64,000 bases of DNA from Felixounavirus AN17P8. The notes beneath the pieces were generated by a model, which saw only the letters and a list, made by a program, of their open reading frames with translations, did not search any database and was not told the DNA's origin. Below are positions 1-64,000 of the stretch, in pieces (positions within the stretch are counted from its first letter, which is position 1; every line of letters starts with the position of its first letter). The translations under genes were made by a program, and so were the position numbers. The stretch lies in the sequence record OZ035742.1. The stretch is one strand, 5' to 3'.

Positions 1-1296
1 TATATTCCGGCAGCAACATTAAGTACGATTGCAAGAACTAATGCACAAAATACTTTTAATGGTGCGCAAACAGTTGTTAGTGATGGCGAAGGTTTAGTTA
101 TTAAAAACTCTACTCAGAATAGGCCATTGTATATTCGTGGTAAGGACGCTGCCAATGTATCAAGATGGTGGTTAGGTGTTGGTGACCCAAATTCTACTGA
201 TGTAGCCTTAAACAACAGCTTCTCTGGCACTCAGTTAATTTTAGGTAACTCATCTGCAAGTATCAATAAGACATTAACCCTAGCAGGGCAGATTCAACCC
301 TCAGATTTCTCTAACTTAGATGCTAGATATTTTACCCAATCAGCAGCTAATCAGAGATTTATGTATGCAGGCTCTACAGGAACAGCTAGTGAAGTAGGGG
401 ATAGCAAAGGGGTTGCTTGGAATGCTAAAACTGGTCTATATAATGTTATGAGGTCTAATGGAGGCTCAACACTACTTGTTTTTCAAATGTATCAAGGTTC
501 AAGCTCTACTCCTTCTGCTCAATTGAGATTCGACTACCGGAATGGAGGATTTTGGTATAGGTCATCAAGGGACAGTTTTGGTTTTGAAGAGGACTTCACA
601 CAAATTTATACAGAAAAGTATAAACCAACTCCTTCAGCTATCGGTGCATACACTAAAGCAGAAACTGACCAGAAGATTGCACAGGCAGTAAGTGACTCTA
701 CAGACCTTAACAAAATCTACCCTGTTGGTATTGTGACTTGGTTTAACAGTAACGTTAACCCTAATACCGCACTTCCTGGATTAACTTGGACGTACCTGAA
801 CAATGGTGTTGGTAGAACTATCAGGATTGCAGCAGCGAATGGTTCAGATGTTGCTACAACTGGAGGTTCAGATTCTGTTACATTAGCAGTTGGAAACTTG
901 CCTTCACACACTCATAGTTTCTCTGCGACAACCTCTAGCTTTGACTACGGTACTAAGACCACTAATACAACTGGTGCTCACACCCACTCAGTGAGTGGTT
1001 CTACTAACAACACCGGTGCTCATACACATACAGTTGGTGGTCGTTATGGTGGTGACTCTATCGGTGGTAAACAACGTGTTCAGGTATCTGGTACAGAACA
1101 GGTATCTAGCTCTGCTGGTGCTCACGCTCACACTGTATCTGGTACTGCTGCCTCTAACGGAAACCATGCTCACACTGTTGGTATTGGTGCTCACAGTCAT
1201 ACAGTTAGTGGTAACACTGGTGGTACAGGTTCTGGTTCAGCATTTAGTGTAATTAACCAGTTCTATAAGCTGATGGCTTGGGTAAGAACTGCTTAA
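1..1296 (+). CDS. tail fiber protein, 5'-partial (ORF open to window start)
   Basis: Frame 1 has no stop from nt 1; track start 127 is TTG. C-terminal repeats GAHTHSVSG/GAHTHTVGG/GAHAHTVSG/GNHAHTVG/GAHSHTVSG resemble HxH boxes of phage tail fiber tips. Confidence 0.6.
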   Translation, partial: YIPAATLSTIARTNAQNTFNGAQTVVSDGEGLVIKNSTQNRPLYIRGKDAANVSRWWLGVGDPNSTDVALNNSFSGTQLILGNSSASINKTLTLAGQIQPSDFSNLDARYFTQSAANQRFMYAGSTGTASEVGDSKGVAWNAKTGLYNVMRSNGGSTLLVFQMYQGSSSTPSAQLRFDYRNGGFWYRSSRDSFGFEEDFTQIYTEKYKPTPSAIGAYTKAETDQKIAQAVSDSTDLNKIYPVGIVTWFNSNVNPNTALPGLTWTYLNNGVGRTIRIAAANGSDVATTGGSDSVTLAVGNLPSHTHSFSATTSSFDYGTKTTNTTGAHTHSVSGSTNNTGAHTHTVGGRYGGDSIGGKQRVQVSGTEQVSSSAGAHAHTVSGTAASNGNHAHTVGIGAHSHTVSGNTGGTGSGSAFSVINQFYKLMAWVRTA

Positions 1297-1375
1297 TCCC
1301 TTATTGACTGATTGTTAAGATGGTGTTAATATTCTTTATGGGTATTCTCACCATCTTGGCTGATGAGGTGATTAA

Positions 1376-1570
1376 ATGCCTACAATCCTAGCAATTCTTC
1401 TAAAAAATCTAGGTAGCTTCTTCTGGAAACTCATTTTATCCCTTCTGAGTGAATACATGATTGAGAAAGTGTTCTTTAAGCTTGCAAGATACCTTGCGAG
1501 TAAAACAGACACACCTATTGATGATGAGTTCGTAGATAACTTAGAAAAAGCTTTTAAGGGGGAGAAATAA
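1376..1570 (+). CDS. small hydrophobic protein
   Basis: ATG with RBS gaggtg; hydrophobic N-terminus ILAILLKNLGSFFWKLILSLL. Confidence 0.35.
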   Translation: MPTILAILLKNLGSFFWKLILSLLSEYMIEKVFFKLARYLASKTDTPIDDEFVDNLEKAFKGEK

Positions 1571-1942
1571 ATGAAGTGGCTAGAGGAAGCTTTTAAAAAT
1601 AATATTGGTGCAATTGTTGTTGGTATTTTTAGTGTTATTGGGATGTATACCACGATGCAAGTTTCAAGTGGTAAGCAAGAAGTGTCTGTCACAACAAAAT
1701 TACAGCAGCTAGATAATTATAGTAAATCTAATTACTCAGCTATTCGTGATTTGCAGTCTGACATGAGATTGATTCAGCTAGGGATGGAGAACCAGAAAGT
1801 TCAGTTAGAGAATGTTAAGGGTGAAAACGCAAAACTTACCAAAACTCTTGATAAATTCTCTGACAGTGTAAATAATCTGGCTCAATCAGTATCAGCCTTG
1901 CAAGCTATTACTGAAAAGAACACAAAGAATACTGAAAAATAA
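1571..1942 (+). CDS. membrane-anchored coiled-coil protein
   Basis: RBS gggggag; N-terminal TM helix IGAIVVGIFSVIGMY then heptad-like Q/L-rich region; terminator follows. Confidence 0.4.
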   Translation: MKWLEEAFKNNIGAIVVGIFSVIGMYTTMQVSSGKQEVSVTTKLQQLDNYSKSNYSAIRDLQSDMRLIQLGMENQKVQLENVKGENAKLTKTLDKFSDSVNNLAQSVSALQAITEKNTKNTEK

Positions 1943-1950
1943 AATTTTAA

Positions 1951-1976
1951 GGCTCCTTTTTACGGGAGCCTTTTTT
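1951..1976. terminator. bidirectional rho-independent terminator between convergent genes
   Basis: GGCTCC-tttttac-GGGAGCC flanked by A/T runs on both sides. Confidence 0.6.
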
Positions 1977-1980
1977 GTTT

Positions 1981-2880
1981 CTACTTACCTACTGACAAAG
2001 GTGCTTCAATCTTTCCTGCATGTTGGTAATTGTAAATGCCACCAATAAAATCACTTGCAGTGAGATGTTTTAAGTCACTTAAAGTGTTAAGTGGGATACC
2101 AATCTCAAAAGTTGGTGCATGGAACTCTTCATTGTTCATCAGTTCATAAACCTGCTTCATATGATTCTGATAAATCTGAGTATCTCCAAAGACACCTATC
2201 AAGTACCGTGGAGTGTATCCAGTCATCTTACAAAGAACTTCCAGAATAAAACCATAAGATGCAATATTAAACGGGAGTCCTAAAAAGGTGTCTACTGAAC
2301 GCTGATACCATTGTAAGTCAACTTCACCCTCGTTAGTGATATAAATCTGAAACAGAACATGACAAGGTGCTAAAGCCATCGAGTTGGATGCAATATCTGC
2401 TGCATTCCAAGCATTAACAAGCATGTAGCGGTCTGTAATATCACCCTTCATCTTCGTTACTAAGGTCTCTAACTGGTCTACAACACAACCATTATGACCT
2501 TCAAAGTTTCTCCACTGAACCCCGTAGATTCTCCCACCTGCGTCATCTAACCAGTCTTGTTCAGAAGAATAATTAGAGCTTAACCAGCGTTTAAAATCAT
2601 CTGACCAGATAGTCCAGCGTTCTCCATCATTTTCATCCCAAGTGCGGTAACGGAGTTCACCCAGTTTATTCTCACCATTCAGGAACCATAAAGCTTCCCC
2701 AATAACTTGCCGTGTAAACACCTGTTTAGATGTTAAGAGCGGGAAACCAGTTCGCATATCAAAACGAAACTGAGGTGGAGCAAAAGCAGAGATAACATCT
2801 CCAGTTCGTGTAGTACGTAGTTCACCAACGGATAAAACATGGTTCAGTATATTTTTGTAACTCGAATCTGCTTGTGACAT
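1981..2880 (-). CDS. thyA: thymidylate synthase
   Basis: ThyA motifs: active-site LAPCHVLFQIYI, RTGDVISAFAPPQFRFDM, YQRSVDTFLGLPFNIASY. Confidence 0.9.
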   Translation of the reverse strand: MSQADSSYKNILNHVLSVGELRTTRTGDVISAFAPPQFRFDMRTGFPLLTSKQVFTRQVIGEALWFLNGENKLGELRYRTWDENDGERWTIWSDDFKRWLSSNYSSEQDWLDDAGGRIYGVQWRNFEGHNGCVVDQLETLVTKMKGDITDRYMLVNAWNAADIASNSMALAPCHVLFQIYITNEGEVDLQWYQRSVDTFLGLPFNIASYGFILEVLCKMTGYTPRYLIGVFGDTQIYQNHMKQVYELMNNEEFHAPTFEIGIPLNTLSDLKHLTASDFIGGIYNYQHAGKIEAPLSVGK

Positions 2881-2881
2881 A

Positions 2882-3427
2882 TCAAAAGTGTCCTTTTACT
2901 TGTGGAACATAAATTTCAAAAGTTGCTTTACCATCCTCTGATGGTTTTGACTGTACCTTTGTAAATACACGGTTATCATACAGCTTCTCAAAGAAGTTTT
3001 CAAAAGGTAAATGCACAGTGACCTCTTCAGTAACTTTATGGAAAACAGTATGGAACACTACATCAGCATACGGTAAAGCATCGACAAGGACACCTGCGCC
3101 ACCAATTACAAAGACATCTTCATCAATAGAGCTATCAAGATACTTCAAAAATGCTCCAAATGACTCTTTACTGGCTTTAGCATACATTACATCATCTTTG
3201 CCAAAGTCTATGCCTAAGTATGGTACAGAATTTGTTAAGACGAGGTTTGCACGTTCTGGTAAAGGCTTACACCCCAGAGTCTTGAAAGTCTCATTCCCCA
3301 TCACTACTAAGTTATTTTTAGTTAGTCTCTTAAACTCTTGCATATCCTGTTTGTGTCGAGGCCACGGCATACCAGTTGGAGTACCAAACTCCCCATTTTC
3401 ACCACTTGCAAAGATTAACTTAATCAT
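2882..3427 (-). CDS. frd: dihydrofolate reductase
   Basis: DHFR pattern LIFA..G..MPW....D...FKRLT..N.VVMG..TFKTLG.PLP.R.NLVLT and VIGGAGVL; abuts thyA. Confidence 0.85.
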   Translation of the reverse strand: MIKLIFASGENGEFGTPTGMPWPRHKQDMQEFKRLTKNNLVVMGNETFKTLGCKPLPERANLVLTNSVPYLGIDFGKDDVMYAKASKESFGAFLKYLDSSIDEDVFVIGGAGVLVDALPYADVVFHTVFHKVTEEVTVHLPFENFFEKLYDNRVFTKVQSKPSEDGKATFEIYVPQVKGHF

Positions 3428-3684
3428 TTTGTAAATCCTTTCTTAATGAACCAGTTGATAACATTCTTCACAGCTTTATTGCTATGGTAGATTAAGTGCG
3501 GTGTGGGTTGGTATGAACCATAAGCCCAGAATGATAGCTGCTCACCACAACCAACACATGTCGTACTCTCTTCAGATATATGACCATTAACAATCATATG
3601 AACTTCACCTTGTAAATCTGTACACCCACAATGTGGACATCGGATAGGTGTTCCATCAGACTCATAGCAGTGTTCAATTTTCAT
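3424..3684 (-). CDS. small zinc-ribbon protein
   Basis: CPHCGC...CVGCG paired CxxC motifs. Confidence 0.4.
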   Translation of the reverse strand: MKIEHCYESDGTPIRCPHCGCTDLQGEVHMIVNGHISEESTTCVGCGEQLSFWAYGSYQPTPHLIYHSNKAVKNVINWFIKKGFTK

Positions 3685-4200
3685 TTACTTAACCTCAAAA
3701 ACTGGCTCAAGAACCAATATAAAGTCTACACAGTCATCTTCTTCATCCAGAATACCATCAAAGTTCTTAGGAACGAAGTCGAAGAGGCTCATAACAAAAC
3801 AGTCAGAAGTGACCCTGATAGTTCCTCCCATGTTCTCTACAGTTAACACTGTACGACTTTCTTTTACCTCCCTCAGAAGATTACTCACAAAGTCATCTAA
3901 GAAGTACTTCATTAGTGACTTGAAACCTTTAGGGTAATTTGTACCAGAGTATGTTTCAATCTGAGGCACAAGCTTAACATTTATACTAGTCTTTGTTAAG
4001 AATGTGCTAGAGAACATGCTATCAGGTAACTTACAAACAGTCTTTTCAGTACCTTCATGTTCAATCTCAACAAAACCAGCTTCGTCGCCACATGTGACTA
4101 TTTTAAAAGATGCTTCATTCTCATGCTGCGAAGCCATAAACTTTTTAAGCATCACTTTAAGGAAATCTGCATGAGCATCTTGTAAGTAGATATCAATCAT
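3685..4200 (-). CDS. hypothetical protein
   Basis: 171-aa ORF packed in operon; no recognised motif. Confidence 0.4.
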   Translation of the reverse strand: MIDIYLQDAHADFLKVMLKKFMASQHENEASFKIVTCGDEAGFVEIEHEGTEKTVCKLPDSMFSSTFLTKTSINVKLVPQIETYSGTNYPKGFKSLMKYFLDDFVSNLLREVKESRTVLTVENMGGTIRVTSDCFVMSLFDFVPKNFDGILDEEDDCVDFILVLEPVFEVK

Positions 4201-4213
4201 AGTTAATCACCTA

Positions 4214-4573
4214 TTATGGGAACAGACACTTGATGTCATCGTTTTTAAAAACAAAACTTGTGTAGTTATAACCGTCAACATCCAGCCAAACAGCCTGAAC
4301 ATCTACACCATCAAGATTCTGGTAAAGCTCTTTGATGAAGTGGTCTTTTACAATCTGACTGCTAGTTGTTTCCAGCTTAATGTTCGAGATTGCTGAACCT
4401 ACAGCCATATAACCCATGACACGTTTCTTTTCAGTATGCTTAATCTTACCATCTTTGTAAGACATAATGAGATTGGAAAGAATCTTTACACCATAATACT
4501 TTTCAAGGTGAGTAGGTACACCATAAAAGCCTAATGCGAAGTTTTCAGAGTGGATAATGTTTTCACGTTTCAT
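4214..4573 (-). CDS. hypothetical protein
   Basis: 119-aa ORF in operon. Confidence 0.4.
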   Translation of the reverse strand: MKRENIIHSENFALGFYGVPTHLEKYYGVKILSNLIMSYKDGKIKHTEKKRVMGYMAVGSAISNIKLETTSSQIVKDHFIKELYQNLDGVDVQAVWLDVDGYNYTSFVFKNDDIKCLFP

Positions 4574-4574
4574 A

Positions 4575-4904
4575 TTAGTCTGCCAACCTTAAATTGAAAT
4601 TAACACCAAATTTTTCACATACTTCCAACATATACTCAAGGGAGACATTACCAGTGAGGTGGATTATGTTGGATACACGAGCCTGAGAGATACCACAAAT
4701 TTTAGCAACTTGCTCTTGAGAAAGACCTCTGGATTTAATCTCTCTCTTAAAACGATGTGCAACGAAGTCTCTCATTTCGTCTACATCCATTGGACAAATA
4801 TAACTCTCCATTTCAGCCTCTCTATCAGCCTCCCAATCATCTTGTGGAGCATAAGGGTCAAAAACTTCATTCATCTTTCTTCTTCCGTTTGCGTGAAGTG
4901 TCAA
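4575..4904 (-). CDS. HTH DNA-binding protein
   Basis: C-terminal helix-turn-helix-like LSQEQVAKICGISQARVSNI. Confidence 0.45.
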   Translation of the reverse strand: MTLHANGRRKMNEVFDPYAPQDDWEADREAEMESYICPMDVDEMRDFVAHRFKREIKSRGLSQEQVAKICGISQARVSNIIHLTGNVSLEYMLEVCEKFGVNFNLRLAD

Positions 4905-5079
4905 TTAATGAATCTATGTTTGTAGCCCTAACCTTTTCACGTTCATCGTTAAGATAATCATCAAGAGCCTTTTCAATCTGTGAATCATCTTGACAGATAA
5001 CTGTAAAGACTGTAAAGCCGTCTGTATCGTCAATTATCTTACCATAACCGCTTCTGGGATGTAACTTTTTAAGAGCCAT
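4867..5079 (-). CDS. hypothetical small protein
   Basis: 70-aa ORF with basic C-terminus; overlaps neighbour by 38 nt. Confidence 0.3.
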   Translation of the reverse strand: MALKKLHPRSGYGKIIDDTDGFTVFTVICQDDSQIEKALDDYLNDEREKVRATNIDSLIDTSRKRKKKDE

Positions 5080-5080
5080 A

Positions 5081-5464
5081 TCAAATACCTGTGCAGCTTC
5101 TGTTTTCTAAGAAATACTCCACACCATACATAGCTTTTTGCATCAAATCTTCTTTAAACTGGATACGATGGTTGAGCATAGCCTGTACATCAATATCATC
5201 ATGGTGCTTTTCTTTAATATTTGCAGATTGCAGGAAATACTCTGCAAGAACACGATATTGATAGTCAGTTACCTTATCAGTCATCTCTGTTAAAGACTCT
5301 TCAGAGATTGGTTTAAGTAGCTCACCATTCGCTAGAGCAACACCTTTAACAATCTGGCAAGTGTCTTCTGGAACACCTGATAAATCCACATTTGGAAGTT
5401 CTGTTGCACTGACTGGTAAATTCATTGCCATAACCATTGCAGCAGCTAATAAAATCTTTTTCAT
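5081..5464 (-). CDS. secreted/periplasmic protein
   Basis: N-terminal signal peptide MKKILLAAAMVMAMNLPVSA; sigma70-like promoter upstream on minus strand. Confidence 0.5.
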   Translation of the reverse strand: MKKILLAAAMVMAMNLPVSATELPNVDLSGVPEDTCQIVKGVALANGELLKPISEESLTEMTDKVTDYQYRVLAEYFLQSANIKEKHHDDIDVQAMLNHRIQFKEDLMQKAMYGVEYFLENRSCTGI

Positions 5465-5559
5465 AATGACCTCAAAGTTATATTAAATTTTGTATTACAT
5501 TGAGTATAAAAATAAGCTATAACACCTGACTTGTCAACAGATTTTATAGCTTATTTGGC

Positions 5560-5960
5560 AGATTTTTTATAAGGCTACTGCCATCCTTCCATACCAAACC
5601 TCACCTGACCTCGCCTAACCCTACCTTACTCCACCATACAGCACCTTATTAAAACACCCTGTTTAAAGACCTTTTAAAAAGGTAAGTCTCATTTTAATGT
5701 AGCTGAGACTAACTACCCATACCTCACCCTACCAGACCCTACCAGACCAGACCTTACCCTACCAGACCCTACCGAACATCACTTAAAAACCCTCTTAGAA
5801 GACTCTTAAGTGATGTAATCGAATTTTAATGTAGCTCCGATTAACTACCCATACCTCACCTCACCCAACCATACCATGCCTTGCCAGACCGCACCTTACC
5901 TCATTAAAAGACCCTCTTAAAAGACCTTTTAAAAAGGAGCCTCCGAAGAGGCTACCTAGT
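5560..5960. repeat. repeated C/A-rich intergenic elements with covarying hairpins (two copies plus related leader)
   Basis: Hairpin with conserved loop TTTTAATGTAGC and variable stems (AGTCTCA/TGAGACT; AATCG/CGATT), then ACTACCCATACCTCACC and 11-nt CCCTACCAGAC-type repeats. Confidence 0.55.
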
Positions 5961-5975
5961 CAACTTAGAAAGGTT
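5946..5975 (-). terminator. rho-independent terminator (minus strand)
   Basis: Minus-strand reading: AGCCTC-ttcg-GAGGCT then CCTTTTTAAAA. Confidence 0.5.
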
Positions 5976-6405
5976 TTCTACGTTGCTTGTTAATGTTAGC
6001 TTTCATAGCAGCTAAATGGTTTTGCTGTTCAATCAGTCGTGAACGTTCTTGATGACTAAGCGCCATAGTGTTCACATTCTCAATTGCTTGAGTGGCTTGC
6101 TTTAAAGCTCGACCAATCTTACCAGACATTTTGCGTTTTGCAATAGTTGCTTGATGCTTAGGTTCAACCACACGATAACCAACACCCATTGAAGCAACCA
6201 GATAAATCTTCTCTTCTTTAAGAAGCTTTTCAATAAACTTCTCAAGTCGGTTTAGACGTGTAAGTGCATAAGCCTTCATTTCATCTTCGTACTTAACAAT
6301 GTCACCTTGATAAGTTGGCTTCACAATACCTAAGAAGGTGTCCATCTCGGAATGTGATACAGTGTCGCCGTAACTAAACTTTGCTGCTAATGCTTTTGTA
6401 TTCAT
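5965..6405 (-). CDS. hypothetical protein
   Basis: 146-aa ORF followed by minus-strand terminator. Confidence 0.45.
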   Translation of the reverse strand: MNTKALAAKFSYGDTVSHSEMDTFLGIVKPTYQGDIVKYEDEMKAYALTRLNRLEKFIEKLLKEEKIYLVASMGVGYRVVEPKHQATIAKRKMSGKIGRALKQATQAIENVNTMALSHQERSRLIEQQNHLAAMKANINKQRRKPF

Positions 6406-6407
6406 AA

Positions 6408-7013
<606 letters not shown>

Positions 7014-7069
7014 TTAGTTGATTGTTAAGTTGTTTGTAAAGAACCCTCAACAGAAGACTCTTTAGAAAC

Positions 7070-7210
7070 TTGGTAGATTTTTAACGTGGCTACTACCATC
7101 CACCCATACCTCACCTAACAACACCTAACAACACAAAACTACACCCCACACCACCGCACCACACCAAACATCACTTAAAAACCTTCTTAGAAGACTCTTA
7201 AGTGATGCTG
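7070..7210. repeat. third copy of the C/A-rich intergenic element
   Basis: TGGTAG-atttttaacgtggc-CTACCA hairpin, CCACCCATACCTCACC, ACCTAACAAC x2, then CATCACTTAA...TTAAGTGATG inverted repeat shared with 5781-5815. Confidence 0.55.
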
Positions 7211-7272
7211 GTGAGTACCCGTTGGTTTATGCTGCTCAGTATACTCACCAAATTTTCTATGTCAACAACTTT

Positions 7273-8412
7273 TTATTCGTAGTCTCGAATAACTAACCCG
7301 ACAGGGAACTGTAAAGACCCCTTACGAGTCATCTTCTGGAACTGAACCGTTAAAGGCTTCCCGATAAACTCTTCAGGATGCTCAGCAAGATACTGTTTCT
7401 TCTCATGAGTAGTCTTCCATGAGACATCTACAAAGACGTTAGGGAGGGTCTCTACAACGAACTTGCCATGACCACGCTTATCAGTCTTTACACCAGTCAC
7501 TTTAAACTCTTCAGTGTGCATCTTCTTGTGTTTAATCAAGAAGTATGAACGGTGACAACACTCATAGAAGGAGTCTTCAGAGATTGAACGGTACATTGCA
7601 CCTTCAAACTTAGCTTCAACCCACTTATCATGAGCTTCATCAAACTCTTCCCAAGAATTTACACGACGAGATTTAACAGGAACAACTCTACAGCCGTCTC
7701 TAAAGTCATTCAATGGTGAAGTCTCAATAATATCTCTACGCTCAGGCCACGTCTTAGTACTGTCACAGATATCGTACCAGTAAAACTTGAGTAGGTGTCG
7801 GTCAGGATTGTCTTCATTTTTAATCATGGAGACAATATCTTCTAAGTCCTGCCCATGAGCATAAATCTCACCATCAAATTCATCAACATCTTTGTGGAGC
7901 CTTAACATTGCCATAATGTCAGGTATTAGCTCAGTAGGAATTTTATAAACAGTATTCTCACGAGAGTATGCTGTAAATACACTACCGATGCTCAAGTGTC
8001 TTGAAATTCTACAACGGACACCATCAAGTTTTGGTTGAGCATCAGCAGGGAACTTCAGGTACTTCGCATGACTAACCTTTGCAGCATCATGAGCAAGCTG
8101 TACACCTACCTTCTCAGTATTCTGTGCAGACTCTTTTGTGTAAGCATAACCTTTACGGTCAACTTGCTTTTTATACTTAGCAGCAACTTCAAAGAGAGCT
8201 TGCTGTTCAGCGTTACGCTCATTCTTTTTACCGATGTTTTTAGGTTCTGCTGTATACTCTTCAAACATCATCTTGCCATTTTCTTTACCATAGGTTGTAA
8301 TAACTTTGTCACCTACAGCAACGCATGACCAGACGTTGAAAGAGCCATCTTTATTTTGTTTGTATAGGATTGTCATTTTATTCCTCTGAGTGATACCAAG
8401 TGTTGCAAGCAT
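7273..8412 (-). CDS. ATP-dependent DNA ligase
   Basis: Adenylation motif I KLDGVRC; length and later motifs fit a ligase. Confidence 0.8.
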   Translation of the reverse strand: MLATLGITQRNKMTILYKQNKDGSFNVWSCVAVGDKVITTYGKENGKMMFEEYTAEPKNIGKKNERNAEQQALFEVAAKYKKQVDRKGYAYTKESAQNTEKVGVQLAHDAAKVSHAKYLKFPADAQPKLDGVRCRISRHLSIGSVFTAYSRENTVYKIPTELIPDIMAMLRLHKDVDEFDGEIYAHGQDLEDIVSMIKNEDNPDRHLLKFYWYDICDSTKTWPERRDIIETSPLNDFRDGCRVVPVKSRRVNSWEEFDEAHDKWVEAKFEGAMYRSISEDSFYECCHRSYFLIKHKKMHTEEFKVTGVKTDKRGHGKFVVETLPNVFVDVSWKTTHEKKQYLAEHPEEFIGKPLTVQFQKMTRKGSLQFPVGLVIRDYE

Positions 8413-8569
8413 TACATGCGTAAAGCTCTAAGTCATTTTTATCCGGTTTATGAAAACAGTTTGCTCCGCAGTGGCAACGAAATGGCTTTCCACCAACTGT
8501 CAGGACGAAGGACTGAATCTTTCCATCAGGAGTTCGTACAGCATTTTTATGCTTATCTTCTTTGTTCAT
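8378..8569 (-). CDS. small zinc-binding protein
   Basis: Cys cluster CHCGANC...CNAC; overlaps ligase start by 35 nt. Confidence 0.35.
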   Translation of the reverse strand: MNKEDKHKNAVRTPDGKIQSFVLTVGGKPFRCHCGANCFHKPDKNDLELYACNACNTWYHSEE

Positions 8570-8772
8570 TTCCTCTTGCCACCAATTTCTACGTCAATAA
8601 CTTGAACATCACCAGCAACATCAAACTTATGAATGATGCTTTCCACAGTGTAAGTCCAATCCTCAATGCGAACCAACTCACCTTCTCGTGGGACGATTGG
8701 ATTACGTTGAGCTACCGTTGTAGTGGAGTGAACAACATCATAACGATAGATATAGTTTACTAATACTTCCAT
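8566..8772 (-). CDS. hypothetical protein (start trimmed to internal ATG)
   Basis: Internal ATG at 8772 has RBS gaggt and removes overlap with the upstream lipoprotein gene. Confidence 0.35.
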   Translation of the reverse strand: MEVLVNYIYRYDVVHSTTTVAQRNPIVPREGELVRIEDWTYTVESIIHKFDVAGDVQVIDVEIGGKRK

Positions 8773-8782
8773 CGTGAAAACC

Positions 8783-9040
8783 TCACTCAATAACCGTAGT
8801 ATGTGATTGACCATTTTTGCCATAGCTATAAGATGTTGTTGTTTGAGAGTTTGGGCATCTGACAACAACAATATCTCTGCTTATAGCATCACCATTGAGT
8901 TTGTAGATTTTGCAGTCTTGCATCTCTGGAGGGAGGCTGTAAGAAGCATCTTTGTTTTCATAAGATGGGTTGCAGCCAGCCAGAAAAATTACTCCAAGTG
9001 CAACCATTGCTTTCACGCAACTCTTAACCTTATTGTTCAC
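8783..9040 (-). CDS. lipoprotein
   Basis: Signal peptide with lipobox LAGC (MVALGVIFLAGCNPS). Confidence 0.5.
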   Translation of the reverse strand: MNNKVKSCVKAMVALGVIFLAGCNPSYENKDASYSLPPEMQDCKIYKLNGDAISRDIVVVRCPNSQTTTSYSYGKNGQSHTTVIE

Positions 9041-9172
9041 GATAGTCTACCTCTCTGTATGTTTTTAAATAGTGAGTGATGAGTTCTGGTAATTCACTAC
9101 GTTTAACGTTTGAACGAAGAAGTGTCCAGTCAAAACCTTTACCAACCCTTCCCCAGAGACTGTACATTTTCT

Positions 9173-9406
9173 TCATAGCAACTCCAGAATATCAATACGT
9201 TCGCCTTTGAGTACTCCAGTACGGTCTTTTGCAATCTTACCGTCAACGATAAGGATGTGTGTAGACCTTAAAGCATCGTTGTTAAAGGTTTTTACGAACT
9301 TGCTAGGCATGACTACAATGGACATCTCCTGAATTAACTCTGGAGTGTAGCAGTTATCATGAAGTTGCTGAATAACGTCTGCAAGTGTCATTTTTGGTGT
9401 CTCCAA
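9173..9406 (-). CDS. hypothetical protein
   Basis: 77-aa ORF. Confidence 0.35.
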   Translation of the reverse strand: METPKMTLADVIQQLHDNCYTPELIQEMSIVVMPSKFVKTFNNDALRSTHILIVDGKIAKDRTGVLKGERIDILELL

Positions 9407-9597
9407 TACTCAATATCAATAAGTTCTTGTGCAATACTTTTCAGATTACCTTTCAAGAAAACCTTCTCAGAACCTGAAAGAGATGAATTGTCAATTAACC
9501 TGCTCATCCTCTCAAACAACTTCTGTTTACGGTTCTTGATAGTTTCCTTTGAAGCACCTTTCATCATCGCTGCATGGGTTCTTCCACGGTGGCTCAT
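9388..9597 (-). CDS. hypothetical basic protein
   Basis: 69-aa Lys/Arg-rich ORF. Confidence 0.3.
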   Translation of the reverse strand: MSHRGRTHAAMMKGASKETIKNRKQKLFERMSRLIDNSSLSGSEKVFLKGNLKSIAQELIDIEYWRHQK

Positions 9598-9648
9598 AAT
9601 CCCTCCTATATAAGATATTGTATAAGGTACTCTTCCATGAGCACCTTG

Positions 9649-10182
9649 TCAAGATAGTTTTGCAAACTCTCCGTGGAGTTTAATAGCAGCTTCACAGTAA
9701 GCTTTATGGGCTTCTTCTGGTGTGTCATGGTAACCTAAAAACATCTTCTTACCTTTATAACTTATCTGTGCGACCCACTTACCAGACTTCTTTTTAAGAC
9801 TTACACCCTTGTACCCAGATTTATTGGTGACTGGTTTACCTTTATTCCAAGCACTTTGAAAATCATCTGCTTCCCTTAAGTTTACAATCCTGTTGTCAAG
9901 CGAGTCTCCGTTGATATGGTCAATGATACCTTTTGGCATCTTGCCATACACGTAAAGCCATGCGAGTCTGTGTGCTTTATGTGCTTTCTTGTCAAAATAG
10001 ATACTAATCTGTTTATGACCACTTGAATCAGTCTGGATATTACCTGCCACCTTTCCTGCATAATTACTGTTAAAAACACTAACAGCTCTTGATTTACCTT
10101 CTCTACGAAGCCAAGTAAAGACCCCTGTTTCGGGGTCATAGTGCAGCAGCTCCTTTAAACGTTTTTGTAAAATTAAATCCAT
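9649..10182 (-). CDS. HNH homing endonuclease with AP2-like DNA-binding domain
   Basis: HINGDSLDNRIVNLREA (HNH) plus GYKGVSLKKKSGKWVAQISYKGKKMFLGYHDTPEEAHKAY (AP2-like); paralog of 32334-32825. Confidence 0.7.
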   Translation of the reverse strand: MDLILQKRLKELLHYDPETGVFTWLRREGKSRAVSVFNSNYAGKVAGNIQTDSSGHKQISIYFDKKAHKAHRLAWLYVYGKMPKGIIDHINGDSLDNRIVNLREADDFQSAWNKGKPVTNKSGYKGVSLKKKSGKWVAQISYKGKKMFLGYHDTPEEAHKAYCEAAIKLHGEFAKLS

Positions 10183-10185
10183 TAA

Positions 10186-12915
10186 TCAATGTACCTCATA
10201 CCAGCTCTTACCAACCTTTGCTGTACCAGTTACAAGTGTTTCTTTCCTCAAACCTAAGTTTTTTGAAGCTTGTCCATACATCCAGTCAGCAATTGCTTTC
10301 ATATCATGTGTCATACCCTCTGGACATTCCCAACTATTTTCATCGTGATATGCCAGAAGTAACCTTGCTCCGATAGCTGGTTTTCGAGCATTCAGTTTTG
10401 TCAGGCCATCTTCACAGGCTTTTCTTGCTGCTAGGTTGATGGCCTCATTCTGAATCTGTGCTTCCGAACTCATCAGGAGGTAGTTCAGTAGTTTATGTGG
10501 AGATTTGCACCATATCCATGCTCCAGCGACCCTGATATAACCACCTTTAGCAATTGAAGAATTCTTCCCAAAAACCTCTTCCAGAGCCTTTTTAGACGCC
10601 TTAAAATCGGCTTCTAAGCTATCAAGTAACTTCTTAATCTTTGGCAGACGCATATAGTAAGTTTGTTTAGTCAATGCACCTTCTTCCGTAGATGATGCCT
10701 TGATAGTTTTTGCAAACTTCTCGTCTCCGGCTCCAAATAACAGGGCGTAGATGCCATTTTTGCTCTTCTTACGGCCTTTTGTAATCTCGTGAAGAAGTTC
10801 CTCATCCTGTGTCTCCCTACAACGAACAATATCTTCTTCCTTGTTCAGACCAAAGTAAATACTGTTCAGTGTATGCGCATCAGTCCCTGTGTAGACTTCA
10901 TAGAGGTCGTTCTCAGCATCATAACGAAGATACTTGTCAGTTTCTGGATTAAGATACTTATCGAGATGCTTGCAATAGTATCTGCCATCCTCTTGCTTAG
11001 TGAACTCTACTGACTCTTTACCCTCAGTTACTGCTTTAGTGAAGTCTTCATCACCCATAAAGTTACAAAGGAGAACTAGCTGGGCTGAGTTCATATCAAC
11101 GGAGACTACGTTGGTTCCTTCCTCGCAAATCCACACCTCCCTCATAGGCGCTCCATAGACAGCAGCACCAGATGGTACGTTTACAATACCATATTGTGTC
11201 ATACGTCCAGTTGAAGTACCAAACACCATTGCACCAGCACTAAGGCGACCATCAGGACGAATCTGGTTCAACCAACCTTTTTCATCATCTTTTGAGTTCT
11301 CAATAGTTCTGCGTCGGTGCATTAAAGTATAGTACTTAGCAATCTTCTGTCCAAGCTCACCTTCAATCGTATCATAAGATGATTCAGTAAGTTTTGGTGA
11401 AGTACGGATTAAGCAAGGCTCAAGCAAATCTGTGTATTTCTTCACAGACCAGTTATGCTCAATGTACTGTACACCTTCATGTTCAACATAACTCAAACCA
11501 CATCGTTCCACCATTTCCTGCCACTTAGGATGTTTTGTAATCATCTTTTTATTGTCTTTGAAACGACAAACTTTGACAGGGCGACCGTCTGAGTCTTTCT
11601 TGTAGTTCCAGTCATCTGGAATCCAACCAACTGATTTCAAGTAGTCTTTAACAACTGCTACCTGAGTCATACGAGAAACTTCGAACTCAATTGGTGTATA
11701 TGGTGCATCAATCAAACCTGTGTAGCGACTTGACTCAAGTTCAAAGTGGTTAACAACGTGACTGTTATAGTACTTCACAGTTTTGACTGTTTTTACTGGC
11801 TTCCAGTCTTTGCATTTCTTACCAATCTTTGCGTTCAACTCATTGCAAATTGCACGAGCATCCTTCATTGCTACAAAACCTTCCTTGTACTCTTCACCAG
11901 TTACAGTGTTGGTTGGTGTATAGCAATTTCTCTTTTCAATGTTAAAAATCTTTGTAGTTGGCTTACCAAATGGTTTGATTTCGTATGTCTGCATCTCGCC
12001 ATTACGTACCTGCTGACGATACTTTGTCTTAGGGTACTTGGTAATTCTTTTCAGTCCATCTGCATGACCAAATGTTTCAACATACTCATTCCAAGCTTTT
12101 GCAAACTCTTCTCCAGTGACTTTACCTTTGGTCTTAATAGTTGGAGGCAGATGTGGTTCAACCTCTGAAGCAAGCTCATTAGTCAACTTGTCAAGTTCCT
12201 TTACATGGAACTCCATAAGCCCCTTATCAGCTTTCCAACCATTGATAGCTTGTTGACTCATCCAGAAAGATGTTTCTTTAGCTCGCATGTAGGTTTCATA
12301 AGTGTCTATGCCACACTTCTTAAGCTTGAGATACTCATTATCAAGTGCCCGTTTAGTTTTGGCGTTAATACGGATATCTTCTACAACACGAGTGAAGATT
12401 TCTGCATTCCACACACCCCAATGCTCAATCTCTGGCTTACGAACACCAACACGAGCACCCCAAGCAGCCAAGCCATGAGCACCTTTATAACCCTTTGGAG
12501 TTGGTCTATCCATCCACTGAACACGAGACTGGATAAGAGAGTCCTGAAAGAAATTACTCCACGGTTTACACTTTGGATTATCAAAGTTCCATAAATCAGG
12601 TGCAATGTGATTGAAAACCCACCAGTCATAACCGAGACCATTATGGATGCAAAGACGTTTTGCCTTTAACGCAAATTCAACACCTTCACGTAAACCACCC
12701 TTGATGTACTTAGTGTACTTGTGACCGAGGATAGGCTCATCTGTAAAGACCCATACAGGTGGCTCTTCATCGTCAGATTTATAGTCTGCGAAAGCCATTA
12801 CGTGAACTTTAGTGAACTCAAGGAGTAAACCATCAGTTTCTGTATCACCAACCAAATGTAAGTTTTTAAAATCTACGTTTTCCATTTTTACTCCCTCTAA
12901 AATCATTAACCCCAT
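10186..12915 (-). CDS. DNA polymerase, family A, with 3'-5' exonuclease domain
   Basis: Exo motif DTETDGL; pol motif B RKKSKNGIYALLFGAG; motif C YHDE. Confidence 0.9.
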   Translation of the reverse strand: MGLMILEGVKMENVDFKNLHLVGDTETDGLLLEFTKVHVMAFADYKSDDEEPPVWVFTDEPILGHKYTKYIKGGLREGVEFALKAKRLCIHNGLGYDWWVFNHIAPDLWNFDNPKCKPWSNFFQDSLIQSRVQWMDRPTPKGYKGAHGLAAWGARVGVRKPEIEHWGVWNAEIFTRVVEDIRINAKTKRALDNEYLKLKKCGIDTYETYMRAKETSFWMSQQAINGWKADKGLMEFHVKELDKLTNELASEVEPHLPPTIKTKGKVTGEEFAKAWNEYVETFGHADGLKRITKYPKTKYRQQVRNGEMQTYEIKPFGKPTTKIFNIEKRNCYTPTNTVTGEEYKEGFVAMKDARAICNELNAKIGKKCKDWKPVKTVKTVKYYNSHVVNHFELESSRYTGLIDAPYTPIEFEVSRMTQVAVVKDYLKSVGWIPDDWNYKKDSDGRPVKVCRFKDNKKMITKHPKWQEMVERCGLSYVEHEGVQYIEHNWSVKKYTDLLEPCLIRTSPKLTESSYDTIEGELGQKIAKYYTLMHRRRTIENSKDDEKGWLNQIRPDGRLSAGAMVFGTSTGRMTQYGIVNVPSGAAVYGAPMREVWICEEGTNVVSVDMNSAQLVLLCNFMGDEDFTKAVTEGKESVEFTKQEDGRYYCKHLDKYLNPETDKYLRYDAENDLYEVYTGTDAHTLNSIYFGLNKEEDIVRCRETQDEELLHEITKGRKKSKNGIYALLFGAGDEKFAKTIKASSTEEGALTKQTYYMRLPKIKKLLDSLEADFKASKKALEEVFGKNSSIAKGGYIRVAGAWIWCKSPHKLLNYLLMSSEAQIQNEAINLAARKACEDGLTKLNARKPAIGARLLLAYHDENSWECPEGMTHDMKAIADWMYGQASKNLGLRKETLVTGTAKVGKSWYEVH

Positions 12916-12945
12916 ACATTACTGCAAAAAATTATAAAAAGCAAG

Positions 12946-12975
12946 TTGACAATGCACTTGACAAGGTGTTAATCT
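12946..12975 (+). promoter_or_regulatory. sigma70-like promoter in divergent region (tandem TTGACA boxes)
   Basis: gtTGACAatgcacTTGACAaggtg...TAATCT; shares cTTGACAAGGTG with three other promoters. Confidence 0.4.
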
Positions 12976-13142
12976 TTGCGAAGTGGGTTTTTACTTAAAA
13001 GGTTACTTAACAGTTTAGCTATACAGATACTTTAAAACTCTTAAAAGATTATTTAATAGCTTTTAAAAAGCTTTAAAGTATAACGTATAGAATACGTTAA
13101 GATAAAAGATTAAAACTTAATAGTTACTTAAAAGAGGCTTAC

Positions 13143-13565
13143 ATGCAGAAAATGTTTGTTCACCCAGACATAGCTGACTTTGTTAGAGCTTTGCAGAAGT
13201 TGGAAGAACTTGACATTGCTGCTCAACGGGAATATGCTCACCATCACAGGAGAATGGTTGATATACAACATGAAATAGAGTTATCTGAAAACTATGAAGA
13301 TGACTTAAAATGTTCTGTATTTGAGCATATGAAAGATGTTGCTACAGCGAGACGTAAAGCTAAAGACACAGTTGCTTTACTAGATTCTCTTAAAAAGAGG
13401 TTGCAAAGTGGTACAGACCTGTGTAATCTAGCGTCACTGATTAACGATGTTGAAACTTCTTGGGATAGGCACTATTATCCACGTTCTGAAAAGACACTTG
13501 ACTTTTCTTCATCCGAAAACTTAAAATGTTCTAGAAAGAAACTTAACAAACTGAGAGAGAAATAA
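13143..13565 (+). CDS. hypothetical protein
   Basis: First gene of plus-strand block; RBS aagagg. Confidence 0.4.
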   Translation: MQKMFVHPDIADFVRALQKLEELDIAAQREYAHHHRRMVDIQHEIELSENYEDDLKCSVFEHMKDVATARRKAKDTVALLDSLKKRLQSGTDLCNLASLINDVETSWDRHYYPRSEKTLDFSSSENLKCSRKKLNKLREK

Positions 13566-13566
13566 T

Positions 13567-14367
13567 ATGAATATCGATGTAGAAAAGATGCTTGAAGAAA
13601 AAGGTATTGACGAAGCATTTTTAATCAATGCCGTAGAAAGCATGGCTATGATTCTTCGTGGGAACAACTACACAGAACAGTTTATGCCTGCAAGCTATAA
13701 TCTGCCTGAAGACAAGTCTGATAACGGTGCTTTTGCAGAACAGGTTAACATGATGTTGACAGACACTACACTTGCTCTGGCATCTATTGCGGTTGGTGTT
13801 GATGCACTTGCTGAGTTCATTTTTTATGAAATGCAAAAGAATGACTATATCAGGATGTCAGACGAAGATAAGGAACTGTTGCTGACTAAGGACACTGATT
13901 TCATTATTGATACGCTTATCTCATCAACAAGTGCTGTTATGGCTGCTCTTGAGAAGCGTATGGAAGAGAAACTTTCACGATATGAAAAACTTGATTGGGG
14001 TGTAGAAGAACTAAACCAACGAATCAAGGAGATTATCCAGCAAACTAAAGAGTCTTTGGAAGAAGCTGTTGAAAATGACTCTGTAGCTGATATAGAACCA
14101 CTTCAGGTGAAAGTTGCACTGATGATTCCAGCTATCTCTACGATGATGAATATCGTTGCACTAATCCAACTTTCACAGATGATGGGTATGAGTATTGAGT
14201 TCATTGAGGAGATGACTGGTGGTGTTAGTATGCAAACAATCAATGATGTTTTGGTGAATATTGGTGCTTCAATCATTGAAGAGAAACTACGCATTAACTT
14301 CGGTGATGATTTTGTGAAGCAAATCTCAGCTATGGCTGAAAAAGAGTCTGCTGAGCAACTGCACTAA
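13567..14367 (+). CDS. acidic hypothetical protein
   Basis: 266 aa, strongly acidic; terminator follows. Confidence 0.4.
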   Translation: MNIDVEKMLEEKGIDEAFLINAVESMAMILRGNNYTEQFMPASYNLPEDKSDNGAFAEQVNMMLTDTTLALASIAVGVDALAEFIFYEMQKNDYIRMSDEDKELLLTKDTDFIIDTLISSTSAVMAALEKRMEEKLSRYEKLDWGVEELNQRIKEIIQQTKESLEEAVENDSVADIEPLQVKVALMIPAISTMMNIVALIQLSQMMGMSIEFIEEMTGGVSMQTINDVLVNIGASIIEEKLRINFGDDFVKQISAMAEKESAEQLH

Positions 14368-14385
14368 GTCTTTATAAGTCTTACA

Positions 14386-14409
14386 GGCCCCCTTAGTTGG
14401 GGGCTTTTT
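14386..14409 (+). terminator. rho-independent terminator
   Basis: GCCCCC-ttagtt-GGGGGC-TTTTT. Confidence 0.6.
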
Positions 14410-14428
14410 AGTAATTAATGGGGATAAA

Positions 14429-15172
14429 ATGAGTAATATTATCGCATTTACTGGAAAGGCACGTTCTGGAAAAGACACCTCATGTTCTATTGTGAAGAAC
14501 ATCTTAGAGGATGAGTACGGCTACAATGTTGCAGTAATGGCCTATGCAGACAACCTTAAGCTATCTGCATCAAGGATATTTGACCTGACTTGGAATGACC
14601 TGTATGGTGAAACTAAAGAGACTCCACAGGTTTTTGACTTATCATATCCTGGACTAATGTTCAAAGTTACCGAAGCTATGGAGTTCACCTTCAAAGGCGA
14701 ACGTTACCATATGGATTTTAAGCTTATGTCAGAGTTAACCGGACGATTAATCATGGAGCTTAAGAAGGTTGCTAAACCGACTCTATTAACACGTCTGGGA
14801 TTTAGCAAGAAGTATAAATTTTCATCAAGACAAATTCAACAGATTTGGGGCACTGAAGTTATCCGTAAAGTTATGGGTGACAAGTTCTGGGCTAAAGACC
14901 TCGAAAAACGAATGGTAAATTTCTTTGATGTTTGCTCACTTAGAAATCAAGAAGGTGTTGTTTTAATCAGTGATTTAAGATTTGACTCTGAAGCTGAGTG
15001 GCTGAGTAGATTTGCACACCAAACTATTGAAGTAAAAAGAGACAATGTGGACAAAGTTTCATCACATGTTTCAGAAAATGGCATTTCTACAAAATATGAG
15101 CGTGACATTATTCATAATAATGGTACTCTTGCAGACCTTGAGAGCAAACTAAGAGCTATCCTGAAGATTTAA
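14429..15172 (+). CDS. deoxynucleoside monophosphate kinase-like P-loop protein
   Basis: N-terminal Walker A AFTGKARSGKDT as in T4 gp1-type dNMP kinases. Confidence 0.55.
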   Translation: MSNIIAFTGKARSGKDTSCSIVKNILEDEYGYNVAVMAYADNLKLSASRIFDLTWNDLYGETKETPQVFDLSYPGLMFKVTEAMEFTFKGERYHMDFKLMSELTGRLIMELKKVAKPTLLTRLGFSKKYKFSSRQIQQIWGTEVIRKVMGDKFWAKDLEKRMVNFFDVCSLRNQEGVVLISDLRFDSEAEWLSRFAHQTIEVKRDNVDKVSSHVSENGISTKYERDIIHNNGTLADLESKLRAILKI

Positions 15173-15180
15173 AAGAGAGA

Positions 15181-15381
15181 ATGAAGATGAGAGTAAAAGA
15201 TAATTTTAAAGTTATTGACCACCGTTTAGTGGAACTCTCATCTCTTTCCAATGAGGTAATGATTGAACGTCTTAAGAGAGTTGAATCACGAAGGAAAGAG
15301 ATTGCAGATGAAATTCATGAACTGGACAAGATTGAAAATGGATTGAAGGCAGAACTACAACGAAGAGGTGCTAATGTCTAA
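15181..15381 (+). CDS. hypothetical small protein
   Basis: 66-aa coiled-coil-like ORF. Confidence 0.3.
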   Translation: MKMRVKDNFKVIDHRLVELSSLSNEVMIERLKRVESRRKEIADEIHELDKIENGLKAELQRRGANV

Positions 15382-17359
15382 AGGTCGTAAATTGAAAGAG
15401 GCTGGTCAGTTTATTGGTCATTGTGCATGTCCACGTTGTGGTTCATCAGATGCTGGTTCAATCTATCATCATGACGATGATTCTTATTCGATGACTTGCT
15501 TTAGTTGTAACAAAGGTTTCCCAGAGTGGGATTTTGATAAAGGACAAATCGTGAGCACTTATTCTACTGGTTCAGACAATAAAAACCGTACTTTCCGTGG
15601 AATGGATTTAGACGATGTAAAAGAAAACCTAGAAGCAATGGACTTGAAAGACAGGAAGATTCCTGCAAAAGTCCTTGAACGCTTAGGTATAAAGGTTGAC
15701 ATTGACAGTGATGGTGAAATTGATGCGCATTTCTATCCAACTTACAAACGTAATGAAGATGGCAAGCTAGAGCACGTTGGTTACCGTGTACGTCATCGTT
15801 ACCCAGAAGACCATCCAAAAGAACACCTACGAGGTAAGCTAAAAGACTTTTCAGGTGGTGTTGGAGACATTAAAGGTGAACTGGCAATGTTCGGTTCATG
15901 GATTGCTCCAGAAGGTGGTAACCGTCTATTCATCTGGGAAGGTGAGATGGAATGTGCAACAGCAATCTATATGACTTCTCTTGCGATTAAGGACAAGTCT
16001 CGTCGTAAGAATTACTGTCACGTATCTGTTCCATCAGGTGCAAACATTAAGTCTATCAAAGACAACTATCAGTACATTACATCATTTGATGAAATTTACT
16101 TGTGCTTTGATAATGATGAAGCTGGTGCTAAAGCTACTAAAGAGGCTGCTGGTATCCTCCCTATCGAGAAGGTTCGTTTATTCCAGTATCCAGAAGGTGT
16201 AAAAGACCTTAACGAATGGTGGACAAAGTTCTATAAAGAGAAAGATACAGTTCTGGAAGGATTTAAGCAGCGTATCTACAATGCACCTCGTTACTGTCCT
16301 GCTGGTATCAAGAACTTCGCAGATGGTTTTGAGGCAATGAAGAATCGTGGTCAGATTCCATTGATTCCTTTCCCAGAATCTTTCGGAGATTTGAACAGAC
16401 TGACTTATGGTGGTTATGGTCTAGGTGAGATTACAACTCTGGCAGCACCATCTTCAGTGGGTAAATCAGCATACACTCGTGAAATGATTTACACAGCTTG
16501 GAAAGATACCGATTACAATATTGGTGTAATTCCTGTAGAAGATACCTATGAAGAGTTGATGGAGATGCTCTGTGCAATCCACCTAAGCAAGCAGATTTCT
16601 GAGATTCCTTATGACGAACGTGATTGGGATGAATTGAAGGAAGCACACGCAGAACTATCTAAAGGTCGTCGTATCCACATCGTAGACCATCAAGGGGCAA
16701 TTGACCAAGATAACTTGCTGGAGTTTGTTGACTATCTTGTTAATAGTTTAGACTGTAAGATTATTATTCTTGACCCTATTACGTTGGCTCTGTCACGTTC
16801 AGATACGGATGAAGAGGAAGTTTTGTCTGAGCTATTGCGTCGTTGCAAACGCTACCAGTATGCACAGGTAAACGTCTGTCACGTTCGTAAAAGTGCAGGT
16901 GGTCAGAAGGCTAACTCCGAAGGTGGAGATATCTCTGAAGAGGATATTAAAGGTTCTGGTGCGTATTTCCAGATTTCTATGAACAACATCCTGTTAATGC
17001 GTAACAAAGTTGACCCAGACCCTGTTAAGAAAAACTTGACAAAAATCAAGCTAACTAAATGTCGTCGTCACGGTAAGTCAACGGGTATTGCTGGTCATAC
17101 TTGGTACAATCCAGATACAGGACGCCTCATCAAAGCATCTGGTTGCGGAGTTGACATTGATGGTGCAGCAGAAAATATTCGCCAACAGTTTGGTATTGGT
17201 GAAGCTGAAGACCATTACGATGACTCTTTGCCACATTATGAGGATGAAGTGTTTGACCGTGAGACTGGTGAAGTCTATACTGAAGAGCAGCGCCAAAGCT
17301 CAACGATTCCACCTGTATTAAGTGAGGATGCAGATGACTGCCCATTCGAAACTGAGTGA
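15374..17359 (+). CDS. bifunctional primase-helicase (T7 gp4-like)
   Basis: Zinc ribbon CPRCG...CFSCN; TOPRIM EGEMEC...DNDEAG; helicase Walker A APSSVGKS and Walker B IIILDP. Start moved from GTG 15368 to ATG 15374. Confidence 0.8.
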   Translation: MSKGRKLKEAGQFIGHCACPRCGSSDAGSIYHHDDDSYSMTCFSCNKGFPEWDFDKGQIVSTYSTGSDNKNRTFRGMDLDDVKENLEAMDLKDRKIPAKVLERLGIKVDIDSDGEIDAHFYPTYKRNEDGKLEHVGYRVRHRYPEDHPKEHLRGKLKDFSGGVGDIKGELAMFGSWIAPEGGNRLFIWEGEMECATAIYMTSLAIKDKSRRKNYCHVSVPSGANIKSIKDNYQYITSFDEIYLCFDNDEAGAKATKEAAGILPIEKVRLFQYPEGVKDLNEWWTKFYKEKDTVLEGFKQRIYNAPRYCPAGIKNFADGFEAMKNRGQIPLIPFPESFGDLNRLTYGGYGLGEITTLAAPSSVGKSAYTREMIYTAWKDTDYNIGVIPVEDTYEELMEMLCAIHLSKQISEIPYDERDWDELKEAHAELSKGRRIHIVDHQGAIDQDNLLEFVDYLVNSLDCKIIILDPITLALSRSDTDEEEVLSELLRRCKRYQYAQVNVCHVRKSAGGQKANSEGGDISEEDIKGSGAYFQISMNNILLMRNKVDPDPVKKNLTKIKLTKCRRHGKSTGIAGHTWYNPDTGRLIKASGCGVDIDGAAENIRQQFGIGEAEDHYDDSLPHYEDEVFDRETGEVYTEEQRQSSTIPPVLSEDADDCPFETE

Positions 17360-17611
17360 TAGTTATAAAAGAGAGGGGTTCACACCCTTCTTTGAAGAAA
17401 AAAGTTTAAATAAATTTCAGGAAGAGTGTTTGACAAAGATTGATAGGTTCTATAGAATGCTCCTTATGAAATGCGATGGGGAAGTTGAGATAAAAGAAGA
17501 TTTCCACCAAAGCATGATTACAGTCATCATTGCGCTGCCTCAGCATAATATTAGCTGGCTGTTTATAATTAAAGAAAATGTGTTTGAATATCAAGTATAT
17601 CGGAGAATATC

Positions 17612-17761
17612 ATGAAACACTCTAAAGCATTTGAAAAAGTTTTTGGGGATTCCTTAAAAGCCACTGCTGGAAAACCAGCAAAATACTATGAAGAGAAACG
17701 TGTAAGAACTGGAAAAACTGCACGTAAAGCAGCTTCTAAAGATAAGCACAACTTCCAGTAA
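17612..17761 (+). CDS. small basic protein (49 aa, below track cutoff)
   Basis: ATG with RBS ggag; MKHSKAFEKVFGDSLKATAGKPAKYYEEKRVRTGKTARKAASKDKHNFQ. Confidence 0.3.
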   Translation: MKHSKAFEKVFGDSLKATAGKPAKYYEEKRVRTGKTARKAASKDKHNFQ

Positions 17762-17768
17762 TTAGTAT

Positions 17769-17798
17769 TTGACAATAGAGTATCAACAAATTAGAATT
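17769..17798 (+). promoter_or_regulatory. sigma70-like promoter for putative SSB gene
   Basis: TTGACA-N18-TAGAAT about 36 nt upstream of ATG 17834. Confidence 0.55.
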
Positions 17799-17833
17799 GG
17801 TACTCTTCATAAATTGAGATAGAGGTTTAAATA

Positions 17834-18691
17834 ATGTCTAAAGTTGTTAAAATGAAAGCTCCGGTAGAGAAGTACAACGGTACTGAACGTCAAACTCTGC
17901 GTTACCTGCTGAAAGACGTCTGGTTTTATTACCTGAACACTTCACCACGTCCGGGGAAAGGTAAGTCTATTGATAAAAAATTCCCAGGAAAAGATTGTAA
18001 CTACAGCGTATCAATTCTGGCAGAGGATGGTAACAAACTGTTTAAAGAGTTTACTAAGTCTAAGAAAAATCCAGAAGGCTGGGATAAAGTTACTACTGAA
18101 GCAGTTGATGCAGATGACTTCGAAGAGAAGTTTGGTTGTAAACCACCTTTTGAAGCAGATACTTACTACATCTTGAAAGTAAGTCGTGCAGCAGCTTATA
18201 AAGATGGTGCTGTATGGACAGCTAAACAGTCATTCCCTGTAATGCTGATTGAAGAAGTAAATGGTAAGCGTGTAGCTGTTAAGCAGCCGATGAAGAAAAT
18301 CAAAGCTCAAGCATCTGATAAACATGAAGATGACAAGAACTATGACGTAATTCATCCAGATATCGCAGTTGGTAACGGTTCTTTTGGTAGTGTGATTCTT
18401 TCTACTCACTTCTACACTTTTGAGAACAATGTTCTGACAAAACCTATTCAGGAACAGTTTATCATTGATACTCTTGTACCTTACACTGGTGGCAACGGTG
18501 CTAACGGTGAGCCTGAACTGGATGAAGATGAACTGGCTATGCTTGGTCTTGATGGTGTTGAAGATAACGGTGAAATCACTGAAGAAGACGCAACAGACCA
18601 TAAATCTTCGAATGCTTCTGATGATGGTGATGATGAAGATTTGCCAGACCCAGATGACGAAGAAGATGAAGACTTCGATACAGAAGACTAA
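17834..18691 (+). CDS. putative ssDNA-binding protein
   Basis: Strong promoter upstream; extremely acidic C-terminal tail ending DEEDEDFDTED, as in T7 gp2.5-type SSBs. Confidence 0.45.
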   Translation: MSKVVKMKAPVEKYNGTERQTLRYLLKDVWFYYLNTSPRPGKGKSIDKKFPGKDCNYSVSILAEDGNKLFKEFTKSKKNPEGWDKVTTEAVDADDFEEKFGCKPPFEADTYYILKVSRAAAYKDGAVWTAKQSFPVMLIEEVNGKRVAVKQPMKKIKAQASDKHEDDKNYDVIHPDIAVGNGSFGSVILSTHFYTFENNVLTKPIQEQFIIDTLVPYTGGNGANGEPELDEDELAMLGLDGVEDNGEITEEDATDHKSSNASDDGDDEDLPDPDDEEDEDFDTED

Positions 18692-18709
18692 TCTCTAAAA
18701 GTTACTTTA

Positions 18710-18737
18710 AAGCCCTGTACTTAGTATGGGGCTTTTT
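18710..18737 (+). terminator. rho-independent terminator
   Basis: AGCCC-(loop)-GGGGCT-TTTTT after SSB-like gene. Confidence 0.5.
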
Positions 18738-18753
18738 CATATGGAGAGCCATA

Positions 18754-19794
18754 ATGGAGAAGTACACATTAACAAAACTTCCCGATTCAGTTACACATGT
18801 TTTTATTGACTCTGACAGCATTGCCTATAAAGGTGCTTGTGTAGTTGAGAAAGCAAAATATAAATATGTCAATAAACTCACAGCAGAAGAATCTGATTCG
18901 TTTGATAATGCAAAAGATGCTGCAAGATGGTTAGCAGACCAGAGAATCCTTGTGGAAGAGCTTGGTCTGACATTTGATGAAGATGAATGGGAAAGACAGA
19001 CTTGGAAAGAAGCTAAGAGTGAAAAAGAAGCTATCATGGCTACTCAACAGGTGCTTCAGGAATGGCTTAAGGTTGTTGGTAAAGAAAGAACTTGGGTAGG
19101 TTATTTAACAGAGAAAGGTGTGCATAAACATAAAGACGTTAAAGGTCTTGAGCACCAATATCAAGGCAACCGTAAAGATGCTGTCACACCAACACACCTA
19201 GTTGCTTGTCGTGAGTATCTTCTGTCAAGACCAGAGTTCAAACTCTTAAAGGGTGGCTTCGAAGCTGATTCAATCGTAATTGCTAAAGCTGAAAAGATGG
19301 GTAAGAAAGCCGCTCTTATGAGTATTGACAAAGACCTTCGACAAGCTGAAGGGACTTATTGTATTGATATGACTTATGAAAAATCACCACTAATTTTTAT
19401 TGCTGACAATAATGTTGGTGATATCTGGGATTGTCCTATCAAATCAAAACCAAAAGCTGCAAAAACAGTTGGTGTAGGTTTTAAATTCTTGTGTTATCAG
19501 GCTGTTGCTGGAGATAATGCAGACAACTACTTCGGCCTTAAGGGTGCTGGTAAAGTAGCTGTGATGAATGCTTTAGATGGTAAAGAGACCTATAAAGAGT
19601 GTCTTGACGCTATCTATGAACTCTATGCTAAAAAAGACTCTTATACCTATGTGTCATGGGATGGACAGACTGTTACAAAGACACCGTTAGAGTTAATGGA
19701 ACAGCATTTCTGGATAGCATATCAAGAGAGAAATCCAAAAGATAATTTCTCTTTCAAGAAATATAATTGGGAGCCGTGTATGAATGAAGATTAA
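18754..19794 (+). CDS. 5'-3' exonuclease / flap endonuclease
   Basis: N-terminal VFIDSDSIAYKGA and H3TH-like AGDNADNYFGLKGAGKVAVMNAL. Confidence 0.6.
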   Translation: MEKYTLTKLPDSVTHVFIDSDSIAYKGACVVEKAKYKYVNKLTAEESDSFDNAKDAARWLADQRILVEELGLTFDEDEWERQTWKEAKSEKEAIMATQQVLQEWLKVVGKERTWVGYLTEKGVHKHKDVKGLEHQYQGNRKDAVTPTHLVACREYLLSRPEFKLLKGGFEADSIVIAKAEKMGKKAALMSIDKDLRQAEGTYCIDMTYEKSPLIFIADNNVGDIWDCPIKSKPKAAKTVGVGFKFLCYQAVAGDNADNYFGLKGAGKVAVMNALDGKETYKECLDAIYELYAKKDSYTYVSWDGQTVTKTPLELMEQHFWIAYQERNPKDNFSFKKYNWEPCMNED

Positions 19795-20281
19795 AGGATT
19801 TGGCAATTGTCCCACCTATGGTCATTGGGTATCTTTATGTGGGGAAGTTGACCCCACTAAACATTTTGGCTTTGTCTATTTAGTACACTGTAAGAAGACT
19901 GGACAATATTATATCGGAAAGAAACAGCTTAACAGTGTGACCAAAAGAAAAGTTGCTGGGAAGACTCGGAAGAAGGTAGTCACTAAGGAAAGTGATTGGA
20001 TGACTTACGAGACTTCTTCTGAGTATATTAAAAAAGATATTGAGAGCTTTGGAAAAGAATTTTTTGACTTTTACATTATCCAAACCTACTACACAAAAGG
20101 TGGCCTAGTTTATGGTGAAGCAAACCTTCAACATAAGTTCGATGTAATGACAAAAAGGATTGACTCGAAGCTCAGACTCTTCTACAATGCCAATATTGCA
20201 GCAATTAAGTTTATTACTAAAGAAACTTATGAAGATGCTGAAAAAAGAATCCATAAGGTAATGAAAGTAAATTGTGCTTGA
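19784..20281 (+). CDS. GIY-YIG family endonuclease
   Basis: N-terminal FVYLVHCKKTGQYYIGKK matches GIY-(10)-YIG spacing. Confidence 0.5.
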   Translation: MKIKGFGNCPTYGHWVSLCGEVDPTKHFGFVYLVHCKKTGQYYIGKKQLNSVTKRKVAGKTRKKVVTKESDWMTYETSSEYIKKDIESFGKEFFDFYIIQTYYTKGGLVYGEANLQHKFDVMTKRIDSKLRLFYNANIAAIKFITKETYEDAEKRIHKVMKVNCA

Positions 20282-20302
20282 TAACTATTGAGAGAGAATA
20301 AA

Positions 20303-20551
20303 ATGTTTAACAAAAGTAAAGCTGTAAGTCATGTAGCAAAAGTTGACAGCAAGATTGAAGAACTTGAGCGCATTCTTGCAAATGCTAAAGAGTCAATCAT
20401 TAAAGAAGTTGAAGCTGTTGAATCTCAAATGCAGCACCTGATGCTTAAACGTCAAGAGCTACGTGAGCACCTAGAATATATTGAAACACGAGAGCTAAAG
20501 GTTAACAAATATTTTAAGGAGTCCGAATGTTTAACTCAAGAGAATCAGTAA
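20303..20551 (+). CDS. hypothetical coiled-coil protein
   Basis: Start moved to ATG with RBS gagagag. Confidence 0.3.
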   Translation: MFNKSKAVSHVAKVDSKIEELERILANAKESIIKEVEAVESQMQHLMLKRQELREHLEYIETRELKVNKYFKESECLTQENQ

Positions 20552-21282
20552 AAAACTGGAACCTTCGTTGTGGGAACACTCAAAAGCAACCTTACAGCAA
20601 TGAGTATTGGGAATCTTTAAAATCTCAATCTCTGTGTATGCTTGAAGAAGCAAAAGAGCTTGTAAAAGCAATTGAAGAGAAAGACCCCATTGAGACACTG
20701 GATGCTCAGGCAGATTTGCAATATGTTCTTGACGGATTGATTTATCTGTCACAACATGACCATAACGGCGCTATGAAAGCTGTTTGCCATAATAATGACC
20801 TGAAGTACACAGATGACTATGAAGAAGCTTTAAAACGTCTTGCAGACATTGAAAAGCGTACTGGTCAAGAGTGTATTATCAGAATGTCAGTAGTTGATGG
20901 TAAAGAGTGGTATGCGATTGTTCGTGCAGCAGATGGGAAGATTATGAAGCAATCAAATATCCCTAAAGTACAGCTTGGTGAATACATTGTAGAACTTGAA
21001 AGCCAAGAACTTTTTGTGGTAGTATCTGAGACATGCGTTATCTGCAAAGGTATTGTAGGTAGCTTAAAGGATTTGGGTGTAGATGGTTTTGTAGAAGTTA
21101 ATCCAATTACCTCTAAAGCAGATAAAGACTTCTGTAAAGAGAATGGACTATGGATTGCAGATATTGTCTACTATGATGGTGAGCAGTTCCATGTAACCTC
21201 ATACCCGAAACTGAATTATGATGCTAATAACCTGAAGTGCTGGTTAAAAGGGGTTGGTTATAATGGATTCACAGAACATTAA
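20527..21282 (+). CDS. MazG-like NTP pyrophosphohydrolase domain protein
   Basis: EEAKELVKAIEEKD...ETLDAQADLQYVLDGL resembles MazG/HisE EExxE...ExxD motifs. Confidence 0.45.
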   Translation: MFNSRESVKNWNLRCGNTQKQPYSNEYWESLKSQSLCMLEEAKELVKAIEEKDPIETLDAQADLQYVLDGLIYLSQHDHNGAMKAVCHNNDLKYTDDYEEALKRLADIEKRTGQECIIRMSVVDGKEWYAIVRAADGKIMKQSNIPKVQLGEYIVELESQELFVVVSETCVICKGIVGSLKDLGVDGFVEVNPITSKADKDFCKENGLWIADIVYYDGEQFHVTSYPKLNYDANNLKCWLKGVGYNGFTEH

Positions 21283-21586
21283 TAAAGAGGGTGTGGCTCA
21301 GAAGAGCCACTTCTCAAACTACAATATTTCTATGACGGTGTTTATGAATGACCCGTTACTAGAAAAATATGGTGAGACTCCAGATACACTTCTGGACAAT
21401 GAACAAGTTTTAAAAGCAGTCCTGTACAAATACGGGATTGATATTGAGAAAGAATATTCCTTTGAAATCTGCCAACACAGGAACACTTTCGGTAAAGTTG
21501 TGATGGCTCCACTCTTTATGGGTGTAGAAAGAACTGACTATGGTTGGTTGTATCTAAAAAGAAACTTGGAGAAATACCGTGTCTAA
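21263..21586 (+). CDS. hypothetical protein
   Basis: Start trimmed to ATG with RBS aagggg. Confidence 0.35.
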   Translation: MDSQNINKEGVAQKSHFSNYNISMTVFMNDPLLEKYGETPDTLLDNEQVLKAVLYKYGIDIEKEYSFEICQHRNTFGKVVMAPLFMGVERTDYGWLYLKRNLEKYRV

Positions 21587-21914
21587 AGCAAAAAAGCTAT
21601 CTTATGATGACATCATCTCAGGTGCTAAGTTAGGTGTTGACAGTATCGGACAAGATATCAAGCACGGAGACACAGTTATGTACTGTGATGACCGAAGAGG
21701 TAGAAGTGCAATCTTGTTTGGAAGAATTGTTTGCAAGATGAGAGGTAATTACGTTGTTGCAGACATGGATGTGAACGTTACACAAAAACTTGAAACAATT
21801 ATAGATACTAGCGCACAATCATGGTTCCTAAATTGTATGCACACCTCGTCAGTCACAAAAGTAAGTGATAAGTTTTACGATATGTGGCAGAATGAGCAAA
21901 TTTTCAAGATTTAA
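21579..21914 (+). CDS. hypothetical protein
   Basis: GTG start with RBS ggag; terminator follows. Confidence 0.35.
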   Translation: MSKAKKLSYDDIISGAKLGVDSIGQDIKHGDTVMYCDDRRGRSAILFGRIVCKMRGNYVVADMDVNVTQKLETIIDTSAQSWFLNCMHTSSVTKVSDKFYDMWQNEQIFKI

Positions 21915-21920
21915 ACTATG

Positions 21921-21943
21921 GAGCCTCTTTGGAGGCTCTTTTC
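21921..21943 (+). terminator. rho-independent terminator
   Basis: GAGCCTC-tttg-GAGGCTC-TTTT before nrdA. Confidence 0.6.
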
Positions 21944-21960
21944 ATCTGTAGGATTCAAAA

Positions 21961-24195
21961 ATGATTAAGACAATTAAAAAATCAAACGGTACAGTAGTAA
22001 GCTTTGACCCAGAAAGACTGAACAAGTGGGCATCATGGGCAGATAAGCGTGGAATTATCTGGTCAGAAGTCACTATGGAAGCCATGAAACGTGTCTATGA
22101 AGGATGCACTACAAAAGAGATGCACCAAGCCATGATTGATGTTTGTGTTGATAAACAAACTCAAGAGTACTCAGACATGGCTGGACGGCTACTTTTGGGT
22201 ATTATCTACAAAGAAGCCTTTGGAGGCTTTACTAAGGTTCCTACGCTGGTTACATTCGTTAAAAATATGGAGAGAGCAGGACTTTGGGAGAAGATGGATT
22301 ATTCACAGGAAGAGCTTGAATACCTGCAAGGTTACATCGTACACTCAAAAGATATCTCTTACGGCTATGCAGTATTGAAACAGTTCAGAGACAAGTATGG
22401 TATCCGTGATATTAAAACTGGAAGACTTTTTGAGTCACCACAATTTATGTTTATGGGTATGGCTATGAAAGCCTTTGAGAAGCAACCAAAGCACCGTAGA
22501 CTGCAAGATGTTATCAAGCTGTACACTTACCTATCTGACCTGAAGATTAACGCTCCTACGCCTTATTTAAACGGTTTAAGAGCAACTAAATCAGGCTATG
22601 CGTCATGCTGTTTGATTAAGGCAAATGATACTGCTGAATCACTTGGTATTGCTGCAAAGGTTGCTTATGATATGACTACAAAGCAAGCTGGTATTGGGAT
22701 GCTGATGGAGACTCGCACTATTGGTGATGGTATCCGTCAAAATACTATTGAGCACATGGGTAAGCTACCTTATTACAAGCTTGTACGTTCATCTGTAGAG
22801 GCAAATAAACAGAAGAGTCGTGGTGGTTCAGCTAATAACTTCTACACTGCTCTAGACCCGCAGATTGAAGATTTACTGCGTTTGAAGCACCCTACAACGG
22901 TTCCTTCTAAACGTATTAATGAGATGGACTACTCATTCGGCACAAACGATTATTTCTGGCAGTGTGTTCAGTATGATACAGATTGGTTGCTATTCTCTTA
23001 CAAAGATGCACCAAAACTCTATGACATGTTCTACACAGCATCTGCTGATGAGTTTGCTATGGCAGTTGGTCATGCAGTACATTCAGGTGTTAAGCACAGA
23101 CGGGTAAAAGCTCGTGAAATTGCTAAGCTGTTTATTCAACAGCGTTATGCTACAGGCCGTGTGTATCCATTCTTCACTAACAATGCAAACACACATACAC
23201 CATTTAAAGAACCATTGAAGATGTCAAATCTTTGTATGGAAATTGTGTTGCCAGTGTATGGTTTTGAGAAAGAGACAGACCTTTACAGAGACGATGCTGT
23301 GAAAGAGGATGGTGAGGTAGCTCTTTGCTTCCTAGCTAGTTTGGTTGCAGGGAGAATTTCAGAAGATGAATACGCTGACGTTGCTTATTATGCTCTTGCA
23401 ATGGTTGACTCCGTTATTGACCTTATGGATTATCCGTATCCGTCGATGCGTAACCATGTTCAGAAGCGTCGTTCTGTTGGGATTGGCCTTACAAATGTGG
23501 CTCATTACCTTGCGAAGAACTACGTGAACTACTCTTCACGAGCAGGTAAAACGAAACTTCATGAACTTGCAGAGATGCACTCTTACTATCTGCATGAAGC
23601 CTCTCTGAGACTTGCTAAAGAGCGTGGTGTTCCAGAGTACATGAAGTTTACTAAGTATCCTGAAGGCTGGGTTCCTCCAAAGACAGCCAACAAGAAGATT
23701 GATGAAAAGCATGATGCAAAACTACGATATGATTGGGATGACTTAGCACAACGTATCAAAGAAAATGGTGGAATCCGAAACTCTGTATTAGAAGCTTACA
23801 TGCCTAATGAGAGTTCTTCACTGGCAACTAATACGACAAATGGCCTGTACCCAATTCGTGACTTTATTTTAACTAAAAAGTCTGCAACTGGTAACGTGTT
23901 GTTTATTGTTCCAGATTATGAAGAGTTGAAGTATGTATATGAAATTGCTTGGGGTATTGACACCTTTGACCTGATTGATTGTTATGCAATTGTTCAAAAG
24001 TTCACTGGTCAAGCTATCTCTTCAGATTTCTATGTTGACTACGCAAAAGCTAAGAAGGTATCATTGGCTCAAGCTTTGAAGTACATGATTTATGCCAACT
24101 CGGTAGGTATGAAAACCATGTACTACCTTAACAGTCGCATTGGTGTAGGTAAATCTGCACTGCAAGATGCTTATTGCGAGGGCTGCGGTGTTTAG
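21961..24195 (+). CDS. nrdA: ribonucleotide reductase class Ia large subunit
   Basis: N-terminal ATP cone; active site SNLCMEI; C-terminal CEGCGV. Confidence 0.9.
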   Translation: MIKTIKKSNGTVVSFDPERLNKWASWADKRGIIWSEVTMEAMKRVYEGCTTKEMHQAMIDVCVDKQTQEYSDMAGRLLLGIIYKEAFGGFTKVPTLVTFVKNMERAGLWEKMDYSQEELEYLQGYIVHSKDISYGYAVLKQFRDKYGIRDIKTGRLFESPQFMFMGMAMKAFEKQPKHRRLQDVIKLYTYLSDLKINAPTPYLNGLRATKSGYASCCLIKANDTAESLGIAAKVAYDMTTKQAGIGMLMETRTIGDGIRQNTIEHMGKLPYYKLVRSSVEANKQKSRGGSANNFYTALDPQIEDLLRLKHPTTVPSKRINEMDYSFGTNDYFWQCVQYDTDWLLFSYKDAPKLYDMFYTASADEFAMAVGHAVHSGVKHRRVKAREIAKLFIQQRYATGRVYPFFTNNANTHTPFKEPLKMSNLCMEIVLPVYGFEKETDLYRDDAVKEDGEVALCFLASLVAGRISEDEYADVAYYALAMVDSVIDLMDYPYPSMRNHVQKRRSVGIGLTNVAHYLAKNYVNYSSRAGKTKLHELAEMHSYYLHEASLRLAKERGVPEYMKFTKYPEGWVPPKTANKKIDEKHDAKLRYDWDDLAQRIKENGGIRNSVLEAYMPNESSSLATNTTNGLYPIRDFILTKKSATGNVLFIVPDYEELKYVYEIAWGIDTFDLIDCYAIVQKFTGQAISSDFYVDYAKAKKVSLAQALKYMIYANSVGMKTMYYLNSRIGVGKSALQDAYCEGCGV

Positions 24196-24250
24196 TTTTA
24201 ACAACTATGAGGGTCGTAAAAGACCCTCTAAAAATAACTTTGGAGAGAGT

Positions 24251-24508
24251 ATGAAGGACTTAATAGCAAATCATGAGTGGCCAATTTATCTGCTCTACAA
24301 ACCTCGGAAAACGTTGTACTATGTAAGTAGCACAGATATGATGATAAAACAAAATGATGACTCATGGGTCGATGGTGTGTCATACATCTCTACAGCAGAT
24401 GGTAAAATCTATGCAAGACCATATGAAATGTTCAATGAAGAAAATTGGGAAGTTCTAGACCGAAAACAAGCCTTAGAAATGATAAAGAAAGGAGAAATCA
24501 CACTATGA
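24251..24508 (+). CDS. hypothetical protein between nrdA and nrdB
   Basis: ATG with RBS ggagagag; stop overlaps nrdB start (ATGA). Confidence 0.3.
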   Translation: MKDLIANHEWPIYLLYKPRKTLYYVSSTDMMIKQNDDSWVDGVSYISTADGKIYARPYEMFNEENWEVLDRKQALEMIKKGEITL

Positions 24509-25578
24509 TTAACCAACACCCAATCTTTTTAGGTGGTGAGAGAAAGACATTTGACTCACTTAATAAACACTACCCAAAAATCTTTGAGCTATATAAACAA
24601 CAAAAAGCGCAAGACTGGTCAGAAGATGAGTTTCCTTTTGAACAATCACGTCTTGATTTTGAGAGTGTGCCAGCATCAATGTCAGGTGTAATGCTTGAGA
24701 TTCTTAAGTGGCAGTGGGAAGCAGATACCCAAGTTGCTAAGAGCTTGGCATTCGCCTTTGCACCATTCATCTCTGATGACATCTATGCAACTGCAATTAT
24801 GAAGCAGTCTGAGATTGAAAACCTACATGCTCTTACTTACTCAGAGATTGTAAGGCAATGTATTAAAAACCCTGAAACAATCTTAGATGAGATTAACCAG
24901 AATGTTGCTGTACAAGACCGATTAAAAACTGTGAATCGTGTTCTTGAAGAATTACTGGATGAAGGTATAAACTATCGCCTGAGTTATGTCCGTGATTCAC
25001 TTCTGGACAAAGACCATTTACACTTCCATAAAGTGATTCTGAAAGGGCTGTTTGCAGTGACTGCACTTGAAGGTATATCTTTTATGGCATCCTTTGCATG
25101 TACTTTTGCACTTGATGCTCAAGATAAATTTCAGGGTATTGCTCAAGCTGTACAGAAAATTATGCTTGACGAAATCCTTCACACTAAAATTGATATTGAA
25201 GTTTTAAAAGAAACTTTAAGAGATGATGAGTGGCAGAAAGCTTTTCAACAAATTCTTCCAGAGATTAAAGTAATCTTAGATGAAGTAGTTGAAAGTGAAG
25301 AGAGATGGTCGTATTATATCTTCTCCGAAGGACGTGCTGTAGTTGGCTTAAATACAAAGCTTCTTCATGAGTGGGTTTACTATAATGCTGCCCCACTGTA
25401 TGATATGTTTGGCATTCCCAGAGATTTTGTAGCTCCTAAAGAACCACCTTTGAAGTATATGATTAAGAAGATGGAAATTGATAAAGAGCAGAATGCTAAT
25501 CAGGAGCAACAGAACGGTGCGTACCTGTTGAATACTGTTGTAGATGATTTGAATAGTGGATTTTTAGAGGTTCCTTAA
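24505..25578 (+). CDS. nrdB: ribonucleotide reductase class Ia small subunit
   Basis: Di-iron/tyrosyl-radical fold features; start set at ATG 24505 with RBS aaaggag rather than track start 24445. Confidence 0.85.
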   Translation: MINQHPIFLGGERKTFDSLNKHYPKIFELYKQQKAQDWSEDEFPFEQSRLDFESVPASMSGVMLEILKWQWEADTQVAKSLAFAFAPFISDDIYATAIMKQSEIENLHALTYSEIVRQCIKNPETILDEINQNVAVQDRLKTVNRVLEELLDEGINYRLSYVRDSLLDKDHLHFHKVILKGLFAVTALEGISFMASFACTFALDAQDKFQGIAQAVQKIMLDEILHTKIDIEVLKETLRDDEWQKAFQQILPEIKVILDEVVESEERWSYYIFSEGRAVVGLNTKLLHEWVYYNAAPLYDMFGIPRDFVAPKEPPLKYMIKKMEIDKEQNANQEQQNGAYLLNTVVDDLNSGFLEVP

Positions 25579-25820
25579 TGACTTATGTAATTTACTCCAA
25601 AACTGGATGCCCTCAGTGCGAGACCGCAAAGAATTTTGCAAAAGCTCTTGGTATTGACCATGTTGTGAGAATGTTAGGGCAGGATTATGAGCTATCAGAA
25701 CTAATGGATATTGCACAGATGCCAGTTCGTCAGATGCCATTCATCATGAAAACTGATGGACAAAACCTAAAACCTGTTGGGACGCTACAGAATTTTATGG
25801 CAGAGGTGAATAATGCTTAA
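25578..25820 (+). CDS. glutaredoxin/NrdH-like redoxin
   Basis: 80 aa with CPQC active-site motif; sits between nrdB and nrdD. Confidence 0.7.
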   Translation: MTYVIYSKTGCPQCETAKNFAKALGIDHVVRMLGQDYELSELMDIAQMPVRQMPFIMKTDGQNLKPVGTLQNFMAEVNNA

Positions 25821-26019
25821 ACGCCTTTGGGAAGGTTTGGTTGTTGATGCACCAGCTATTGTGATTGGTATGCTTATTGTTAACCTATTTACTGACTTTG
25901 AACAAGGTTCGTTGTTTGGAGCCATGTTACTATGGGTTATCTTTGAAATATTAGAGATACAGTTAGGTATCACTGAAAAACTAAGAGAACTCTTTTCGAA
26001 GTTTTCTAAAAAGATTTAA
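25813..26019 (+). CDS. small membrane protein
   Basis: Two hydrophobic segments; terminator follows. Confidence 0.3.
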   Translation: MLKRLWEGLVVDAPAIVIGMLIVNLFTDFEQGSLFGAMLLWVIFEILEIQLGITEKLRELFSKFSKKI

Positions 26020-26036
26020 AATGAAAGGGTCTCTTC

Positions 26037-26057
26037 GGAGGCCTTTTTAGCATGTAA
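26037..26057 (+). terminator. rho-independent terminator
   Basis: GGTCTC-ttcg-GAGGCC (one G.U) then TTTTT before nrdD. Confidence 0.5.
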
Positions 26058-26067
26058 AGGGGCAATA

Positions 26068-28212
26068 ATGAACAAAGTACAAATTATTAAAAAGAATGGC
26101 TCACTTGAAGAACCTGATATCAAAAAAGTTTTAGCAGCCGTCACAAAGTCGGCTAATAGGGTTGGTTATAAAGAGCTTCCACCAGATGTTACTCAAGCTC
26201 TTGAGTCAGCATTTATGAGGATTCTGGTAAAGTCCACTAAGCAGAATAATTTGCTAATTTCTGTAAATGATATTCACAGTATTGTTGAGGGTGCTTTGGC
26301 AGAAGTCAATCACGAGATTTATGAGTCTTACTCAACATATAGAAATTACCGTAAAGAAGTTGCTCAAAATTGGGATGAACTCTACCAGAAGACCAAAGAT
26401 ACACTCTTCTTAGGTGACCGAGAAAACGCTAATTTTGACAGCAGTTTAATTTCTACAAAAGGTTCAATTATTCGTGGTTATCTGACTAAAGAAATCTTTA
26501 AACAGTACCATTTAACACCAGAGGAACTTGAAGCCATTGAAAAAGGGTTTATCTATATCCATGATTTAAGAGACCTAATTTTTGGTGGTATCAACTGTTG
26601 CCTGTTTGACATTGGTAAAGTCCTGAAAGGTGGCTTTGAAATGTCTGGCATCGAATATTGTGAACCAAAGTCTGTGCTGTCGGCCTTACAGGTTATTGGT
26701 GACGTAGTTCTTTCAGCAACTGCACAGCAATTTGGTGGCTTTACTTTAGCAGAGATTGATAAGGTACTTGTGCCGTATGCTAAGAAGTCTCTACGCTATC
26801 ATGCTGAGAAAGCAGCATCTTATGGTATTCCTAAAGAACATTACCACAATTATGTCATGGAGCAGCTACAGATTGAACTGACTCAAGGTTTCCAGTCACT
26901 TGAAATGAAACTAAACACTGTACCTTGTAGCCGTGGGGATTTTGCATTCACAACTTTGACATTCGGGTTACTTGACTCAGATATGTCCAATGAAGATAAC
27001 CGACTGCAATATATGATTGCAAGTACTCTCCTAGATGTTCGTATGAATGGACAAGGTAAGAGCAAGAAGCCTGTTGTATTTCCTAAACTGGTTTATATTT
27101 ATGACCAGAAGAGACATGATGAGAATATCTGTCAAGGCCACCTGTACAGTAAAGCTGTTGAGTGTTGCTCTAAAGCTATGTATCCAGATTTCTTAAGTGT
27201 GTCTGGACATGGTGCTGTAGCAGAGGCTTTTGAGCGTTCTGGTAAGGTAATTTCCCCGATGGGTTGCAGAGCTTTCTTATCTCCATATTTTAACGAGAAT
27301 GGGGAAGAGTTCTACGTTGGTCGTGCTAACATTGGTGCTGTATCTTTGAACTTGCCAATGATTTACCAGTATTCTAAAGAGAATGGCTTAGATTTCTGGA
27401 AAGAGCTTGATAAGTACCTAGAAATGATTCGCAGCTTCCACAAGAAACGTTACGAAATGATTGCTAATATGCCAGCAAGTTCTAATCCTCTTGCATTCAC
27501 ACAAGGTGGTCTGTACAAAGGGAATAAGAAACCTACCGACAAGGTTGGCTGGGGTATCGTGAAGTCCTTCACAGCTTCTTTTGGGGTTACTGCGCTTGAT
27601 GAGCTATCTGTTCTTGCTGAAGGTAAACGACTTCATGAAGTTGGAAGCTGTAGTTTTGCATATGATGTTCTAGAATATATCAACATGAAGACTGAAGAGT
27701 TTAAAAATGAAGACGGCTTCTTATATGCAGTCTATGGCACTCCAGCAGAATCACTTTGTGGAACTCAGCTAAAACAGTTCAGAGATATGTTTGGCGTTAT
27801 CAAAGGCGTTTCTGACAAGGAATACTTTACAAATAGTTTCCATATGAATGTTGCAGCAGACATCACACCATTTGAGAAGCAGGACTTAGAAGAACCTTTC
27901 TTTCATATCTGTAGAGGCGGAAGAATCCAGTATGTAAGAGTAGCTAACCCAGAAAACTTATCAGCACTTAAGAGTTGTATTACAAGAGGGATGTTGAAGG
28001 GTTTTTATCAGGGGCTTAACTTTGACTTAGCAATCTGTGAACATTGTGGTAACAGACCAAAGGCTGATGTTGAAGAATGTGAGGTTTGCCATTCACATGA
28101 CATCTCTGTGATTAACAGGGTGTGTGGGTATCTTGGATGGACTAAGATTAAAGGTGAATCCCGAATGAACGATGCAAAAATCGCTGAGATTCGTGACAGG
28201 ATTTCTATGTAA
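26068..28212 (+). CDS. nrdD: anaerobic ribonucleoside-triphosphate reductase (class III)
   Basis: C-terminal glycyl-radical motif RVCGYLG, Cys cluster CEHCG...CEVC, N-terminal ATP cone. Confidence 0.9.
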   Translation: MNKVQIIKKNGSLEEPDIKKVLAAVTKSANRVGYKELPPDVTQALESAFMRILVKSTKQNNLLISVNDIHSIVEGALAEVNHEIYESYSTYRNYRKEVAQNWDELYQKTKDTLFLGDRENANFDSSLISTKGSIIRGYLTKEIFKQYHLTPEELEAIEKGFIYIHDLRDLIFGGINCCLFDIGKVLKGGFEMSGIEYCEPKSVLSALQVIGDVVLSATAQQFGGFTLAEIDKVLVPYAKKSLRYHAEKAASYGIPKEHYHNYVMEQLQIELTQGFQSLEMKLNTVPCSRGDFAFTTLTFGLLDSDMSNEDNRLQYMIASTLLDVRMNGQGKSKKPVVFPKLVYIYDQKRHDENICQGHLYSKAVECCSKAMYPDFLSVSGHGAVAEAFERSGKVISPMGCRAFLSPYFNENGEEFYVGRANIGAVSLNLPMIYQYSKENGLDFWKELDKYLEMIRSFHKKRYEMIANMPASSNPLAFTQGGLYKGNKKPTDKVGWGIVKSFTASFGVTALDELSVLAEGKRLHEVGSCSFAYDVLEYINMKTEEFKNEDGFLYAVYGTPAESLCGTQLKQFRDMFGVIKGVSDKEYFTNSFHMNVAADITPFEKQDLEEPFFHICRGGRIQYVRVANPENLSALKSCITRGMLKGFYQGLNFDLAICEHCGNRPKADVEECEVCHSHDISVINRVCGYLGWTKIKGESRMNDAKIAEIRDRISM

Positions 28213-28215
28213 AAC

Positions 28216-28245
28216 TTGACAAGGTGGTGTGGGTGTTGATAGGCT
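28216..28245 (+). promoter_or_regulatory. sigma70-like promoter downstream of nrdD
   Basis: acTTGACAaggtg...N18...TAGGCT (TAnnnT). Confidence 0.4.
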
Positions 28246-28367
28246 TACATCACCTTTTTTTATTGGGTGTTAGATATGGCAGAGAATATTATTGGGTTGT
28301 TCATAGGTTCTGTCTTACTAGGGTTCTTTTTAGGACTCTCTTATTGTGAATTGAGAGATAAGTTAAA

Positions 28368-28568
28368 ATGTTTAAAATATCAAAAACGTTGATACCCATA
28401 CTCCGCATACTAGCCTTCTTCTTTGGGGTTAGTGTTATGGTATGGGGTTTTTCTGACCCACAATGGGGTTTCTCATATCATGGTCAGATGGATTTATGGT
28501 CATGCTTCAAACCATTTTTAGGTTTAGTTATAGCATTCAGTGCATTACCAGCTAAGGTGAAATTATGA
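28368..28568 (+). CDS. small membrane protein
   Basis: 66 aa, two TM segments. Confidence 0.3.
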   Translation: MFKISKTLIPILRILAFFFGVSVMVWGFSDPQWGFSYHGQMDLWSCFKPFLGLVIAFSALPAKVKL

Positions 28569-28960
28569 TTAAGTTGAACCAAAAACAGTTAGAGTGGATT
28601 AAAGATTACGCCTCAGAGTGTGGCTCTTGCGAAAAGAATCACGTAAGATACTCAACATTCCATACGGTATTTACATTGTACATCAGTGATAACGTTCTAA
28701 GTGATTCCGTAGAAGATGGTATAGCATTACCTAATGAATTGCTTGACAAATTAGCTGTAGTCACTGGAACTTGGTCTGAAGAAGATGGTCATGAATTATC
28801 TGATGATGTTGTCTTCTACACCCTTGAAAACATCATGAATCCAGAGTACATTATGCTAATGACTTGCGCGCAAGACTGTGTTCCATTACAAAACTTTATT
28901 AAAGAGCACTGTGAAGAGTTTATTACTAAACAGGTTCCTTGTCAGGTGGTATTTGAATGA
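28565..28960 (+). CDS. hypothetical protein
   Basis: 131 aa, Cys-containing, translationally coupled. Confidence 0.4.
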   Translation: MIKLNQKQLEWIKDYASECGSCEKNHVRYSTFHTVFTLYISDNVLSDSVEDGIALPNELLDKLAVVTGTWSEEDGHELSDDVVFYTLENIMNPEYIMLMTCAQDCVPLQNFIKEHCEEFITKQVPCQVVFE

Positions 28961-29256
28961 GCAAAACAATTCGAAGAAAAGGTTTAAAGAACGTTCATGG
29001 ACTTTATGAGTGGAGAAATGAGGTACGTAACAGAGAAAATGCTTCAGAGGTCTACTACCACTCTGATATGATATCTAGAAAAGGTGGCTCTTACGACTTC
29101 ACAAGCCAGCCTTGTAGAGAGATTAAGAAGGCTACTAAACGTCTTACAAGAACACAAATAAGGCAGCTTTCTAAGACATCCTTCTTAGATGAAGACTTTG
29201 ACATTGATAGTAAGTCCCCAAAGAAAGCTGCTAAGAACACTTATATGTATTGGTGA
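28957..29256 (+). CDS. hypothetical protein
   Basis: 99 aa, coupled to neighbours. Confidence 0.4.
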   Translation: MSKTIRRKGLKNVHGLYEWRNEVRNRENASEVYYHSDMISRKGGSYDFTSQPCREIKKATKRLTRTQIRQLSKTSFLDEDFDIDSKSPKKAAKNTYMYW

Positions 29257-29265
29257 GGTAACTAG

Positions 29266-29751
29266 ATGAATTACATGGAGATTAGACCATTTGATACAGC
29301 TAATGGTGAAGGGGTTCGTGTAAGCCTCTTCGTAGCTGGTTGTAAGCATCACTGTGAAGGCTGCTTTAACAGGGAGTCTTGGAAGTTTAATGCTGGTAAA
29401 GAGTTTACTTATGCAAACCTTTACGGCATCATTAAGTTAATGGATGATGAGGCCATCAGTGGGCTGTCAATACTTGGTGGGGAGCCTCTGGATGATAGAA
29501 ACATTCAAGAGGTCACCAACATATGCAAGCGTATTAAAACTGTTTATCCAGAAAAGTCTATATGGCTTTGGACAGGTTTTCAACTGCACGAAAAAATCCA
29601 CTTAGATGTGATGAAATATGTTGACGTGGTGATTGATGGTAAGTATGATTCATCTAAACCAACAGTTAAACCATATCGTGGTTCTGATAACCAAAACCTC
29701 TGGAGAAAAGAGTATGGGTGGCAAGGCGATTGCCAATGGCGAGCAGAATGA
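29266..29751 (+). CDS. nrdG: anaerobic RNR activating protein (radical SAM)
   Basis: CKHHCEGC radical-SAM cluster motif; downstream of nrdD. Confidence 0.8.
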   Translation: MNYMEIRPFDTANGEGVRVSLFVAGCKHHCEGCFNRESWKFNAGKEFTYANLYGIIKLMDDEAISGLSILGGEPLDDRNIQEVTNICKRIKTVYPEKSIWLWTGFQLHEKIHLDVMKYVDVVIDGKYDSSKPTVKPYRGSDNQNLWRKEYGWQGDCQWRAE

Positions 29752-29989
29752 TTATTCTGGTAAGTGGACTTATGACATCAACAAGTTAGATGCCTGGATG
29801 ATTTATACGAGAGAAAAATTTGGTACACATTCATTATGTGCTCTTGCAACTATGGTGAAGAACGTTACCTTTGAAATTCATGAATCAGATAAGTTTGGAG
29901 ACTTCTACAGGATTCAAAACATCAGAGAAGGTATAACTCCAATCGGTATCACTGAAGAAGAACTTCATAAGTTCTGTATTAAACTTTAA
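29714..29989 (+). CDS. hypothetical protein
   Basis: Track ORF 29633-29989 overlaps nrdG; internal ATG 29714 proposed; start uncertain. Confidence 0.3.
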   Translation: MGGKAIANGEQNDYSGKWTYDINKLDAWMIYTREKFGTHSLCALATMVKNVTFEIHESDKFGDFYRIQNIREGITPIGITEEELHKFCIKL

Positions 29990-30003
29990 TGAGAGAGACT
30001 AAA

Positions 30004-30270
30004 ATGGGAATTTTAGGTAATATTAAAGCTGGCTTTTTGAAGGCACTGGCAAAAGCAGCAGCAATCATTTCTATGACTGGGGAGCAGGTTGGTGTAGATG
30101 CTTCAGCAATTGCACAGGTTCTTGCAAGCCAAATTGAACAGCAGCCTTACATCCACGTTGGACGTGGTAAAGGTGGTAAAAAACAAGCACATCGACCAAC
30201 TGGTGCAGCAGCAATTAAACGTGCAGCTAAGAAAGCTCGTAACCGTAAACGTAATAAGAAGGCTAAATAA
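30004..30270 (+). CDS. small basic protein
   Basis: ATG with RBS gagag; C-terminus KRAAKKARNRKRNKKAK. Confidence 0.35.
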   Translation: MGILGNIKAGFLKALAKAAAIISMTGEQVGVDASAIAQVLASQIEQQPYIHVGRGKGGKKQAHRPTGAAAIKRAAKKARNRKRNKKAK

Positions 30271-30272
30271 TC

Positions 30273-30593
30273 ATGAGCAAAGTTTATAACACTCGCAAAT
30301 TACAGATTTTCGTACTGTGTCAGTTTATGGCTAAAGAATACAATTTCTACTATTGTGGCACAGGTTTCATTAGCGACGATGATGGCTCATACCTCCCATT
30401 TAAAGAAGCTGTGAAGCTCTTCAATGAAGAGGAAAGCTCTAAGAAAGATATTGAAAAGGTTAAGCTAACCTACAGCAAGAAAGATAAGAAGATAATCTGC
30501 CTAGATAACTTTGTAAAAGTTACTGGAGAAGCAAAAGAGTTTATGGATGAGAGTGAGATTTCATTCACAAGCATCTTGAAAGTGGCTCAGTAA
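30273..30593 (+). CDS. hypothetical protein
   Basis: 106 aa; terminator follows. Confidence 0.4.
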   Translation: MSKVYNTRKLQIFVLCQFMAKEYNFYYCGTGFISDDDGSYLPFKEAVKLFNEEESSKKDIEKVKLTYSKKDKKIICLDNFVKVTGEAKEFMDESEISFTSILKVAQ

Positions 30594-30606
30594 ACAGATA
30601 CTATAA

Positions 30607-30635
30607 GGGAACTGTAAAGGTTCCCTTTTTATTTT
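30607..30635 (+). terminator. rho-independent terminator
   Basis: GGGAAC-tgtaaag-GTTCCC-TTTTTATTTTT. Confidence 0.6.
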
Positions 30636-30645
30636 TGGAGATAAA

Positions 30646-31161
30646 ATGTATCTGTCAAACCTGAAACGTTCGGCTGCAATGTCAGTTCTAAGACTCAGCT
30701 TTGAGGAACGTCAAGAGTTCATTGACTCCCACCAATACGACCCTTCTAACTCGAATCACATGGTTCTTTGGAATCGTGATAACTTCCGTGAAAGAGCACT
30801 TGTCCGTTATTACCCACACTACACAATAGATAACCTGTATGAATGGTGTGTTGTGAAGAACACTATTGCAACACTGAACAATCTTTGCAGGTATACAGGT
30901 AAGCAAGCATTTACATTAGGCCACCACAAACCTGTTACAAAGGGTGGTGAGCATCACTGCGCAAACTGGTTTATCCAGACTAAACTTGATAACCAGAAGC
31001 AAGGGGATAACCTTCTAAGCACACCTAAGATGACCTATGAAGAGCAAGAGAAATATGTCAAAAATAATATGCCAGATGTGCTTGACAACAACTATACAGA
31101 TTTGGCAATATCTCTCCTGTTGAAGTTCGAGACAGTTTATAGGGCAACTTACAATGGCTAA
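30646..31161 (+). CDS. HNH endonuclease
   Basis: LGHHKPVTKGGEHHCANWFIQTKLDNQKQGD resembles HNH catalytic core. Confidence 0.5.
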   Translation: MYLSNLKRSAAMSVLRLSFEERQEFIDSHQYDPSNSNHMVLWNRDNFRERALVRYYPHYTIDNLYEWCVVKNTIATLNNLCRYTGKQAFTLGHHKPVTKGGEHHCANWFIQTKLDNQKQGDNLLSTPKMTYEEQEKYVKNNMPDVLDNNYTDLAISLLLKFETVYRATYNG

Positions 31162-31432
31162 AGAGAAGTGGGAGATTTTACCATTAGTCAGTGAAGGCGG
31201 TAATGGTTGTGAAATGTACATGATACGTGGTCATGTTCCAGAACCAATTGCACTTGAGATGGTAAACAACTTTACAGATGGCTCTTACAAAGACTTAGGG
31301 GAGCCAACTATAAAGCAGCAATGGGTAAAGCCTGTACCAGACAGCACAGGTAACTGTAGTGTACTTTATCACGTTGTAGACCCTGTAAAATGCAAATCTG
31401 CAATGGCAGTAACAAATGTAACTTTTGATTGA
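31154..31432 (+). CDS. hypothetical protein
   Basis: 92 aa, coupled to neighbours. Confidence 0.35.
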   Translation: MAKEKWEILPLVSEGGNGCEMYMIRGHVPEPIALEMVNNFTDGSYKDLGEPTIKQQWVKPVPDSTGNCSVLYHVVDPVKCKSAMAVTNVTFD

Positions 31433-31443
31433 GAGAGAAAACT

Positions 31444-32325
31444 ATGAAAACATCTATCCGTGTTACAGTTCATTCACCAACTAAAGGGACTCATGAAGAA
31501 GAGTTTAACATCGTCCAATTTCCTTCTGGTGAGATTGGTGGACATTTTTCACCAGAGTTTGTTGACTTTACTGCTTATGCTGCATCATCCATCAACAACG
31601 TGATTATGATTGTAAAGGGTTATGACAAAGACACATTATTTGCTGTGGCACTTGCTAAAGAGGCAATTGATGATTTAGTACCTCATAAGTTTGCTATGAA
31701 GACTGCTATCTTTTACTATTTGCCAAATGCACGTTACGACCGTCACATGTTTAAAGGTGATGCAGCAGCTTTGAAAGTGTTTGCACAACAGGTTAATGCA
31801 ATGGGTTTTGATGCAGTCTGTGCAGTTGACCCTCACAGTTGCGTTCCAGATAACCTGTTTAACTGCTTCCAGAGTATTCCTCAAAAGGAGATTGCAGTTC
31901 ACTATGCAAATGACCCTCTGATTGATTACTTAGTAGCCCCAGATGCAGGTGCAGCTAAGAAGATTGCAGAGACTGCTAAAGAGGTGGATAAACCATATAT
32001 CACAATGTCTAAAGTGCGTAACCTTAAGACTGGTGAGATTACGGGTATGCGAATCCTTGATGATGTTGATTTGACAGATAAAACCGTCATGATTCTGGAT
32101 GATATCTGTGATGGTGGTCGAACCTTCGTAGAAGCAGCAAAACATCTTCGTGAAGCAGGTGCAAAACGTGTGGAACTTTATGTAACACATGGTATCTTCT
32201 CTAAAGATGTTGAAAACCTTCTTGACAATGGTATTGACCATATCTACACTACAAACTCTTTAGGGGAAGCTAAAGACCGTGGATTAGCACATTATGCCCA
32301 AGTTACTGTAGCAAACCTTGATTAG
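31444..32325 (+). CDS. ribose-phosphate pyrophosphokinase (Prs)-like enzyme; candidate ADPR-PP synthetase (Adps-like)
   Basis: Prs-family motifs VDPHS, LVAPDAGAAKKIAE, PRPP-binding loop ILDDICDGGRTFVEAAKHLREAGAKRV; start at ATG 31444 with RBS gagagag. Confidence 0.75.
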   Translation: MKTSIRVTVHSPTKGTHEEEFNIVQFPSGEIGGHFSPEFVDFTAYAASSINNVIMIVKGYDKDTLFAVALAKEAIDDLVPHKFAMKTAIFYYLPNARYDRHMFKGDAAALKVFAQQVNAMGFDAVCAVDPHSCVPDNLFNCFQSIPQKEIAVHYANDPLIDYLVAPDAGAAKKIAETAKEVDKPYITMSKVRNLKTGEITGMRILDDVDLTDKTVMILDDICDGGRTFVEAAKHLREAGAKRVELYVTHGIFSKDVENLLDNGIDHIYTTNSLGEAKDRGLAHYAQVTVANLD

Positions 32326-32333
32326 GTAATAGT

Positions 32334-32825
32334 GTGAATAAGGGTTATTTTGAAAAATACCTAATATATGAACCAGATACAGGTTTATTAATTTGGAGAG
32401 TAACCCTTTGCAGTACCGCTATTGCTGGTAATGTGGCTGGCACAAGGTCTAAGAAGGGTTATATCCAAGTCCAGATAAATAAGAAGAGGTACTATGCACA
32501 TAATATTGCATGGATTATGTCTGGAGGTGAGATACCAAGTGGATATGAGGTAGACCACATAGACCTTGATAAAGCTAATAATAAGTTGGAGAATTTAAGA
32601 CTTAGCACAAAGTCACAAAATCAGAGAAATAGGGGTATACACAAGAATAATAAAACTGGTGTGAAGGGTGTAAGTTTTTGTAAACAAACAGGTCTTTACA
32701 AAGCAAGAGTCATGCTTTACTATAAAGAATACTTTTGTGGAAGATTTAAAACGGTAGAAGAAGCAAAAGAAGCTGTAATTAAAAAGCGAATAGAACTTCA
32801 TGGTGAGTTTGCAAGACATAACTAA
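32334..32825 (+). CDS. HNH homing endonuclease with AP2-like domain
   Basis: GTG start; HIDLDKANNKLENLRL (HNH) plus GVKGVSFCKQTGLYKARV (AP2-like); sits between the two NAD+ salvage genes. Confidence 0.7.
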   Translation: MNKGYFEKYLIYEPDTGLLIWRVTLCSTAIAGNVAGTRSKKGYIQVQINKKRYYAHNIAWIMSGGEIPSGYEVDHIDLDKANNKLENLRLSTKSQNQRNRGIHKNNKTGVKGVSFCKQTGLYKARVMLYYKEYFCGRFKTVEEAKEAVIKKRIELHGEFARHN

Positions 32826-32839
32826 GAGAGAGATAAAAT

Positions 32840-34621
32840 ATGAGTAAGTCACTTTACGCAGTACCAGCAGGTCTTAATGCAGATGCTTACAAGGCATCAC
32901 ATATATATCAGTATCCAGATGCTACGCAATATCTTATGTTGAACCTAACACCACGTAGCGACAAATGGTTTAACAGTCCTTTAGCAATTGATGGTGTAGT
33001 GGCTTTTGGTATTCAACGTTTTGTTAAAGATTACTTGATAGACCACTGGAACGCCACTTTCTTTGAACGTGATAAAAAAGAAGCAATTGACGAAATCTTA
33101 GAAGTTATGAATGGTGTTCTGGGTAAAGATGCTATCGGTCGAGAGCATTGGGAAGCACTTCACGACTTAGGCTATCTACCAGTTGAAGTGTACGCTGTAG
33201 AAGAAGGTACAGTTGTTCCTATGCGTGTCCCAATGATTGTCTTCCAGAACACTGTTTCAGGTTTCCATTGGGTAGCAGGTTATCTGGAAGACGCTTTCTC
33301 TGCTGAGATTTGGAAGGCTTGCACCATTGCAACTATTGCATTGCACTACAAACGTATCTGTAAGAAGTGGGCTGACCTCACTTGCGACAACGACTTGCAT
33401 TTACCTTATCAGTGCCATGACTTTGCTATGCGTGGTATGTCCGGCTTTACTGATGACGCATTCAACGCTGTAGGACACTTAACCAGCTTTAAAGGGACTG
33501 ATAGCTTCCCTGCTGTATACACGGCTAAACGTATCTATGGGCAGACCTATCCAATCTCTGATATTGGAAGCTCTGTACCAGCCACTGAACACTCTGTAAT
33601 GTGTGCAAACATTGCTTGGGAAGGTGGTAACGAGTTGGTTGAAGAAGAAAGACGATTTAAAGGTGAGTTGCAAACCTTCCGTCGTTTCTTAACAGAAACT
33701 TACCCAACTGGTATTGCAAGTATTGTTTCAGATACTTATAACTTCTGGAGAACTGTGTCAGAAATCTTACCAGCACTTCGTAAAGAAATTATGGAACGTG
33801 ACGGTAAGCTGGTAATTCGCCCTGACTCTGGAGACCCTGTACACATTGTCACAGGTTATAAAGCAATCCACTTAGAGTGTGCTAAGAAGGCTTATTATGA
33901 GCACCTAAGCAAGCTGGAAGCTAGTGACACAATGTTGAATGCTGTTCTGAACATGAAGCTTGAAAACATCAACTATGGTATTGCTGGATGGCTACTGTCA
34001 GAAGGCTACGAAATGGTTGTTGACAGAGAAGACTTTGAAGTTGCTGATACAGTGATGTTGAAAAATGCTTATATGGTCGGTTCTGCAAACGTTGTAACAC
34101 GTCCTGTAGCTGAAATTGATGGAGCTATTAAGACACTGTACAACATCTTTGGGGGAACTATTAACTCTAAAGGGTTTAAGGTACTGGATGAACATATCGG
34201 CCTTATCTATGGTGACTCTATCACGCTGGAACGTGCAAACGAAATCCTGAAGCGTCTGTATGAAATGGGTTTTGCAAGCTCTAACGTAGTGTTTGGTGTA
34301 GGCTCTTACACTTACCAGTACATGACTCGTGACACCTTTGCATTTGCTGTCAAAGCAACTCTTGCAAGCATTGGTGGTAAAGAGATTATGCTTGCAAAAG
34401 ACCCTAAAACAGATAGTGGTGTTAAGAAGTCTGCCTTTGGTGGTGTAGCACCTATGTGGGACGGTGATAAGCTGAAAGCTGTAGATGGATATGGATTCCA
34501 GAGTTTTGCAGATGTACTTGACCACCCAGCCTGTGCTTTACGTTTAGTCTTTAGTGACTCTGAGCAGTTCGGTTACACGACTCTTGGTGATATTCGAAAT
34601 AATATTGACAAGCAGCTTTAA
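32840..34621 (+). CDS. nicotinamide phosphoribosyltransferase (NAMPT)-like enzyme; candidate nicotinamide ADPR transferase
   Basis: 593-aa NAMPT-family protein: N-terminal YKASHIYQYP, VFGVGSYTYQYMTRDT region; terminator follows. Confidence 0.8.
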   Translation: MSKSLYAVPAGLNADAYKASHIYQYPDATQYLMLNLTPRSDKWFNSPLAIDGVVAFGIQRFVKDYLIDHWNATFFERDKKEAIDEILEVMNGVLGKDAIGREHWEALHDLGYLPVEVYAVEEGTVVPMRVPMIVFQNTVSGFHWVAGYLEDAFSAEIWKACTIATIALHYKRICKKWADLTCDNDLHLPYQCHDFAMRGMSGFTDDAFNAVGHLTSFKGTDSFPAVYTAKRIYGQTYPISDIGSSVPATEHSVMCANIAWEGGNELVEEERRFKGELQTFRRFLTETYPTGIASIVSDTYNFWRTVSEILPALRKEIMERDGKLVIRPDSGDPVHIVTGYKAIHLECAKKAYYEHLSKLEASDTMLNAVLNMKLENINYGIAGWLLSEGYEMVVDREDFEVADTVMLKNAYMVGSANVVTRPVAEIDGAIKTLYNIFGGTINSKGFKVLDEHIGLIYGDSITLERANEILKRLYEMGFASSNVVFGVGSYTYQYMTRDTFAFAVKATLASIGGKEIMLAKDPKTDSGVKKSAFGGVAPMWDGDKLKAVDGYGFQSFADVLDHPACALRLVFSDSEQFGYTTLGDIRNNIDKQL

Positions 34622-34636
34622 AAGTATATGATAAGA

Positions 34637-34658
34637 GGCTCCTACGGGAGCCTTTTTA
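34637..34658 (+). terminator. rho-independent terminator
   Basis: GGCTCC-tacg-GGAGCC-TTTTT after NAMPT-like gene. Confidence 0.6.
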
Positions 34659-34674
34659 ATTTCTGGAGAAAGAC

Positions 34675-35010
34675 ATGAAAATCAAAGAGATGAATATTAA
34701 CGTTGTCTTGGAAGAACGCTGGGAAAACATTAAGAAACCTGAAGATGGTAAAAAGTTTCTTAACAAAATTTTAGTAGCGGCTAAAGAAGAACTGACGGGT
34801 AAGGTTGCAGCAGCAATCACAATAAAGGTTTGTGTAAAAGGTCTTCCACAACATCACCAATTTGCACTTGACGAGTTTAAAGAAAGCTTCTACAATCCAA
34901 ACAAACAGATGCTTGAAAGTAACTTTGCAGTATCTACAAGTATCGTCCATGACAGAAGCTTTATCCTTTACAAAAACATGAGAGGTGAGTCATGCAAGCA
35001 TATTGGATAG
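34675..35010 (+). CDS. hypothetical protein
   Basis: 111 aa, RBS ggag. Confidence 0.4.
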   Translation: MKIKEMNINVVLEERWENIKKPEDGKKFLNKILVAAKEELTGKVAAAITIKVCVKGLPQHHQFALDEFKESFYNPNKQMLESNFAVSTSIVHDRSFILYKNMRGESCKHIG

Positions 35011-35168
35011 AAATTTTACTGTCACTTGGTAGTGTAGCAGTATTTGTTTACCTTCTTTGCAAGTACTATGCAGAGCACAAGAAGTGTGACTACTGTAACG
35101 GAGAAGGGTACACAAGAGCAGGCTGTTGCCCTATGTGTGGTGGTTCTGGTAAAATGTTTAATAAGTAA
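34992..35168 (+). CDS. small membrane-anchored protein with DnaJ-type zinc finger (58 aa, below track cutoff)
   Basis: RBS gagaggtgag; TM helix ILLSLGSVAVFVYLL then CDYCNGEGY...CPMCGGSG (two CxxCxGxG repeats). Confidence 0.4.
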   Translation: MQAYWIEILLSLGSVAVFVYLLCKYYAEHKKCDYCNGEGYTRAGCCPMCGGSGKMFNK

Positions 35169-35196
35169 TTTAACAGTAAACTAAGAGGAAAGTATT

Positions 35197-37563
35197 ATGC
35201 GCATGGTAAACGACCACGCAGAAGTGATTAAGAGTTCAACTTCTTTGGAGACATCTCAAGCACAGATTACAATGACACCTGAAATGTTTAGCCTTCTGAG
35301 TTCTGGTGTATACACGTTTAAAGAGCGAGCAGTGATTCGTGAACTGTCATGTAACGCAGTAGATGCTCAGAAAGAAGCTGGAAAAGAAAACATCCCATTC
35401 CATGTGCATTTACCTACTCGATTTGAGCCTTACTTTGAAGTCCGTGACTTTGGAACTGGTTTAACCCACGACAAAGTAATGAGTTTGTATCTGAACTACG
35501 GGGCTTCTACGAAGAATGACTCTAATGATTACATTGGTGCAATGGGTATCGGCTCAAAATCCCCATTTGCAATTGCTCAGTCATTCACAGTATCTAGCTA
35601 TGTTGATGGTGTTGTTAATAAGTACTCTGTTTACCTTGAGAATGGTATCCCTCAAGTGACTAAGCTTACTACTAACCCAACAAATGAACCTAATGGCTTA
35701 GCTGTACGTGTGGCAGTTGCTGACCACCGTATTTCAAAGTTCTTTGAAGAGGCTGGTCACGTATATTCATACTTTGCTGTAAAACCAGAAAGTAACATTG
35801 TATATGATGACGTGTTAGCAGATATGAACGTCATTGCTCGTGAAGAAGGTGTTTATGACGCTATGATTCATAAGCAAAGCTGGCGTTCTAGTGGTAACAG
35901 GACAGAGTTTAATGTGGTGATGGGTAATATTGCCTATCCAGTGAACATGGAAGCATTACTTGGTGATGATTTCTTCAAAGTCTTGCCAGAGTTTTTCCGT
36001 AGGAGCGTAGACCTTGTAAACATCTACATGCCTATTGGTTCAGTTGCTATAGCAGCTTCTCGTGAAGCATTGCAGATGAATGATACGACAAAAAATGTTA
36101 TCATTGAGGCAACTAAAAAGATAACTGAAGCAATTACAAAGGATGTTATCAAGAAAGTTAATAGTCAACCTACACTCATGGATGCTGCACAGGCTTATGC
36201 TGAGTTACGTTTGAACTCACGAGAAATGTTTAATGCTGTGTGTCCAAAGCTAGAGTGGGGAGGTGTTAAGCTTGATTCTCTGGAAGAAGAATTGCTAAAC
36301 ATTCGTCGTGGGATTATCTACGCAGAAGACGGCTCAGTCATTTATGAACGTGACGGTAAAGGCAATATTAAGGTTGATAGGAACGGAAACAACATCCCTA
36401 AAGTAGATTATCTTTATAACCCAGTTGCTTATGTCAAGTTCAACTCTTTAGAGAGTAAGGTTCGTGCAACAGCACTTTCCTACACTCAAGAGGCAAGTAT
36501 GTTCAATATCTTTGGTGCAATGCGTAAGAGCCAAATTGAACAGTTTTTGTTCGTGATTAATGACCGCCGCAATAAAAACGGTACTGAGAAGACTGTAGGC
36601 CGCAATCAGATTCTGCGTGGTGCATGTCGAGACTATGCCAGTGAGTCAAGTCTGTTTCACAGATACAATGGTATTGTGTTTGTATTCTCGACTGAAAAAG
36701 AGTTAGATGATTTAATCAATCTACACAAACTTGATAAAAGCTTGTTAAAGATTGTGAAAATGTCTGATAAGGAACACCATTACCAGCGCAAAGAAGCTGT
36801 AAGAGGTGTTGTAAAACTCTGGAAAGCAGTTCCAGCAGAATCTGTAGCTTCATACACAGAGGTGTCAGAAGACTTAGACACAATTGAAGAGCCTCAGCTT
36901 TACATTAAGGCAGTAGGTGACACAGTTGATGGCAAATGCTTTTGCTCATCTCCAGAAGATGTAGCTAAGTCAGTTGCTAATGTTATAGGGAAGACAGTCT
37001 ATGTTTTCCGAAAAGCAAATTGGAAAAAGATACCAGAAGACTGGATTGAAGTAGATGAGAAGCTCTTGAACGACAGCTTAACTGATGTTCACTGGATTAA
37101 TCATAACAGGTATATGACACGCATCTACATGAATGGTGTTCTTGACCTTACAAGCAGTTGGATTATTGCCAGAAACTTTACATTCAATAACAGGAAGATT
37201 TCTCGTGGTTATTGCTACTCACGAGATACTAGCAAAACTATCTTCCTAGAAGGTAACGAAGAGGCTGTAGAGGCAATTTTCGGTAAAATCCAGTATGTTG
37301 CTGCACCGTTTGCATACACTTACACTATTAGTGTGTTGAAGACTTTGAAAGAATGTCTTGACAATGATACAAAGCTTTACAAGAAAATTAAGAAAGCTGG
37401 CGACCGCATGGTTATTAAGTTGGCAAACTACCTTTCAAAAAGAAAACAAGAAAACTTCTTGCTTTCCCATTTAGATTGGAATAAAGTGTCACCTATTGAA
37501 GTGAGTAAGTTTTTGGGCTTTAATGTGAAATGTGTTCCAGAAGGTACAACAGTTTACGATTAA
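35197..37563 (+). CDS. rIIA-like protein with N-terminal GHKL ATPase fold
   Basis: GHKL boxes ELSCNAVDA, VRDFGTGL, GAMGIGSKSPF; ~790 aa; followed by an rIIB-sized gene. Confidence 0.55.
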   Translation: MRMVNDHAEVIKSSTSLETSQAQITMTPEMFSLLSSGVYTFKERAVIRELSCNAVDAQKEAGKENIPFHVHLPTRFEPYFEVRDFGTGLTHDKVMSLYLNYGASTKNDSNDYIGAMGIGSKSPFAIAQSFTVSSYVDGVVNKYSVYLENGIPQVTKLTTNPTNEPNGLAVRVAVADHRISKFFEEAGHVYSYFAVKPESNIVYDDVLADMNVIAREEGVYDAMIHKQSWRSSGNRTEFNVVMGNIAYPVNMEALLGDDFFKVLPEFFRRSVDLVNIYMPIGSVAIAASREALQMNDTTKNVIIEATKKITEAITKDVIKKVNSQPTLMDAAQAYAELRLNSREMFNAVCPKLEWGGVKLDSLEEELLNIRRGIIYAEDGSVIYERDGKGNIKVDRNGNNIPKVDYLYNPVAYVKFNSLESKVRATALSYTQEASMFNIFGAMRKSQIEQFLFVINDRRNKNGTEKTVGRNQILRGACRDYASESSLFHRYNGIVFVFSTEKELDDLINLHKLDKSLLKIVKMSDKEHHYQRKEAVRGVVKLWKAVPAESVASYTEVSEDLDTIEEPQLYIKAVGDTVDGKCFCSSPEDVAKSVANVIGKTVYVFRKANWKKIPEDWIEVDEKLLNDSLTDVHWINHNRYMTRIYMNGVLDLTSSWIIARNFTFNNRKISRGYCYSRDTSKTIFLEGNEEAVEAIFGKIQYVAAPFAYTYTISVLKTLKECLDNDTKLYKKIKKAGDRMVIKLANYLSKRKQENFLLSHLDWNKVSPIEVSKFLGFNVKCVPEGTTVYD

Positions 37564-37567
37564 GTGC

Positions 37568-37597
37568 TTGACAAGGGGCTTCAAAGCCCCTTAGAAT
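37568..37597 (+). promoter_or_regulatory. sigma70-like promoter for rIIB-like gene, hairpin in spacer
   Basis: gcTTGACAagGGGCTTCAAAGCCCCtTAGAAT; spacer holds a perfect GGGGCTT/AAGCCCC stem. Confidence 0.5.
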
Positions 37598-37641
37598 AGC
37601 CTCACAAAATGAGTTATTAACTAACAAGAGAGAGTAATAAG

Positions 37642-38751
37642 ATGACTACTAAAACTAAAGCACAGATTGACGCAGAAATTTACAAACTGGTTAAAGAGGG
37701 TAAGCTGACTAAAACAGCTATTGCACAGAAATTTAACACCTCAACACGTTCAGTTGGTCGTGCTGTAGAGCGTCATGAAGCAACCTTAAAAGGTAAGAAA
37801 AAGGTAGCTTCTAAACCAGCTACGAAGACTTTGAAGCAAGTTGCTAAATCAGTTAAAAAGAAAGCTGGAAAACCAGTTGAAAATGTTGTTAAAGAGACTG
37901 TACAAAAGGCTCCGGTAAATAAACTACACGAAGCTATGCAGAATGGTAACCAGATTGAGTATATGATTACTGGCGATTCTATTATCATGACTTTTGGTGC
38001 AGATTCTGAAATCGTTGAATCTACCCATCCGAACTACAAAGAAATCGTAATGGCTGTTGTATCCGGTGAGTATAAGAAAGCTTTCGAACTGATGAACATT
38101 CGTAAGTCTATCGAAAACTTCACTCAGGGTGCTATCACCATCAAAGGTGACAAGTTATTCTATGGTGCTGTTGAGATGCGTTCTACTCTGGTTGACCGTA
38201 TTCTTCACATGATGAAGACTGGAGATAAGGGTTTTGAACGCCTTGTGATGTTCTTCGAAAAACTGATGGAAAACCCATCTAAAGATTCTGTAGAACAACT
38301 TTGGGGATTCGTATCTCACCTTGATGTTGAAATTGATGAAGAAGGCTACATCATTGGTTGGAAGAAAGTCTCTACTCGTGAAGGCAAGCTGGTTGACTCC
38401 CACACCTACAGAGTTCCTAATGATTTGGGTAACATTGTAGAAATGCCACGTTGGATGGTTGATAATAACCGTAACGTGACTTGCTCTCAAGGTCTTCACG
38501 TTGGTGCTTGGGATTACGTTCGTTGCTTCTCAGGCGACACAATCCTGAAGGTTCGTGTCCATCCACGAGACGTTGTATCCGTACCAACTGATTACAACGA
38601 TATGAAGATGCGCTCGTCTCGTTATGAAGTTGCAGCAATCGTTGATAATCAACGTAAAGTGCTGAAAGCATGGGATGGCAAGACTGAAGCTTTACATGTC
38701 ATCGTCGGTACTGCTGGAGAACTTATCTCCCAACGTAAACGTGAAATCTAA
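37642..38751 (+). CDS. rIIB-like protein
   Basis: Position after rIIA-like gene; N-terminal HTH-like LTKTAIAQKFNTSTRSVGRAV; own promoter. Confidence 0.45.
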   Translation: MTTKTKAQIDAEIYKLVKEGKLTKTAIAQKFNTSTRSVGRAVERHEATLKGKKKVASKPATKTLKQVAKSVKKKAGKPVENVVKETVQKAPVNKLHEAMQNGNQIEYMITGDSIIMTFGADSEIVESTHPNYKEIVMAVVSGEYKKAFELMNIRKSIENFTQGAITIKGDKLFYGAVEMRSTLVDRILHMMKTGDKGFERLVMFFEKLMENPSKDSVEQLWGFVSHLDVEIDEEGYIIGWKKVSTREGKLVDSHTYRVPNDLGNIVEMPRWMVDNNRNVTCSQGLHVGAWDYVRCFSGDTILKVRVHPRDVVSVPTDYNDMKMRSSRYEVAAIVDNQRKVLKAWDGKTEALHVIVGTAGELISQRKREI

Positions 38752-38768
38752 TAAGTAATTTCTTAAAA

Positions 38769-38791
38769 GGCTGCTTCGGCGGCCTTTTTTA
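38769..38791 (+). terminator. rho-independent terminator
   Basis: GGCTGC-ttcg-GCGGCC-TTTTTT after rIIB-like gene. Confidence 0.6.
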
Positions 38792-38851
38792 TTTGTATTT
38801 TGTGCAGAGTGCTGTATAATTGTTGTCACGATAAACTAAACAGGAGAACCA

Positions 38852-39400
38852 ATGAAGAAATTGATTCTAGGTTTGTGCTTAATGTTTACAGCACACTTAT
38901 CTTATGCAGTTGACTGCCCAGAGCTATCAATTAGCCAAAAAGTAAACATGTTAAAAGCTTACCAGTATGGTGAGAATAACATGGGTAAAGGTTGGGGTAT
39001 CACTCTAGCTGCTATAGCCTTACAAGAGTCAGAGTTAGGTCTAAAGGTAGAGAATAAAAAGACCCATGACTATGGTATTTTCCAGAATCACTTGAAGACT
39101 GTTGTAAAGCGTAACAAAATCAGTCCTAATGTGGCTAAAAAGAAACTCTTAAAAGACTTTGACTATGCTGCGAAGGAAACGCACAAAGAACTTGAGTTTT
39201 GGACAAAGGTACATGGTCAGCCAAAGTCAAAGAAGACTTTACAAAAAGTTTTAGCGTCATATAATGCTGGGTATTCGTACAGAATCCCTAAAGCTAAGAA
39301 ATATTCTCAAGATGTTTATAACAATATGAAAGTAATTGCTCAATGTGAATTTGCAACAAACATTTCTAAGGTAAACCATGAAAAAATTAAGAAAGTCTGA
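38852..39400 (+). CDS. secreted lysozyme-like / lytic transglycosylase-like protein
   Basis: Signal peptide MKKLILGLCLMFTAHLSYA; ALQESELG...DYGIFQ resembles ES/GxxQ catalytic motifs. Confidence 0.4.
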   Translation: MKKLILGLCLMFTAHLSYAVDCPELSISQKVNMLKAYQYGENNMGKGWGITLAAIALQESELGLKVENKKTHDYGIFQNHLKTVVKRNKISPNVAKKKLLKDFDYAAKETHKELEFWTKVHGQPKSKKTLQKVLASYNAGYSYRIPKAKKYSQDVYNNMKVIAQCEFATNISKVNHEKIKKV

Positions 39401-40073
39401 TGTAGTATTGTGCCATGCTTATGACTTACATCCTCATGAGTTAGGTCTTGATTCCTGTGTATGGACTCCAGAACAGTGCAGGGATTTTGAAGACACCGCA
39501 AGAGAAGTTGTATGTTCACTTGAAGAGTTCCACACATCAGAACCAATTGTGAACGTTGTGGACAAAGAGACTGGACAATCCATAGGTGTAAGACGTGATA
39601 GTTTAGTCATAGTTAATAAAGACCTTATAGAAAAAGGGAATCTCATCTTAGCAGATATTGATGGTGTTCTTACAAATTTTAATCACGAAGATTGTTCAAC
39701 GGAATTGACTGATGGTTCATTTTCACAGTACACTAATCTTCTTGATTCTGTAAGAGCAAAACCAACGTATGTTTTCAATATCATTGATGCAATTGCTAAT
39801 CATGCTGCCGTTGGACTCTTGACAGCGAGAGGTGAATCTCAGAGAATACCCACTGAGATGTTTTTAAGGCATAACACGGAGCATGACTACATGCTTTTTA
39901 TGCGTGGTTTTGGGACTAACTCTATAAGTGCAGAAAGTTTGAAAGTGAGGATGATTCAGTCTTGCATTCTGCCTTACTTTAATATAGTATGTTTTATAGA
40001 AGACACAGAGAAGAATGTGCAGAAGGTGAACAGAATCCTTCCACACATCAAAACCATGTTAGTTAAACATTGA
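39378..40073 (+). CDS. HAD-like hydrolase domain protein
   Basis: HAD motif I ILADIDGVLT and motif II GLLTARGE in C-terminal half. Confidence 0.45.
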   Translation: MKKLRKSDVVLCHAYDLHPHELGLDSCVWTPEQCRDFEDTAREVVCSLEEFHTSEPIVNVVDKETGQSIGVRRDSLVIVNKDLIEKGNLILADIDGVLTNFNHEDCSTELTDGSFSQYTNLLDSVRAKPTYVFNIIDAIANHAAVGLLTARGESQRIPTEMFLRHNTEHDYMLFMRGFGTNSISAESLKVRMIQSCILPYFNIVCFIEDTEKNVQKVNRILPHIKTMLVKH

Positions 40074-40083
40074 GAGAAAACTT

Positions 40084-40548
40084 ATGAACAATATCATTAC
40101 GGTAGCACTGGACGTTACGGCAAACAAATCTGAAGTAGTTCGTAACATTATCAAGAGCAACTTTGAGGGTAAAATCTTCCGTGCTGTCAATGTAAAAGCA
40201 GACGGTAACATTCGGGAGTATCGTGCCCTTTTGAATGTTAAGAAACACGTCAAAGGTGCTGGTTCAACGACTGCACACAAAGAAAACCTGATGACCATCT
40301 ATGATATGGGGATGGCTTCAGAATTAGGTGCTGAAGGTATCGTTAAAGAAGGTGCTCCGTATCGCTCTTTCAATCTGGAAACTGCTCTCATGCTTTCCTT
40401 TACAAGTGGTTCTAAAACAACTACTTATCTCTTTACTGATGCTGCAACGGTATCTGCTATCAAGGATAGCACTGTCAAAGCTGGGGTAGCTGCTGCTGCA
40501 AAAGCTTCTTCGATGGCTGCAAATGTCCTTGCTAAAGTCCTCGGTTAA
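40084..40548 (+). CDS. hypothetical protein
   Basis: 154 aa; terminator follows. Confidence 0.4.
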   Translation: MNNIITVALDVTANKSEVVRNIIKSNFEGKIFRAVNVKADGNIREYRALLNVKKHVKGAGSTTAHKENLMTIYDMGMASELGAEGIVKEGAPYRSFNLETALMLSFTSGSKTTTYLFTDAATVSAIKDSTVKAGVAAAAKASSMAANVLAKVLG

Positions 40549-40560
40549 GGTTAAGATACA

Positions 40561-40582
40561 GGCTCCTTCGGGAGCCTTTTTC
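40561..40582 (+). terminator. rho-independent terminator
   Basis: GGCTCC-ttcg-GGAGCC-TTTTT. Confidence 0.6.
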
Positions 40583-40600
40583 ATTTCAGGAGATTGTTAA

Positions 40601-40948
40601 ATGACATTTAAAGAGTTCTGTCAAGCTACTTTCATAATTGTTTTCTTAGTTGGTGCAGGTGTCTGGGGAGGATACTCTTACAGAGACTATCAAGTTGCTG
40701 AAACTGAGCTAAACAATCAAAAGCTCATAAGTGTTGCTAAAGATGCTTATCAGGAAGGATTAGTCACACTGAGCACCAATTACAAGAATGATTTGAAAGA
40801 TGTGCTTGCTAAGAATAAGCATACAAAAGAGGTACTAACATATGAAAAAACTAAGCCAGAGTTTTATAATGTTTGTGTTACTGATAACTATGTCAGGGTG
40901 TTCAACGAACAAAGTGAACAGTACATTCAAAAACTCCCAAGTAAGTGA
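40601..40948 (+). CDS. N-terminal TM protein (i-spanin-like architecture)
   Basis: RBS ggag; TM helix FIIVFLVGAGVWGG; 3' end overlaps a lipoprotein gene in another frame. Confidence 0.3.
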   Translation: MTFKEFCQATFIIVFLVGAGVWGGYSYRDYQVAETELNNQKLISVAKDAYQEGLVTLSTNYKNDLKDVLAKNKHTKEVLTYEKTKPEFYNVCVTDNYVRVFNEQSEQYIQKLPSK

Positions 40949-41111
40949 GAGTGATAAGTACACTCAAGAAGAATCACGGTATATCATCAAAGGTAACACA
41001 GGCGGTGATGTAGCAGCAGCCCTTGAGTTCTATCGTGATGGATTTTACCAGTGTACACTCAAAGCTAATAACCTTATTGACATGATTTTATTAGGGAATA
41101 AGCAGCAATGA
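40842..41111 (+). CDS. lipoprotein (o-spanin-like position)
   Basis: RBS agagg; signal peptide with lipobox ITMSGC; starts inside the previous ORF and runs past its stop. Confidence 0.35.
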   Translation: MKKLSQSFIMFVLLITMSGCSTNKVNSTFKNSQVSESDKYTQEESRYIIKGNTGGDVAAALEFYRDGFYQCTLKANNLIDMILLGNKQQ

Positions 41112-41377
41112 CAGAGAATCAAGATACTTTCTATGTAGAGGGCTACTTACTGTTACCACGACCAAAAGAAACTTATATGCGAATTGATTTCTCACCAACC
41201 ATCATGGATAATGTGATGTGCCATATCTTTATGCAAGGTGTCACAGCACAACTTAAGCATGTTGGCAAAGAGTGCAAAATAAAGGTTGACACTCATCCAG
41301 AAATCAAAGAAAATCACTACACATGGTTCTTACCAGACTCTAAAGAAATCTTAGCAGTTCTTAAAACGAGGAAATGA
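41108..41377 (+). CDS. hypothetical protein
   Basis: 89 aa, coupled. Confidence 0.35.
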   Translation: MTENQDTFYVEGYLLLPRPKETYMRIDFSPTIMDNVMCHIFMQGVTAQLKHVGKECKIKVDTHPEIKENHYTWFLPDSKEILAVLKTRK

Positions 41378-41688
41378 TTATGCAATTCCAGCCAACAAAT
41401 CGTGGATTTTCTTATGCAGAATTTAAAGATGCTAAAGGGGAAATTTGTACTTTACAAGAGAGTTCATCATACGAACCATGTATCTGGTTAGGTGCTAAAG
41501 AGGTCTCTGTTCAGTACCTAGACAATGGCTGGAAAACACTTGATATCCCAGCATTAGTTGGTAAAGATTTTGTAGGTAATCAAAGAATGAAGCTCAATCA
41601 AGAACAGGTAAAAGAGTTGTTGCCGTACCTCCAATACTTTGCTGAAAATGGTGAATTACCAACAGAGGAACTTACAAATGCAGATTAA
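41374..41688 (+). CDS. hypothetical protein
   Basis: 104 aa, coupled. Confidence 0.35.
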   Translation: MIMQFQPTNRGFSYAEFKDAKGEICTLQESSSYEPCIWLGAKEVSVQYLDNGWKTLDIPALVGKDFVGNQRMKLNQEQVKELLPYLQYFAENGELPTEELTNAD

Positions 41689-42004
41689 TGGAAGAGACTT
41701 TGTAGCCGTTTACTACGAGAAAGGTAAAGAGGTTGGTGTAGCACAAGTAACTTATGGCAATGGTAAGTGGCTATATGGAACAATCGCAGTAGTAGGAACA
41801 AGAAGTGATACAAAAACTTTTAAAGATTGTGTTGACCTTCTTGAAGAATCCATCCAGAATCATTGGTGTCTGATATGGATGACTGATAACGAAGTGATGG
41901 AGCGTTTCAAAAAGATTGATATCAACATTGACAGTATTGAGCATGTTGATTTATATGAGCTAACTGAGAAGGTAAACTATGAAAGTAATACTAGCCAGAG
42001 ATAA
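41678..42004 (+). CDS. hypothetical protein
   Basis: Start trimmed to ATG 41678 with RBS gagg. Confidence 0.35.
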   Translation: MQINGRDFVAVYYEKGKEVGVAQVTYGNGKWLYGTIAVVGTRSDTKTFKDCVDLLEESIQNHWCLIWMTDNEVMERFKKIDINIDSIEHVDLYELTEKVNYESNTSQR

Positions 42005-42206
42005 AAAGACACGAAAACTTATCAGGTCAGCAGTGTTCATTGGACGAAATGAGGTCATCCCATTTACAGCAAATGATGTGATAGCTTACAGGAAGAACTT
42101 AGTATTCACTGACTGCTTACGTGGCTTCATCTCTGAACCATTGGAAGACTTTAAAAGTCGTTGTGGTAAAGGTATCATCATTCAAGAGGCAATTATTCAT
42201 GGCTGA
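41979..42206 (+). CDS. hypothetical protein
   Basis: 75 aa, RBS gaagg. Confidence 0.3.
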   Translation: MKVILARDKKTRKLIRSAVFIGRNEVIPFTANDVIAYRKNLVFTDCLRGFISEPLEDFKSRCGKGIIIQEAIIHG

Positions 42207-42399
42207 CTTCTGTAAAGACTGTTCTATCGAAATGTTCGGACGTGATACAGGTGACTTAAAAGGTCTTATCACTGAAGAGGACTTTAAATATGGCTATGCA
42301 ATGCCAGTAATCTGTGAAGGTTGTGGGTGCATCTGGGTAGACCACGAAGGGCAGCGTGTAAAACCTTCAGAAGATAAAGAATCTTGGGAGAGATGTTAA
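42199..42399 (+). CDS. small zinc-ribbon protein
   Basis: Start trimmed to ATG 42199 with RBS agagg; CKDC...CEGCGC. Confidence 0.3.
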   Translation: MADFCKDCSIEMFGRDTGDLKGLITEEDFKYGYAMPVICEGCGCIWVDHEGQRVKPSEDKESWERC

Positions 42400-43185
42400 A
42401 TGGGTATTGTAAAAATCATCAATGGCGATATCTTTGCCGCATTTGATAAAGGTAAGTTTGACATTATTGGTCACGGTTGCAACTGTATGAATTTAATGGG
42501 TGCAGGTATCGCTGACAAGATTTCTAAACTTTACCCAAAAGCATATGAGACAGATACAGAAGTCTATCTATATGCAGGTGGCATAGGCCACAAACCCTGT
42601 GAAAATTTACTGGGTAATTTCTCTGTAGCACGTTTAAAACAAGGTCGTATAGCTAACCTTTACACTCAGCTTAAGACTGGTAAAGATGCCCGATACAGTG
42701 CTTTAGAGTCATCTTTGAAACAGCTTAACAGATACTGTGAAGTTAACCAGTTGAAGAAGGTTGGTCTACCTATGATTGGTGCAGGTATCGGTGGACTTGA
42801 CCCCCAAGCTGTCACAGTCATCATCAATCAGGTGATGAAGAGTGTAGACGTTTATCTATATGTCTATGAAGGAGAGATGTACCACAAGTTACGCTCAGGT
42901 TGGAAGAACTACTGTGAACCAGAATACTTTGCAGGTGTAGCAGTGTTCACGGATAACGCAGTTACCCTCTTCAGACGAAGAAAAGGTAAGATACATCAAA
43001 GTAACCCTCCGGTTGAAAGGATGTCTCTAAGTAACGCTCTAGTTACCCACCTGTCGAAGAGCAATCACAGAATAGCTGTGACATTTGGTAGTGATGCAGA
43101 TGCTTACATCTATGCAAGAACTGATGAGGATATCGAGGCAATTTTCTCATCACCGGAAGTTACCTTCTTAGACGCAAAGAACTAA
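42400..43185 (+). CDS. macro domain protein (TARG1/DarG-like ADP-ribose hydrolase fold)
   Basis: NGDIF...DIIGHGCNCMNLMGAGIA matches TARG1-type HCISEDCRMGAGIA; second glycine loop GLPMIGAGIGGL; C-terminal ~110-aa extension. Confidence 0.65.
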   Translation: MGIVKIINGDIFAAFDKGKFDIIGHGCNCMNLMGAGIADKISKLYPKAYETDTEVYLYAGGIGHKPCENLLGNFSVARLKQGRIANLYTQLKTGKDARYSALESSLKQLNRYCEVNQLKKVGLPMIGAGIGGLDPQAVTVIINQVMKSVDVYLYVYEGEMYHKLRSGWKNYCEPEYFAGVAVFTDNAVTLFRRRKGKIHQSNPPVERMSLSNALVTHLSKSNHRIAVTFGSDADAYIYARTDEDIEAIFSSPEVTFLDAKN

Positions 43186-43253
43186 GAAACTCTGTAGAAT
43201 ATTCACAATAGACTAAGCCTTTCTTATCTGGTAAATTTTTCAGGTAAGGGGGC

Positions 43254-43438
43254 TTTTTCATTTCAGGATTGTGCAGGTAGAGTTCTGTATAGAAATCTGT
43301 AGAGAAAATTTTGAACTCCAAAGGGAAAATTCATTTTCAAGCTGTGCAGGTAATCTCCAAAGAGCTTTTTCATTTTCAAAACGTGCAGACCCCGCTCAGG
43401 TCGGGCAAGAAAAATCATTTTAGAATCGTGCAGGTAGG
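43254..43438. repeat. four direct repeats TCATTTYnnnnnnGTGCAGGTA
   Basis: Copies at ~43258, 43330, 43368, 43413 with irregular 39-73 bp spacing; between macro-domain gene and cassette. Confidence 0.6.
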
Positions 43439-43621
43439 TGGATGCAGGTGGGGATGTCGCCATTTCTCACAAGGCTACCACATCTGGAAATAAAAGTCAA
43501 CATAAAACTTTGTAGCGGATTGAAAAATAATTCTTGATTGTAGTTCTGTTTTGTGGTAGTCGCGCGCACCCGTTTCATTACAATTTTTGCAAAAAAAAAA
43601 AAAATATTTTTAAAATTCCTA

Positions 43622-43650
43622 TTGACTCTTTGAGTATGGTTATCTAATAT
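43622..43650 (+). promoter_or_regulatory. strong sigma70-like promoter, cassette gene 1
   Basis: TTGACT-N17-TAATAT preceded by a 14-A tract (43591-43604); conserved leader hairpin 43661-43681 follows. Confidence 0.55.
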
Positions 43651-43713
43651 TTGCATCAACGGGGAGGGAATGACCTTCCCCACTAAGTAAAGTCCTAAAC
43701 TGGAGATTCTAAA

Positions 43714-44094
43714 ATGGCATACCGTGCACCTAAATTCATCAATAAAGACAACTTTCGCAACGCACTGGAGAAGTCACTTGATGAGAATTTTAAAGGTAAC
43801 GTTATCGTTGTTCACTCTTTCAATTTCAAGTATGATATCAACGGGAATAAAATCAATCATTACACGGCAACCATGATAGATGGTGCGCTATCAAGTGAAA
43901 AAGCTGTACTAAATGCACTGGCAGGACGTGGAAAGGTTTTAGTAAGATGTGATAAGCGACGTTATCAGGGCGGTGCATATGGTTATGACGATGCTATCTA
44001 TCATCTGGAAAATATGGGCTATCAAGTAGAAAAAGCTGGGGTATCACAAATCATCGGCAGTGATGGCTACGTGACAATCTTCAAAATTAAATAA
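43714..44094 (+). CDS. small protein 1 of promoter-cassette cluster
   Basis: Own promoter TTGACT-N17-TAATAT, 5'UTR hairpin, RBS ggag; 126 aa. Confidence 0.5.
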   Translation: MAYRAPKFINKDNFRNALEKSLDENFKGNVIVVHSFNFKYDINGNKINHYTATMIDGALSSEKAVLNALAGRGKVLVRCDKRRYQGGAYGYDDAIYHLENMGYQVEKAGVSQIIGSDGYVTIFKIK

Positions 44095-44182
44095 AAAGTA
44101 CTTTACAAGGGGCTTATAGTTCGATAAAGTAAGCCCCAGATAAAGAGCTTTACCACTAAATCCTAAATTGGAGAACTTAAAA

Positions 44183-44473
44183 ATGGCTATTATCAAAAAC
44201 GTTGTAATTCCTGCAAAAACTCGTGATGACGCTCGCAACGTGGCTAAAAAGTTATGCGGAAAAGTTGTTGACAACGGGAAGCAATCCGCTGTAAGATGGG
44301 GTGTGAAGGCTGATAAACAGTTGAAGTTAAAAAATTCACCAATAAATCTTTTTACATGTGTAAACACTATCGGGAAGACAAATGTATACACGAAAAAGGC
44401 ATATATTAGATGCGTAGCCTTAACATCTCCAATTCGTACAATGAGAGGTTATGCAAAGCTGAAAATTAACTGA
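44183..44473 (+). CDS. small basic protein 2 of cassette cluster
   Basis: Conserved leader (GGGGCTTA hairpin plus ggag RBS); start moved from TTG 44168 to ATG 44183. Confidence 0.45.
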   Translation: MAIIKNVVIPAKTRDDARNVAKKLCGKVVDNGKQSAVRWGVKADKQLKLKNSPINLFTCVNTIGKTNVYTKKAYIRCVALTSPIRTMRGYAKLKIN

Positions 44474-44561
44474 TAAAGTACTTTACAGGGGGCTTAAAAG
44501 TTGATATCTTAAGCCCCAGATAAAGAGCTTTACCACTAAATCCTAAACTGGAGATTCAAAA

Positions 44562-45125
44562 ATGAAATGCTATCACGGAACTACCCTCAAAAACTTTGTA
44601 AACCTGCTGAATGGTGGCGACAAGCCGGAAGGAATCTGGAACTGCTCATACATGGATGATTGTTTCTACGTTTACCCAATGAACAAGATTATCAAAACGG
44701 AATGTCTGGAAGATGAGGAAGATTCTTACATTCGTGAACGCTGCATTCAAAACGCTTTAGAATCTGGGCTTATTACGGCAGCTTTCCAAATGGAAACGCA
44801 GGACGTAATTGTCATTGAGATGGATATCCCAGAGGAAGAGCTAGAGGATGATTATTCTTGTGACAACATGAGCGATATCGCCAGCTTTACCGGACACTTT
44901 GATAAAAATTGGATTATTGGCCTTCACTCGACGAAATTTAGTGCGATGTATGCACCTTTCTTTGTACCAGATGCAACTAACCGCAATTTAGGCTATGTTG
45001 ACGATGATTTGTTAAGTATGGCGAAAATTGTACAGAATAGCGGTGATAGCTCCGTGTTTTGTGACTTGCTGGATAAAATCACGGCAAACATCACAGAGCG
45101 CAATTTAAAAGACTTTTTAGGTTAA
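44562..45125 (+). CDS. acidic protein 3 of cassette cluster
   Basis: Same conserved leader; 187 aa with D/E-rich patches (EDEEDSY, DIPEEELEDDYSCDNMSD). Confidence 0.5.
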   Translation: MKCYHGTTLKNFVNLLNGGDKPEGIWNCSYMDDCFYVYPMNKIIKTECLEDEEDSYIRERCIQNALESGLITAAFQMETQDVIVIEMDIPEEELEDDYSCDNMSDIASFTGHFDKNWIIGLHSTKFSAMYAPFFVPDATNRNLGYVDDDLLSMAKIVQNSGDSSVFCDLLDKITANITERNLKDFLG

Positions 45126-45188
45126 TCAGTACAAAGACACCAACTTCCAACTTAAGGCCCATACAGGGCCATTTAAAGGGCTTAAATC

Positions 45189-45422
45189 ATGCTTACAACC
45201 ATTTATCTTATCCTTTCTATTTGTAATGGTCATTTATGTGATTTTAAAGGGCTTGAGGAGTTTACAGGGAGTAAAGAAAATGCTATTCAAGTTTGCCAGA
45301 TAGCAAGACAAGACTATCCCGCCAGTGATGATATTCAATGCTACTTTAAGACAGAAGATGAAGACGGCATTTATTTTGATAGTGTTGACGGTCAATATGA
45401 AATTATCATTGAAAAAGACTAG
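45189..45422 (+). CDS. small protein 4 of cassette cluster
   Basis: 77 aa, hydrophobic N-terminus MLTTIYLILSICNGHLC. Confidence 0.4.
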   Translation: MLTTIYLILSICNGHLCDFKGLEEFTGSKENAIQVCQIARQDYPASDDIQCYFKTEDEDGIYFDSVDGQYEIIIEKD

Positions 45423-45448
45423 ACAAACCTGATAAAAGCTTGTAAATT
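45420..45448 (+). promoter_or_regulatory. sigma70-like promoter, cassette gene 5
   Basis: TAGACA-N17-TAAATT followed by leader gtcaatcaacGGGGAGGGaatgaCCTTCCCC. Confidence 0.5.
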
Positions 45449-45512
45449 GTCAATCAACGGGGAGGGAATGACCTTCCCCACTAAATAAAGTCCTTAAACT
45501 AGGAGATTCAAA

Positions 45513-45854
45513 ATGGCTTATGTAACCGTAATTACCGATAAAGCTGACTCATCTTGGTCAACTCAAGTAAGTGACAAGATGTCACCTATGCAGTGCCTAA
45601 AATACTTTGAGCAGTGGAACAAAGGCGAGGATGTAAGCCCCTTTCAGGTAATGCAAATCATCCATGTAGATAATGAAGGCAATAAAACGGTTTTAAATAG
45701 TGAGTACTACGCAAACCGTTTTGAAACTAGAAGTAAAACAATGAAGCTTTTACGTGAATCCGGTTACTCCCATATCGCCGCGCTAATCTGGGATGACCTG
45801 CTAAAAAGTCAGCGTATCAGCTATGTAAAACCTGAAAAAATATTCATCAGTTAA
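45513..45854 (+). CDS. small protein 5 of cassette cluster
   Basis: Own promoter TAGACA-N17-TAAATT, 5'UTR hairpin, RBS ggag. Confidence 0.5.
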   Translation: MAYVTVITDKADSSWSTQVSDKMSPMQCLKYFEQWNKGEDVSPFQVMQIIHVDNEGNKTVLNSEYYANRFETRSKTMKLLRESGYSHIAALIWDDLLKSQRISYVKPEKIFIS

Positions 45855-45984
45855 TCAATAACTTACAAAAAACTTTTAAAAAAGTGTTGACAATACCCCT
45901 TGACATTGGTAACTTTGTTCGAGGGGGTTTATCTAAAAGGGATTCACTTAAAAGATTCTTTATAGATAAGCTTAAAAAATTGCT

Positions 45985-46013
45985 TGCAATCAGATATCAA
46001 AACAAGTAAATTA
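45985..46013 (+). promoter_or_regulatory. sigma70-like promoter, cassette gene 6
   Basis: TTGCAA-N17-TAAATT followed by covarying leader hairpin GGGAGGTaatgACCTCCC. Confidence 0.5.
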
Positions 46014-46073
46014 CTAATCAACGGGAGGTAATGACCTCCCCACTAAATAAAGTCCTAAACTGGAGATTCTAAA

Positions 46074-46604
46074 ATGAACAAGTTCAAAGCTATCAACTAT
46101 ATTCGTTCAAATGCTGTAATGTCAAAGCCTGTAAAAGACACATACGAATTTCGTTGCAATGGGGTACACTTTGCAACCATCACTAAGTCAGAAAACGGGG
46201 CTTATTACGTACATCGTCGTAATGTTGCAACCGTTGTAGTCTCTCACTTTATGCAAGCTGTAGCGGAGTTATTACCGTTATTCTTAGAGATTTATCTAGG
46301 TGAGTGTAAAAACGTTCGTAACCACGTTAAAAACCTTTTAAACGGTTATAAAATGGCTTATGAACGTTCTATCAAGTCCTTAAACAAGTTTTATAAAGCT
46401 CCTGTAAACACTGTTTCAATGGCTTACAGTGTAAGCGGTGAGTTGGTTAGTCTCTTCGAAGTGGAAGAAATCGAACTATATAACTCACGTCCTAGCGGTT
46501 ACTCTAAGACACTAGGAGAGGGCTTATCTTTCAATATCAAGAACTTAGAAAAAACTTTAAAAGATATTGAAAAAGATATTGACGAGACAATCAAAAATCT
46601 GTAA
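46074..46604 (+). CDS. protein 6 of cassette cluster
   Basis: Own promoter TTGCAA-N17-TAAATT, covarying 5'UTR hairpin, RBS ggag. Confidence 0.5.
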   Translation: MNKFKAINYIRSNAVMSKPVKDTYEFRCNGVHFATITKSENGAYYVHRRNVATVVVSHFMQAVAELLPLFLEIYLGECKNVRNHVKNLLNGYKMAYERSIKSLNKFYKAPVNTVSMAYSVSGELVSLFEVEEIELYNSRPSGYSKTLGEGLSFNIKNLEKTLKDIEKDIDETIKNL

Positions 46605-46607
46605 ATT
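46579..46607 (+). promoter_or_regulatory. sigma70-like promoter, cassette gene 7
   Basis: TTGACG-N17-TAAATT embedded in 3' end of gene 6; same leader hairpin. Confidence 0.5.
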
Positions 46608-46683
46608 ACTAATCAACGGGGAGGGAATGACCTTCCCCACTAAATAAAACCCTTAATCAACTTCCTAAACTGGAGATTCTAAA

Positions 46684-46932
46684 ATGGCTACTATCCGCGC
46701 TACTGTTAACGAATTTGGTTTTTACTCTCTGGATGTTAAATTTGACCTTGTAGGCACTGATAACGCCTTTGAAATGGTGAAAGGCCTTATCAGCCAGACC
46801 ATCAGCGATTACAATCCTTCTGATGAATTCTGGAAAGAAACAAAAGAGGAAGTTCTCAAAGAGGGTTACACTTATCACTATTGGGGTGAAAAAATTGTAT
46901 CCCTGTACTACGACAAAGAAGGCACTAACTAA
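46684..46932 (+). CDS. small protein 7 of cassette cluster
   Basis: Own promoter TTGACG-N17-TAAATT (inside 3' end of previous gene), 5'UTR hairpin, RBS; terminator follows. Confidence 0.5.
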   Translation: MATIRATVNEFGFYSLDVKFDLVGTDNAFEMVKGLISQTISDYNPSDEFWKETKEEVLKEGYTYHYWGEKIVSLYYDKEGTN

Positions 46933-46942
46933 ACGCCGCAAC

Positions 46943-46993
46943 GGGGCTAAATAGCCCCAGATACCTTTGCAGCCCCTTAAATGGGGCTTTTTT
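46943..46993 (+). terminator. double hairpin terminator ending the small-gene cassette
   Basis: GGGGCTaaatAGCCCC then AGCCCC-ttaaat-GGGGCT-TTTTTT. Confidence 0.6.
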
Positions 46994-46995
46994 AC

Positions 46996-48600
46996 GTCTA
47001 TCGAATCCTTATACAAACCCTTTCCTTCTCCTTTCTAGAATCTTATCAGACCTTAAAAAGCAATAACTCTATAGCCTACTCTATAGCCTTTTATCAAATC
47101 AGTTTAAATATAAGCCCATAACCCGAAAGGGAAGGGCAACCACTATAACGCTCTATAACGCTCTATAACAGCCTTATCAACCTAACTTAAGCAATCATAT
47201 TAACCCACTCTAAAAAGCCCTTTATAGAGCTTCTTAGAGCCTTAAAAGAATCTTATAAGTGTGTAAGCTTTATCATCTCGTTAGTTATCTTGTGAACTAC
47301 TAAAAAGGGCTTGTTATTGTCTTAAAAGTATGTTATAGGGGCTATGAAGTTACTTTGAAGTAGCTTAAAAGTTACGTAAATGCTAGCCCCCTTAACATTT
47401 TCTTAACAATTTCTTAACAAATTCTACATAGTTATGCTTGTTAGAGACTTGTTAGCCTCTTGTTAAATCTCTGTTAAGACCACGTAAAAGCCTTGTAAGA
47501 GTCTTTGGCATAGCCTTCAAAGCTCCTGTAAAGCCCTATAAAGAGCTATCCGTACAGTTGAGGGGTAAATACTAGGGAGAGACTTAAAAGAGCCTATAAA
47601 GAGCTATAGAGAGCTTTTAAAAGGTATGTTTAAAGAATCACTAAGAAAGGAAAGGGAATGATAAGAAAGAAGAGTTGTGTTTGTAAACAACCACTGTGAC
47701 CATGTTAATAGCTTGTTAAAAAGATTAAACACTTGTTAGAAACTTGTTAATTATCTTAACAAAATAACTTTTTAAAATTAACTATATAACTCTTGTTAGT
47801 CATCTGTTAAGCATCTGTAAAGACTATTCAGCACTTGTTAGAAAACTGTTAAGCTCTTGTTAGTTCTGTTAAGAATCTGCTAAGACCTTTGAAGAGTTGT
47901 TAAGAAGATGTGAGAACTGTTAAGAGATTGTTAAGGATATTTTAAAATTCTGCAAAGTACTTGTAAGGGAGCTGTTAAGGGCTACCAAGCAGATATACAT
48001 CTTCTACAGATATTTTTCAGTTCCTTCAAAGACCCTAAAAAATGACTTGATAGTCCTATTTTATAAAAATTTTAAAATTCTGAATAATTACCTATACAGT
48101 CTTTTAAAAATACAGGTAGAAACAGGCTTATAAGATACCTTGTTAGTACCGTGTTAGACCTTGTGAGATAAGGTCTGTAAAGATATTCCTGTTAAGTTTG
48201 TTAAAACAGTCTATATAGAGGCTTAGTAATACCTAGTGAACACCTATAGAGGGTGTCATAGCTGACATAATGGGTTACTGTTAAGTAACACAGATAACCT
48301 AGAGATTAAGAGGTGTATAGGGGCTTCTAAGAGTGTGTAGAGAGATGGTTAAGGTGATTGTATAGGCTGTTAAGAAGGCTTGTTAGAAGAGTGTTTAGAA
48401 GGTTTGTTAGAGGGCTAGTTAGAAGGGTTATACAGAGGGGCTATTAAGACCACTAGATAATTACTAAGATACTATATAGTACTATATAACTATATAGAGA
48501 GTAAGATTAAGAAGGTTGTTAAGAAGGGTAGATATTTTATTCACATATGATGGTGACCCAGAGGTTGGGACAACCGATAAAATTTTATAAAAATTAAAAA
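46996..48600. repeat. non-coding iteron-rich region (YTTGTTAR/CTGTTAAG, ~12-bp phasing)
   Basis: More than 30 copies of TTGTTAG/TTGTTAA/CTGTTAAG, several runs at 11-12 bp periodicity; also CTCTATAACG x3 and TATAAAGAGCT repeats; no ORF over 60 aa. Confidence 0.7.
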
Positions 48601-48630
48601 GCCCCCAATTAAGGAGGCTCTTAAGATATT

Positions 48631-49236
48631 TTAAATCAGTGTTTCCAGAACTGTTTTTAATGATGACTTGGTTGTCTGATAAAAATGAGTGAATCTATTG
48701 TTGTTATCAAATATCTGCATCATAACAGCATCTCCCTTGATTGGGTACACTCGGATATCATAGTGAAACCCATTAAAGACAGCAGAACCGTTACAGAACA
48801 CACTAAAATCATCCACTGAGATATACTCTTCATGCCCTGTGATTTTTATACAGACACCTTTGCTCGGTCTCTTAGGGTTGATATCTTCCATCACAGACAT
48901 ATTCTGTCCACCAAGAGATACCATAGTGACCACTTTACGGTTCTTCTGTTTAAAGTACATCTTAACTTTCTGTAAAGTGTCTTCATAGAACGGATAAGAC
49001 TTCTCTACAAAGATTCCTTCTAATGGCTCTTTACCATTTTCAACTTCTCTGTTATGCCGTACTGCAAAGATAATTTGTTCGAACCAGTCAAGATTTTCTT
49101 CGGAGAGTGCTTCTCGAATATCACTCCAGTCAAGGACTAGGTAGTTACCTTCAACTTCTTTTAAGTTATCTTTTTCCATAGCTATCACACCATTATCGTA
49201 AAACTTGGTAATCTGGTACTGCAAACTTGTTGTCAT
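48631..49236 (-). CDS. hypothetical protein
   Basis: 201 aa; internal ATG at 49179 is an alternative start. Confidence 0.4.
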   Translation of the reverse strand: MTTSLQYQITKFYDNGVIAMEKDNLKEVEGNYLVLDWSDIREALSEENLDWFEQIIFAVRHNREVENGKEPLEGIFVEKSYPFYEDTLQKVKMYFKQKNRKVVTMVSLGGQNMSVMEDINPKRPSKGVCIKITGHEEYISVDDFSVFCNGSAVFNGFHYDIRVYPIKGDAVMMQIFDNNNRFTHFYQTTKSSLKTVLETLI

Positions 49237-49657
49237 TGTTTTTAATGAGGTCTTCTTCTGTTACTAAGAATGTAAGACCACACAAGTGTGTATATCGGCT
49301 ATCATACTCAAATATTTTAAGTAAGTATTTACCATCATGATAGACAGATTCTACTACACCTTTTGCAACAATCTTCCCAGTCTTGAAGTCTTTAAGACGG
49401 TATACATTACCAACTTTAGGGACTGTTTTCACTTCAGGTTCTTTTAGCTTCTCACCAGCTTCTACATCACCTAGTAAGTGAGAACTTTCAAACGCTACAT
49501 ATTGCATATAAGCTTCTGAGCATTCCCAGATAAAACAATGTACAAGCACCTTAGCAGCATGTCTTGAGCAATTCAGCTTATCACAAATGTCATTGTACAT
49601 TTCATCTTTAGTTGAGTTGTCAAGCATTGCTTTTTGAACGACTTCTTTAATTTTCAT
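49193..49657 (-). CDS. hypothetical protein
   Basis: 154 aa. Confidence 0.4.
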   Translation of the reverse strand: MKIKEVVQKAMLDNSTKDEMYNDICDKLNCSRHAAKVLVHCFIWECSEAYMQYVAFESSHLLGDVEAGEKLKEPEVKTVPKVGNVYRLKDFKTGKIVAKGVVESVYHDGKYLLKIFEYDSRYTHLCGLTFLVTEEDLIKNNDNKFAVPDYQVLR

Positions 49658-49710
49658 TTCGCTACCTTCTAAGTTTCTACAAAGGGGCTATCAAGTAACC
49701 CCTCAAGCTA

Positions 49711-49935
49711 TTACTCAGACTTTTCAGTCTTCTTATCGGATTTCTTACTAGTCTTCTTCTCACCTTTCTGCTCAGGTTCCTTCTCAGAAGTTGCCTTGAT
49801 AACCATATCAAGAAGCTCTGATAAGTCACTCTTCAGCAAAGTAACAGGCTGCTCATTGTAGAAGTTTTTGTCAAGATAAACTTTGAACTCTTCTATAGAA
49901 GGAAATCCAAAAATTGGTACAGGTGTCTTAATCAT
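49711..49935 (-). CDS. hypothetical protein
   Basis: 74 aa with Lys/Glu-rich tail. Confidence 0.35.
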   Translation of the reverse strand: MIKTPVPIFGFPSIEEFKVYLDKNFYNEQPVTLLKSDLSELLDMVIKATSEKEPEQKGEKKTSKKSDKKTEKSE

Positions 49936-50011
49936 TACTTAGTCTCTCCATAGGCATCTTTCAAGATTGCCTTGTTAATCATTTCAGCGATTGCAAAACG
50001 AACACATACAG

Positions 50012-50515
50012 CTATAATTGTAGGTTGCATTCTTTACTTACCTCTTCAAGTTTAATCTCCGAGTCCTTAAGTCGTTTCTTATGAACTCTGAATCTCATTA
50101 GTGAGATGATGATACCAACTAAAGGGACAACATACAAGTACCAAACATCATATACCTTTGCAGTAATCTGTGTAATGGTCAAGTCTTGAGCTATGTAGCT
50201 GATTGCTGAGACGGCTAGTAATGTTGCTAAGAAGAAAACCAGTATCATAACAATATTCAGACAACCTCTGGCATGGTATTCATGCTTAATGCACTTATTC
50301 TTCTCTTCAACAACCCTGTTGTAGTCATTTGTAAAGTCTCTGTAGAAAGCTTTCAAGTATTCTTGACTATAGCCTTCAAAGCAACCTGTACCGTACCAAT
50401 AATCACCACCGAAATGTGCTATGATACCAGTATCTCCATTTGGTTTGGTTACTTTCAAAGAAGTATGATGGTGAGTGTCCTGATAATCTATCTTATATCT
50501 TTCTTCGTAAATCAT
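50012..50515 (-). CDS. membrane protein
   Basis: Two predicted TM helices (IVMILVFFLATLLAVSAISYI; LYVVPLVGIIISL). Confidence 0.4.
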   Translation of the reverse strand: MIYEERYKIDYQDTHHHTSLKVTKPNGDTGIIAHFGGDYWYGTGCFEGYSQEYLKAFYRDFTNDYNRVVEEKNKCIKHEYHARGCLNIVMILVFFLATLLAVSAISYIAQDLTITQITAKVYDVWYLYVVPLVGIIISLMRFRVHKKRLKDSEIKLEEVSKECNLQL

Positions 50516-50730
50516 TTTTCAATCCCTCTCAATCGTTTGTTCCACTCAAGGTCAACAAGTCTTTGCAGGACTTTCCCTCTAGGTGTTACACCTTTTAAAT
50601 CTGCATCGTAACAATGGTAAAAATCACCTTCAGCATGTCTACCATAGCATTTTCTGATGTTCTGACTTCTACGATACTGCTCTAATAGGGACAGTTTGTA
50701 GTAATCTTCAACTGTAGTTAGTTTTTTCAT
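50512..50730 (-). CDS. hypothetical protein
   Basis: 72 aa, coupled. Confidence 0.35.
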   Translation of the reverse strand: MKKLTTVEDYYKLSLLEQYRRSQNIRKCYGRHAEGDFYHCYDADLKGVTPRGKVLQRLVDLEWNKRLRGIEK

Positions 50731-50813
50731 TCTTTCACCACGTATCTTCTCAAGAAACTAAAAAGGGAACTACCTCTCGATAGCTCCCATCATAGTTAAT
50801 GTTGTATATTCGG

Positions 50814-51395
50814 TCAAGAGTATTTTTTAGGCAGTAATGCACTGCGCTTGTTGCTCTCTTCACTCAATAGTGCGATAAATTCATCACCTTTACCCTTCCA
50901 CGGGCTGAATGTCGGAATGTGCTCTCTGATAGCATCAATCACTGTTTTCAGGGCGTTGTTCTTTAACCACCAATCAGACACTGCCGAAGCTACAATGTAA
51001 TAAGCACCATCATCTGTGAAGATTGGCTCGGAGATACATGGTGAAATCATGGTAGTAATGATAGAACCATTATTCATGTAGTATGTTCTTTTTTCAACCT
51101 TGTCAAGAAGCTTATGAAGGTCTGCAAAGAGACTCACAACCTCTTTATGGTCAATATCTTTTTCAAGATTTGCTCTATATTTCAATAGTGCAGCATCGAC
51201 CTCTTTGTCATTGAATTTGAAGTATTGAACTTCTTCATTCACACATACACTGATGTTGTTGGTGTTTATCGTCAATTTGCACAGTTTGACTGGAGAGTTA
51301 ATGTTGGTCTGAAAAAGTGCTACACAGCCTTCTACATTCCCGAAATGTTTGACTAATGTAACTTCTGGTTGGATGTGCTCATGTTCTTCTGACAT
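50814..51395 (-). CDS. hypothetical protein
   Basis: 193 aa. Confidence 0.4.
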   Translation of the reverse strand: MSEEHEHIQPEVTLVKHFGNVEGCVALFQTNINSPVKLCKLTINTNNISVCVNEEVQYFKFNDKEVDAALLKYRANLEKDIDHKEVVSLFADLHKLLDKVEKRTYYMNNGSIITTMISPCISEPIFTDDGAYYIVASAVSDWWLKNNALKTVIDAIREHIPTFSPWKGKGDEFIALLSEESNKRSALLPKKYS

Positions 51396-51739
51396 TATAG
51401 TTTCCTCATTAAATACTTTTTAAGTTGTGTGTTAGGTTTCTCAAAAACTTCTATAGAAGATATCTTGACAGACTCACCACGCATACCTGTATGTTTAAAT
51501 ATATAGTACTCTAACATCCCTATGTACTTTGCTGGTAAGTCGTGTTTGACATACACTGTTACAGAATCTTCAAATTCAACAACCTTTGTACCATCTTTGT
51601 AGTTAAACTCTTTAGGATGGTTGTAGTTGTCGATATCGTACATTAAAAAGAGTCTTTTCCGTTGCATGTCAAGCTTATTGGTTAAAGACTCTTTAATATC
51701 TGAGAAGTTTTTGTACACTGTGACATGGAGCTTACTCAT
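51395..51739 (-). CDS. hypothetical protein
   Basis: 114 aa. Confidence 0.4.
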   Translation of the reverse strand: MSKLHVTVYKNFSDIKESLTNKLDMQRKRLFLMYDIDNYNHPKEFNYKDGTKVVEFEDSVTVYVKHDLPAKYIGMLEYYIFKHTGMRGESVKISSIEVFEKPNTQLKKYLMRKL

Positions 51740-52025
51740 CGTTAAACTCTCTGACGAAGAAATAGTTGACTTTATTATTACCTACCATAAGGTCAAAGCA
51801 GGTATTCTCAAAAGGTTTGTTGTAGGCATCGTATGAAGTGTACGTATCAGCTACTTGTTTAGTATTGAGCTTTTTACTTGATGGGTTTAAGAGGCCACCA
51901 TACAGTTTCTTGATAGCCTCTTCTACAACAGACCAGATGATTTCGTCAGTAATTTCTTCGTACAGGTCAAGTTCACGCTCTAGTGAGAAGTCACAAATAG
52001 GGAAGATAACCTGTACTTTGCTCAT
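51732..52025 (-). CDS. hypothetical protein
   Basis: 97 aa. Confidence 0.4.
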   Translation of the reverse strand: MSKVQVIFPICDFSLERELDLYEEITDEIIWSVVEEAIKKLYGGLLNPSSKKLNTKQVADTYTSYDAYNKPFENTCFDLMVGNNKVNYFFVREFNDE

Positions 52026-52420
52026 TAACGAATAACCTGTGAAACTTGAATTGCTTCAGTTACAGACAAATCACCAACTTTCTCTTCTTTGATGAAAGTA
52101 AAGGTGAGTTCAACAGGTTCTTGCTCTTCTTGCTCAACTGGAATACCGTTAAGCTCATCAAAGATTGATTGGGTAGTCCAGTCTTCTCCACCATCTGGAT
52201 AGTGGATGGCATAAAGAGGAAACTCTAAATTATACCAAGCAAAAACAGGACAACCGTCTGCATCATCTCGGCATCTGTGGAGGTACGTATTTGTACCTTC
52301 AAAATGCAAATGAAGATTGCCATTCTTCTCAAATAGAAGAGCATCTCGCAGGTCTAGTTCCTCATTTTCGCTGTAACGACTGACATCAACTTTAACGTGG
52401 ATATGACTGTTATTATTCAT
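52025..52420 (-). CDS. hypothetical protein
   Basis: 131 aa, acidic. Confidence 0.4.
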   Translation of the reverse strand: MNNNSHIHVKVDVSRYSENEELDLRDALLFEKNGNLHLHFEGTNTYLHRCRDDADGCPVFAWYNLEFPLYAIHYPDGGEDWTTQSIFDELNGIPVEQEEQEPVELTFTFIKEEKVGDLSVTEAIQVSQVIR

Positions 52421-52811
52421 AAAAACCTCTCTCTGCTTGTTCGATTTTTGCTCTTAAAGTTTCGCAATGCTGTAAATGGTAGTTAGCTTCTTGTTCATGT
52501 GTTGCTAACTGCCTTTCAAGAACAGTTTTATAGTAACCTGCAAGTTGCTCTTTTGTCAATGGGTGCTCTGAAATAATATCAAGTCCACTTTCACCAAGAG
52601 GGTTGAATTGTCCATGTTCATTGACATTGTAAGTCTCAAACTTGAACAGGCCATTGTTCACAGACTCAATAGGTGACAGTTCAACAAGTTCTACAGTAAA
52701 CCGTGTATACACCTTGTCACCTCTTGAAACCACATTGCTTCCAATGATGCGTACAAGTGAACCATTACGAGTGTATTTAAAAGTCCCAAAATCACTAGCC
52801 CAAAGCTTCAT
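52413..52811 (-). CDS. hypothetical protein
   Basis: 132 aa; minus-strand terminator upstream. Confidence 0.4.
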   Translation of the reverse strand: MKLWASDFGTFKYTRNGSLVRIIGSNVVSRGDKVYTRFTVELVELSPIESVNNGLFKFETYNVNEHGQFNPLGESGLDIISEHPLTKEQLAGYYKTVLERQLATHEQEANYHLQHCETLRAKIEQAERGFYE

Positions 52812-52824
52812 AGTTTTCTCCTTA

Positions 52825-52852
52825 GAAAATAAAAAAGGCTCCCGAAGGAGCC
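52825..52852 (-). terminator. rho-independent terminator (minus strand) after endolysin
   Basis: Minus-strand reading: GGCTCC-ttcg-GGAGCC-TTTTTTATTTT. Confidence 0.6.
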
Positions 52853-52862
52853 TATGAAGATA

Positions 52863-53327
52863 TTACTTTGGATATACACTGTCAAGATAAATGTCAGCTT
52901 CCATTCTACGTCTATTTTTCAAGCCGTTTGAAGTTACCTTCTTACCTTTGACTGTAATCTTGTTCCACCACTGCATAGCTTCTGCACAACCTACCTTATT
53001 ACCAGCATTGTGGCGCTTGATAAATGTAGAGTCCTGCATAGCTGTGATACCGATGTTATATGTTTCACTTACAAGTGCATCAAACTCGTTCTGAGAAGTT
53101 GGAACCTTGATGGATTTGTTCACTGCTGCAACGAACTTTTCAACATCTGCGAGAAGATACTGTTCAGCTTGTTCAGCGGTAATCTTCATACCCATCTTAA
53201 CAGGCTTACCAGCAATACGGATAGTCCCATACCCAATTGTGGGGATTCCAGCAGAATCTTCGTAAGCCTCTAACTTAAGACCTTCAAAGAACTTAATAGC
53301 TTCTAAACCTTTCTGTGAGAGTTGCAT
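52863..53327 (-). CDS. endolysin, T4-type lysozyme (GH24-like)
   Basis: LEAIKFFEGLKLEAYEDSAGIPTIGYGT aligns with T4 lysozyme catalytic region (Glu, Asp, Thr triad). Confidence 0.85.
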   Translation of the reverse strand: MQLSQKGLEAIKFFEGLKLEAYEDSAGIPTIGYGTIRIAGKPVKMGMKITAEQAEQYLLADVEKFVAAVNKSIKVPTSQNEFDALVSETYNIGITAMQDSTFIKRHNAGNKVGCAEAMQWWNKITVKGKKVTSNGLKNRRRMEADIYLDSVYPK

Positions 53328-54712
53328 TATGCCTCCCCTGCTGGGTTAACTGTAACTGTTGCCGCATTAGATGTTACAGAGCCACCTGCGCCAGTCACTA
53401 CACAAGTGTAGCTTCCCGCATCAGCAGTGGTTGCACCTTCTTTGGTGTAAGTTGCAGTAGTTGCATCGAGGATGTCTTCCTCACCTTTCTTCCACTGGTA
53501 ACCTGTCGCACCTGTTGCCACAACATTCAGCGTTAATGTTTCACCTTCACTGATTTCTTGATTGGTTGGCTGTTGAGTGATTACCGGAAGTGCATTCACA
53601 GTAACTGTTGCTGCATTAGATGTGACTGTTGTGCCACCTGCACCAGTAACTACACAGGTGTATGAACCAGCATCGGCAGGAGCTACACTAGCTTTCGTGT
53701 AAGTCGCACCAGTTGCACTAGGGATGTTCACATTGTCCTTTTTCCATTGGTAACCTTCTGCGCCTGTAGCCTCAACACTCAGTGTCAAAGAGTTCCCCTC
53801 ATTAACTACCTGATTGGTTGGCTGCTTGGTAATAACTGGTAAAGCATTTACCGTGACAGTTGCAGGGCTAGAAGTAACAGAACCACCTGCACCTGTTACG
53901 ACGCAAGTGTATGAACCTGCATCTGCTGGCAGAGCGCCAGACTTGCTATAGATAGCCTCTGTAGCCGAAGGAATGTCAGAGCCATCTTTCTTCCACTGGT
54001 AACCCGTTGCACCCGTTGCAGTCACTTCCAAGCTGATGTTTCCACCCTCATTGATGGTCTGGCTAGAAGGTTGCTGTGTAATCACAGGTAGTGCATTAAC
54101 AGTAACTGTTGCCGCATCTGAGGTAACGCTTGTCCCAGCCTCTCCAGATACAACACAAGTGTATGAACCAGCATCAGAAGGGGCTACAGACTGTTTTGTG
54201 TAGGTTGCAGATGTGGCGCTAGTGATATCCTCACCATCTTTTTTCCATTGATATCCAGTGGCATTAGTTGCAATAACGCTTAGGTTAAGTGTACCACCTT
54301 CATTTACTGTTTGATTGGTTGGTTGCTGAGTGATTGATGGTGGCTTGATAGCGTCCTTCAACTTAGCATTCAACATTGAGAATGGTTTAACTCTTGCCAG
54401 CCACTCACAATAAACTGTATCAACGTCTTTACCATTGATAATTGCATATTGTAAGTCCATGAAGAAGTCAGAAGTTCTCATTTGAGCACCAACGCTGTAA
54501 AGCAACTCATCACTAAATGGGACTTTGTAGTCCGGTTTGTAGTCAAACTTCTCAACTTCTGCAATATCAGCTTCAGGCCAATACGAACTATAGGTGAGTG
54601 GTAAAATAGCCTCTTGATATGTTCTAAAATCATATCTCTTACCAGCCTTTACATTTGCAATGAAGCCCTTCACAAACTCTTTGAAGTCTGGGTAAGTCTT
54701 TGCTTTAATCAT
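53327..54712 (-). CDS. protein with N-terminal domain plus four tandem Ig-like repeats
   Basis: Four ~83-aa repeats each with QWKKDG and DAGSYTCVVTGAGG (Ig-like Gly-x-Tyr-x-Cys); N-terminal ~125 aa paralogous to adjacent gene. Confidence 0.6.
   Translation of the reverse strand: MIKAKTYPDFKEFVKGFIANVKAGKRYDFRTYQEAILPLTYSSYWPEADIAEVEKFDYKPDYKVPFSDELLYSVGAQMRTSDFFMDLQYAIINGKDVDTVYCEWLARVKPFSMLNAKLKDAIKPPSITQQPTNQTVNEGGTLNLSVIATNATGYQWKKDGEDITSATSATYTKQSVAPSDAGSYTCVVSGEAGTSVTSDAATVTVNALPVITQQPSSQTINEGGNISLEVTATGATGYQWKKDGSDIPSATEAIYSKSGALPADAGSYTCVVTGAGGSVTSSPATVTVNALPVITKQPTNQVVNEGNSLTLSVEATGAEGYQWKKDNVNIPSATGATYTKASVAPADAGSYTCVVTGAGGTTVTSNAATVTVNALPVITQQPTNQEISEGETLTLNVVATGATGYQWKKGEEDILDATTATYTKEGATTADAGSYTCVVTGAGGSVTSNAATVTVNPAGEA
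53346..54340. repeat. four tandem ~249-bp coding repeats (Ig-like domains)
   Basis: Units start near 53346, 53594, 53843, 54094 with shared GTAACTGTTGC...CACCTGCACC strings. Confidence 0.75.
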
Positions 54713-55080
54713 TTCTTTTTAGCCTCTAAATGTGCGTTTAGTCTAAAATAACCTTTGTGATGCGGAGATACATCACCAACAACGATACCTTTAACCTTAT
54801 AACCTTTACCAATTACATACTGGATATCCATAAGGAATCTTCCAAGACCAACAATATGGAACATTGGATATAATAGATTCTCAGAGTCTGGAATATTGAT
54901 TTCAGGTTTGTAGGTGCGTTGTTCGCTTGTTGGTGTAATATCTTCTTCAGGCCATTTACTGAGTCTCCATGTCAAAGGTGTTGGGATAACATCATTAAGG
55001 TTGTACCTTTCACCATTTTGCACGGAATTGATATAGGATTGTAGGAAGCAATAAAAGTCTTTTGCACTCTTAGCTTTCAT
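54709..55080 (-). CDS. paralog of the N-terminal domain of the Ig-repeat protein
   Basis: MKAKSAKDFYCFLQSYINSVQNGERY and FLMDIQYVIGKG align with MIKAKTYPDFKEFVKGFIANVKAGKRY and FFMDLQYAIINGKD. Confidence 0.5.
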   Translation of the reverse strand: MKAKSAKDFYCFLQSYINSVQNGERYNLNDVIPTPLTWRLSKWPEEDITPTSEQRTYKPEINIPDSENLLYPMFHIVGLGRFLMDIQYVIGKGYKVKGIVVGDVSPHHKGYFRLNAHLEAKKK

Positions 55081-55127
55081 TAAATATCCTTATAAGTAGT
55101 TAAAGGGGCATTAGCCCCTATTCACAC

Positions 55128-55718
55128 TTAAGCTTTGGTCTTAAGTAGGTTCTTAAGTTTTTTAAGATTCATACTCTCATCAAACTTAAAACCAAATCCA
55201 TTGACATAATCAATGAACTCGGATTTCTTACTGAGTGACAATGCGTAACTCATATCAAAGTTCTTACTTGTTTCTGCGTCTGGACTAGAGTTCACATCAA
55301 ATGAAATTTCTGTAGGCTCTTGTTTACTTTTTCTCATGTTATCAACCAACAAACATGTATAGTTTGCTGGATAGAAATTTACACTACCATCAACGTAGCT
55401 GTATTTATTATTATGGATAAGGTTGGAAAATACCTTAAGAAATGTTTCTGAGTCGTGGCAAACAAGTTTGAATTGGCTGCTCTCTCCAAGCGCAACTAAT
55501 GAGTACGGACTTTCACTATCAAAGTCATAATTTGGATTCGATGCCGTTACTGTTACACGCATCAAGTTATTAGCAATAGTCTTCTGTTTAAAAGAATTTT
55601 GAACATAGTGAAGACCTCTCTCACACTGATTGACTAGCTCTTTAAGTAGGTCATTTGCATATGGTGAATTAATTGATACAGAACCATCACTATTGTAATT
55701 AAAACTTACTGTTAACAT
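55128..55718 (-). CDS. hypothetical protein
   Basis: 196 aa. Confidence 0.4.
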   Translation of the reverse strand: MLTVSFNYNSDGSVSINSPYANDLLKELVNQCERGLHYVQNSFKQKTIANNLMRVTVTASNPNYDFDSESPYSLVALGESSQFKLVCHDSETFLKVFSNLIHNNKYSYVDGSVNFYPANYTCLLVDNMRKSKQEPTEISFDVNSSPDAETSKNFDMSYALSLSKKSEFIDYVNGFGFKFDESMNLKKLKNLLKTKA

Positions 55719-55945
55719 TTTTCAGTTCTCCTGCGATTTATAATTTTGCTGCAATAGAGAAACGAAGTAAACTCACTGGAAGAAACCATTAAGTGTTGTT
55801 CACTAGATTGAGCCATTGCCCTGAAATACATTCCAGTCAAAGCATCATAGTGACTATTCTTTCCAATTGAGGTTATATAGCCATGACTCTTTGCAGTTTG
55901 ATATAAATCTATAATATCTGCGATTTCTAATTGGGAACTACACAT
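55712..55945 (-). CDS. hypothetical protein
   Basis: 77 aa. Confidence 0.3.
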   Translation of the reverse strand: MCSSQLEIADIIDLYQTAKSHGYITSIGKNSHYDALTGMYFRAMAQSSEQHLMVSSSEFTSFLYCSKIINRRRTEKC

Positions 55946-56109
55946 AGATAATCCTCTTGTCTTCTGTAATTTTGAAAGAACAGGTACAGACCAATTTCAG
56001 AGGATGAATAGTAGATTAACTCTACCCTTTTTGATTCCTTACAGTGATTGGTATTCTTACCTTTCTTCGGTTTATTTGATTTTCTCATTAAGTCTCCTTT
56101 GTAGAACAA
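55927..56109 (-). CDS. hypothetical basic protein
   Basis: 60 aa, first gene after divergent promoter region. Confidence 0.3.
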   Translation of the reverse strand: MFYKGDLMRKSNKPKKGKNTNHCKESKRVELIYYSSSEIGLYLFFQNYRRQEDYLCVVPN

Positions 56110-56187
56110 GGCAGACCTACAGCTTTAAGTAAGATGGTACAGTAATCCATACAACAAGTCAAGAACTATTGCAAGTTAAAAAAGTTG

Positions 56188-56216
56188 TTGACAAAGTACT
56201 TGACAAGGTGTAGGCT
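56188..56216 (+). promoter_or_regulatory. sigma70-like promoter in divergent region (tandem TTGACA boxes)
   Basis: gtTGACAaagtacTTGACAaggtgTAGGCT; near-identical to 12946 element. Confidence 0.4.
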
Positions 56217-56337
56217 TATAAATACTTAGAAGATAACTTAAAAGGTTCCTCTAAAAAGGCTATTTAAACAGATATCTTTCTGGATATCTATCTTTTATCT
56301 TAAAAGCCTTTTAAGAGGTCTTATAAGAGGCATACCA

Positions 56338-56709
56338 ATGAAAAACAGAACAAACAAAGGCCAGTTTAAAAAAGGCCAGTCTGGAAACCCATCTGGAAGA
56401 CCAAAAGGCTCTCGTAACAAAAGCTCACTTGTAAAAGCTCAACTGACCATTGATAATTCTGCTGAGTTTGCTGCAAAGTTGTTTGAAGCGATTGTTACAA
56501 GGGACGCTGCTAAGCTTGCAGAGTTCGGGTTAAACACAGACGACGTAACCATCAAGAGCATGATTGAGGTCGGTAAAACTATCATGACTCACTCAGCGGG
56601 TGAGATGAAAGCAATTGCAGCAGACACTAAGAAGACCCCTGATAACGGTGGTCAGTCTCAGACAGATAACAAACCAACGTTCTCTGCTGTTGCAACCCTC
56701 AAAAAATAA
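56338..56709 (+). CDS. protein with GNPSGRPKG motif
   Basis: N-terminal KKGQSGNPSGRPKGSRNK motif of a recurrent phage protein family; function unknown. Confidence 0.45.
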   Translation: MKNRTNKGQFKKGQSGNPSGRPKGSRNKSSLVKAQLTIDNSAEFAAKLFEAIVTRDAAKLAEFGLNTDDVTIKSMIEVGKTIMTHSAGEMKAIAADTKKTPDNGGQSQTDNKPTFSAVATLKK

Positions 56710-56790
56710 TTTTAAAAGGTGTTGACAGACTCTACAAAGTTGCTCTAAAGTCTGTCACATCAAACAACAAATGAGAGAAGAGAGTAAAAT

Positions 56791-58206
56791 ATGAGCGAGT
56801 TATTTAAACATGCGCACCTTCATGCAGGTCGAACTGAAAATGGTGCTGTAAACCATACTTCATCAATGTCTGCTCTGGTAGACTTTTACAAAGCCGCTGG
56901 CTCAAGCCGTAGCAATGTAGAAATCTTACCAGACCTGTTCTACAAAGCTTTGCATGAGGATGTTGATGTTGCAGTTCGTATTTTGCTTCATATGCGAGAT
57001 GTACGAGAAGGTATGGGTGAGCGTAAAGCCTTCAGAACTGTTTTGCTTCAAGCAATTGAAGACAAAGTTTTAGAGTCTACGCAGGTTCTTCGCATTATGG
57101 ATAAGATTGCAGAACTTGGTCGTTTTGATGACTTCAAAATCTTCGTAGGTACTCGTTTCGAGACAGATGCCTTCAAACATTTAGAAGCAGCATTACTAGA
57201 CCCTGCAACAGCAGGTTTGGCGGCTAAGTGGTTACCACGAGTCAAACCACGTCATAAGCAGTTTGTAAAACGTTTCTGCAAGTTTGCCAACTTGAGTGAG
57301 AAAGAGTACCGCACACTGTTGTCTGCACTATCTGATACAGTTGAGCAAAAAATCTCTGCTAATGAGTTTGGTAAGATTGACTACAGCAAGATTCCTTCAC
57401 TTGCTGCTGCACGTTACCAAAAACTGTTTAACCGTAAAGATGGAGAACGCTACAAAGCTTACATCGAGTCCTTATCAAAGGGTGAGACTAAGATTAATGC
57501 TGGTGCTGTTTACCCATACGATGTGATTAAATCTGTTAAGTATGGTAATGCAGATGTTGCCAATGAGCAGTGGAAAGCACTACCAAACTGGATGGCAGAA
57601 GGTGAAAACATCTTGTGTATGACTGATGTTTCAAGCTCAATGTCTTGGGTGAATCTTGGCTCAATCACCGCCCTTGATATTGGTGTATCGCTTGCCTTGT
57701 ATGTAGCAGAACGCAATACAGGCTGCTTTAAGAATGAGTTAATGGTTTATTCAACAAACCCTCACTTCATTGAACTGAGTGGTGATTTACGAAACCGTCA
57801 TCGTCAGGTGATGCGACACGTTGAATATGGTTCAACTAACTTACAAGCAGCTTTCGACCGCATTCTTGAGACAGGTAAAAGAAACAACTTGACTCAGAAA
57901 GATATGCCAAGTAAGCTTATCATATTCTCTGATATGGAGTTCAATCAGGTTGATGGAGCTAACGGTCGTACAAACTTTGAAGCAATTCAGAGCAAGTACA
58001 AAAAAGCTGGATATGAGATGCCACAACTGGTATTCTGGTACTTAGCAAACCGTAATGGTACTTGCGAAGTGTCCGTTAAGGATAACGGTGTAGCAATGGT
58101 ATCTGGTTTCTCTCCAGCCACTTTAAAAGCTCTGCTTGGTGGTGAGAAGTTTGACCCAATCAGCGTAATGCTCAAAGCAGTAATGATTGACCGTTATATC
58201 TGGTAA
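56791..58206 (+). CDS. vWA-domain protein (MIDAS motif)
   Basis: C-terminal half has DxSxS (TDVSSSM), conserved Thr and acidic residues spaced as in vWA folds; ~220-aa alpha-rich N-terminal domain. Confidence 0.5.
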   Translation: MSELFKHAHLHAGRTENGAVNHTSSMSALVDFYKAAGSSRSNVEILPDLFYKALHEDVDVAVRILLHMRDVREGMGERKAFRTVLLQAIEDKVLESTQVLRIMDKIAELGRFDDFKIFVGTRFETDAFKHLEAALLDPATAGLAAKWLPRVKPRHKQFVKRFCKFANLSEKEYRTLLSALSDTVEQKISANEFGKIDYSKIPSLAAARYQKLFNRKDGERYKAYIESLSKGETKINAGAVYPYDVIKSVKYGNADVANEQWKALPNWMAEGENILCMTDVSSSMSWVNLGSITALDIGVSLALYVAERNTGCFKNELMVYSTNPHFIELSGDLRNRHRQVMRHVEYGSTNLQAAFDRILETGKRNNLTQKDMPSKLIIFSDMEFNQVDGANGRTNFEAIQSKYKKAGYEMPQLVFWYLANRNGTCEVSVKDNGVAMVSGFSPATLKALLGGEKFDPISVMLKAVMIDRYIW

Positions 58207-58225
58207 AAAAGTTTTAAAAAGGGTA

Positions 58226-64000: not shown

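Follow-up and report, generated by a model that had tools for sequence, protein, structure and literature searches.

The largest gene-free region of a Felix O1-like phage: genome ends mapped in relatives and iterons that resemble ArcA boxes

The window, the 64-kb stretch of DNA analysed here, comes from a Felix O1-like myovirus (Ounavirinae). Its largest gap without genes (1.6 kb, 46996-48600) is a concatemer junction that holds the physical ends of the genome and is not an internal spacer, as is shown by the ends mapped in relatives. The gap contains a direct terminal repeat (DTR) and is filled with short direct repeats, or iterons, most of them on one strand. The reading that we favour, with a probability of roughly 0.5, is that this is a terminal region in which arrays of iterons organize and mark the genome ends, with the host protein ArcA-P as the prime candidate for the protein that binds them. 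Felix O1-like phages are widely used in Salmonella typing, biocontrol and therapy. A DTR that is mapped within the array, with the same outward-pointing iteron at both cuts, provides a map of cis elements for packaging studies and for engineering.

Genome ends in the gene-free region

The gap lies between a plus-strand gene that stops at 46932 and a minus-strand gene at 48631-49236, and two intrinsic terminators point into it. The one on the left is kept in every aligned relative. The edges of the gap and the parts into which the ends divide it are as follows.

46971-46995, plus strand: intrinsic terminator (stem-loop, then a T-run) that ends the rightward gene block; left edge of the gap
48597-48622, minus strand: intrinsic terminator that ends the leftward gene block; right edge of the gap
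46996-47385, no strand: right-end flank, unique DNA inward of the right DTR copy, without YTGTTAR iterons
47386-47986, no strand: DTR of 601 bp, carried by the virion DNA at each end
47987-48600, no strand: left-end flank, unique DNA inward of the left DTR copy
47384-47397, plus strand: left boundary motif TAGCCCCCTTAACA; the mature left end begins at G47386 (GCCCCCTTAACA...)
47972-47986, plus strand: right boundary motif CTGTTAAGGGCTACC; the mature right end stops after it
47392-47420, minus strand: three outward-pointing TGTTAA repeats with 11-bp spacing; bases 7-35 of the mature left end

Several relatives carry the repeat in their database records. In PP892526 and OQ708377, 581 bp and 579 bp, respectively, are duplicated at the record ends with 100% identity (BLAST), and the announcement paper that covers PP892526 states that, according to PhageTerm, the phages it describes have linear genomes with direct terminal repeats. 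Bases 1-580 of PP886229 were matched at two places in that record, and the UAB_69 record has an annotated 'DTR' feature of 618 bp. The DTR boundaries of these four phages map to 47386-47986 of the window, within 2 nt. At least four further records (Ro111lw, NBSal004, NBEco004 and GE_vB_7A) start or end 6 bp or less from window position 47386.

Physical evidence comes from UAB_Phi87, for which a published Bal31/SpeI experiment gave end fragments of 4322 and 2819 bp and a repeat of 608 bp. This genome has only six SpeI fragments, and the one that spans the region measures 6568 bp, compared to a predicted 4322 + 2819 - 608 = 6533 bp, an agreement within 35 bp in total. The Bal31-sensitive end fragments are compatible only with this 6568-bp fragment. 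What counts against an exact match is that the published sizes put the ends 70-110 bp off the boundaries of the other phages. The UAB_Phi87 record starts in a tRNA cluster, and ends at that place were rejected, as the SpeI map places them in the region; the record contains a 542-bp assembly overlap, and 87603 - 542 + 608 gives the published length of 87669 bp. Taken over the relatives, the three properties of a T7-type DTR were all found, namely, the same sequence at both ends, fixed and non-permuted positions, and Bal31 sensitivity. A preliminary description of this DNA, made from the sequence, had likened the region to repeat-rich DNA near the first-injected end of T5-like genomes, and the physical ends indeed lie within it. 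It had overlooked the DTR, however, and had listed too broad a set of functions for testing; the single homogeneous array that it described must be replaced by three parts, the right-end flank, the DTR and the left-end flank.

One motif, TAGCCC(CC)TTAACA, marks both boundaries of the DTR, the second copy being inverted relative to the first, and an outward-pointing TGTTAAG is found 5-7 nt from each boundary, an arrangement expected of recognition elements adjacent to a pac- or cos-type cut. A conserved AAGCAGATATACA adjoins the right boundary in the left-end flank and is retained even in the Erwinia phage phiEa104. In a concatemer, the right-end flank would be followed by a single DTR of about 600 bp and then by the left-end flank, and a packaging nuclease would cut at both DTR boundaries. 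Staggered nicks at the boundaries and subsequent fill-in synthesis would leave the repeat at both ends of every virion genome, a scheme that has reportedly been proposed for T7. Papers on this phage group report only the large terminase subunit. We did not recognize a small subunit, and the 66-amino-acid product encoded upstream of TerL matches only a family of unknown function, so any link between the iterons and terminase is indirect. The region is not discussed in the Felix O1 genome paper, the Danish coliphage paper or the PhageMaP Bas63 preprint, and we found no description in the literature of the iterons or of a link between ArcA and Felix O1 or other lytic phages.

Iterons, their phase and their conservation

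The plus strand of the region contains 16 copies of TTGTTAR, compared to 0.7 ± 0.9 in 500 dinucleotide shuffles, and YTGTTAR occurs 25 times, compared to 1.2 in shuffles, with only 3 copies on the minus strand. This is an enrichment of about 20-fold, nearly all of it on the same strand, and it bears out the dense packing of heptamers that had been noticed before. CTTGTTAG is present in 8 copies in the region and in 1 copy in the remaining 62 kb of the window. TGTTA cores number about 35, of which 29 are forward and 6 reverse; they come in runs of 2-4, and 22 of them lie in the DTR and 13 outside it. The preliminary description had also proposed that the sites are phased on one helical face with a step of about 12 bp. 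The phasing is real, but the step is 11 bp, and a 12-bp period is restricted to the run at 48364-48426. Exactly 11 bp separates same-strand TGTTA cores in 10 of 28 gaps, whereas 0.49 ± 0.68 would be expected under random placement, and the periodicity thus holds against controls. Fourier coherence over the 1.6 kb is weak (AG peak at 11.4 bp, power 1.0, shuffle maximum 0.68). The phase is local and not long-range, and for that reason gap statistics were used in place of Fourier analysis. Besides the triple repeat at the left end, the main groups within the DTR are the following.

47437-47478, plus strand: four forward iterons CTTGTTAG, CTTGTTAG, CTTGTTAA and CTGTTAAG, spaced by exactly 11 bp
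47515-47615, plus strand: CTWWWWAG-type words CTTCAAAG, CTGTAAAG, CTATAAAG (twice), CTTAAAAG and CTATAGAG, mid-DTR, 10-11 bp apart
47702-47986, plus strand: main forward iteron field, 14 TGTTA cores and one inverted copy at 47757

The main field also has several weaker units (TGTAA, TGTGA or TGCTA), and the left-end flank has iteron groups at 48139-48205 and, with the 12-bp period, at 48364-48426.

A wider repeat pattern, CT-N4-AG, was absent from the preliminary description. The region has 61 such words, compared to 11.6 ± 3.0 in shuffles, and the other spacings are depleted (CT-N3-AG, 2; CT-N5-AG, 4). Gaps of 10-12 bp account for 27 of the 60 intervals between these words, compared to 7.9 ± 2.4 expected. 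The DTR holds 27 of the words, including a run of ten at 47792-47894 within the main iteron field, and five more follow each other at 10-11 bp in the right-end flank (47210-47259). The additional repeats that had been named are all present, as CTATAACGCT (2.7 tandem copies, 47143-47169), AAAGAGCTAT (2.8 tandem copies, 47587-47615) and ACTATATAG (three tandem copies in the left-end flank, 48470-48498). The right-end flank further contains two copies of ACTCTATAGCCT at 47066-47089 and a conserved hairpin block with CCCGAAAGGG at about 47110-47141. A scan of IMG/VR with a generic pattern of five CT-N4-AG words returned mostly simple 11-bp tandem repeats, and the few heterogeneous arrays were at loci L023, L027, L012 and L074. 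A second scan, with four TGTTA units, returned mostly AT-rich tandem repeats, and 9 of its 120 loci were relatives of this phage. One unrelated contig (L262) has eight TGTTAAGAARA units and had no match among known phages.

As had been suggested as a check, the region was compared with related phages, and it is present and conserved in them. Identity to Mooglevirus is 0.64-0.86 over the gap, compared to 0.42-0.82 for the flanking genes, and the best-conserved block (47050-47299; 0.84-0.86) lies in the right-end flank. The 8-bp words are conserved at 0.76-0.78, compared to 0.63 for the spacers of 2-4 nt between them. Iteron numbers are stable across Felixounavirus, Suspvirus and Mooglevirus, the left-end triple repeat is kept in Suspvirus and Mooglevirus, and TGTTAAG iterons remain in Kolesnikvirus. 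In phiEa104, inverted TTAACA copies are found at the left of the central block. The TGTTAAG core is unchanged in four genera, even where the remaining region cannot be aligned. A further conserved block, which includes the only DnaA-box-like word of the region, lies at about 48540-48575 in the left-end flank.

We consider it very improbable that the repeats are the result of neutral slippage in a dispensable spacer, or that the region encodes small proteins or a non-coding RNA. Slippage does occur, as indels among relatives come as whole units of 11, 22 and 24 bp, and entire 11-bp units have been gained or lost at 47437-47478. However, neutral repeats would not be conserved above the neighbouring genes, nor their words above the spacers. 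Some GenBank records annotate tiny open reading frames here, but none between 46932 and 48631 exceeds 46 amino acids, the next longest having 42, and both are disrupted in the alignment by indels that are not multiples of three. Mooglevirus sequences have a 22-nt gap over window positions 47005-47026 (approximate), and a 19-nt stretch at about 47677-47695 is missing in every aligned relative. The earlier call of a non-coding region therefore stands for what is also the largest gene-free gap of the window. An Rfam search of the region at permissive E-values gave a best match of E = 0.18, which fell on a terminator, a sigma-70 promoter scan found 11 sites compared to 8.5 ± 3.6 expected, which is no enrichment, and terminators insulate both sides.

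Likeness to ArcA boxes and candidate binding proteins

Because of their 11-bp phase, the roughly 35 TGTTAR iterons would lie on one face of the helix, and they could thus form cooperative arrays. A cooperative protein-binding array had been proposed from the outset, together with a packaging-related region and with sites for a host DNA-binding protein, and all three ideas fit the data. A published host site with such features is the ArcA box, in which a TGTTA core lies in a 10-bp repeat with 11 bp from centre to centre. In ArcA sites, 2-5 such repeats follow each other in steps of 11 or 22 bp, the protein binds them cooperatively, and a repeat that was shifted one bp further apart was not bound (Park et al. 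2013; Park and Kiley 2014). We rebuilt a weight matrix for the 18-bp box from 115 of the 128 published E. coli boxes (Table S3) and took 9 bits or more as the range of real sites. At thresholds of 9, 12 and 15 bits, the region has 21, 11 and 7 matches, compared to 1.93, 0.28 and 0.03 per 1.6 kb in the rest of the window and to 3.0, 0.74 and 0.14 in shuffles of the region. The left-end repeats (47392-47420) form two overlapping matches of 22.7 and 22.5 bits, which is higher than all 115 training sites, the best of which scores 21.5 bits. The iterons at 47437-47478 score 11.6-17.9 bits. When the spacing between the two repeats of the box was varied, 14 matches were obtained at 11 bp and 1-2 at 10, 12 and 13 bp, with 9 at 9 bp. 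Ten relatives from four genera, including Erwinia phages, have 11-15 matches of at least 12 bits each, compared to 0-0.46 per 1.6 kb in their flanks. Among column-permuted matrices, 7 matches of at least 15 bits were reached in 1.3% of trials, and the 22.7-bit maximum was reached in 0.3%.

In core, direct orientation, 11-bp (and in part 22-bp) spacing, runs of 2-4 repeats and scores of 9-22.7 bits, the iterons resemble ArcA boxes, and they are prime candidates for ArcA-P boxes. That a protein binds them, that this protein is ArcA-P and that binding has an effect we infer from the sequence. A protein that recognizes direct repeats would organize and mark the ends when bound to the arrays, and ArcA-P could have an architectural part there, comparable to that of IHF at lambda cos. 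Steps that involve the ends might thereby become sensitive to anaerobiosis. For the other CT-N4-AG words, above all those of the highly conserved right-end flank, a role as recognition elements specific to the phage is more likely. As these phages grow well in aerated laboratory culture, a condition of low ArcA-P, the protein cannot be a strict requirement. It is a more tentative idea, and on balance doubtful, that the Ounavirinae place dozens of high-affinity ArcA-P sites at their chromosome ends so that end-related steps are tuned by oxygen. ArcA-P oligomers might then coat or bridge the terminal repeats, the triple site 6 bp from the left terminus might be a better-than-natural site, and end protection, concatemer formation, cutting or packaging might be adjusted to the oxygen of the gut. 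If binding by ArcA is real, it would tie the end biology of a phage to the oxygen sensing of its host and could bear on differences in the performance of such phages between the anaerobic gut and aerated laboratory cultures. Phage DNA maturation would gain a new class of host factor, and in the more tentative reading a two-component response regulator would for the first time be seen in an architectural role at the termini of a phage genome.

Several findings speak against ArcA. TGTTAG, a form that chromosomal ArcA boxes rarely have, makes up ten of the 29 forward cores, and the spacers contain more G and C than the ArcA consensus; both features are common in the phage. Chromosomal ArcA sites, moreover, have 2-5 repeats and lie at promoters, whereas the phage has dozens at DNA ends, without a promoter. 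ArcA offers no explanation for the extra CT...AG frame, and 11-bp TGTTA-type arrays are also found in unrelated viral contigs whose host is unknown, which indicates that such short iterons can arise for phage-encoded proteins. A serious alternative, to which we give appreciable but minority weight, is that the iterons at the terminus are bound solely by a phage-encoded protein, for instance, a small terminase subunit that has escaped recognition or some other protein that binds the ends. Their resemblance to ArcA boxes would then come from the coincidence of a short T-rich core and one-turn spacing, and about 1% of the column-permuted matrices match equally well. An outward-pointing iteron adjoins each cut site, as a recognition element for terminase would. 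Lambda cosB and P1 pac are likewise built on repeated short elements. No candidate for such a protein was found, however, in the 66-amino-acid gene upstream of TerL, in the ten flanking genes or in a search for OmpR-type domains; a search of the phage for an ArcA- or OmpR-like protein, with an approximate ArcA query of low sensitivity, also returned none. In addition, the TGTTAAG core is constant over four genera in surroundings that cannot be aligned, and a host protein that is itself conserved would explain this more easily than a phage protein that co-evolves.

A further alternative is a role in replication. The preliminary description had listed a replication origin, and part of this finds an echo in the region, which has one DnaA-box-like word (TTWTNCACA at 48537) and a 23-bp run of only A and T from 48057, inside an AT-rich stretch of about 35 bp (48057-48091). 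Iterons beside an AT-rich stretch are the classic layout of an origin, here one at a genome end for a phage or host initiator. The T4 origin oriE has 12-bp iterons, and ArcA-P has been reported to bind oriC. We nevertheless regard an origin as improbable. Some 35-60 sites over 1.6 kb are far above known origins, a single DnaA-box-like word is not accompanied by an IHF consensus anywhere in the region, and no initiator gene was found with Pfam or PHROG among the ten flanking genes. In these ten genes, Pfam gave no significant domain (two sub-threshold matches fell in the gene that is fifth from the region on the left), and their PHROG families are all without assigned function. The GC skew turns at the region, and this is accounted for by the change in transcription direction there. 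The terminal location is in itself sufficient to explain why the region exists.

A different use of ArcA-P sites would be as a sponge, in which replicating phage DNA titrates ArcA-P and lifts the repression of respiratory and tricarboxylic acid cycle genes at low oxygen. Each virion genome would bring about 57 TGTTA cores (22 in each of the two DTR copies and 13 outside), and the density and scores of the sites are above those of natural ArcA targets. The hosts of the subfamily are all facultative anaerobes with ArcA, and the phage has anaerobic ribonucleotide reductase genes, which suggests that growth without oxygen matters to it. A sponge, however, would need neither a location at the ends nor outward-pointing copies at both cut sites, and the benefit of altered host transcription for a fast lytic phage is not evident. 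This makes it an improbable explanation, below even that of an origin.

Parallels in other systems

The closest parallel to a terminal region with iteron arrays is the terminal repeat of T7 with its SRL and SRR elements. In both cases a short, exact and non-permuted DTR is found, and short same-strand repeats at about one helical turn lie within it and in both unique flanks. In T7 (NC_001604), CCTAAAG occurs inside the 160-bp repeat at 17, 41, 60 and 94 and outside it at 175-332, in steps of 13 or 26 bp, and on the right side at 39606-39734. The T7 copies number about 20 and cover about 0.5 kb in steps of 13 bp, whereas the phage studied here has about 35 TGTTA cores (61 CT-N4-AG words) in 1.6 kb, an 11-bp step and a repeat of 600 bp. 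The heptamer of T7 does not look like a known host-factor site, and to our knowledge the function of SRL and SRR is unsettled.

In the R sites of lambda cosB with IHF and in the hexamers of P1 pac, short repeats around a cut are combined with a host architectural protein. Those systems produce cohesive ends or headful cuts at one site, whereas two cut sites 600 bp apart are present here and the repeat between them must be duplicated. Centromeres of the plasmid R1 parC/ParR type and iteron origins also consist of direct repeats of about 11 bp that are bound cooperatively on one helical face. The partition site that had been suggested for the region finds no support. No partition (ParM/ParR or ParA/ParB) or initiator gene was present among the 25 Pfam families listed, out of 63, for 90 open reading frames of the window. 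Compared to parC/ParR, the array described here has far more copies, and its setting is the physical ends of a lytic phage genome.

The genome ends within a gene-free region

A 1.8-kb query around the region at 46996-48600 matched 256 phage records, nearly all of them Felixounavirus, with Felix O1 at 91% (AF320576, 12273-13992), and the phage is therefore a Felix O1-like myovirus (subfamily Ounavirinae). The region sits where two gene blocks converge, with plus-strand genes stopping at 46932 and a minus-strand gene at 48631-49236, and intrinsic terminators at both of its edges point inward. The preliminary description of the region as non-coding holds: no open reading frame exceeds 46 amino acids, an Rfam search of the region gave no match, and promoter-like sites are not more frequent in it than in shuffles. 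Between the genes upstream, a cassette of ~60-75 bp is repeated (43655-43718, 45442-45517, and 46593-46656, secondary BLAST matches), which is probably the "promoter-cassette cluster" of that description. Over the 64-kb window, GATC occurs 0 times on both strands, versus 184 ± 13 expected from dinucleotide shuffles, a complete avoidance of this Dam/MboI-type site.

Several independent lines of evidence place the genome ends in the region (probability of about 0.9). The ends of record PP892526 share an exact 581-bp duplication, and the paper announcing it stated that PhageTerm pointed to linear genomes with direct terminal repeats in the phages it described. OQ708377 has an exact duplication of 579 bp, PP886229 shows a match at bases 1-580 in two places in the record, and UAB_69 carries a 618-bp feature annotated "DTR" (direct terminal repeat); all four repeats map to 47386-47986, within 2 nt. 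The records of Ro111lw, NBSal004, NBEco004, and GE_vB_7A each have a start or an end no more than 6 bp from base 47386. In a published Bal31 experiment with the related phage UAB_Phi87, the SpeI end fragments were 4322 and 2819 bp and the repeat was 608 bp, so that a junction fragment of 6533 bp is predicted; SpeI cuts that genome into just six fragments, of which the one spanning the region is 6568 bp. The region is the concatemer junction and holds the DTR, with YTGTTAR heptamers (iterons) distributed as follows.

Parts of the junction
46996-47385, right-end flank, 0 YTGTTAR
47386-47986, DTR, 17 YTGTTAR
47987-48600, left-end flank, 8 YTGTTAR

The mature left end starts GCCCCCTTAACATTTTCTTAACAA and the right end finishes ...GCTGTTAAGGGCTACC. 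Both boundaries carry TAGCCC(CC)TTAACA, inverted relative to each other, and the DNA starts alike when read inward from either of the physical ends. The two cut sites are thus symmetric, and each adjoins an iteron, an outward-pointing TGTTAAG 5-7 nt away. Because the DTR position is already in public records (one annotates it, several start there, and some mark "repeat_region" features at the region), the terminus identity of the stretch is not new, and no discussion of it was found in the available genome papers. For the iteron anatomy, the symmetric boundaries, and the ArcA-box match, we found no description in the literature.

Three records call for comment. Ends in the tRNA cluster, as taken from the start of the UAB_Phi87 record, were rejected: the two ends of JN225449 overlap exactly over 542 bp inside that cluster, which is an assembly artefact, easily mistaken for real ends, and not the published 608-bp terminal repeat. 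In the window, 26 tRNA genes are clustered at 58373-63585, all on the plus strand. The taxonomy line of PP892526 (vB_EcoM_I14.1) reads Tequintavirus (Demerecviridae), yet its sequence is that of a felixounavirus. GU169904 (Staphylococcus phage SA1, a 147-kb record) holds a gene 91% identical to the 201-amino-acid gene of the Felix O1-like type and is probably chimeric or contaminated.

Phased words and their conservation

The heptamer array reported earlier is borne out, with 25 YTGTTAR on the plus strand (1.2 expected) and 3 on the minus strand; CTTGTTAG alone has 8 copies in the region versus 1 in the remaining 62 kb. The phasing is also real, but the period is 11 bp and not ~12 bp: 10 of 28 same-strand gaps are exactly 11 bp (0.5 expected), and a 12-bp period is confined to the run at 48364-48426. 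Coherence over the whole 1.6 kb is weak, and iteron phase is local. The heptamers are the most frequent members of a broader set of CT-N4-AG words, of which the region has 61 (11.6 ± 3 expected), 27 of the 60 gaps between them being 10-12 bp; CT-N3-AG and CT-N5-AG are depleted.

In the comparison with relatives proposed earlier, a syntenic gap with similar word counts is present in several genera (1.43-1.76 kb, four genera).

Gap, CT-N4-AG words, and forward TGTTA in relatives
Felixounavirus, Suspvirus, Mooglevirus: 1.6-1.76 kb; 54-64; 22-32
Kolesnikvirus (Erwinia phage phiEa104): 1.43 kb; 26; 21, plus 10 reverse

In phiEa104, the TGTTAAG(A) iterons are kept and the CT-N4-AG frame is weaker. 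Identity to Mooglevirus is 0.64-0.86 in the gap versus 0.42-0.82 in the flanking genes, and the adjacent 201-amino-acid protein is ~50% identical to its counterpart. The 8-bp words are conserved at 0.76-0.78, versus 0.63 for their 2-4 nt spacers, and indels between relatives are whole units of 11, 22, or 24 bp. The region is under selection, and an explanation by neutral repeats or hidden genes is very improbable. Two short palindromic insertions at 47675-47697 and 48268-48299 (GTTGTGTTTGTAAACAAC, and GTTACTGTTAAGTAAC within TAATGGGTTACTGTTAAGTAACACAGATAACC) are missing from the Felix O1, Bas63, allfine, and Mooglevirus relatives. The block ATATAAGCCCATAACCCGAAAGGGAAGGGCAA at 47110-47141, which includes a CCC-GAAA-GGG hairpin, is nearly invariant in three genera and falls within the best-conserved section of the right-end flank.

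T7 is the closest structural precedent. In NC_001604 the heptamer CCTAAAG recurs on a single strand, in 13- or 26-bp steps, within the 160-bp terminal repeat and both flanks. The layout is the same, one-strand short repeats inside the terminal repeat and in both flanks, whereas the scale (1.6 kb here), the period (11 bp here), and the word itself differ. The region belongs with terminal-repeat-associated phased repeats; that it is an origin is unlikely. The rival explanations are not all mutually exclusive.

Candidate binders of the iterons

The arrays are likely to be functional protein-binding sites. Direct TGTTA repeats spaced 11 bp apart are characteristic of sites for the response regulator ArcA. 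We rebuilt an 18-bp ArcA box matrix from 115 of 128 ChIP-defined boxes and scanned the window. At thresholds of at least 9, 12, and 15 bits, the region has 21, 11, and 7 matches, versus 1.93, 0.28, and 0.03 per 1.6 kb in the rest of the window and 3.0, 0.74, and 0.14 in region shuffles. At bases 7-35 of the left end, three repeats reach 22.7 and 22.5 bits (best training site, 21.5), and the two-repeat score peaks sharply at 11-bp spacing. The scan also covered 10 relatives from four genera, the Erwinia phage among them, and each has 11-15 matches of at least 12 bits, with 0-0.46 per 1.6 kb in their flanks; column-permuted matrices did equally well in ~0.3-1.3% of trials. ArcA sites carry the TGTTA core in a 10-bp repeat, ATGTTAAAAA, and consist of 2-5 such repeats, 11 or 22 bp apart from centre to centre; binding, which is cooperative, did not extend to a repeat placed one bp further away (Park et al. 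2013; Park and Kiley 2014).

The iterons thus look like sites for phosphorylated ArcA (ArcA-P), and on this sequence resemblance the host protein is the best candidate binder, though still a tentative one. A low-sensitivity search found no phage-encoded ArcA- or OmpR-like protein, and we found no literature linking ArcA to Felix O1-like phages. As the phages grow in aerated culture, ArcA-P cannot be essential. TGTTAG variants and G/C-containing spacers are atypical of ArcA boxes. An array that serves as a sponge for ArcA is improbable.

As the binder, ArcA-P would act as an architectural cofactor. The iteron arrays may assemble into a cooperative nucleoprotein complex by which the ends are marked and organised, and the repeat would be duplicated by opposite-polarity nicking at the two boundaries and subsequent fill-in. 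The highly conserved right-end flank at 47050-47299 could be a phage-specific recognition element. Binding by a phage protein only is a comparably tentative explanation. The CT-N4-AG frame is not accounted for by ArcA and CTTAAAAG-type clusters of it occur downstream of promoters, which together suggest a second binder, probably phage encoded.

These clusters, of the same word family as the terminal region, lie in two divergent control regions (approximately 12950-13135 and 56190-56330), each with tandem TTGACA promoters; they are downstream of the promoters, reach the ribosome-binding site, and could serve a phage regulator as operators. A further caution on the ArcA reading is that arrays of TGTTA at 11 bp also occur in unrelated viral contigs. 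In IMG/VR contigs L023, L027, L012/L112, L074, L262, and L219, gene-free stretches, often near contig ends, hold dense heterogeneous CT-N4-AG words or 11-bp TGTTA(A/C) arrays, and L262 has eight TGTTAAGAARA units.

Follow-up and report, generated by a model that had tools for sequence, protein, structure and literature searches.

A very probable hexamer decoration protein with four Ig-like domains, and a conserved stand-alone paralog of its capsid-binding domain, beside the endolysin gene of a Felixounavirus

Background

It is known from two cryo-EM papers published in 2025 that homologs of the 461-aa protein described here are set on the capsid; they are Hex-Dec in Bas63 (Escherichia phage JohannRWettstein) and gp20 in Shigella phage Sf14. 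In both phages, a capsid-binding domain (CapBD) of about 120 aa sits as a monomer at the centres of those 60 hexamers of a T=9 head that adjoin pentamers, the Ig domains point outward from the head, and the other 20 hexamers are reported to be free of density (PMC12609058, PMC11821841). Salt bridges from Arg79 and Arg107 to capsid-protein Asp221 (the Asp ring) anchor Sf14 gp20, and its authors put the site selectivity of the protein down to a displacement of Asp221 in the three-fold hexamers (PMC11821841). Mass spectrometry has detected both Sf14 gp20 (PMC11821841) and the homologous gp36 of Felix O1 (14 peptides, 44 % coverage; PMC3185647) in virions. The Bas63 gene is far from the structural module, Ig copy-number variation from one to four has been published, and four Ig domains were found only in Bas63 among 18 ICTV species (PMC12609058). 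When Bas63 genes were screened by knockout, gp124, the protein with the Ig domains, was dispensable on most hosts but scored as more essential on S17-1 than elsewhere among the strains tested (PMC11482910).

T4 Hoc is alike in being a hexamer-centre monomer from which a string of Ig-like domains projects as a dispensable acidic fibre of variable Ig number, but its capsid-binding domain is C-terminal, whereas that of the protein described here is N-terminal. We know of no stand-alone copy of the anchor in T4. According to the Bas63 authors, the Hoc anchor is topologically distinct and has minimal sequence similarity (PMC12609058).

Organization of the locus

The window analysed comprises 64,000 nt of a Felixounavirus (Felix O1-like myophage); it matched 250 phage records, every one of them Felix O1-like, the best at 97 %. 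The features of the locus are the following:

52836..52853, minus strand: strong intrinsic terminator, AGGCTCC-TTCG-GGAGCCT followed by TTTTTTATTTT
52863..53327, minus strand: endolysin of T4-lysozyme type, 154 aa (PF00959, E 1.5e-40)
53327-54712, minus strand: open reading frame of the very probable Hex-Dec, 461 aa (stop codon 53327-53329)
53330..53587, minus strand: Ig-like repeat R4 and a short C-terminal tail, aa 376-461 (86 aa; Pfam, AF2)
53588..53839, minus strand: Ig-like repeat R3, aa 292-375 (84 aa; repeat alignment, 83/84-aa indel)
53840..54088, minus strand: Ig-like repeat R2, aa 209-291 (83 aa; Pfam, AF2, Foldseek)
54089..54340, minus strand: Ig-like repeat R1, aa 125-208 (84 aa; Pfam, AF2, Foldseek)
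54344..54712, minus strand: CapBD, residues 1-123 (by homology to 9ncf_S)
54709-55080, minus strand: stand-alone CapBD paralog, 123 aa, pI 9.1 (PHROG 4463, unknown function)
55087-55091: ribosome-binding site of the paralog, AAGGA
55104..55119, minus strand: hairpin AGGGGC-TAAT-GCCCCT with a short T-poor tail (read from the letters)

An ATGA overlap joins the paralog gene to the Hex-Dec gene, and the endolysin gene follows immediately downstream, its ATG sharing one base with the Hex-Dec stop codon (TAATG). The strong terminator at 52836..52853 ends this unit. The hairpin at 55104..55119 lies between an upstream 196-aa gene and the paralog and was not called in a simple terminator scan. It is weak, of a terminator-like or processing type, and marks the 5' boundary. 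The homologous sites of both are annotated in wV8 and Mordin as terminators (rho-independent at the hairpin site), and the same order of paralog, decoration protein and endolysin genes with annotated terminators recurs in wV8 and in the Mooglevirus relatives Sf17 and Mordin. Hairpin, paralog, Hex-Dec, endolysin and strong terminator would make up one compact unit; because of this compactness and of the overlapping start and stop codons, Hex-Dec is most likely co-transcribed with the endolysin and expressed late, a timing that we infer from the gene arrangement. No promoter was identified for the unit, and a literature search for Felixounavirus transcriptomes bearing on early versus late timing gave nothing relevant.

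A previous sequence-only reading had reported both open reading frames, which we recovered at the same positions on the minus strand, and had located the larger gene beside the endolysin in a non-structural block. This location, far from morphogenesis genes, was borne out: the conserved genomic slot of Hex-Dec is directly upstream of the endolysin and away from the morphogenesis module. The same reading had assigned the gene to an early region, which finds no support in its packing against the endolysin and in a product that is very probably a virion protein. Replication genes, rIIA/rIIB and tRNAs are present in the window, a head or tail module is not, and the capsid protein gene lies outside it. 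Large plus-strand ORFs at 15-39 kb were considered as a structural module and rejected, since PHROGs identify them as primase/helicase, exonuclease and rIIA/rIIB.

Identity of the 461-aa protein

Searched with phmmer against the PDB, the 461-aa protein matched 9ncf_S (Bas63 capsid, 460 aa; E 5e-271) and 9c2d_S/9c3a (Sf14 capsid, 372 aa; E 1e-165). Its identity to Bas63 Hex-Dec (PDB 9NCF chain S) is about 91 %, and in the CapBD (residues 1-123) 121 of the 123 residues are the same as in that solved chain. Arg79 and Arg107 are both present and are invariant among 12 homologs; their partner in Sf14, Asp221, belongs to the capsid protein, whose gene lies outside the window. We hold it very probable that this is the Ounavirinae hexamer decoration protein (Bas63 Hex-Dec, Sf14 gp20), a functional analogue of T4 Hoc, and nothing that we found contradicts this identification. 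Near-identity to the solved chains suggests that it occupies the centres of pentamer-adjacent hexamers.

The Bas63 protein belongs to the same family, with a CapBD and four I-set Ig domains, shares both arginines and is likewise encoded outside the structural module; it is a different allele, of 460 instead of 461 aa, and most of the differences fall in repeat R3. Sf14 gp20, the virion-borne monomer of pentamer-adjacent hexamer centres, has a homologous CapBD and Ig array (9C2D/9C3A chain S), but it carries three Ig domains in 372 aa and comes from a Mooglevirus, not a Felixounavirus. With respect to T4 Hoc, the PHROG matches labelled 'Hoc-like' cover only the Ig part (aa 289-459), and the relationship is one of functional analogy, not of family membership.

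Two other identities have to be weighed. The sequence-only reading saw a non-structural, early protein in which an N-terminal ligand or glycan module is presented on an Ig stalk, the neighbouring gene encoding the same module without the stalk. The location among small minus-strand genes of unknown type and far from morphogenesis genes, the replication genes, rIIA/rIIB and tRNAs of a window with no head or tail module, and a CapBD paralogy that is real all speak for it. However, the N-terminal domain is the same, at 121 of 123 positions, as one whose solved structure touches the centre of a capsid hexamer, homologs occur in purified virions, and the gene adjoins the endolysin and shares its terminator; for the homologs, cryo-EM has already refuted this idea, which we regard as hardly credible here. 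What was found instead is the case that the reading itself had named as its refutation, very probably an ordinary capsid decoration protein with an odd gene order, its 9NCF and 9C2D homologs being on capsids. The orientation proposed for the binding module is reversed: what the N-terminal domain binds, as an anchor, is the phage's own capsid hexamer, and it is the Ig array that is displayed, so that 'with and without a stalk' holds only as a capsid anchor with and without Ig cargo. The second alternative is the database annotation, by which the 461-aa protein, and the 123-aa protein by similarity, would be tail proteins. Such an annotation ('tail protein' or 'putative tail protein') is indeed carried by most GenBank records, PHROG 3995 has the label 'tail protein', and the paralog goes by the name 'Tail protein' in UniRef. 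Yet Hex-Dec has been recognized as mis-annotated in this way in most Felixounavirus genomes (PMC12609058), the solved chains come from icosahedral capsid reconstructions, and all the 'tail' PHROG matches except phrog_3995 cover the Ig part. We see next to no chance that a tail protein is encoded here, and the widespread annotation of Hex-Dec as such should be taken as wrong. The odd gene position and the variable Ig number are already explained by the two 2025 papers.

The four I-set-type Ig domains are predicted to form a flexible, acidic fibre (pI 4.2) that reaches outward and might allow weak adhesion, not essential to the phage, to surfaces of cells or of the environment; the likeness to Hoc and the Bas63 knockout screen (E. 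coli S17-1) are what suggest such a role. In the full-length AF2 model the CapBD was poorly predicted (pLDDT 30-59) and this part was left unused. The Sf14 authors noted the same difficulty (PMC11821841).

The Ig-like repeats

Pfam found Ig_3 (E 4e-44), Ig_2 (3.5e-34) and I-set (4.6e-33) in the 461-aa protein, each in four stretches. AF2 modelled the Ig part (aa 125-458) at pLDDT 92-97 with beta-sandwich strands, for which the best Foldseek matches were Ig1-4 of Robo2 and Robo1 (E 1.5e-27 and 5e-27), followed by sidekick and titin. Pfam, AF2 and Foldseek agree with the previous description of four tandem Ig-like units after an N-terminal domain; the units measure 84, 83, 84 and 86 aa. Programmed frameshifting as the source of Ig domains was rejected because the 461 codons run as a single uninterrupted open frame. 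In the phmmer search of the PDB, the window repeats also matched 5lxk_A and 8zvi_a ('Decoration protein', E about 1e-11), which we take to be T5 pb10. The T5 head has T=13. Pb10 differs in having one Ig domain and an unrelated anchor domain and in belonging to a siphophage. The Sf14 paper compares gp20 with pb10 (PMC11821841).

The repeats had also been described as highly similar in nucleotides, and their duplication as recent or under conversion. We found a codon-aligned nucleotide identity among the four repeats of only 61-72 %, below the amino-acid identity of 69-75 %, with pS of 0.60-0.88 and dS of at least 1.2 or saturated; dN/dS was 0.13-0.20 in the three pairs with an estimable dS. At sites where the repeats have the same amino acid, identical codons numbered 133, against 147 expected from random codon choice. 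The longest exact word common to repeats was 11-19 nt, and TRF reported only 2.3 copies at 73 % matches. Nothing points to homogenisation of the Ig repeats in nucleotides, and they are ancient: with synonymous sites fully randomised, they are neither the product of a recent duplication nor subject to conversion.

Variation in repeat number between isolates, for which a check had been suggested, does exist. Hex-Dec measures 210, 294, 377 and 461 aa, corresponding to one to four Ig domains, in 4, 12, 10 and 2 of 28 IMG/VR loci, respectively, and 377-378 aa in 114 of the 120 best Hex-Dec protein clusters. The window carries the rare four-Ig form, which we also found in two of the 28 IMG/VR loci and in the GenBank phages pinkbiff, DaR-2019b and DR094. 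Compared with the common three-Ig allele, it has one extra in-register unit of 83/84 aa, made up of the C-terminal half of R2 and the N-terminal half of R3, and the junction of this indel falls in the PADAGSYTCVVTGAGG block. Copy number varies from one to four as whole repeat-length units are gained or lost in register and, the repeats being ancient and unhomogenised, such gain and loss takes place among long-diverged repeats and is not a matter of recent duplication.

The anchor domain in other Ounavirinae

Orthologous CapBDs were found directly upstream of the endolysin in Kolesnikvirus (Erwinia phage vB_EamM-M7 gp008, 37 % identity) and in Hafnia phage SarahDanielle (gp85, 26 % identity). 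As read from their sequences, M7 gp008 (206 aa) joins the CapBD to one bacterial Big_2-like Ig domain, not to an I-set domain, and SarahDanielle gp85 joins it to about two Big_2-like domains. The CapBD anchor is the constant module across Ounavirinae. The Ig class on display, by contrast, appears to be swapped, being I-set in Felixounavirus and Mooglevirus and seemingly Big_2 in Kolesnikvirus. Both the M7 and the Hafnia phage are without the stand-alone paralog, which is missing from the syntenic slot.

Outside the Ounavirinae, neither a relative of the anchor nor a new architecture was obtained with an anchor-only profile against a set of 5.8 billion proteins (a search that relies on shared words, so that distant relatives could escape), with an IMG/VR scan (a single back-translated motif, with the same consequence) or with tblastn against 50,697 phage records. 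A profile search with all 460 columns of the Hex-Dec alignment returned only Ig-repeat giants (78,531 matches) and is uninformative on the anchor, since sequence weighting retained every column.

The stand-alone paralog

The adjacent 123-aa gene had been taken for a paralog of the N-terminal domain, and we reached the same conclusion. BLASTP aligned the two with 37 % identity over 101 aa (E 6e-17), and a phmmer search of the PDB with the paralog matched only 9ncf_S and 9c2d_S (E 1e-11). These two solved anchors were also the only significant Foldseek PDB matches of its AF2 model (TM 0.67-0.70, probability 1.0), a model of moderate confidence only (pLDDT 69.7); the paralog is predicted to keep the CapBD fold. 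In all paralogs examined, however, Arg79 is replaced by Gly and Arg107 by His or Gln, whereas the Hex-Dec of Kolesnikvirus M7 retains Arg and Lys at these positions. Pfam, NCBIfam and PHROGs yielded no function for the paralog, and no discussion of it was found in the literature searched.

The family consists of 51 clusters, all of 122-124 aa when complete, and is confined to Felixounavirus and Mooglevirus. The paralog is present at 74-100 % identity in most of 252 Ounavirinae records; in 232 of them a single place accounts for 80 % or more of the query, and in 19 there was only a weak cross-match (<60 %) to the anchor domain of Hex-Dec itself. Whatever the Ig number, the gene lies directly upstream of Hex-Dec in 27 of the 28 IMG/VR loci. 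Its dN/dS across genera is 0.06-0.18 (dS > 1), similar to that of the endolysin (0.05-0.09), and its ribosome-binding site and coupled stop/start are conserved; the paralog is under purifying selection. In contrast, the REP11/Z31 clade keeps only a decayed remnant, with a lost start codon, an internal deletion of about 220 nt and frameshifts. The identity of the paralog is 33-38 % to Felixounavirus and Mooglevirus CapBDs, 27-29 % to that of M7 and 19-23 % to that of the Hafnia phage. These data point to a tandem duplicate of the CapBD alone that was born in the lineage of Felixounavirus and Mooglevirus, diverged quickly, was later kept by purifying selection and was lost in one clade.

As for its presence in virions, the published results are negative, though for a small protein: the paralog is absent from the Felix O1 protein list (PMC3185647) and from Table 1 of the Sf14 paper (PMC11821841), and the Felix O1 and VpaE1 proteomes include the neighbourhood of the Ig protein. 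In VpaE1 it (ORF40c) is not among the three virion proteins reported beyond the Felix O1 list, so that its absence there follows from that list plus three additions.

Possible roles of the paralog

We tentatively propose, as something short of probable, that the paralog is a non-essential, stalk-less CapBD making weak or transient contact with capsid or procapsid hexamers and not a stable decoration. A protein contacting hexamers in this way could, for example, act as a competitor or a placeholder. About equally likely is a function unrelated to the capsid. The rival reading that includes such a function, with a reasonable if less than even chance, makes of the paralog either a chaperone or assembly factor of Hex-Dec or a neofunctionalised cytoplasmic protein with no tie to the capsid; it is unreported in virions, lacks the anchor arginines, has shifted in charge (pI 9.1) and diverged fast after duplication before coming under constraint. 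An essential chaperone is nevertheless improbable, Hex-Dec being intact without the paralog in REP11 (293 aa), M7 and the Hafnia phage, and no family, motif or partner suggests another function. That the gene is a decaying, functionless remnant of the duplication is very unlikely: it has indeed decayed in the REP11/Z31 clade, but most of the 252 records, and all but one of the 28 IMG/VR loci, have it at full length, its dN/dS stays low between genera at a dS above 1, and its translation signals are kept.

A stable role on the head would make the paralog a second, stalk-less decoration protein that fills the 20 three-fold hexamers or shares sites with Hex-Dec, tuning the density of Ig fibres. 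The predicted retention of the fold, the purifying selection and the translational coupling to Hex-Dec through ATGA fit this idea, the acidic Asp ring in the middle of the hexamer would be a suitable partner for a basic protein and, since Asp221 is shifted in the three-fold hexamers, an altered anchor could in principle fit there. We nonetheless judge it distinctly unlikely. Both published anchor residues are gone, neither cryo-EM study reports density on the other 20 hexamers and the virion proteins of Felix O1 and, by inference, VpaE1 do not include the paralog, all of which also weighs against the transient hexamer contact that we propose. The REP11/Z31 remnant tells against both as well; for a second decoration protein, the paralog is also absent in Kolesnikvirus, and for hexamer contact, the AF2 model is of moderate confidence.

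A selected stand-alone copy of the anchor beside the Hex-Dec gene in two genera is the unstudied piece of this system, and a cheap target for groups that have the maps and mass-spectrometry data of Sf14 or Bas63. An unlikely version is that it is a 'blank cap', a stalk-less ligand of the hexamer centres of capsid or procapsid, co-translated with Hex-Dec. If so, it could set the number of hexamers bearing an Ig fibre or fill, weakly or transiently, the 20 three-fold hexamers closed to Hex-Dec, and head decoration would then have a layer of regulation that has no described counterpart in Hoc-type systems.

Identity and genetic context of the 461-aa protein

The two adjacent ORFs described by the sequence-only reading are present on the minus strand and belong, with an endolysin gene, to a three-gene unit:

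54709-55080, minus strand: stand-alone anchor paralog, 123 aa; its stop overlaps the Hex-Dec start (ATGA)
53327-54712, minus strand: Hex-Dec, 461 aa
52863-53327: endolysin of T4-lysozyme type, 154 aa; start codon (ATG) overlapping the Hex-Dec stop
55104-55119: weak hairpin upstream of the unit
52836-52853: strong intrinsic terminator downstream of the unit

Because stops and starts overlap, with the weak hairpin upstream and the strong terminator downstream, the paralog and Hex-Dec would be expressed jointly with the endolysin. An identical layout was found in phages wV8, Mordin and Sf17, in which terminators are annotated. The label "early region" previously given to the locus was unsupported, and a literature search for a transcriptome able to test early expression found none.

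A 3-kb query from the window matched 250 phage records (best, 97 %), and on sequence similarity the window belongs to a Felixounavirus, a Felix O1-like myophage. In the PDB, the 461-aa protein matched chains of the Bas63 capsid (9ncf_S, 460 aa; E 5e-271) and the Sf14 capsid (9c2d_S/9c3a, 372 aa; E 1e-165). The Bas63 protein is a monomer sitting only at the centres of facet-edge hexamers, its gene is separated from the structural module by more than 10 kb, and the number of Ig domains ranges from one to four across the genus; the name Hex-Dec was given in that work (PMC12609058) and is not used in the Sf14 paper (PMC11821841). The latter presents a matching picture for gp20, which mass spectrometry finds in virions and whose Arg79 and Arg107 form salt bridges to Asp221 of three capsid-protein subunits (PMC11821841). 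The Felix O1 homolog, gp36, was likewise detected in purified virions, and its odd gene position was remarked (PMC3185647). [quoted passage not shown] On all the sequence-level features compared, the protein belongs to the Hex-Dec/gp20 family, and its location on the capsid would follow from that of its homologs.

The sequence-only reading had proposed a binding module with and without a display stalk. Its Ig repeats and its paralog proved real, but the proposal had to give way to the alternative it had itself named, an ordinary capsid decoration protein whose gene order is merely unlike expectation, because the homologs have been solved on capsids or found in virions, the CapBD is nearly identical to the solved Bas63 one and both arginines are kept. 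Hex-Dec is thus already known, and the small unstudied item is the stand-alone anchor gene.

By analogy with close homologs, for which this has been shown, CapBD would plug the T=9 head's 60 pentamer-adjacent hexamers at their centres. Together the four Ig domains are predicted to make up a fibre that is flexible and acidic (pI 4.2 versus 6.3 for the anchor) and that may provide dispensable weak adhesion or environmental sensing, as with T4 Hoc. Although it works like Hoc, Hex-Dec is not a member of that family: Hoc carries its anchor at the other terminus, the Bas63 authors describe the two anchors as topologically distinct (PMC12609058), and the "Hoc-like" PHROG matches of the 461-aa protein are confined to its Ig part. 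A screen of gene knockouts across the Bas63 genome found that gp124, the Ig-domain protein and presumably the Hex-Dec gene product, was more essential when the host was E. coli S17-1 than with three other strains (PMC11482910).

The closest GenBank relative (97 %) is Escherichia phage MET-P1-301 (PV700625.1, locus 3527-4911), in which a one-base deletion at gene nt 469 (window ~54244), in an A-rich run after "YQWKK" of the first repeat (R1), splits Hex-Dec into two annotated ORFs. Either the homopolymer was misread in sequencing, or the protein is naturally cut short after the anchor and part of an Ig domain.

Age and copy number of the Ig repeats

After a ~123-aa N-terminal part, the protein contains units of 84, 83, 84 and 86 aa (R1 to R4). 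The earlier description of these as Ig-like was correct, since Pfam gave four Ig_3/Ig_2/I-set stretches (E 4e-44 to 5e-33), the AF2 model had a pLDDT of 92-97 over residues 125-458, and its top PDB matches were Robo2 and Robo1 Ig1-4, sidekick and titin (E down to 1.5e-27). The nearest solved non-phage relative is the Aureispira grappling-hook protein GhpA (PDB 9flp_A), matched in 13 stretches at E 6.5e-82. This Ig type is very widespread, since an exhaustive profile search brought up 78,531 proteins, the top ones being giants with many Ig domains, up to 7,432 aa long.

The repeats had also been taken to retain high nucleotide similarity and to be recently duplicated, or under conversion. However, their codon-aligned nucleotide identity is just 61-72 %, below the amino-acid identity (69-75 %), and the proportion of synonymous differences (0.60-0.88) corresponds to a dS of at least 1.2 or to saturation, with dN/dS of 0.13-0.20 in the three pairs with estimable dS. 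Recent duplication is thus unsupported, its nucleotide-level trace being gone. TRF gave a weak signal (2.3 copies, 73 % matches), which protein-level conservation alone would yield. Codon identity, synonymous differences and shared words disclosed no sign of gene conversion among the repeats: identical codons were used at 133 same-amino-acid positions against 147 expected under random codon choice, and the longest exact common words were 11-19 nt. Codon sharing was at expectation in R1, R3 and R4; R2 (window 53840-54088) shared 17-18 codons per pair versus ~24 expected, a slight deficit, drawn from a small sample of non-independent pairs, which could come from R2 having arisen separately or from selection against recombinogenic homology.

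Among 28 Felixounavirus/Mooglevirus loci from IMG/VR, Hex-Dec measured 210-211, 294-298, 377 or 461 aa (4, 12, 10 and 2 loci), corresponding to one, two, three and four Ig domains. In the best 120 protein clusters, 114 were of 377-378 aa and just five of 460-461 aa. Exactly one repeat unit's length separates the three- and four-Ig forms; the indel is in register and its junction falls within the conserved PADAGSYTCVVTGAGG block. Just five GenBank phages matched the window's extra unit at 94 % identity or above; among them, GE_vB_7A gave a shorter two-piece match to the 3-kb query, which suggests that it has three repeats and lost a different unit. We read this variation, already published as such, as whole-unit gain or loss among old diverged repeats.

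The anchor carries other domains in more distant phages. In Erwinia phage vB_EamM-M7 (gp008, 2441-3061) and Hafnia phage SarahDanielle (gp85, 2501-3466) it occupies, as Hex-Dec does, the slot upstream of the endolysin, and is fused to apparent Big_2-type (judged by eye) rather than I-set Ig domains. The anchor is the constant module within the subfamily, and these fusions suggest that the displayed module was swapped on it.

The stand-alone anchor paralog

The adjacent gene had rightly been called a stand-alone paralog of the N-terminal domain (37 % identity over 101 residues, E 6e-17), and its C-terminal end coincides with that of CapBD in Hex-Dec. Its AF2 model, of moderate confidence (pLDDT 69.7, pTM 0.71), significantly matched only the solved CapBDs of Bas63 and Sf14 (TM 0.67-0.70). 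It is not discussed in either cryo-EM paper, and neither contains the word "paralog" (PMC12609058, PMC11821841). The family is narrow, with 51 clusters of 122-124 aa where complete (PHROG 4463, unknown function), and in 27 of the 28 IMG/VR loci its gene immediately precedes Hex-Dec, irrespective of Ig number. Most of 252 Ounavirinae records carry it at 74-100 % identity; 19 gave only a weak cross-match to Hex-Dec's own anchor. Neither Kolesnikvirus M7 nor a Hafnia phage has the paralog in its syntenic slot, and the paralog is more similar to Felix/Moogle CapBDs (33-38 % identity) than to the CapBDs of these two outgroups (19-29 %). These results point to a tandem duplication in the Felixounavirus and Mooglevirus lineage followed by rapid divergence. 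A 99 % identical paralog, together with the Hex-Dec anchor, was found in GU169904.1 (143190-143558), labelled a 147-kb Staphylococcus phage (SA1), which probably contains a Felix O1-like contaminant or chimeric sequence.

That the paralog is a pseudogene has little probability; it is under purifying selection (dN/dS 0.06-0.18, with dS up to and above 1; CapBD, 0.02-0.09; endolysin, 0.05-0.09). Decay was seen in the REP11/Z31 clade of Felixounavirus (~19 records), where a remnant has lost the start codon and bears a ~220-nt internal deletion and frameshifts:

~2305-2498, Shigella phage Z31 and Escherichia phage REP11: decayed paralog locus

Hex-Dec, 293 aa long in REP11 and split into ORFs of 134 and 55 aa in Z31, persists there while the paralog is a remnant, which weighs against the paralog being a stable second decoration protein. 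We consider that role improbable also because every paralog has Gly in place of Arg79 and His/Gln in place of Arg107, while Arg and Lys are retained in the distant M7 ortholog; the remaining hexamers show no density in the Bas63 (PMC12609058) and Sf14 (PMC11821841) structures; and the protein is missing from the virion list of Felix O1 (PMC3185647) and, by inference, from that of VpaE1. Its basic pI (9.1) would suit an acidic hexamer pore, yet other partners would fit it equally well. A function away from the capsid has not far short of an even chance, and a weak or transient hexamer ligand, acting as competitor or placeholder, is nearly as likely. The stand-alone gene would make a small, cheap follow-up for groups with existing maps and spectra.

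Other features of the window

No head or tail module was found anywhere in the 64-kb window among the assigned large plus-strand ORFs, and therefore Hex-Dec appears to be its sole virion protein gene.

15368-17359, 18754-19794 and 35197-38751, plus strand: large ORFs, primase/helicase, exonuclease and rIIA/rIIB homologs
56338-56709: 123-aa ORF before the tRNA array; homolog annotated DUF5681
56791-58206: 471-aa ORF preceding the tRNA array; wV8 homolog annotated "RNA-binding protein"
58373-63585, plus strand: tRNA array, 26 genes

The adjoining of the tRNA array and an RNA-binding protein gene may deserve attention.

What the first reader, a model, noticed from the sequence alone, without database searches (positions are those of the whole stretch)
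56338..58206. GNPSGRPKG-motif protein and vWA-domain protein at the head of the tRNA cluster
A 123-aa protein carrying the KKGQSGNPSGRPKGSRNK motif is followed by a 471-aa protein whose C-terminal half is a vWA domain with an intact MIDAS DxSxS motif. vWA/MIDAS proteins usually form metal-dependent complexes, and some RNA-chaperone families use this fold. The promoters driving the tRNA cluster lie immediately downstream, so this protein may act with the tRNAs or the structured spacer RNAs.
Basis: inference. Interest (0 to 1): 0.45.

Follow-up and report, generated by a model that had tools for sequence, protein, structure and literature searches.

The report
Phage Ro60-like protein with Y-like RNAs
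The 471-aa "vWA protein" of this Felix O1-type phage is predicted to be a Ro60-like RNA-binding ring, and the spacers between the first tRNAs just downstream encode four small RNAs that look like its Y-RNA partners and closely resemble the enigmatic Class I RNAs of social amoebae.

Summary
Both ORFs are real. The window is a Felixounavirus (97% identical to wV8). ORF 56338-56709 is a DUF5681 protein found only in Ounavirinae; it is not a conserved partner of the second gene.

New here: four small RNA modules lie downstream among the first tRNAs (58546-59382). Each has a terminal helix, a single-stranded UUACAGCAA motif and a 3' CUG. The fourth carries a circularly permuted tRNA-like domain of YrlA type.

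A covariance model of the module finds 71 matches in 79 diverse phage loci, all on the strand of the Ro-like gene and mostly beside it. It finds none in T5's tRNA region. It finds none in the tRNA cluster of Erwinia phage phiEa104, an Ounavirinae that lacks the Ro-like gene.

The modules match Rfam's Dictyostelium Class I RNA family in architecture and motif. That family has no known function and was reported as unique to Dictyostelia.

Most likely this is a phage Ro60-like/Y-like RNA particle tied to tRNA metabolism. RNA binding and function remain untested.

The parts
56338..56709 (+). 123-aa DUF5681 protein with a basic N-terminal KKGQSGNPSGRPKGSRNK motif. A neighbour specific to Ounavirinae, not part of the conserved Ro-like/RNA unit.
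   Evidence: ORF. Pfam DUF5681 E 2e-14 and phrog_4114. Homologues in only 296 phage records, all Ounavirinae-type. Absent next to the Ro-like gene in 74 other viral loci. Retained in phiEa104, which lacks the Ro-like gene.
56722..56751 (+). Sigma-70-like promoter site upstream of the 471-aa ORF (TTGACA-18-TAAAGT).
   Evidence: Consensus scan, 10 of 12 matches. Pattern match only.
56791..58206 (+). 471-aa Ro60-like protein (DUF2828 + DUF7788). An alpha-helical repeat part (about aa 1-265, nt 56791-57585) is closed by a vWA domain (about aa 270-460, nt 57598-58170).
57625..57639 (+). MIDAS DxSxS motif (D279 V S281 S S283). T349 and D381 complete the site.
   Evidence: Read directly from the sequence. 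All five residues are invariant in 50 homologues.
58226..58346 (+). Two sigma-70-like promoter sites (58226-58254 and 58317-58346) ahead of tRNA-Pro. The first overlaps a 12-bp palindrome at 58218-58249.
   Evidence: Duplicated AAAAA..TTGACAA repeat D7.
58546..58612 (+). Y-like / Class-I-like RNA module Y1, between tRNA-Glu and tRNA-Met. Helix AGACCAA/TTGGTCT, motif UUACAGCAA, 3' UGG.
   Evidence: Repeat family D4. CM R1 44.5 bits, E 6e-8. Rfam RF01414 full-length match, 19.7 bits. The ends are almost invariant (only A-U to G-U changes in the helix) while the interior diverges among 11 Ounavirinae.
58713..58771 (+). Module Y2, between tRNA-Met and tRNA-Asn. Helix AGACCGT/ACGGTCT, motif UUACAGCAA.
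   Evidence: D4. R1 50.7 bits, E 1.4e-9. RF01414 20.5 bits.
59169..59238 (+). Module Y3, in the 430-nt spacer after tRNA-Asp. Helix AGACCAA/TTGGTCT, motif AUUCAGCAA.
   Evidence: D4. R1 36.1 bits, E 1e-5. The helix is present in the MFE of the spacer.
59258..59382 (+). Module Y4, a YrlA-type RNA. It has the same terminal helix (AGACCGUU/AACGGUCU) and UUACAGCAA motif, enclosing a circularly permuted tRNA-like domain: V arm, T arm (59307-59323), acceptor stem closed by a 4-nt loop (59324-59341), and D arm.
   Evidence: The unconstrained MFE gives this fold (z -4.05 for the whole spacer). The acceptor hairpin is 100% paired, with 3 of 7 pairs changed on both sides among 11 Ounavirinae. Elements of the same architecture in LeBron and Klebsiella phage FBKp34 match Rfam YrlA end to end at 39.8 and 39.6 bits, E about 3e-5. 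It is the only hit of the permuted-element descriptor in the 64-kb window.
58373..63585 (+). Cluster of 26 tRNA genes in which the four modules are embedded. The modules are presumably co-transcribed and released by tRNA-processing nucleases (inferred).
   Evidence: ARAGORN and Rfam.

Best explanation
The 471-aa gene encodes a Ro60-like ring protein: a helical-repeat domain closed by a vWA/MIDAS domain, of the DUF2828/DUF7788 family. It most likely assembles into ribonucleoprotein particles with four small RNAs encoded 340-1180 nt downstream on the same strand, in the spacers between the first tRNAs. Three are about 60-70 nt (Y1-Y3). One is about 125 nt and holds a circularly permuted tRNA-like domain like bacterial YrlA (Y4). 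All four share a 7-8-bp helix joining the 5' and 3' ends, a single-stranded UUACAGCAA motif next to the 5' strand, an A/U-rich variable interior and a 3' (C)UG. This is the Y-RNA layout, in which a terminal stem flanks a motif-bearing loop that Ro60 contacts. Shown here: the predicted fold, the RNA family and its covariation, and their co-occurrence and co-absence. Inferred: that the protein binds the motif and helix. Also inferred: that the RNAs are cut out of the tRNA precursor transcripts by RNase P, RNase Z or RNase E. Also inferred: that, as in Rsr-Y RNA-PNPase and phiLo Ro60-Yrl-PNPase complexes, the particle recruits or restrains a host exoribonuclease or RNA-repair enzyme. That activity would protect or quality-control tRNAs and other structured RNAs during infection, possibly against tRNA-cleaving host defences. 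The upstream 123-aa DUF5681 protein is an independent early gene of unknown function with a basic, probably nucleic-acid-binding, N-terminus.

For: RNA family in the window. There are four copies of CAGAAGACCrwwTwCAGCAA, each with a matching 3' strand.

RNA family elsewhere. In an alignment of 38 modules from diverse phages, the 7-bp helix is 98.1% paired and all 7 pairs change on both sides. There are 102 doubly changed cells against 28.7+-4.1 in shuffles, and slid controls give 33-45% pairing.

Association with the gene. CM R1 finds 71 matches at E<=0.01 in 967 kb, all on the strand of the Ro-like gene. 47 of 79 sources have at least one match, about half the matches are not seed sequences, and most lie within a few hundred nt of the gene. 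A descriptor scan gives 110 same-strand against 21 opposite-strand modules within 1.5 kb, and 9 against 9 inside the gene.

Reciprocal test. Of 120 viral loci found by an RNA pattern alone, 17 of the 52 with a full permuted element also hold the gene in the short stretch held, against 4 of 68 without one.

Controls. T5's 30-kb region with 25 tRNA genes gives no match at E<=1. Erwinia phage phiEa104, of the same subfamily and gene order, has DUF5681 and a cluster of 31 annotated tRNA features. It has no Ro-like gene in the whole genome, and no module in its tRNA cluster or on that strand. The only R1 match at E<=5 is a weak opposite-strand one (17.7 bits, E 0.077) inside a baseplate gene.

Context. 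Every tRNA found near the gene in 80 viral loci is on its strand, and 25 of 80 loci have a tRNA within 2 kb. The gene abuts tRNA clusters in Klebsiella, Listeria and Campylobacter phages. In the Listeria phage, RtcB and an RNA ligase lie downstream.

Precedent. Y RNAs lie within 4 kb of Ro60 on the same strand (PMC4201824). A phage Ro60 binds phage Yrl RNAs and host PNPase (PMC12135203).
Against: No experiment shows that the RNAs are expressed or stable, or that they bind the protein. At sequence level the protein does not match Pfam TROVE or any PDB chain. The window's Y4 does not reach Rfam YrlA even at E<=10, and the motif differs from the GNCGAA/CGAA of known Y RNAs. The CM seeds were picked by a descriptor that demands pairing, so the covariation count on A5 is partly circular. 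The strand bias could owe something to purine skew. 32 of 79 sources had no CM match. Many permuted elements sit in jumbo-phage stretches where no Ro-like gene was seen, though the stretches held were short. No conserved protein partner such as PNPase or RtcB is encoded near the gene in most phages, so the effector is a guess. The background rate of tRNA adjacency was not measured.
Confidence: 0.7

Rival explanations
1. The repeated spacer elements are processing or expression signals of the tRNA cluster, unrelated to the neighbouring protein. They could be RNase E/P/Z guide structures, promoter-associated repeats or attenuators. The protein would then be a vWA/MIDAS adaptor for some protein complex.
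For: The modules lie exactly between tRNA genes. The 5' part of Y2 overlaps a weak promoter-like match, TTTACA-16-AATATT. vWA proteins are mostly protein-protein adaptors, and MoxR-vWA pairs act in phage assembly (PMC7824862).
Against: In Listeria, Campylobacter and mycobacterial phages, and in many metagenomic phages, the modules sit directly beside the gene even where no tRNA is adjacent. T5's and phiEa104's large tRNA clusters lack them. What is conserved is a covarying helix plus CAGCAA, not promoter hexamers. The whole protein, not only the vWA domain, matches Ro60.
Confidence: 0.12
2. Y4 is merely a decayed or rearranged tRNA pseudogene, Y1-Y3 are remnants of duplications, and none of them has a function.
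For: One phage record annotates Y4 as an odd 129-nt 'tRNA-Thr'. Phage tRNA clusters are full of pseudo-tRNAs. The window has a tRNA-fragment-like insert at 58864-58932.
Against: The permuted order (T arm, capped acceptor hairpin, D arm) recurs with different sequences in at least 15 unrelated viral loci, always with a terminal helix and CAGCAA motif. The acceptor hairpin is kept by compensatory changes. Two relatives match Rfam YrlA end to end at E about 3e-5. The ends of Y1-Y3 are almost invariant while their interiors diverge.
Confidence: 0.05
3. The Ro60-like protein works without dedicated Y RNAs. It would act directly on misfolded or damaged phage or host tRNAs threaded through its ring, and the modules would be bound by another factor.
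For: Ro60 binds misfolded RNAs through its central hole independently of Y RNA (PMC12135203 introduction). The gene is next to tRNA genes in many phages. 32 of 79 sources show no module.
Against: Gene and modules are lost together in phiEa104 while its tRNA cluster remains. The modules cluster tightly beside the gene.
Confidence: 0.13

Closest known systems
Bacterial Ro60 (Rsr) with Y RNAs YrlA/YrlB (Rfam RF02553); the Rsr-Y RNA-PNPase 'RYPER' machine
   Same: Predicted ring of helical repeats closed by a vWA/MIDAS domain. Small RNAs are encoded within 4 kb on the same strand. One long RNA holds a permuted tRNA-like domain (V, T, capped acceptor, D), alongside shorter RNAs that lack it. A terminal stem flanks a conserved single-stranded motif near the 5' end (PMC4201824; bioRxiv 10.1101/312249).
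   Different: No sequence-level match to TROVE. The motif is UUACAGCAA, not GNCGAA. The RNAs are embedded in a tRNA array rather than an rsr-rtcBA operon. The window's Y4 is not detected by RF02553.
Thermus phage phiLo Ro60 with Yrl1/Yrl2 (PDB 9kop/9l5y; PMC12135203)
   Different: phiLo Ro60 is a recognisable TROVE protein whose RNAs carry the CGAA motif. Only 14-17% identity to the protein studied here.
'Ro-like RNA binding protein' of actinobacteriophages (e.g. LeBron gp53) and PHROG 850 / RefSeq 'RNA-binding protein'
   Same: The same protein family: 31% identity over 98% of the length. A YrlA-like RNA plus a second module sit in the 360-nt gap after LeBron gp53. gp53 is moderately toxic when overexpressed (PMC13148394).
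   Different: None in kind. The window's protein is a new member of this annotated family. I found no paper describing the RNA partners of this family in the searchable library.
Class I RNAs of dictyostelid social amoebae (Rfam RF01414; PMC7919456)
   Same: [quoted passage not shown] Both have an A/U-rich variable interior with an A-rich tract before the 3' strand, a 3' C-UG tail, and many paralogous copies. Compare DdR-28 (GTTGAC-CTTACAGCAA...GTCAAC-TG) with window Y2 (GACCGU-UUACAGCAA...ACGGUC-UG). RF01414 aligns Y1, Y2 and Y4 end to end. A phage-derived HMM finds 16 of 22 amoebal RNAs at E<1 against 0 of 1100 shuffles.
   Different: The scores are below the Rfam gathering score (20.5, 19.7 and 13.2 bits against 41.5). 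The amoebal RNAs are separate genes with their own upstream promoter element (DUSE), whereas the phage RNAs sit in tRNA spacers. The amoebal family was reported as unique to Dictyostelia, with an RRM protein (Rnp1A) as its known binder. Whether Dictyostelia encode a DUF2828 protein could not be checked here.
Stable 'tRNA-like' RNAs of phage T5 (RNA1, RNA2, RNA3, RNAI, RNAIII...)
   Same: Small stable RNAs of unknown function interspersed in a phage tRNA cluster (annotation).
   Different: Not matched by the module CM at E<=1. No T5-type record was seen among the 709 phage records matching the Ro-like protein: the 120 Escherichia records equal the number of Felix-type ones.

Membership tests
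Ro60 / TROVE ring proteins | Closed ring of antiparallel alpha-helical (HEAT-like) repeats capped by a vWA domain | tested here: met
Ro60 / TROVE ring proteins | Sequence match to the Pfam TROVE domain (PF05731) or to solved Ro60 chains | tested here: not met
   Pfam at E<=0.1 returns only DUF2828 and DUF7788. phmmer and a 50-sequence profile against PDB find no Ro60.
Ro60 / TROVE ring proteins | vWA domain with a MIDAS site (DxSxS...T...D) | tested here: met
   D279, S281, S283, T349 and D381 are invariant in 50 homologues.
Ro60 / TROVE ring proteins | Dedicated Y RNA(s) encoded nearby on the same strand | tested here: met
   Four modules lie 340-1180 nt downstream. The association holds across phages, with T5 and phiEa104 as controls.
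Ro60 / TROVE ring proteins | Demonstrated binding of Y RNA and of misfolded RNA 3' ends | not testable with these tools
   Needs EMSA, CLIP or a structure.
YrlA Y RNA (Rfam RF02553) | Module order: 5' motif, V arm, T arm, closed acceptor stem, D arm, 3' strand (a permuted tRNA-like domain) | tested here: met
   MFE of Y4. Compensatory changes in the acceptor hairpin. The order matches the descriptions in PMC4201824 and 10.1101/312249.
YrlA Y RNA (Rfam RF02553) | Reaches the Rfam gathering score (69 bits) | tested here: not met
   No RF02553 match for the window at E<=10. Relatives in LeBron and FBKp34 score 39.8 and 39.6 bits.
YrlA Y RNA (Rfam RF02553) | GNCGAA(N0-1)G motif near the 5' end | tested here: not met
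   The motif is UUACAGCAA in all four modules and across phages.
Dictyostelid Class I RNA (Rfam RF01414) | Short helix joining the 5' and 3' ends, the 11-nt motif CCUUACAGCAA after the 5' strand, and a 3' CUGU | tested here: met
   Architecture met. Nine of the 11 motif positions are identical in Y1, Y2 and Y4, including all five positions reported as most conserved (U3, C6, C9, A10, A11). The 3' end reads ...C-UG (PMC7919456).
Dictyostelid Class I RNA (Rfam RF01414) | Reaches the Rfam gathering score (41.5 bits) | tested here: not met
   20.5, 19.7 and 13.2 bits. So this is 'looks and may work like', not a curated member.
Dictyostelid Class I RNA (Rfam RF01414) | Own upstream promoter element (DUSE) about 60 nt before the gene, in a dictyostelid genome | tested here: not met
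   The phage copies lie in tRNA spacers of a phage genome.
DUF5681 (Pfam PF18932) | Pfam gathering score | tested here: met
   54.3 bits against 27.5 for the 123-aa protein.
DUF2828 / DUF7788 (Pfam PF11443, PF25043) | Pfam gathering scores | tested here: met
   102.3 bits against 29, and 148.5 bits against 27.1.

The most novel reading that the evidence does not exclude
The phage modules and the Class I RNAs of Dictyostelia are one RNA family, whose common partner is a DUF2828-type Ro60-like protein. Class I RNAs would then be the amoebal equivalent of Y RNAs. DDB_G0281243 would be the prime candidate for that partner: it is the protein of unknown function pulled down with Class I RNA DdR-21 (bioRxiv 10.1101/2020.04.05.026054). 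[quoted passage not shown] It would also give a testable function to both the RNAs and the DUF2828 family, which Pfam describes as found in eukaryotes and viruses.
Probability: 0.3. Interest if true: 0.9.

Novelty: new variant of a known kind. Interest (0 to 1): 0.78.

Why it matters
Ro60-Y RNA particles are known from animals, some bacteria and a few phages, but their roles remain poorly understood. This analysis gives three things.

1. A large, sequence-divergent branch of Ro60-like proteins is present in 709 of 50,697 phage genome records. These include Felix O1-, KVP40-, A511- and LeBron-type phages and Campylobacter phages used in typing and biocontrol.

2. That branch appears to have its own family of partner RNAs, hidden in tRNA spacers. 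These RNAs are currently unannotated, or mis-annotated as opposite-strand ORFs or odd tRNAs.

3. The RNAs are nearly indistinguishable in design from Dictyostelium Class I RNAs, abundant developmental RNAs of unknown mechanism that were reported to be unique to Dictyostelia.

If the link holds, phage genetics and biochemistry become a simple route to the function of both. The constant proximity to phage tRNA genes, and in some phages to RtcB and RNA ligase, also points to a role in the contest over tRNA integrity between phages and host defences.

Tried and rejected
- Sequence searches of the 471-aa protein and of a 50-sequence profile against PDB chains found nothing relevant. NCBIfam had no model.
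- Rfam at gathering thresholds found only tRNAs in the window. I at first overlooked a weak Class I RNA match in the E-value scan.
- I looked for a conserved protein partner by clustering all ORFs in 80 viral loci. Only lineage-specific neighbours emerged, such as ClpP, DnaJ, RNase HII and NUDIX in one marine lineage.
- I rejected the DUF5681 protein as a partner.
- MAFFT alignments of the long permuted elements (A2, A3) were mis-registered in the acceptor region, so I did not use them for a model.
- Some 'orphan T-arm' hits whose acceptor loops contain CCA may be tandem tRNAs rather than permuted elements. The single T5 hit is two adjacent tRNA-Ser genes.
- Descriptor hits with 6-bp helices are at chance level by my estimate, so I did not count them as evidence.
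- The afdb50 fold library was unavailable.
- Attempts to learn what DDB_G0281243 is all failed: a paper search, the supplements of PMC7919456 and its preprint, motif strings in the truncated proteome files, and PubMed id 21941123.
- I ran no further search on eukaryotic DUF2828 homologues, because only the best 120 hits are listed and thousands of phage proteins rank first.
Full report
**Observation.** The window is a Felix O1-type myovirus. Positions 56200-58400 are 97% identical to Escherichia phage wV8 and about 250 other Felixounavirus records. The ORF listing returns exactly the two ORFs described: 56338-56709 (123 aa) and 56791-58206 (471 aa), both on the + strand. ARAGORN finds 26 tRNA genes on the same strand from 58373 to 63585. 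Sigma-70-like sites lie before the large ORF (56722-56751) and twice between it and tRNA-Pro (58226-58254, 58317-58346). That scan is barely above its shuffled expectation, so these sites are suggestive only. The small protein passes Pfam DUF5681. The large one passes DUF2828 and DUF7788, and belongs to PHROG 850, 'RNA-binding protein'. RefSeq uses the same name for wV8 gp47. The MIDAS residues D279, S281, S283, T349 and D381 are invariant in 50 homologues that are 42-89% identical to the window protein.

**What the large protein is.** Sequence methods do not connect it to any solved structure, or to Pfam TROVE at E<=0.1. An AlphaFold2 model built on the 50-sequence alignment is confident (pLDDT 89.9, pTM 0.89). 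It has helices through residue about 263, followed by an alpha/beta domain.
- Foldseek against the PDB returns Ro60 proteins as its 11 best matches: Xenopus, human, Deinococcus Rsr and Thermus phage phiLo. E-values are 2e-8 to 7e-7 over 507-555 alignment columns. Only then come isolated vWA domains, at E>=1e-3.

The protein therefore has the Ro60 architecture, a helical-repeat ring closed by a vWA domain. By sequence it belongs to a separate family.

That family is large. It has more than 2,500 hits in the protein collection and occurs in 709 of 50,697 phage records. These include 95 mycobacteriophages, where it is already annotated 'Ro-like RNA binding protein'. Vibrio, Listeria, Staphylococcus, Campylobacter, Enterococcus and Bacillus phages also carry it. 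The protein identification is thus a new member of an annotated kind, not a discovery.

**Context.** I fetched 80 viral loci with relatives.
- 32 hold tRNA genes within 6 kb, 25 within 2 kb, and every tRNA is on the gene's strand.
- In annotated genomes the gene abuts tRNA clusters in Klebsiella phage FBKp34, Listeria phage LP-083-2 and Campylobacter phage CP81. In the Listeria phage an RtcB-like ligase, an RNA ligase and an HD phosphohydrolase lie downstream.
- No protein neighbour is conserved across lineages.
- The DUF5681 protein accompanies the gene only in Ounavirinae-type loci. Its homologues are confined to 296 Ounavirinae-type records.

**The RNAs.** Scanning the 80 loci for perfect T-arm motifs gave 300 on the gene strand and none opposite. 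About 55 lay outside any called tRNA or tmRNA. In the window such an orphan sits at 59307-59323, in the 430-nt tRNA-free spacer.

The sequence there reads, in order: T arm, a 7-bp acceptor stem closed by a 4-nt loop, and a D arm. All of this is enclosed by an 8-bp helix, AGACCGUU/AACGGUCU. The spacer folds with z = -4.05. This is the layout of bacterial YrlA Y RNAs, which resemble circularly permuted tRNAs with a closed acceptor stem (PMC4201824; bioRxiv 10.1101/312249).

At least 15 further elements from unrelated viral loci show the same layout. Each has a different, perfectly complementary terminal helix and a conserved YCAGCAA after its 5' strand. Two such elements match Rfam YrlA end to end at 39.8 and 39.6 bits (E about 3e-5, below the gathering score of 69). 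One lies in mycobacteriophage LeBron and one in Klebsiella phage FBKp34.

Among 11 Ounavirinae the acceptor hairpin stays 100% paired while 3 of its 7 pairs change on both sides. In Citrobacter phage Michonne most of the stem (4 of its 7 pairs) and the loop are different, yet all seven pairs still form.

The same 5' module, CAGAAGACCrwwTwCAGCAA, occurs four times in the window (repeat finder family D4). Each copy has a matching 3' strand followed by GG. This defines three short modules and the long one:

| Module | Coordinates |
|---|---|
| Y1 | 58546-58612 |
| Y2 | 58713-58771 |
| Y3 | 59169-59238 |
| Y4 (long, tRNA-like) | 59258-59382 |

In the Ounavirinae alignment the helix strands, motif and 3' tail are almost invariant, with only A-U to G-U changes in the helices. 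The interiors diverge freely.

Similar short modules flank the Ro-like gene in Listeria, Campylobacter, Klebsiella and mycobacterial phages. The consensus over 112 same-strand modules near the gene is: (A)AG-R-NNNN, U-U/A-A/U, CAGCAA, an A/U-rich stretch of about 25-45 nt, NNNN-Y-CU, G.

**Is the association real?**
- A descriptor (motif plus a helix of at least 7 bp) finds 110 same-strand against 21 opposite-strand modules within 1.5 kb of the gene. Inside the gene the count is 9 against 9.
- A MAFFT alignment of 38 short modules shows the helix 98.1% paired, with every pair changed on both sides. There are 102 doubly changed cells against 28.7+-4.1 in shuffles, and slid registers give 33-45% pairing. 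The seeds were chosen for pairing, so this count is partly circular.
- A covariance model built from that alignment (R1) gives 71 matches at E<=0.01 in 79 sources (967 kb, both strands). All are on the gene's strand and 47 sources have at least one. About half of the matches are not seeds, and most lie within a few hundred nt of the gene. In the 64-kb window it hits only Y1, Y2 and Y3.
- Reciprocally, I scanned the viral collection with an RNA pattern alone. Of the 52 loci with a complete permuted element, 17 also held the gene in the short stretch available. Of the 68 loci without one, 4 did.
- Negative control: the 30-kb region of T5 that holds its 25 tRNA genes, with its known stable RNAs, gives no match at E<=1.
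- Natural experiment: Erwinia phage phiEa104 belongs to the same subfamily and has the same gene order, with DUF5681 followed by a cluster of 31 annotated tRNA features. It has no Ro-like gene anywhere; tblastn with 50 diverse queries gives a best E of 0.011 over 92 residues. It has no module in its tRNA cluster. The only R1 match at E<=5 is one opposite-strand hit of 17.7 bits inside a baseplate gene.

Gene and RNAs therefore come and go together, independently of both DUF5681 and the tRNA cluster.

**The unexpected resemblance.** Rfam's model for Dictyostelium Class I RNAs (RF01414) aligns Y2, Y1 and Y4 end to end at 20.5, 19.7 and 13.2 bits. This is below its gathering score of 41.5.

Class I RNAs are 42-65 nt. 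They have a 6-bp helix joining the ends, an 11-nt motif CCUUACAGCAA next to the 5' strand, a variable interior and a 3' CUGU. They were reported to be unique to Dictyostelia, and their mechanism is unknown. The paper mentions neither Ro60 nor Y RNA (PMC7919456).

Actual sequences make the point:
- DdR-28 is GTTGAC-CTTACAGCAA...GTCAAC-TG.
- A D. lacteum candidate begins GGUUCC-UUUACAGCAA.
- A marine phage module reads GGUUCC-UUACAGCAA...GGAACC-UG.
- Window Y2 reads GACCGU-UUACAGCAA...ACGGUC-UG.

A sequence-only HMM built from the phage alignment finds 16 of 22 amoebal RNAs at E<1, against 0 of 1,100 shuffles.

The preprint version of the amoeba paper lists the four proteins pulled down with Class I RNA DdR-21: GuaB, NdkC, the RRM protein CIBP/Rnp1A, and DDB_G0281243, of unknown function. 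By my recollection of its Pfam entry, DUF2828 is described there as a family of eukaryotes and viruses. I could not determine whether DDB_G0281243, or any dictyostelid protein, carries DUF2828. The shared-partner idea is therefore a hypothesis, not a result.

**Mechanism.** Shown: the predicted Ro60 fold, the RNA family, its structure and its linkage to the gene. Inferred by analogy with Ro60-Y RNA complexes: the protein binds the terminal helix and motif of Y1-Y4. The RNAs would be released from tRNA precursor transcripts. The particle would then tether or restrain a host exoribonuclease or repair enzyme, as Rsr-Y RNA does with PNPase and as phiLo Ro60-Yrl does with Thermus PNPase (PMC4201824, PMC12135203). 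Repeated proximity to tRNA genes, and in one lineage to RtcB and RNA ligase, suggests that the substrate world is tRNA. I put about 0.7 on the RNP itself and far less on any specific effector.

**Verdict.** The small DUF5681 protein is the exception: it is an unrelated, lineage-specific neighbour. The protein is a new member of a known, already annotated family. In the searchable literature I found no description of the partner RNAs, their breadth across phages, or their likeness to Class I RNAs. Overall this is a new variant of the Ro60-Y RNA kind, of high interest pending experiments.

Noticed in passing
L206 (Listeria phage LP-083-2, NC_024383) 3429-3980, + strand: A ROOL-like large RNA (Rfam RF03087, 87.4 bits, E 3e-16, just below the gathering score of 99.1). 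It lies between the tRNA cluster and the Ro-like gene, about 1 kb upstream of the gene. It is unannotated in the record.
   Followed up: no
L024 11822-12178, L029 12119-12481, L030 12694-13069: tmRNA genes above the Rfam gathering score lie about 5 kb downstream of the Ro-like gene on the same strand, in a marine phage lineage. Its neighbours include ClpP, DnaJ, RNase HII and NUDIX genes.
   Followed up: partly
window 59104-59533; wV8 record NC_012749 26775-27032; ASO1B record MZ726792 27251-27379; FBKp34 record MW394390 106110-106223: Public annotations mislabel the RNA modules. wV8 places a minus-strand hypothetical CDS (gp48) over Y3/Y4. ASO1B calls Y4 a 129-nt 'tRNA-Thr-GGT'. FBKp34 lists a 114-nt 'tRNA-Asp' that contains a UUACAGCAU motif.
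   Followed up: partly
window 58864-58932: A stretch of about 60 nt between tRNA-Asn and tRNA-Tyr is present in the window, in L002 and in Mooglevirus phages, but absent from wV8 and others. It contains a degenerate T-arm-like stretch (GGTGCAAGTCC), perhaps a tRNA remnant.
   Followed up: no
L005 and L006, alignment A4 columns about 494-960: An insertion of about 450 nt that looks protein-coding follows tRNA-Tyr in two Felixounavirus contigs. The adjoining tRNA-Asp is replaced by a divergent copy. This looks like a mobile-gene (homing endonuclease type) insertion; its translation was not checked.
   Followed up: no
window 53327-54712, - strand: A 461-aa ORF with four near-identical repeats of about 90 aa (...TGYQWKKDGxDIxSATxATYTK...AGSYTCVVxG...), resembling immunoglobulin-like domains. 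Annotated 'tail protein' in wV8.
   Followed up: no
window 58218-58249 and 58205-58232 / 58296-58323: A 12-bp palindrome overlaps the -35 of the first promoter-like site after the Ro-like gene. The AAAAA..TTGACAA block is duplicated 91 nt apart. This could be a terminator/promoter or operator arrangement.
   Followed up: no
L105, L134, L125, L185 (jumbo-phage contigs of 165-425 kb): Several copies (2-4) of the permuted tRNA-like element occur per short stretch, without a Ro-like gene in the DNA held. Either the gene lies elsewhere in these large genomes or the elements can exist without it.
   Followed up: no
L212 (phage T5, NC_005859) 30284-33949 of the record: T5's experimentally known stable RNAs of unknown function (RNAI, RNAIII, RNA1, RNA2, RNA3...) sit in its tRNA cluster. 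They are not matched by the module model, so they may be a different family of tRNA-cluster RNAs.
   Followed up: partly
L204 (Vibrio phage ValKK3) 5964-6089: In this KVP40-type phage no tRNA is near the Ro-like gene. A UUACAGCAA motif lies 30 nt before the start codon, so a module may overlap the 5' end of the mRNA. The next gene is a DUF458 protein.
   Followed up: no
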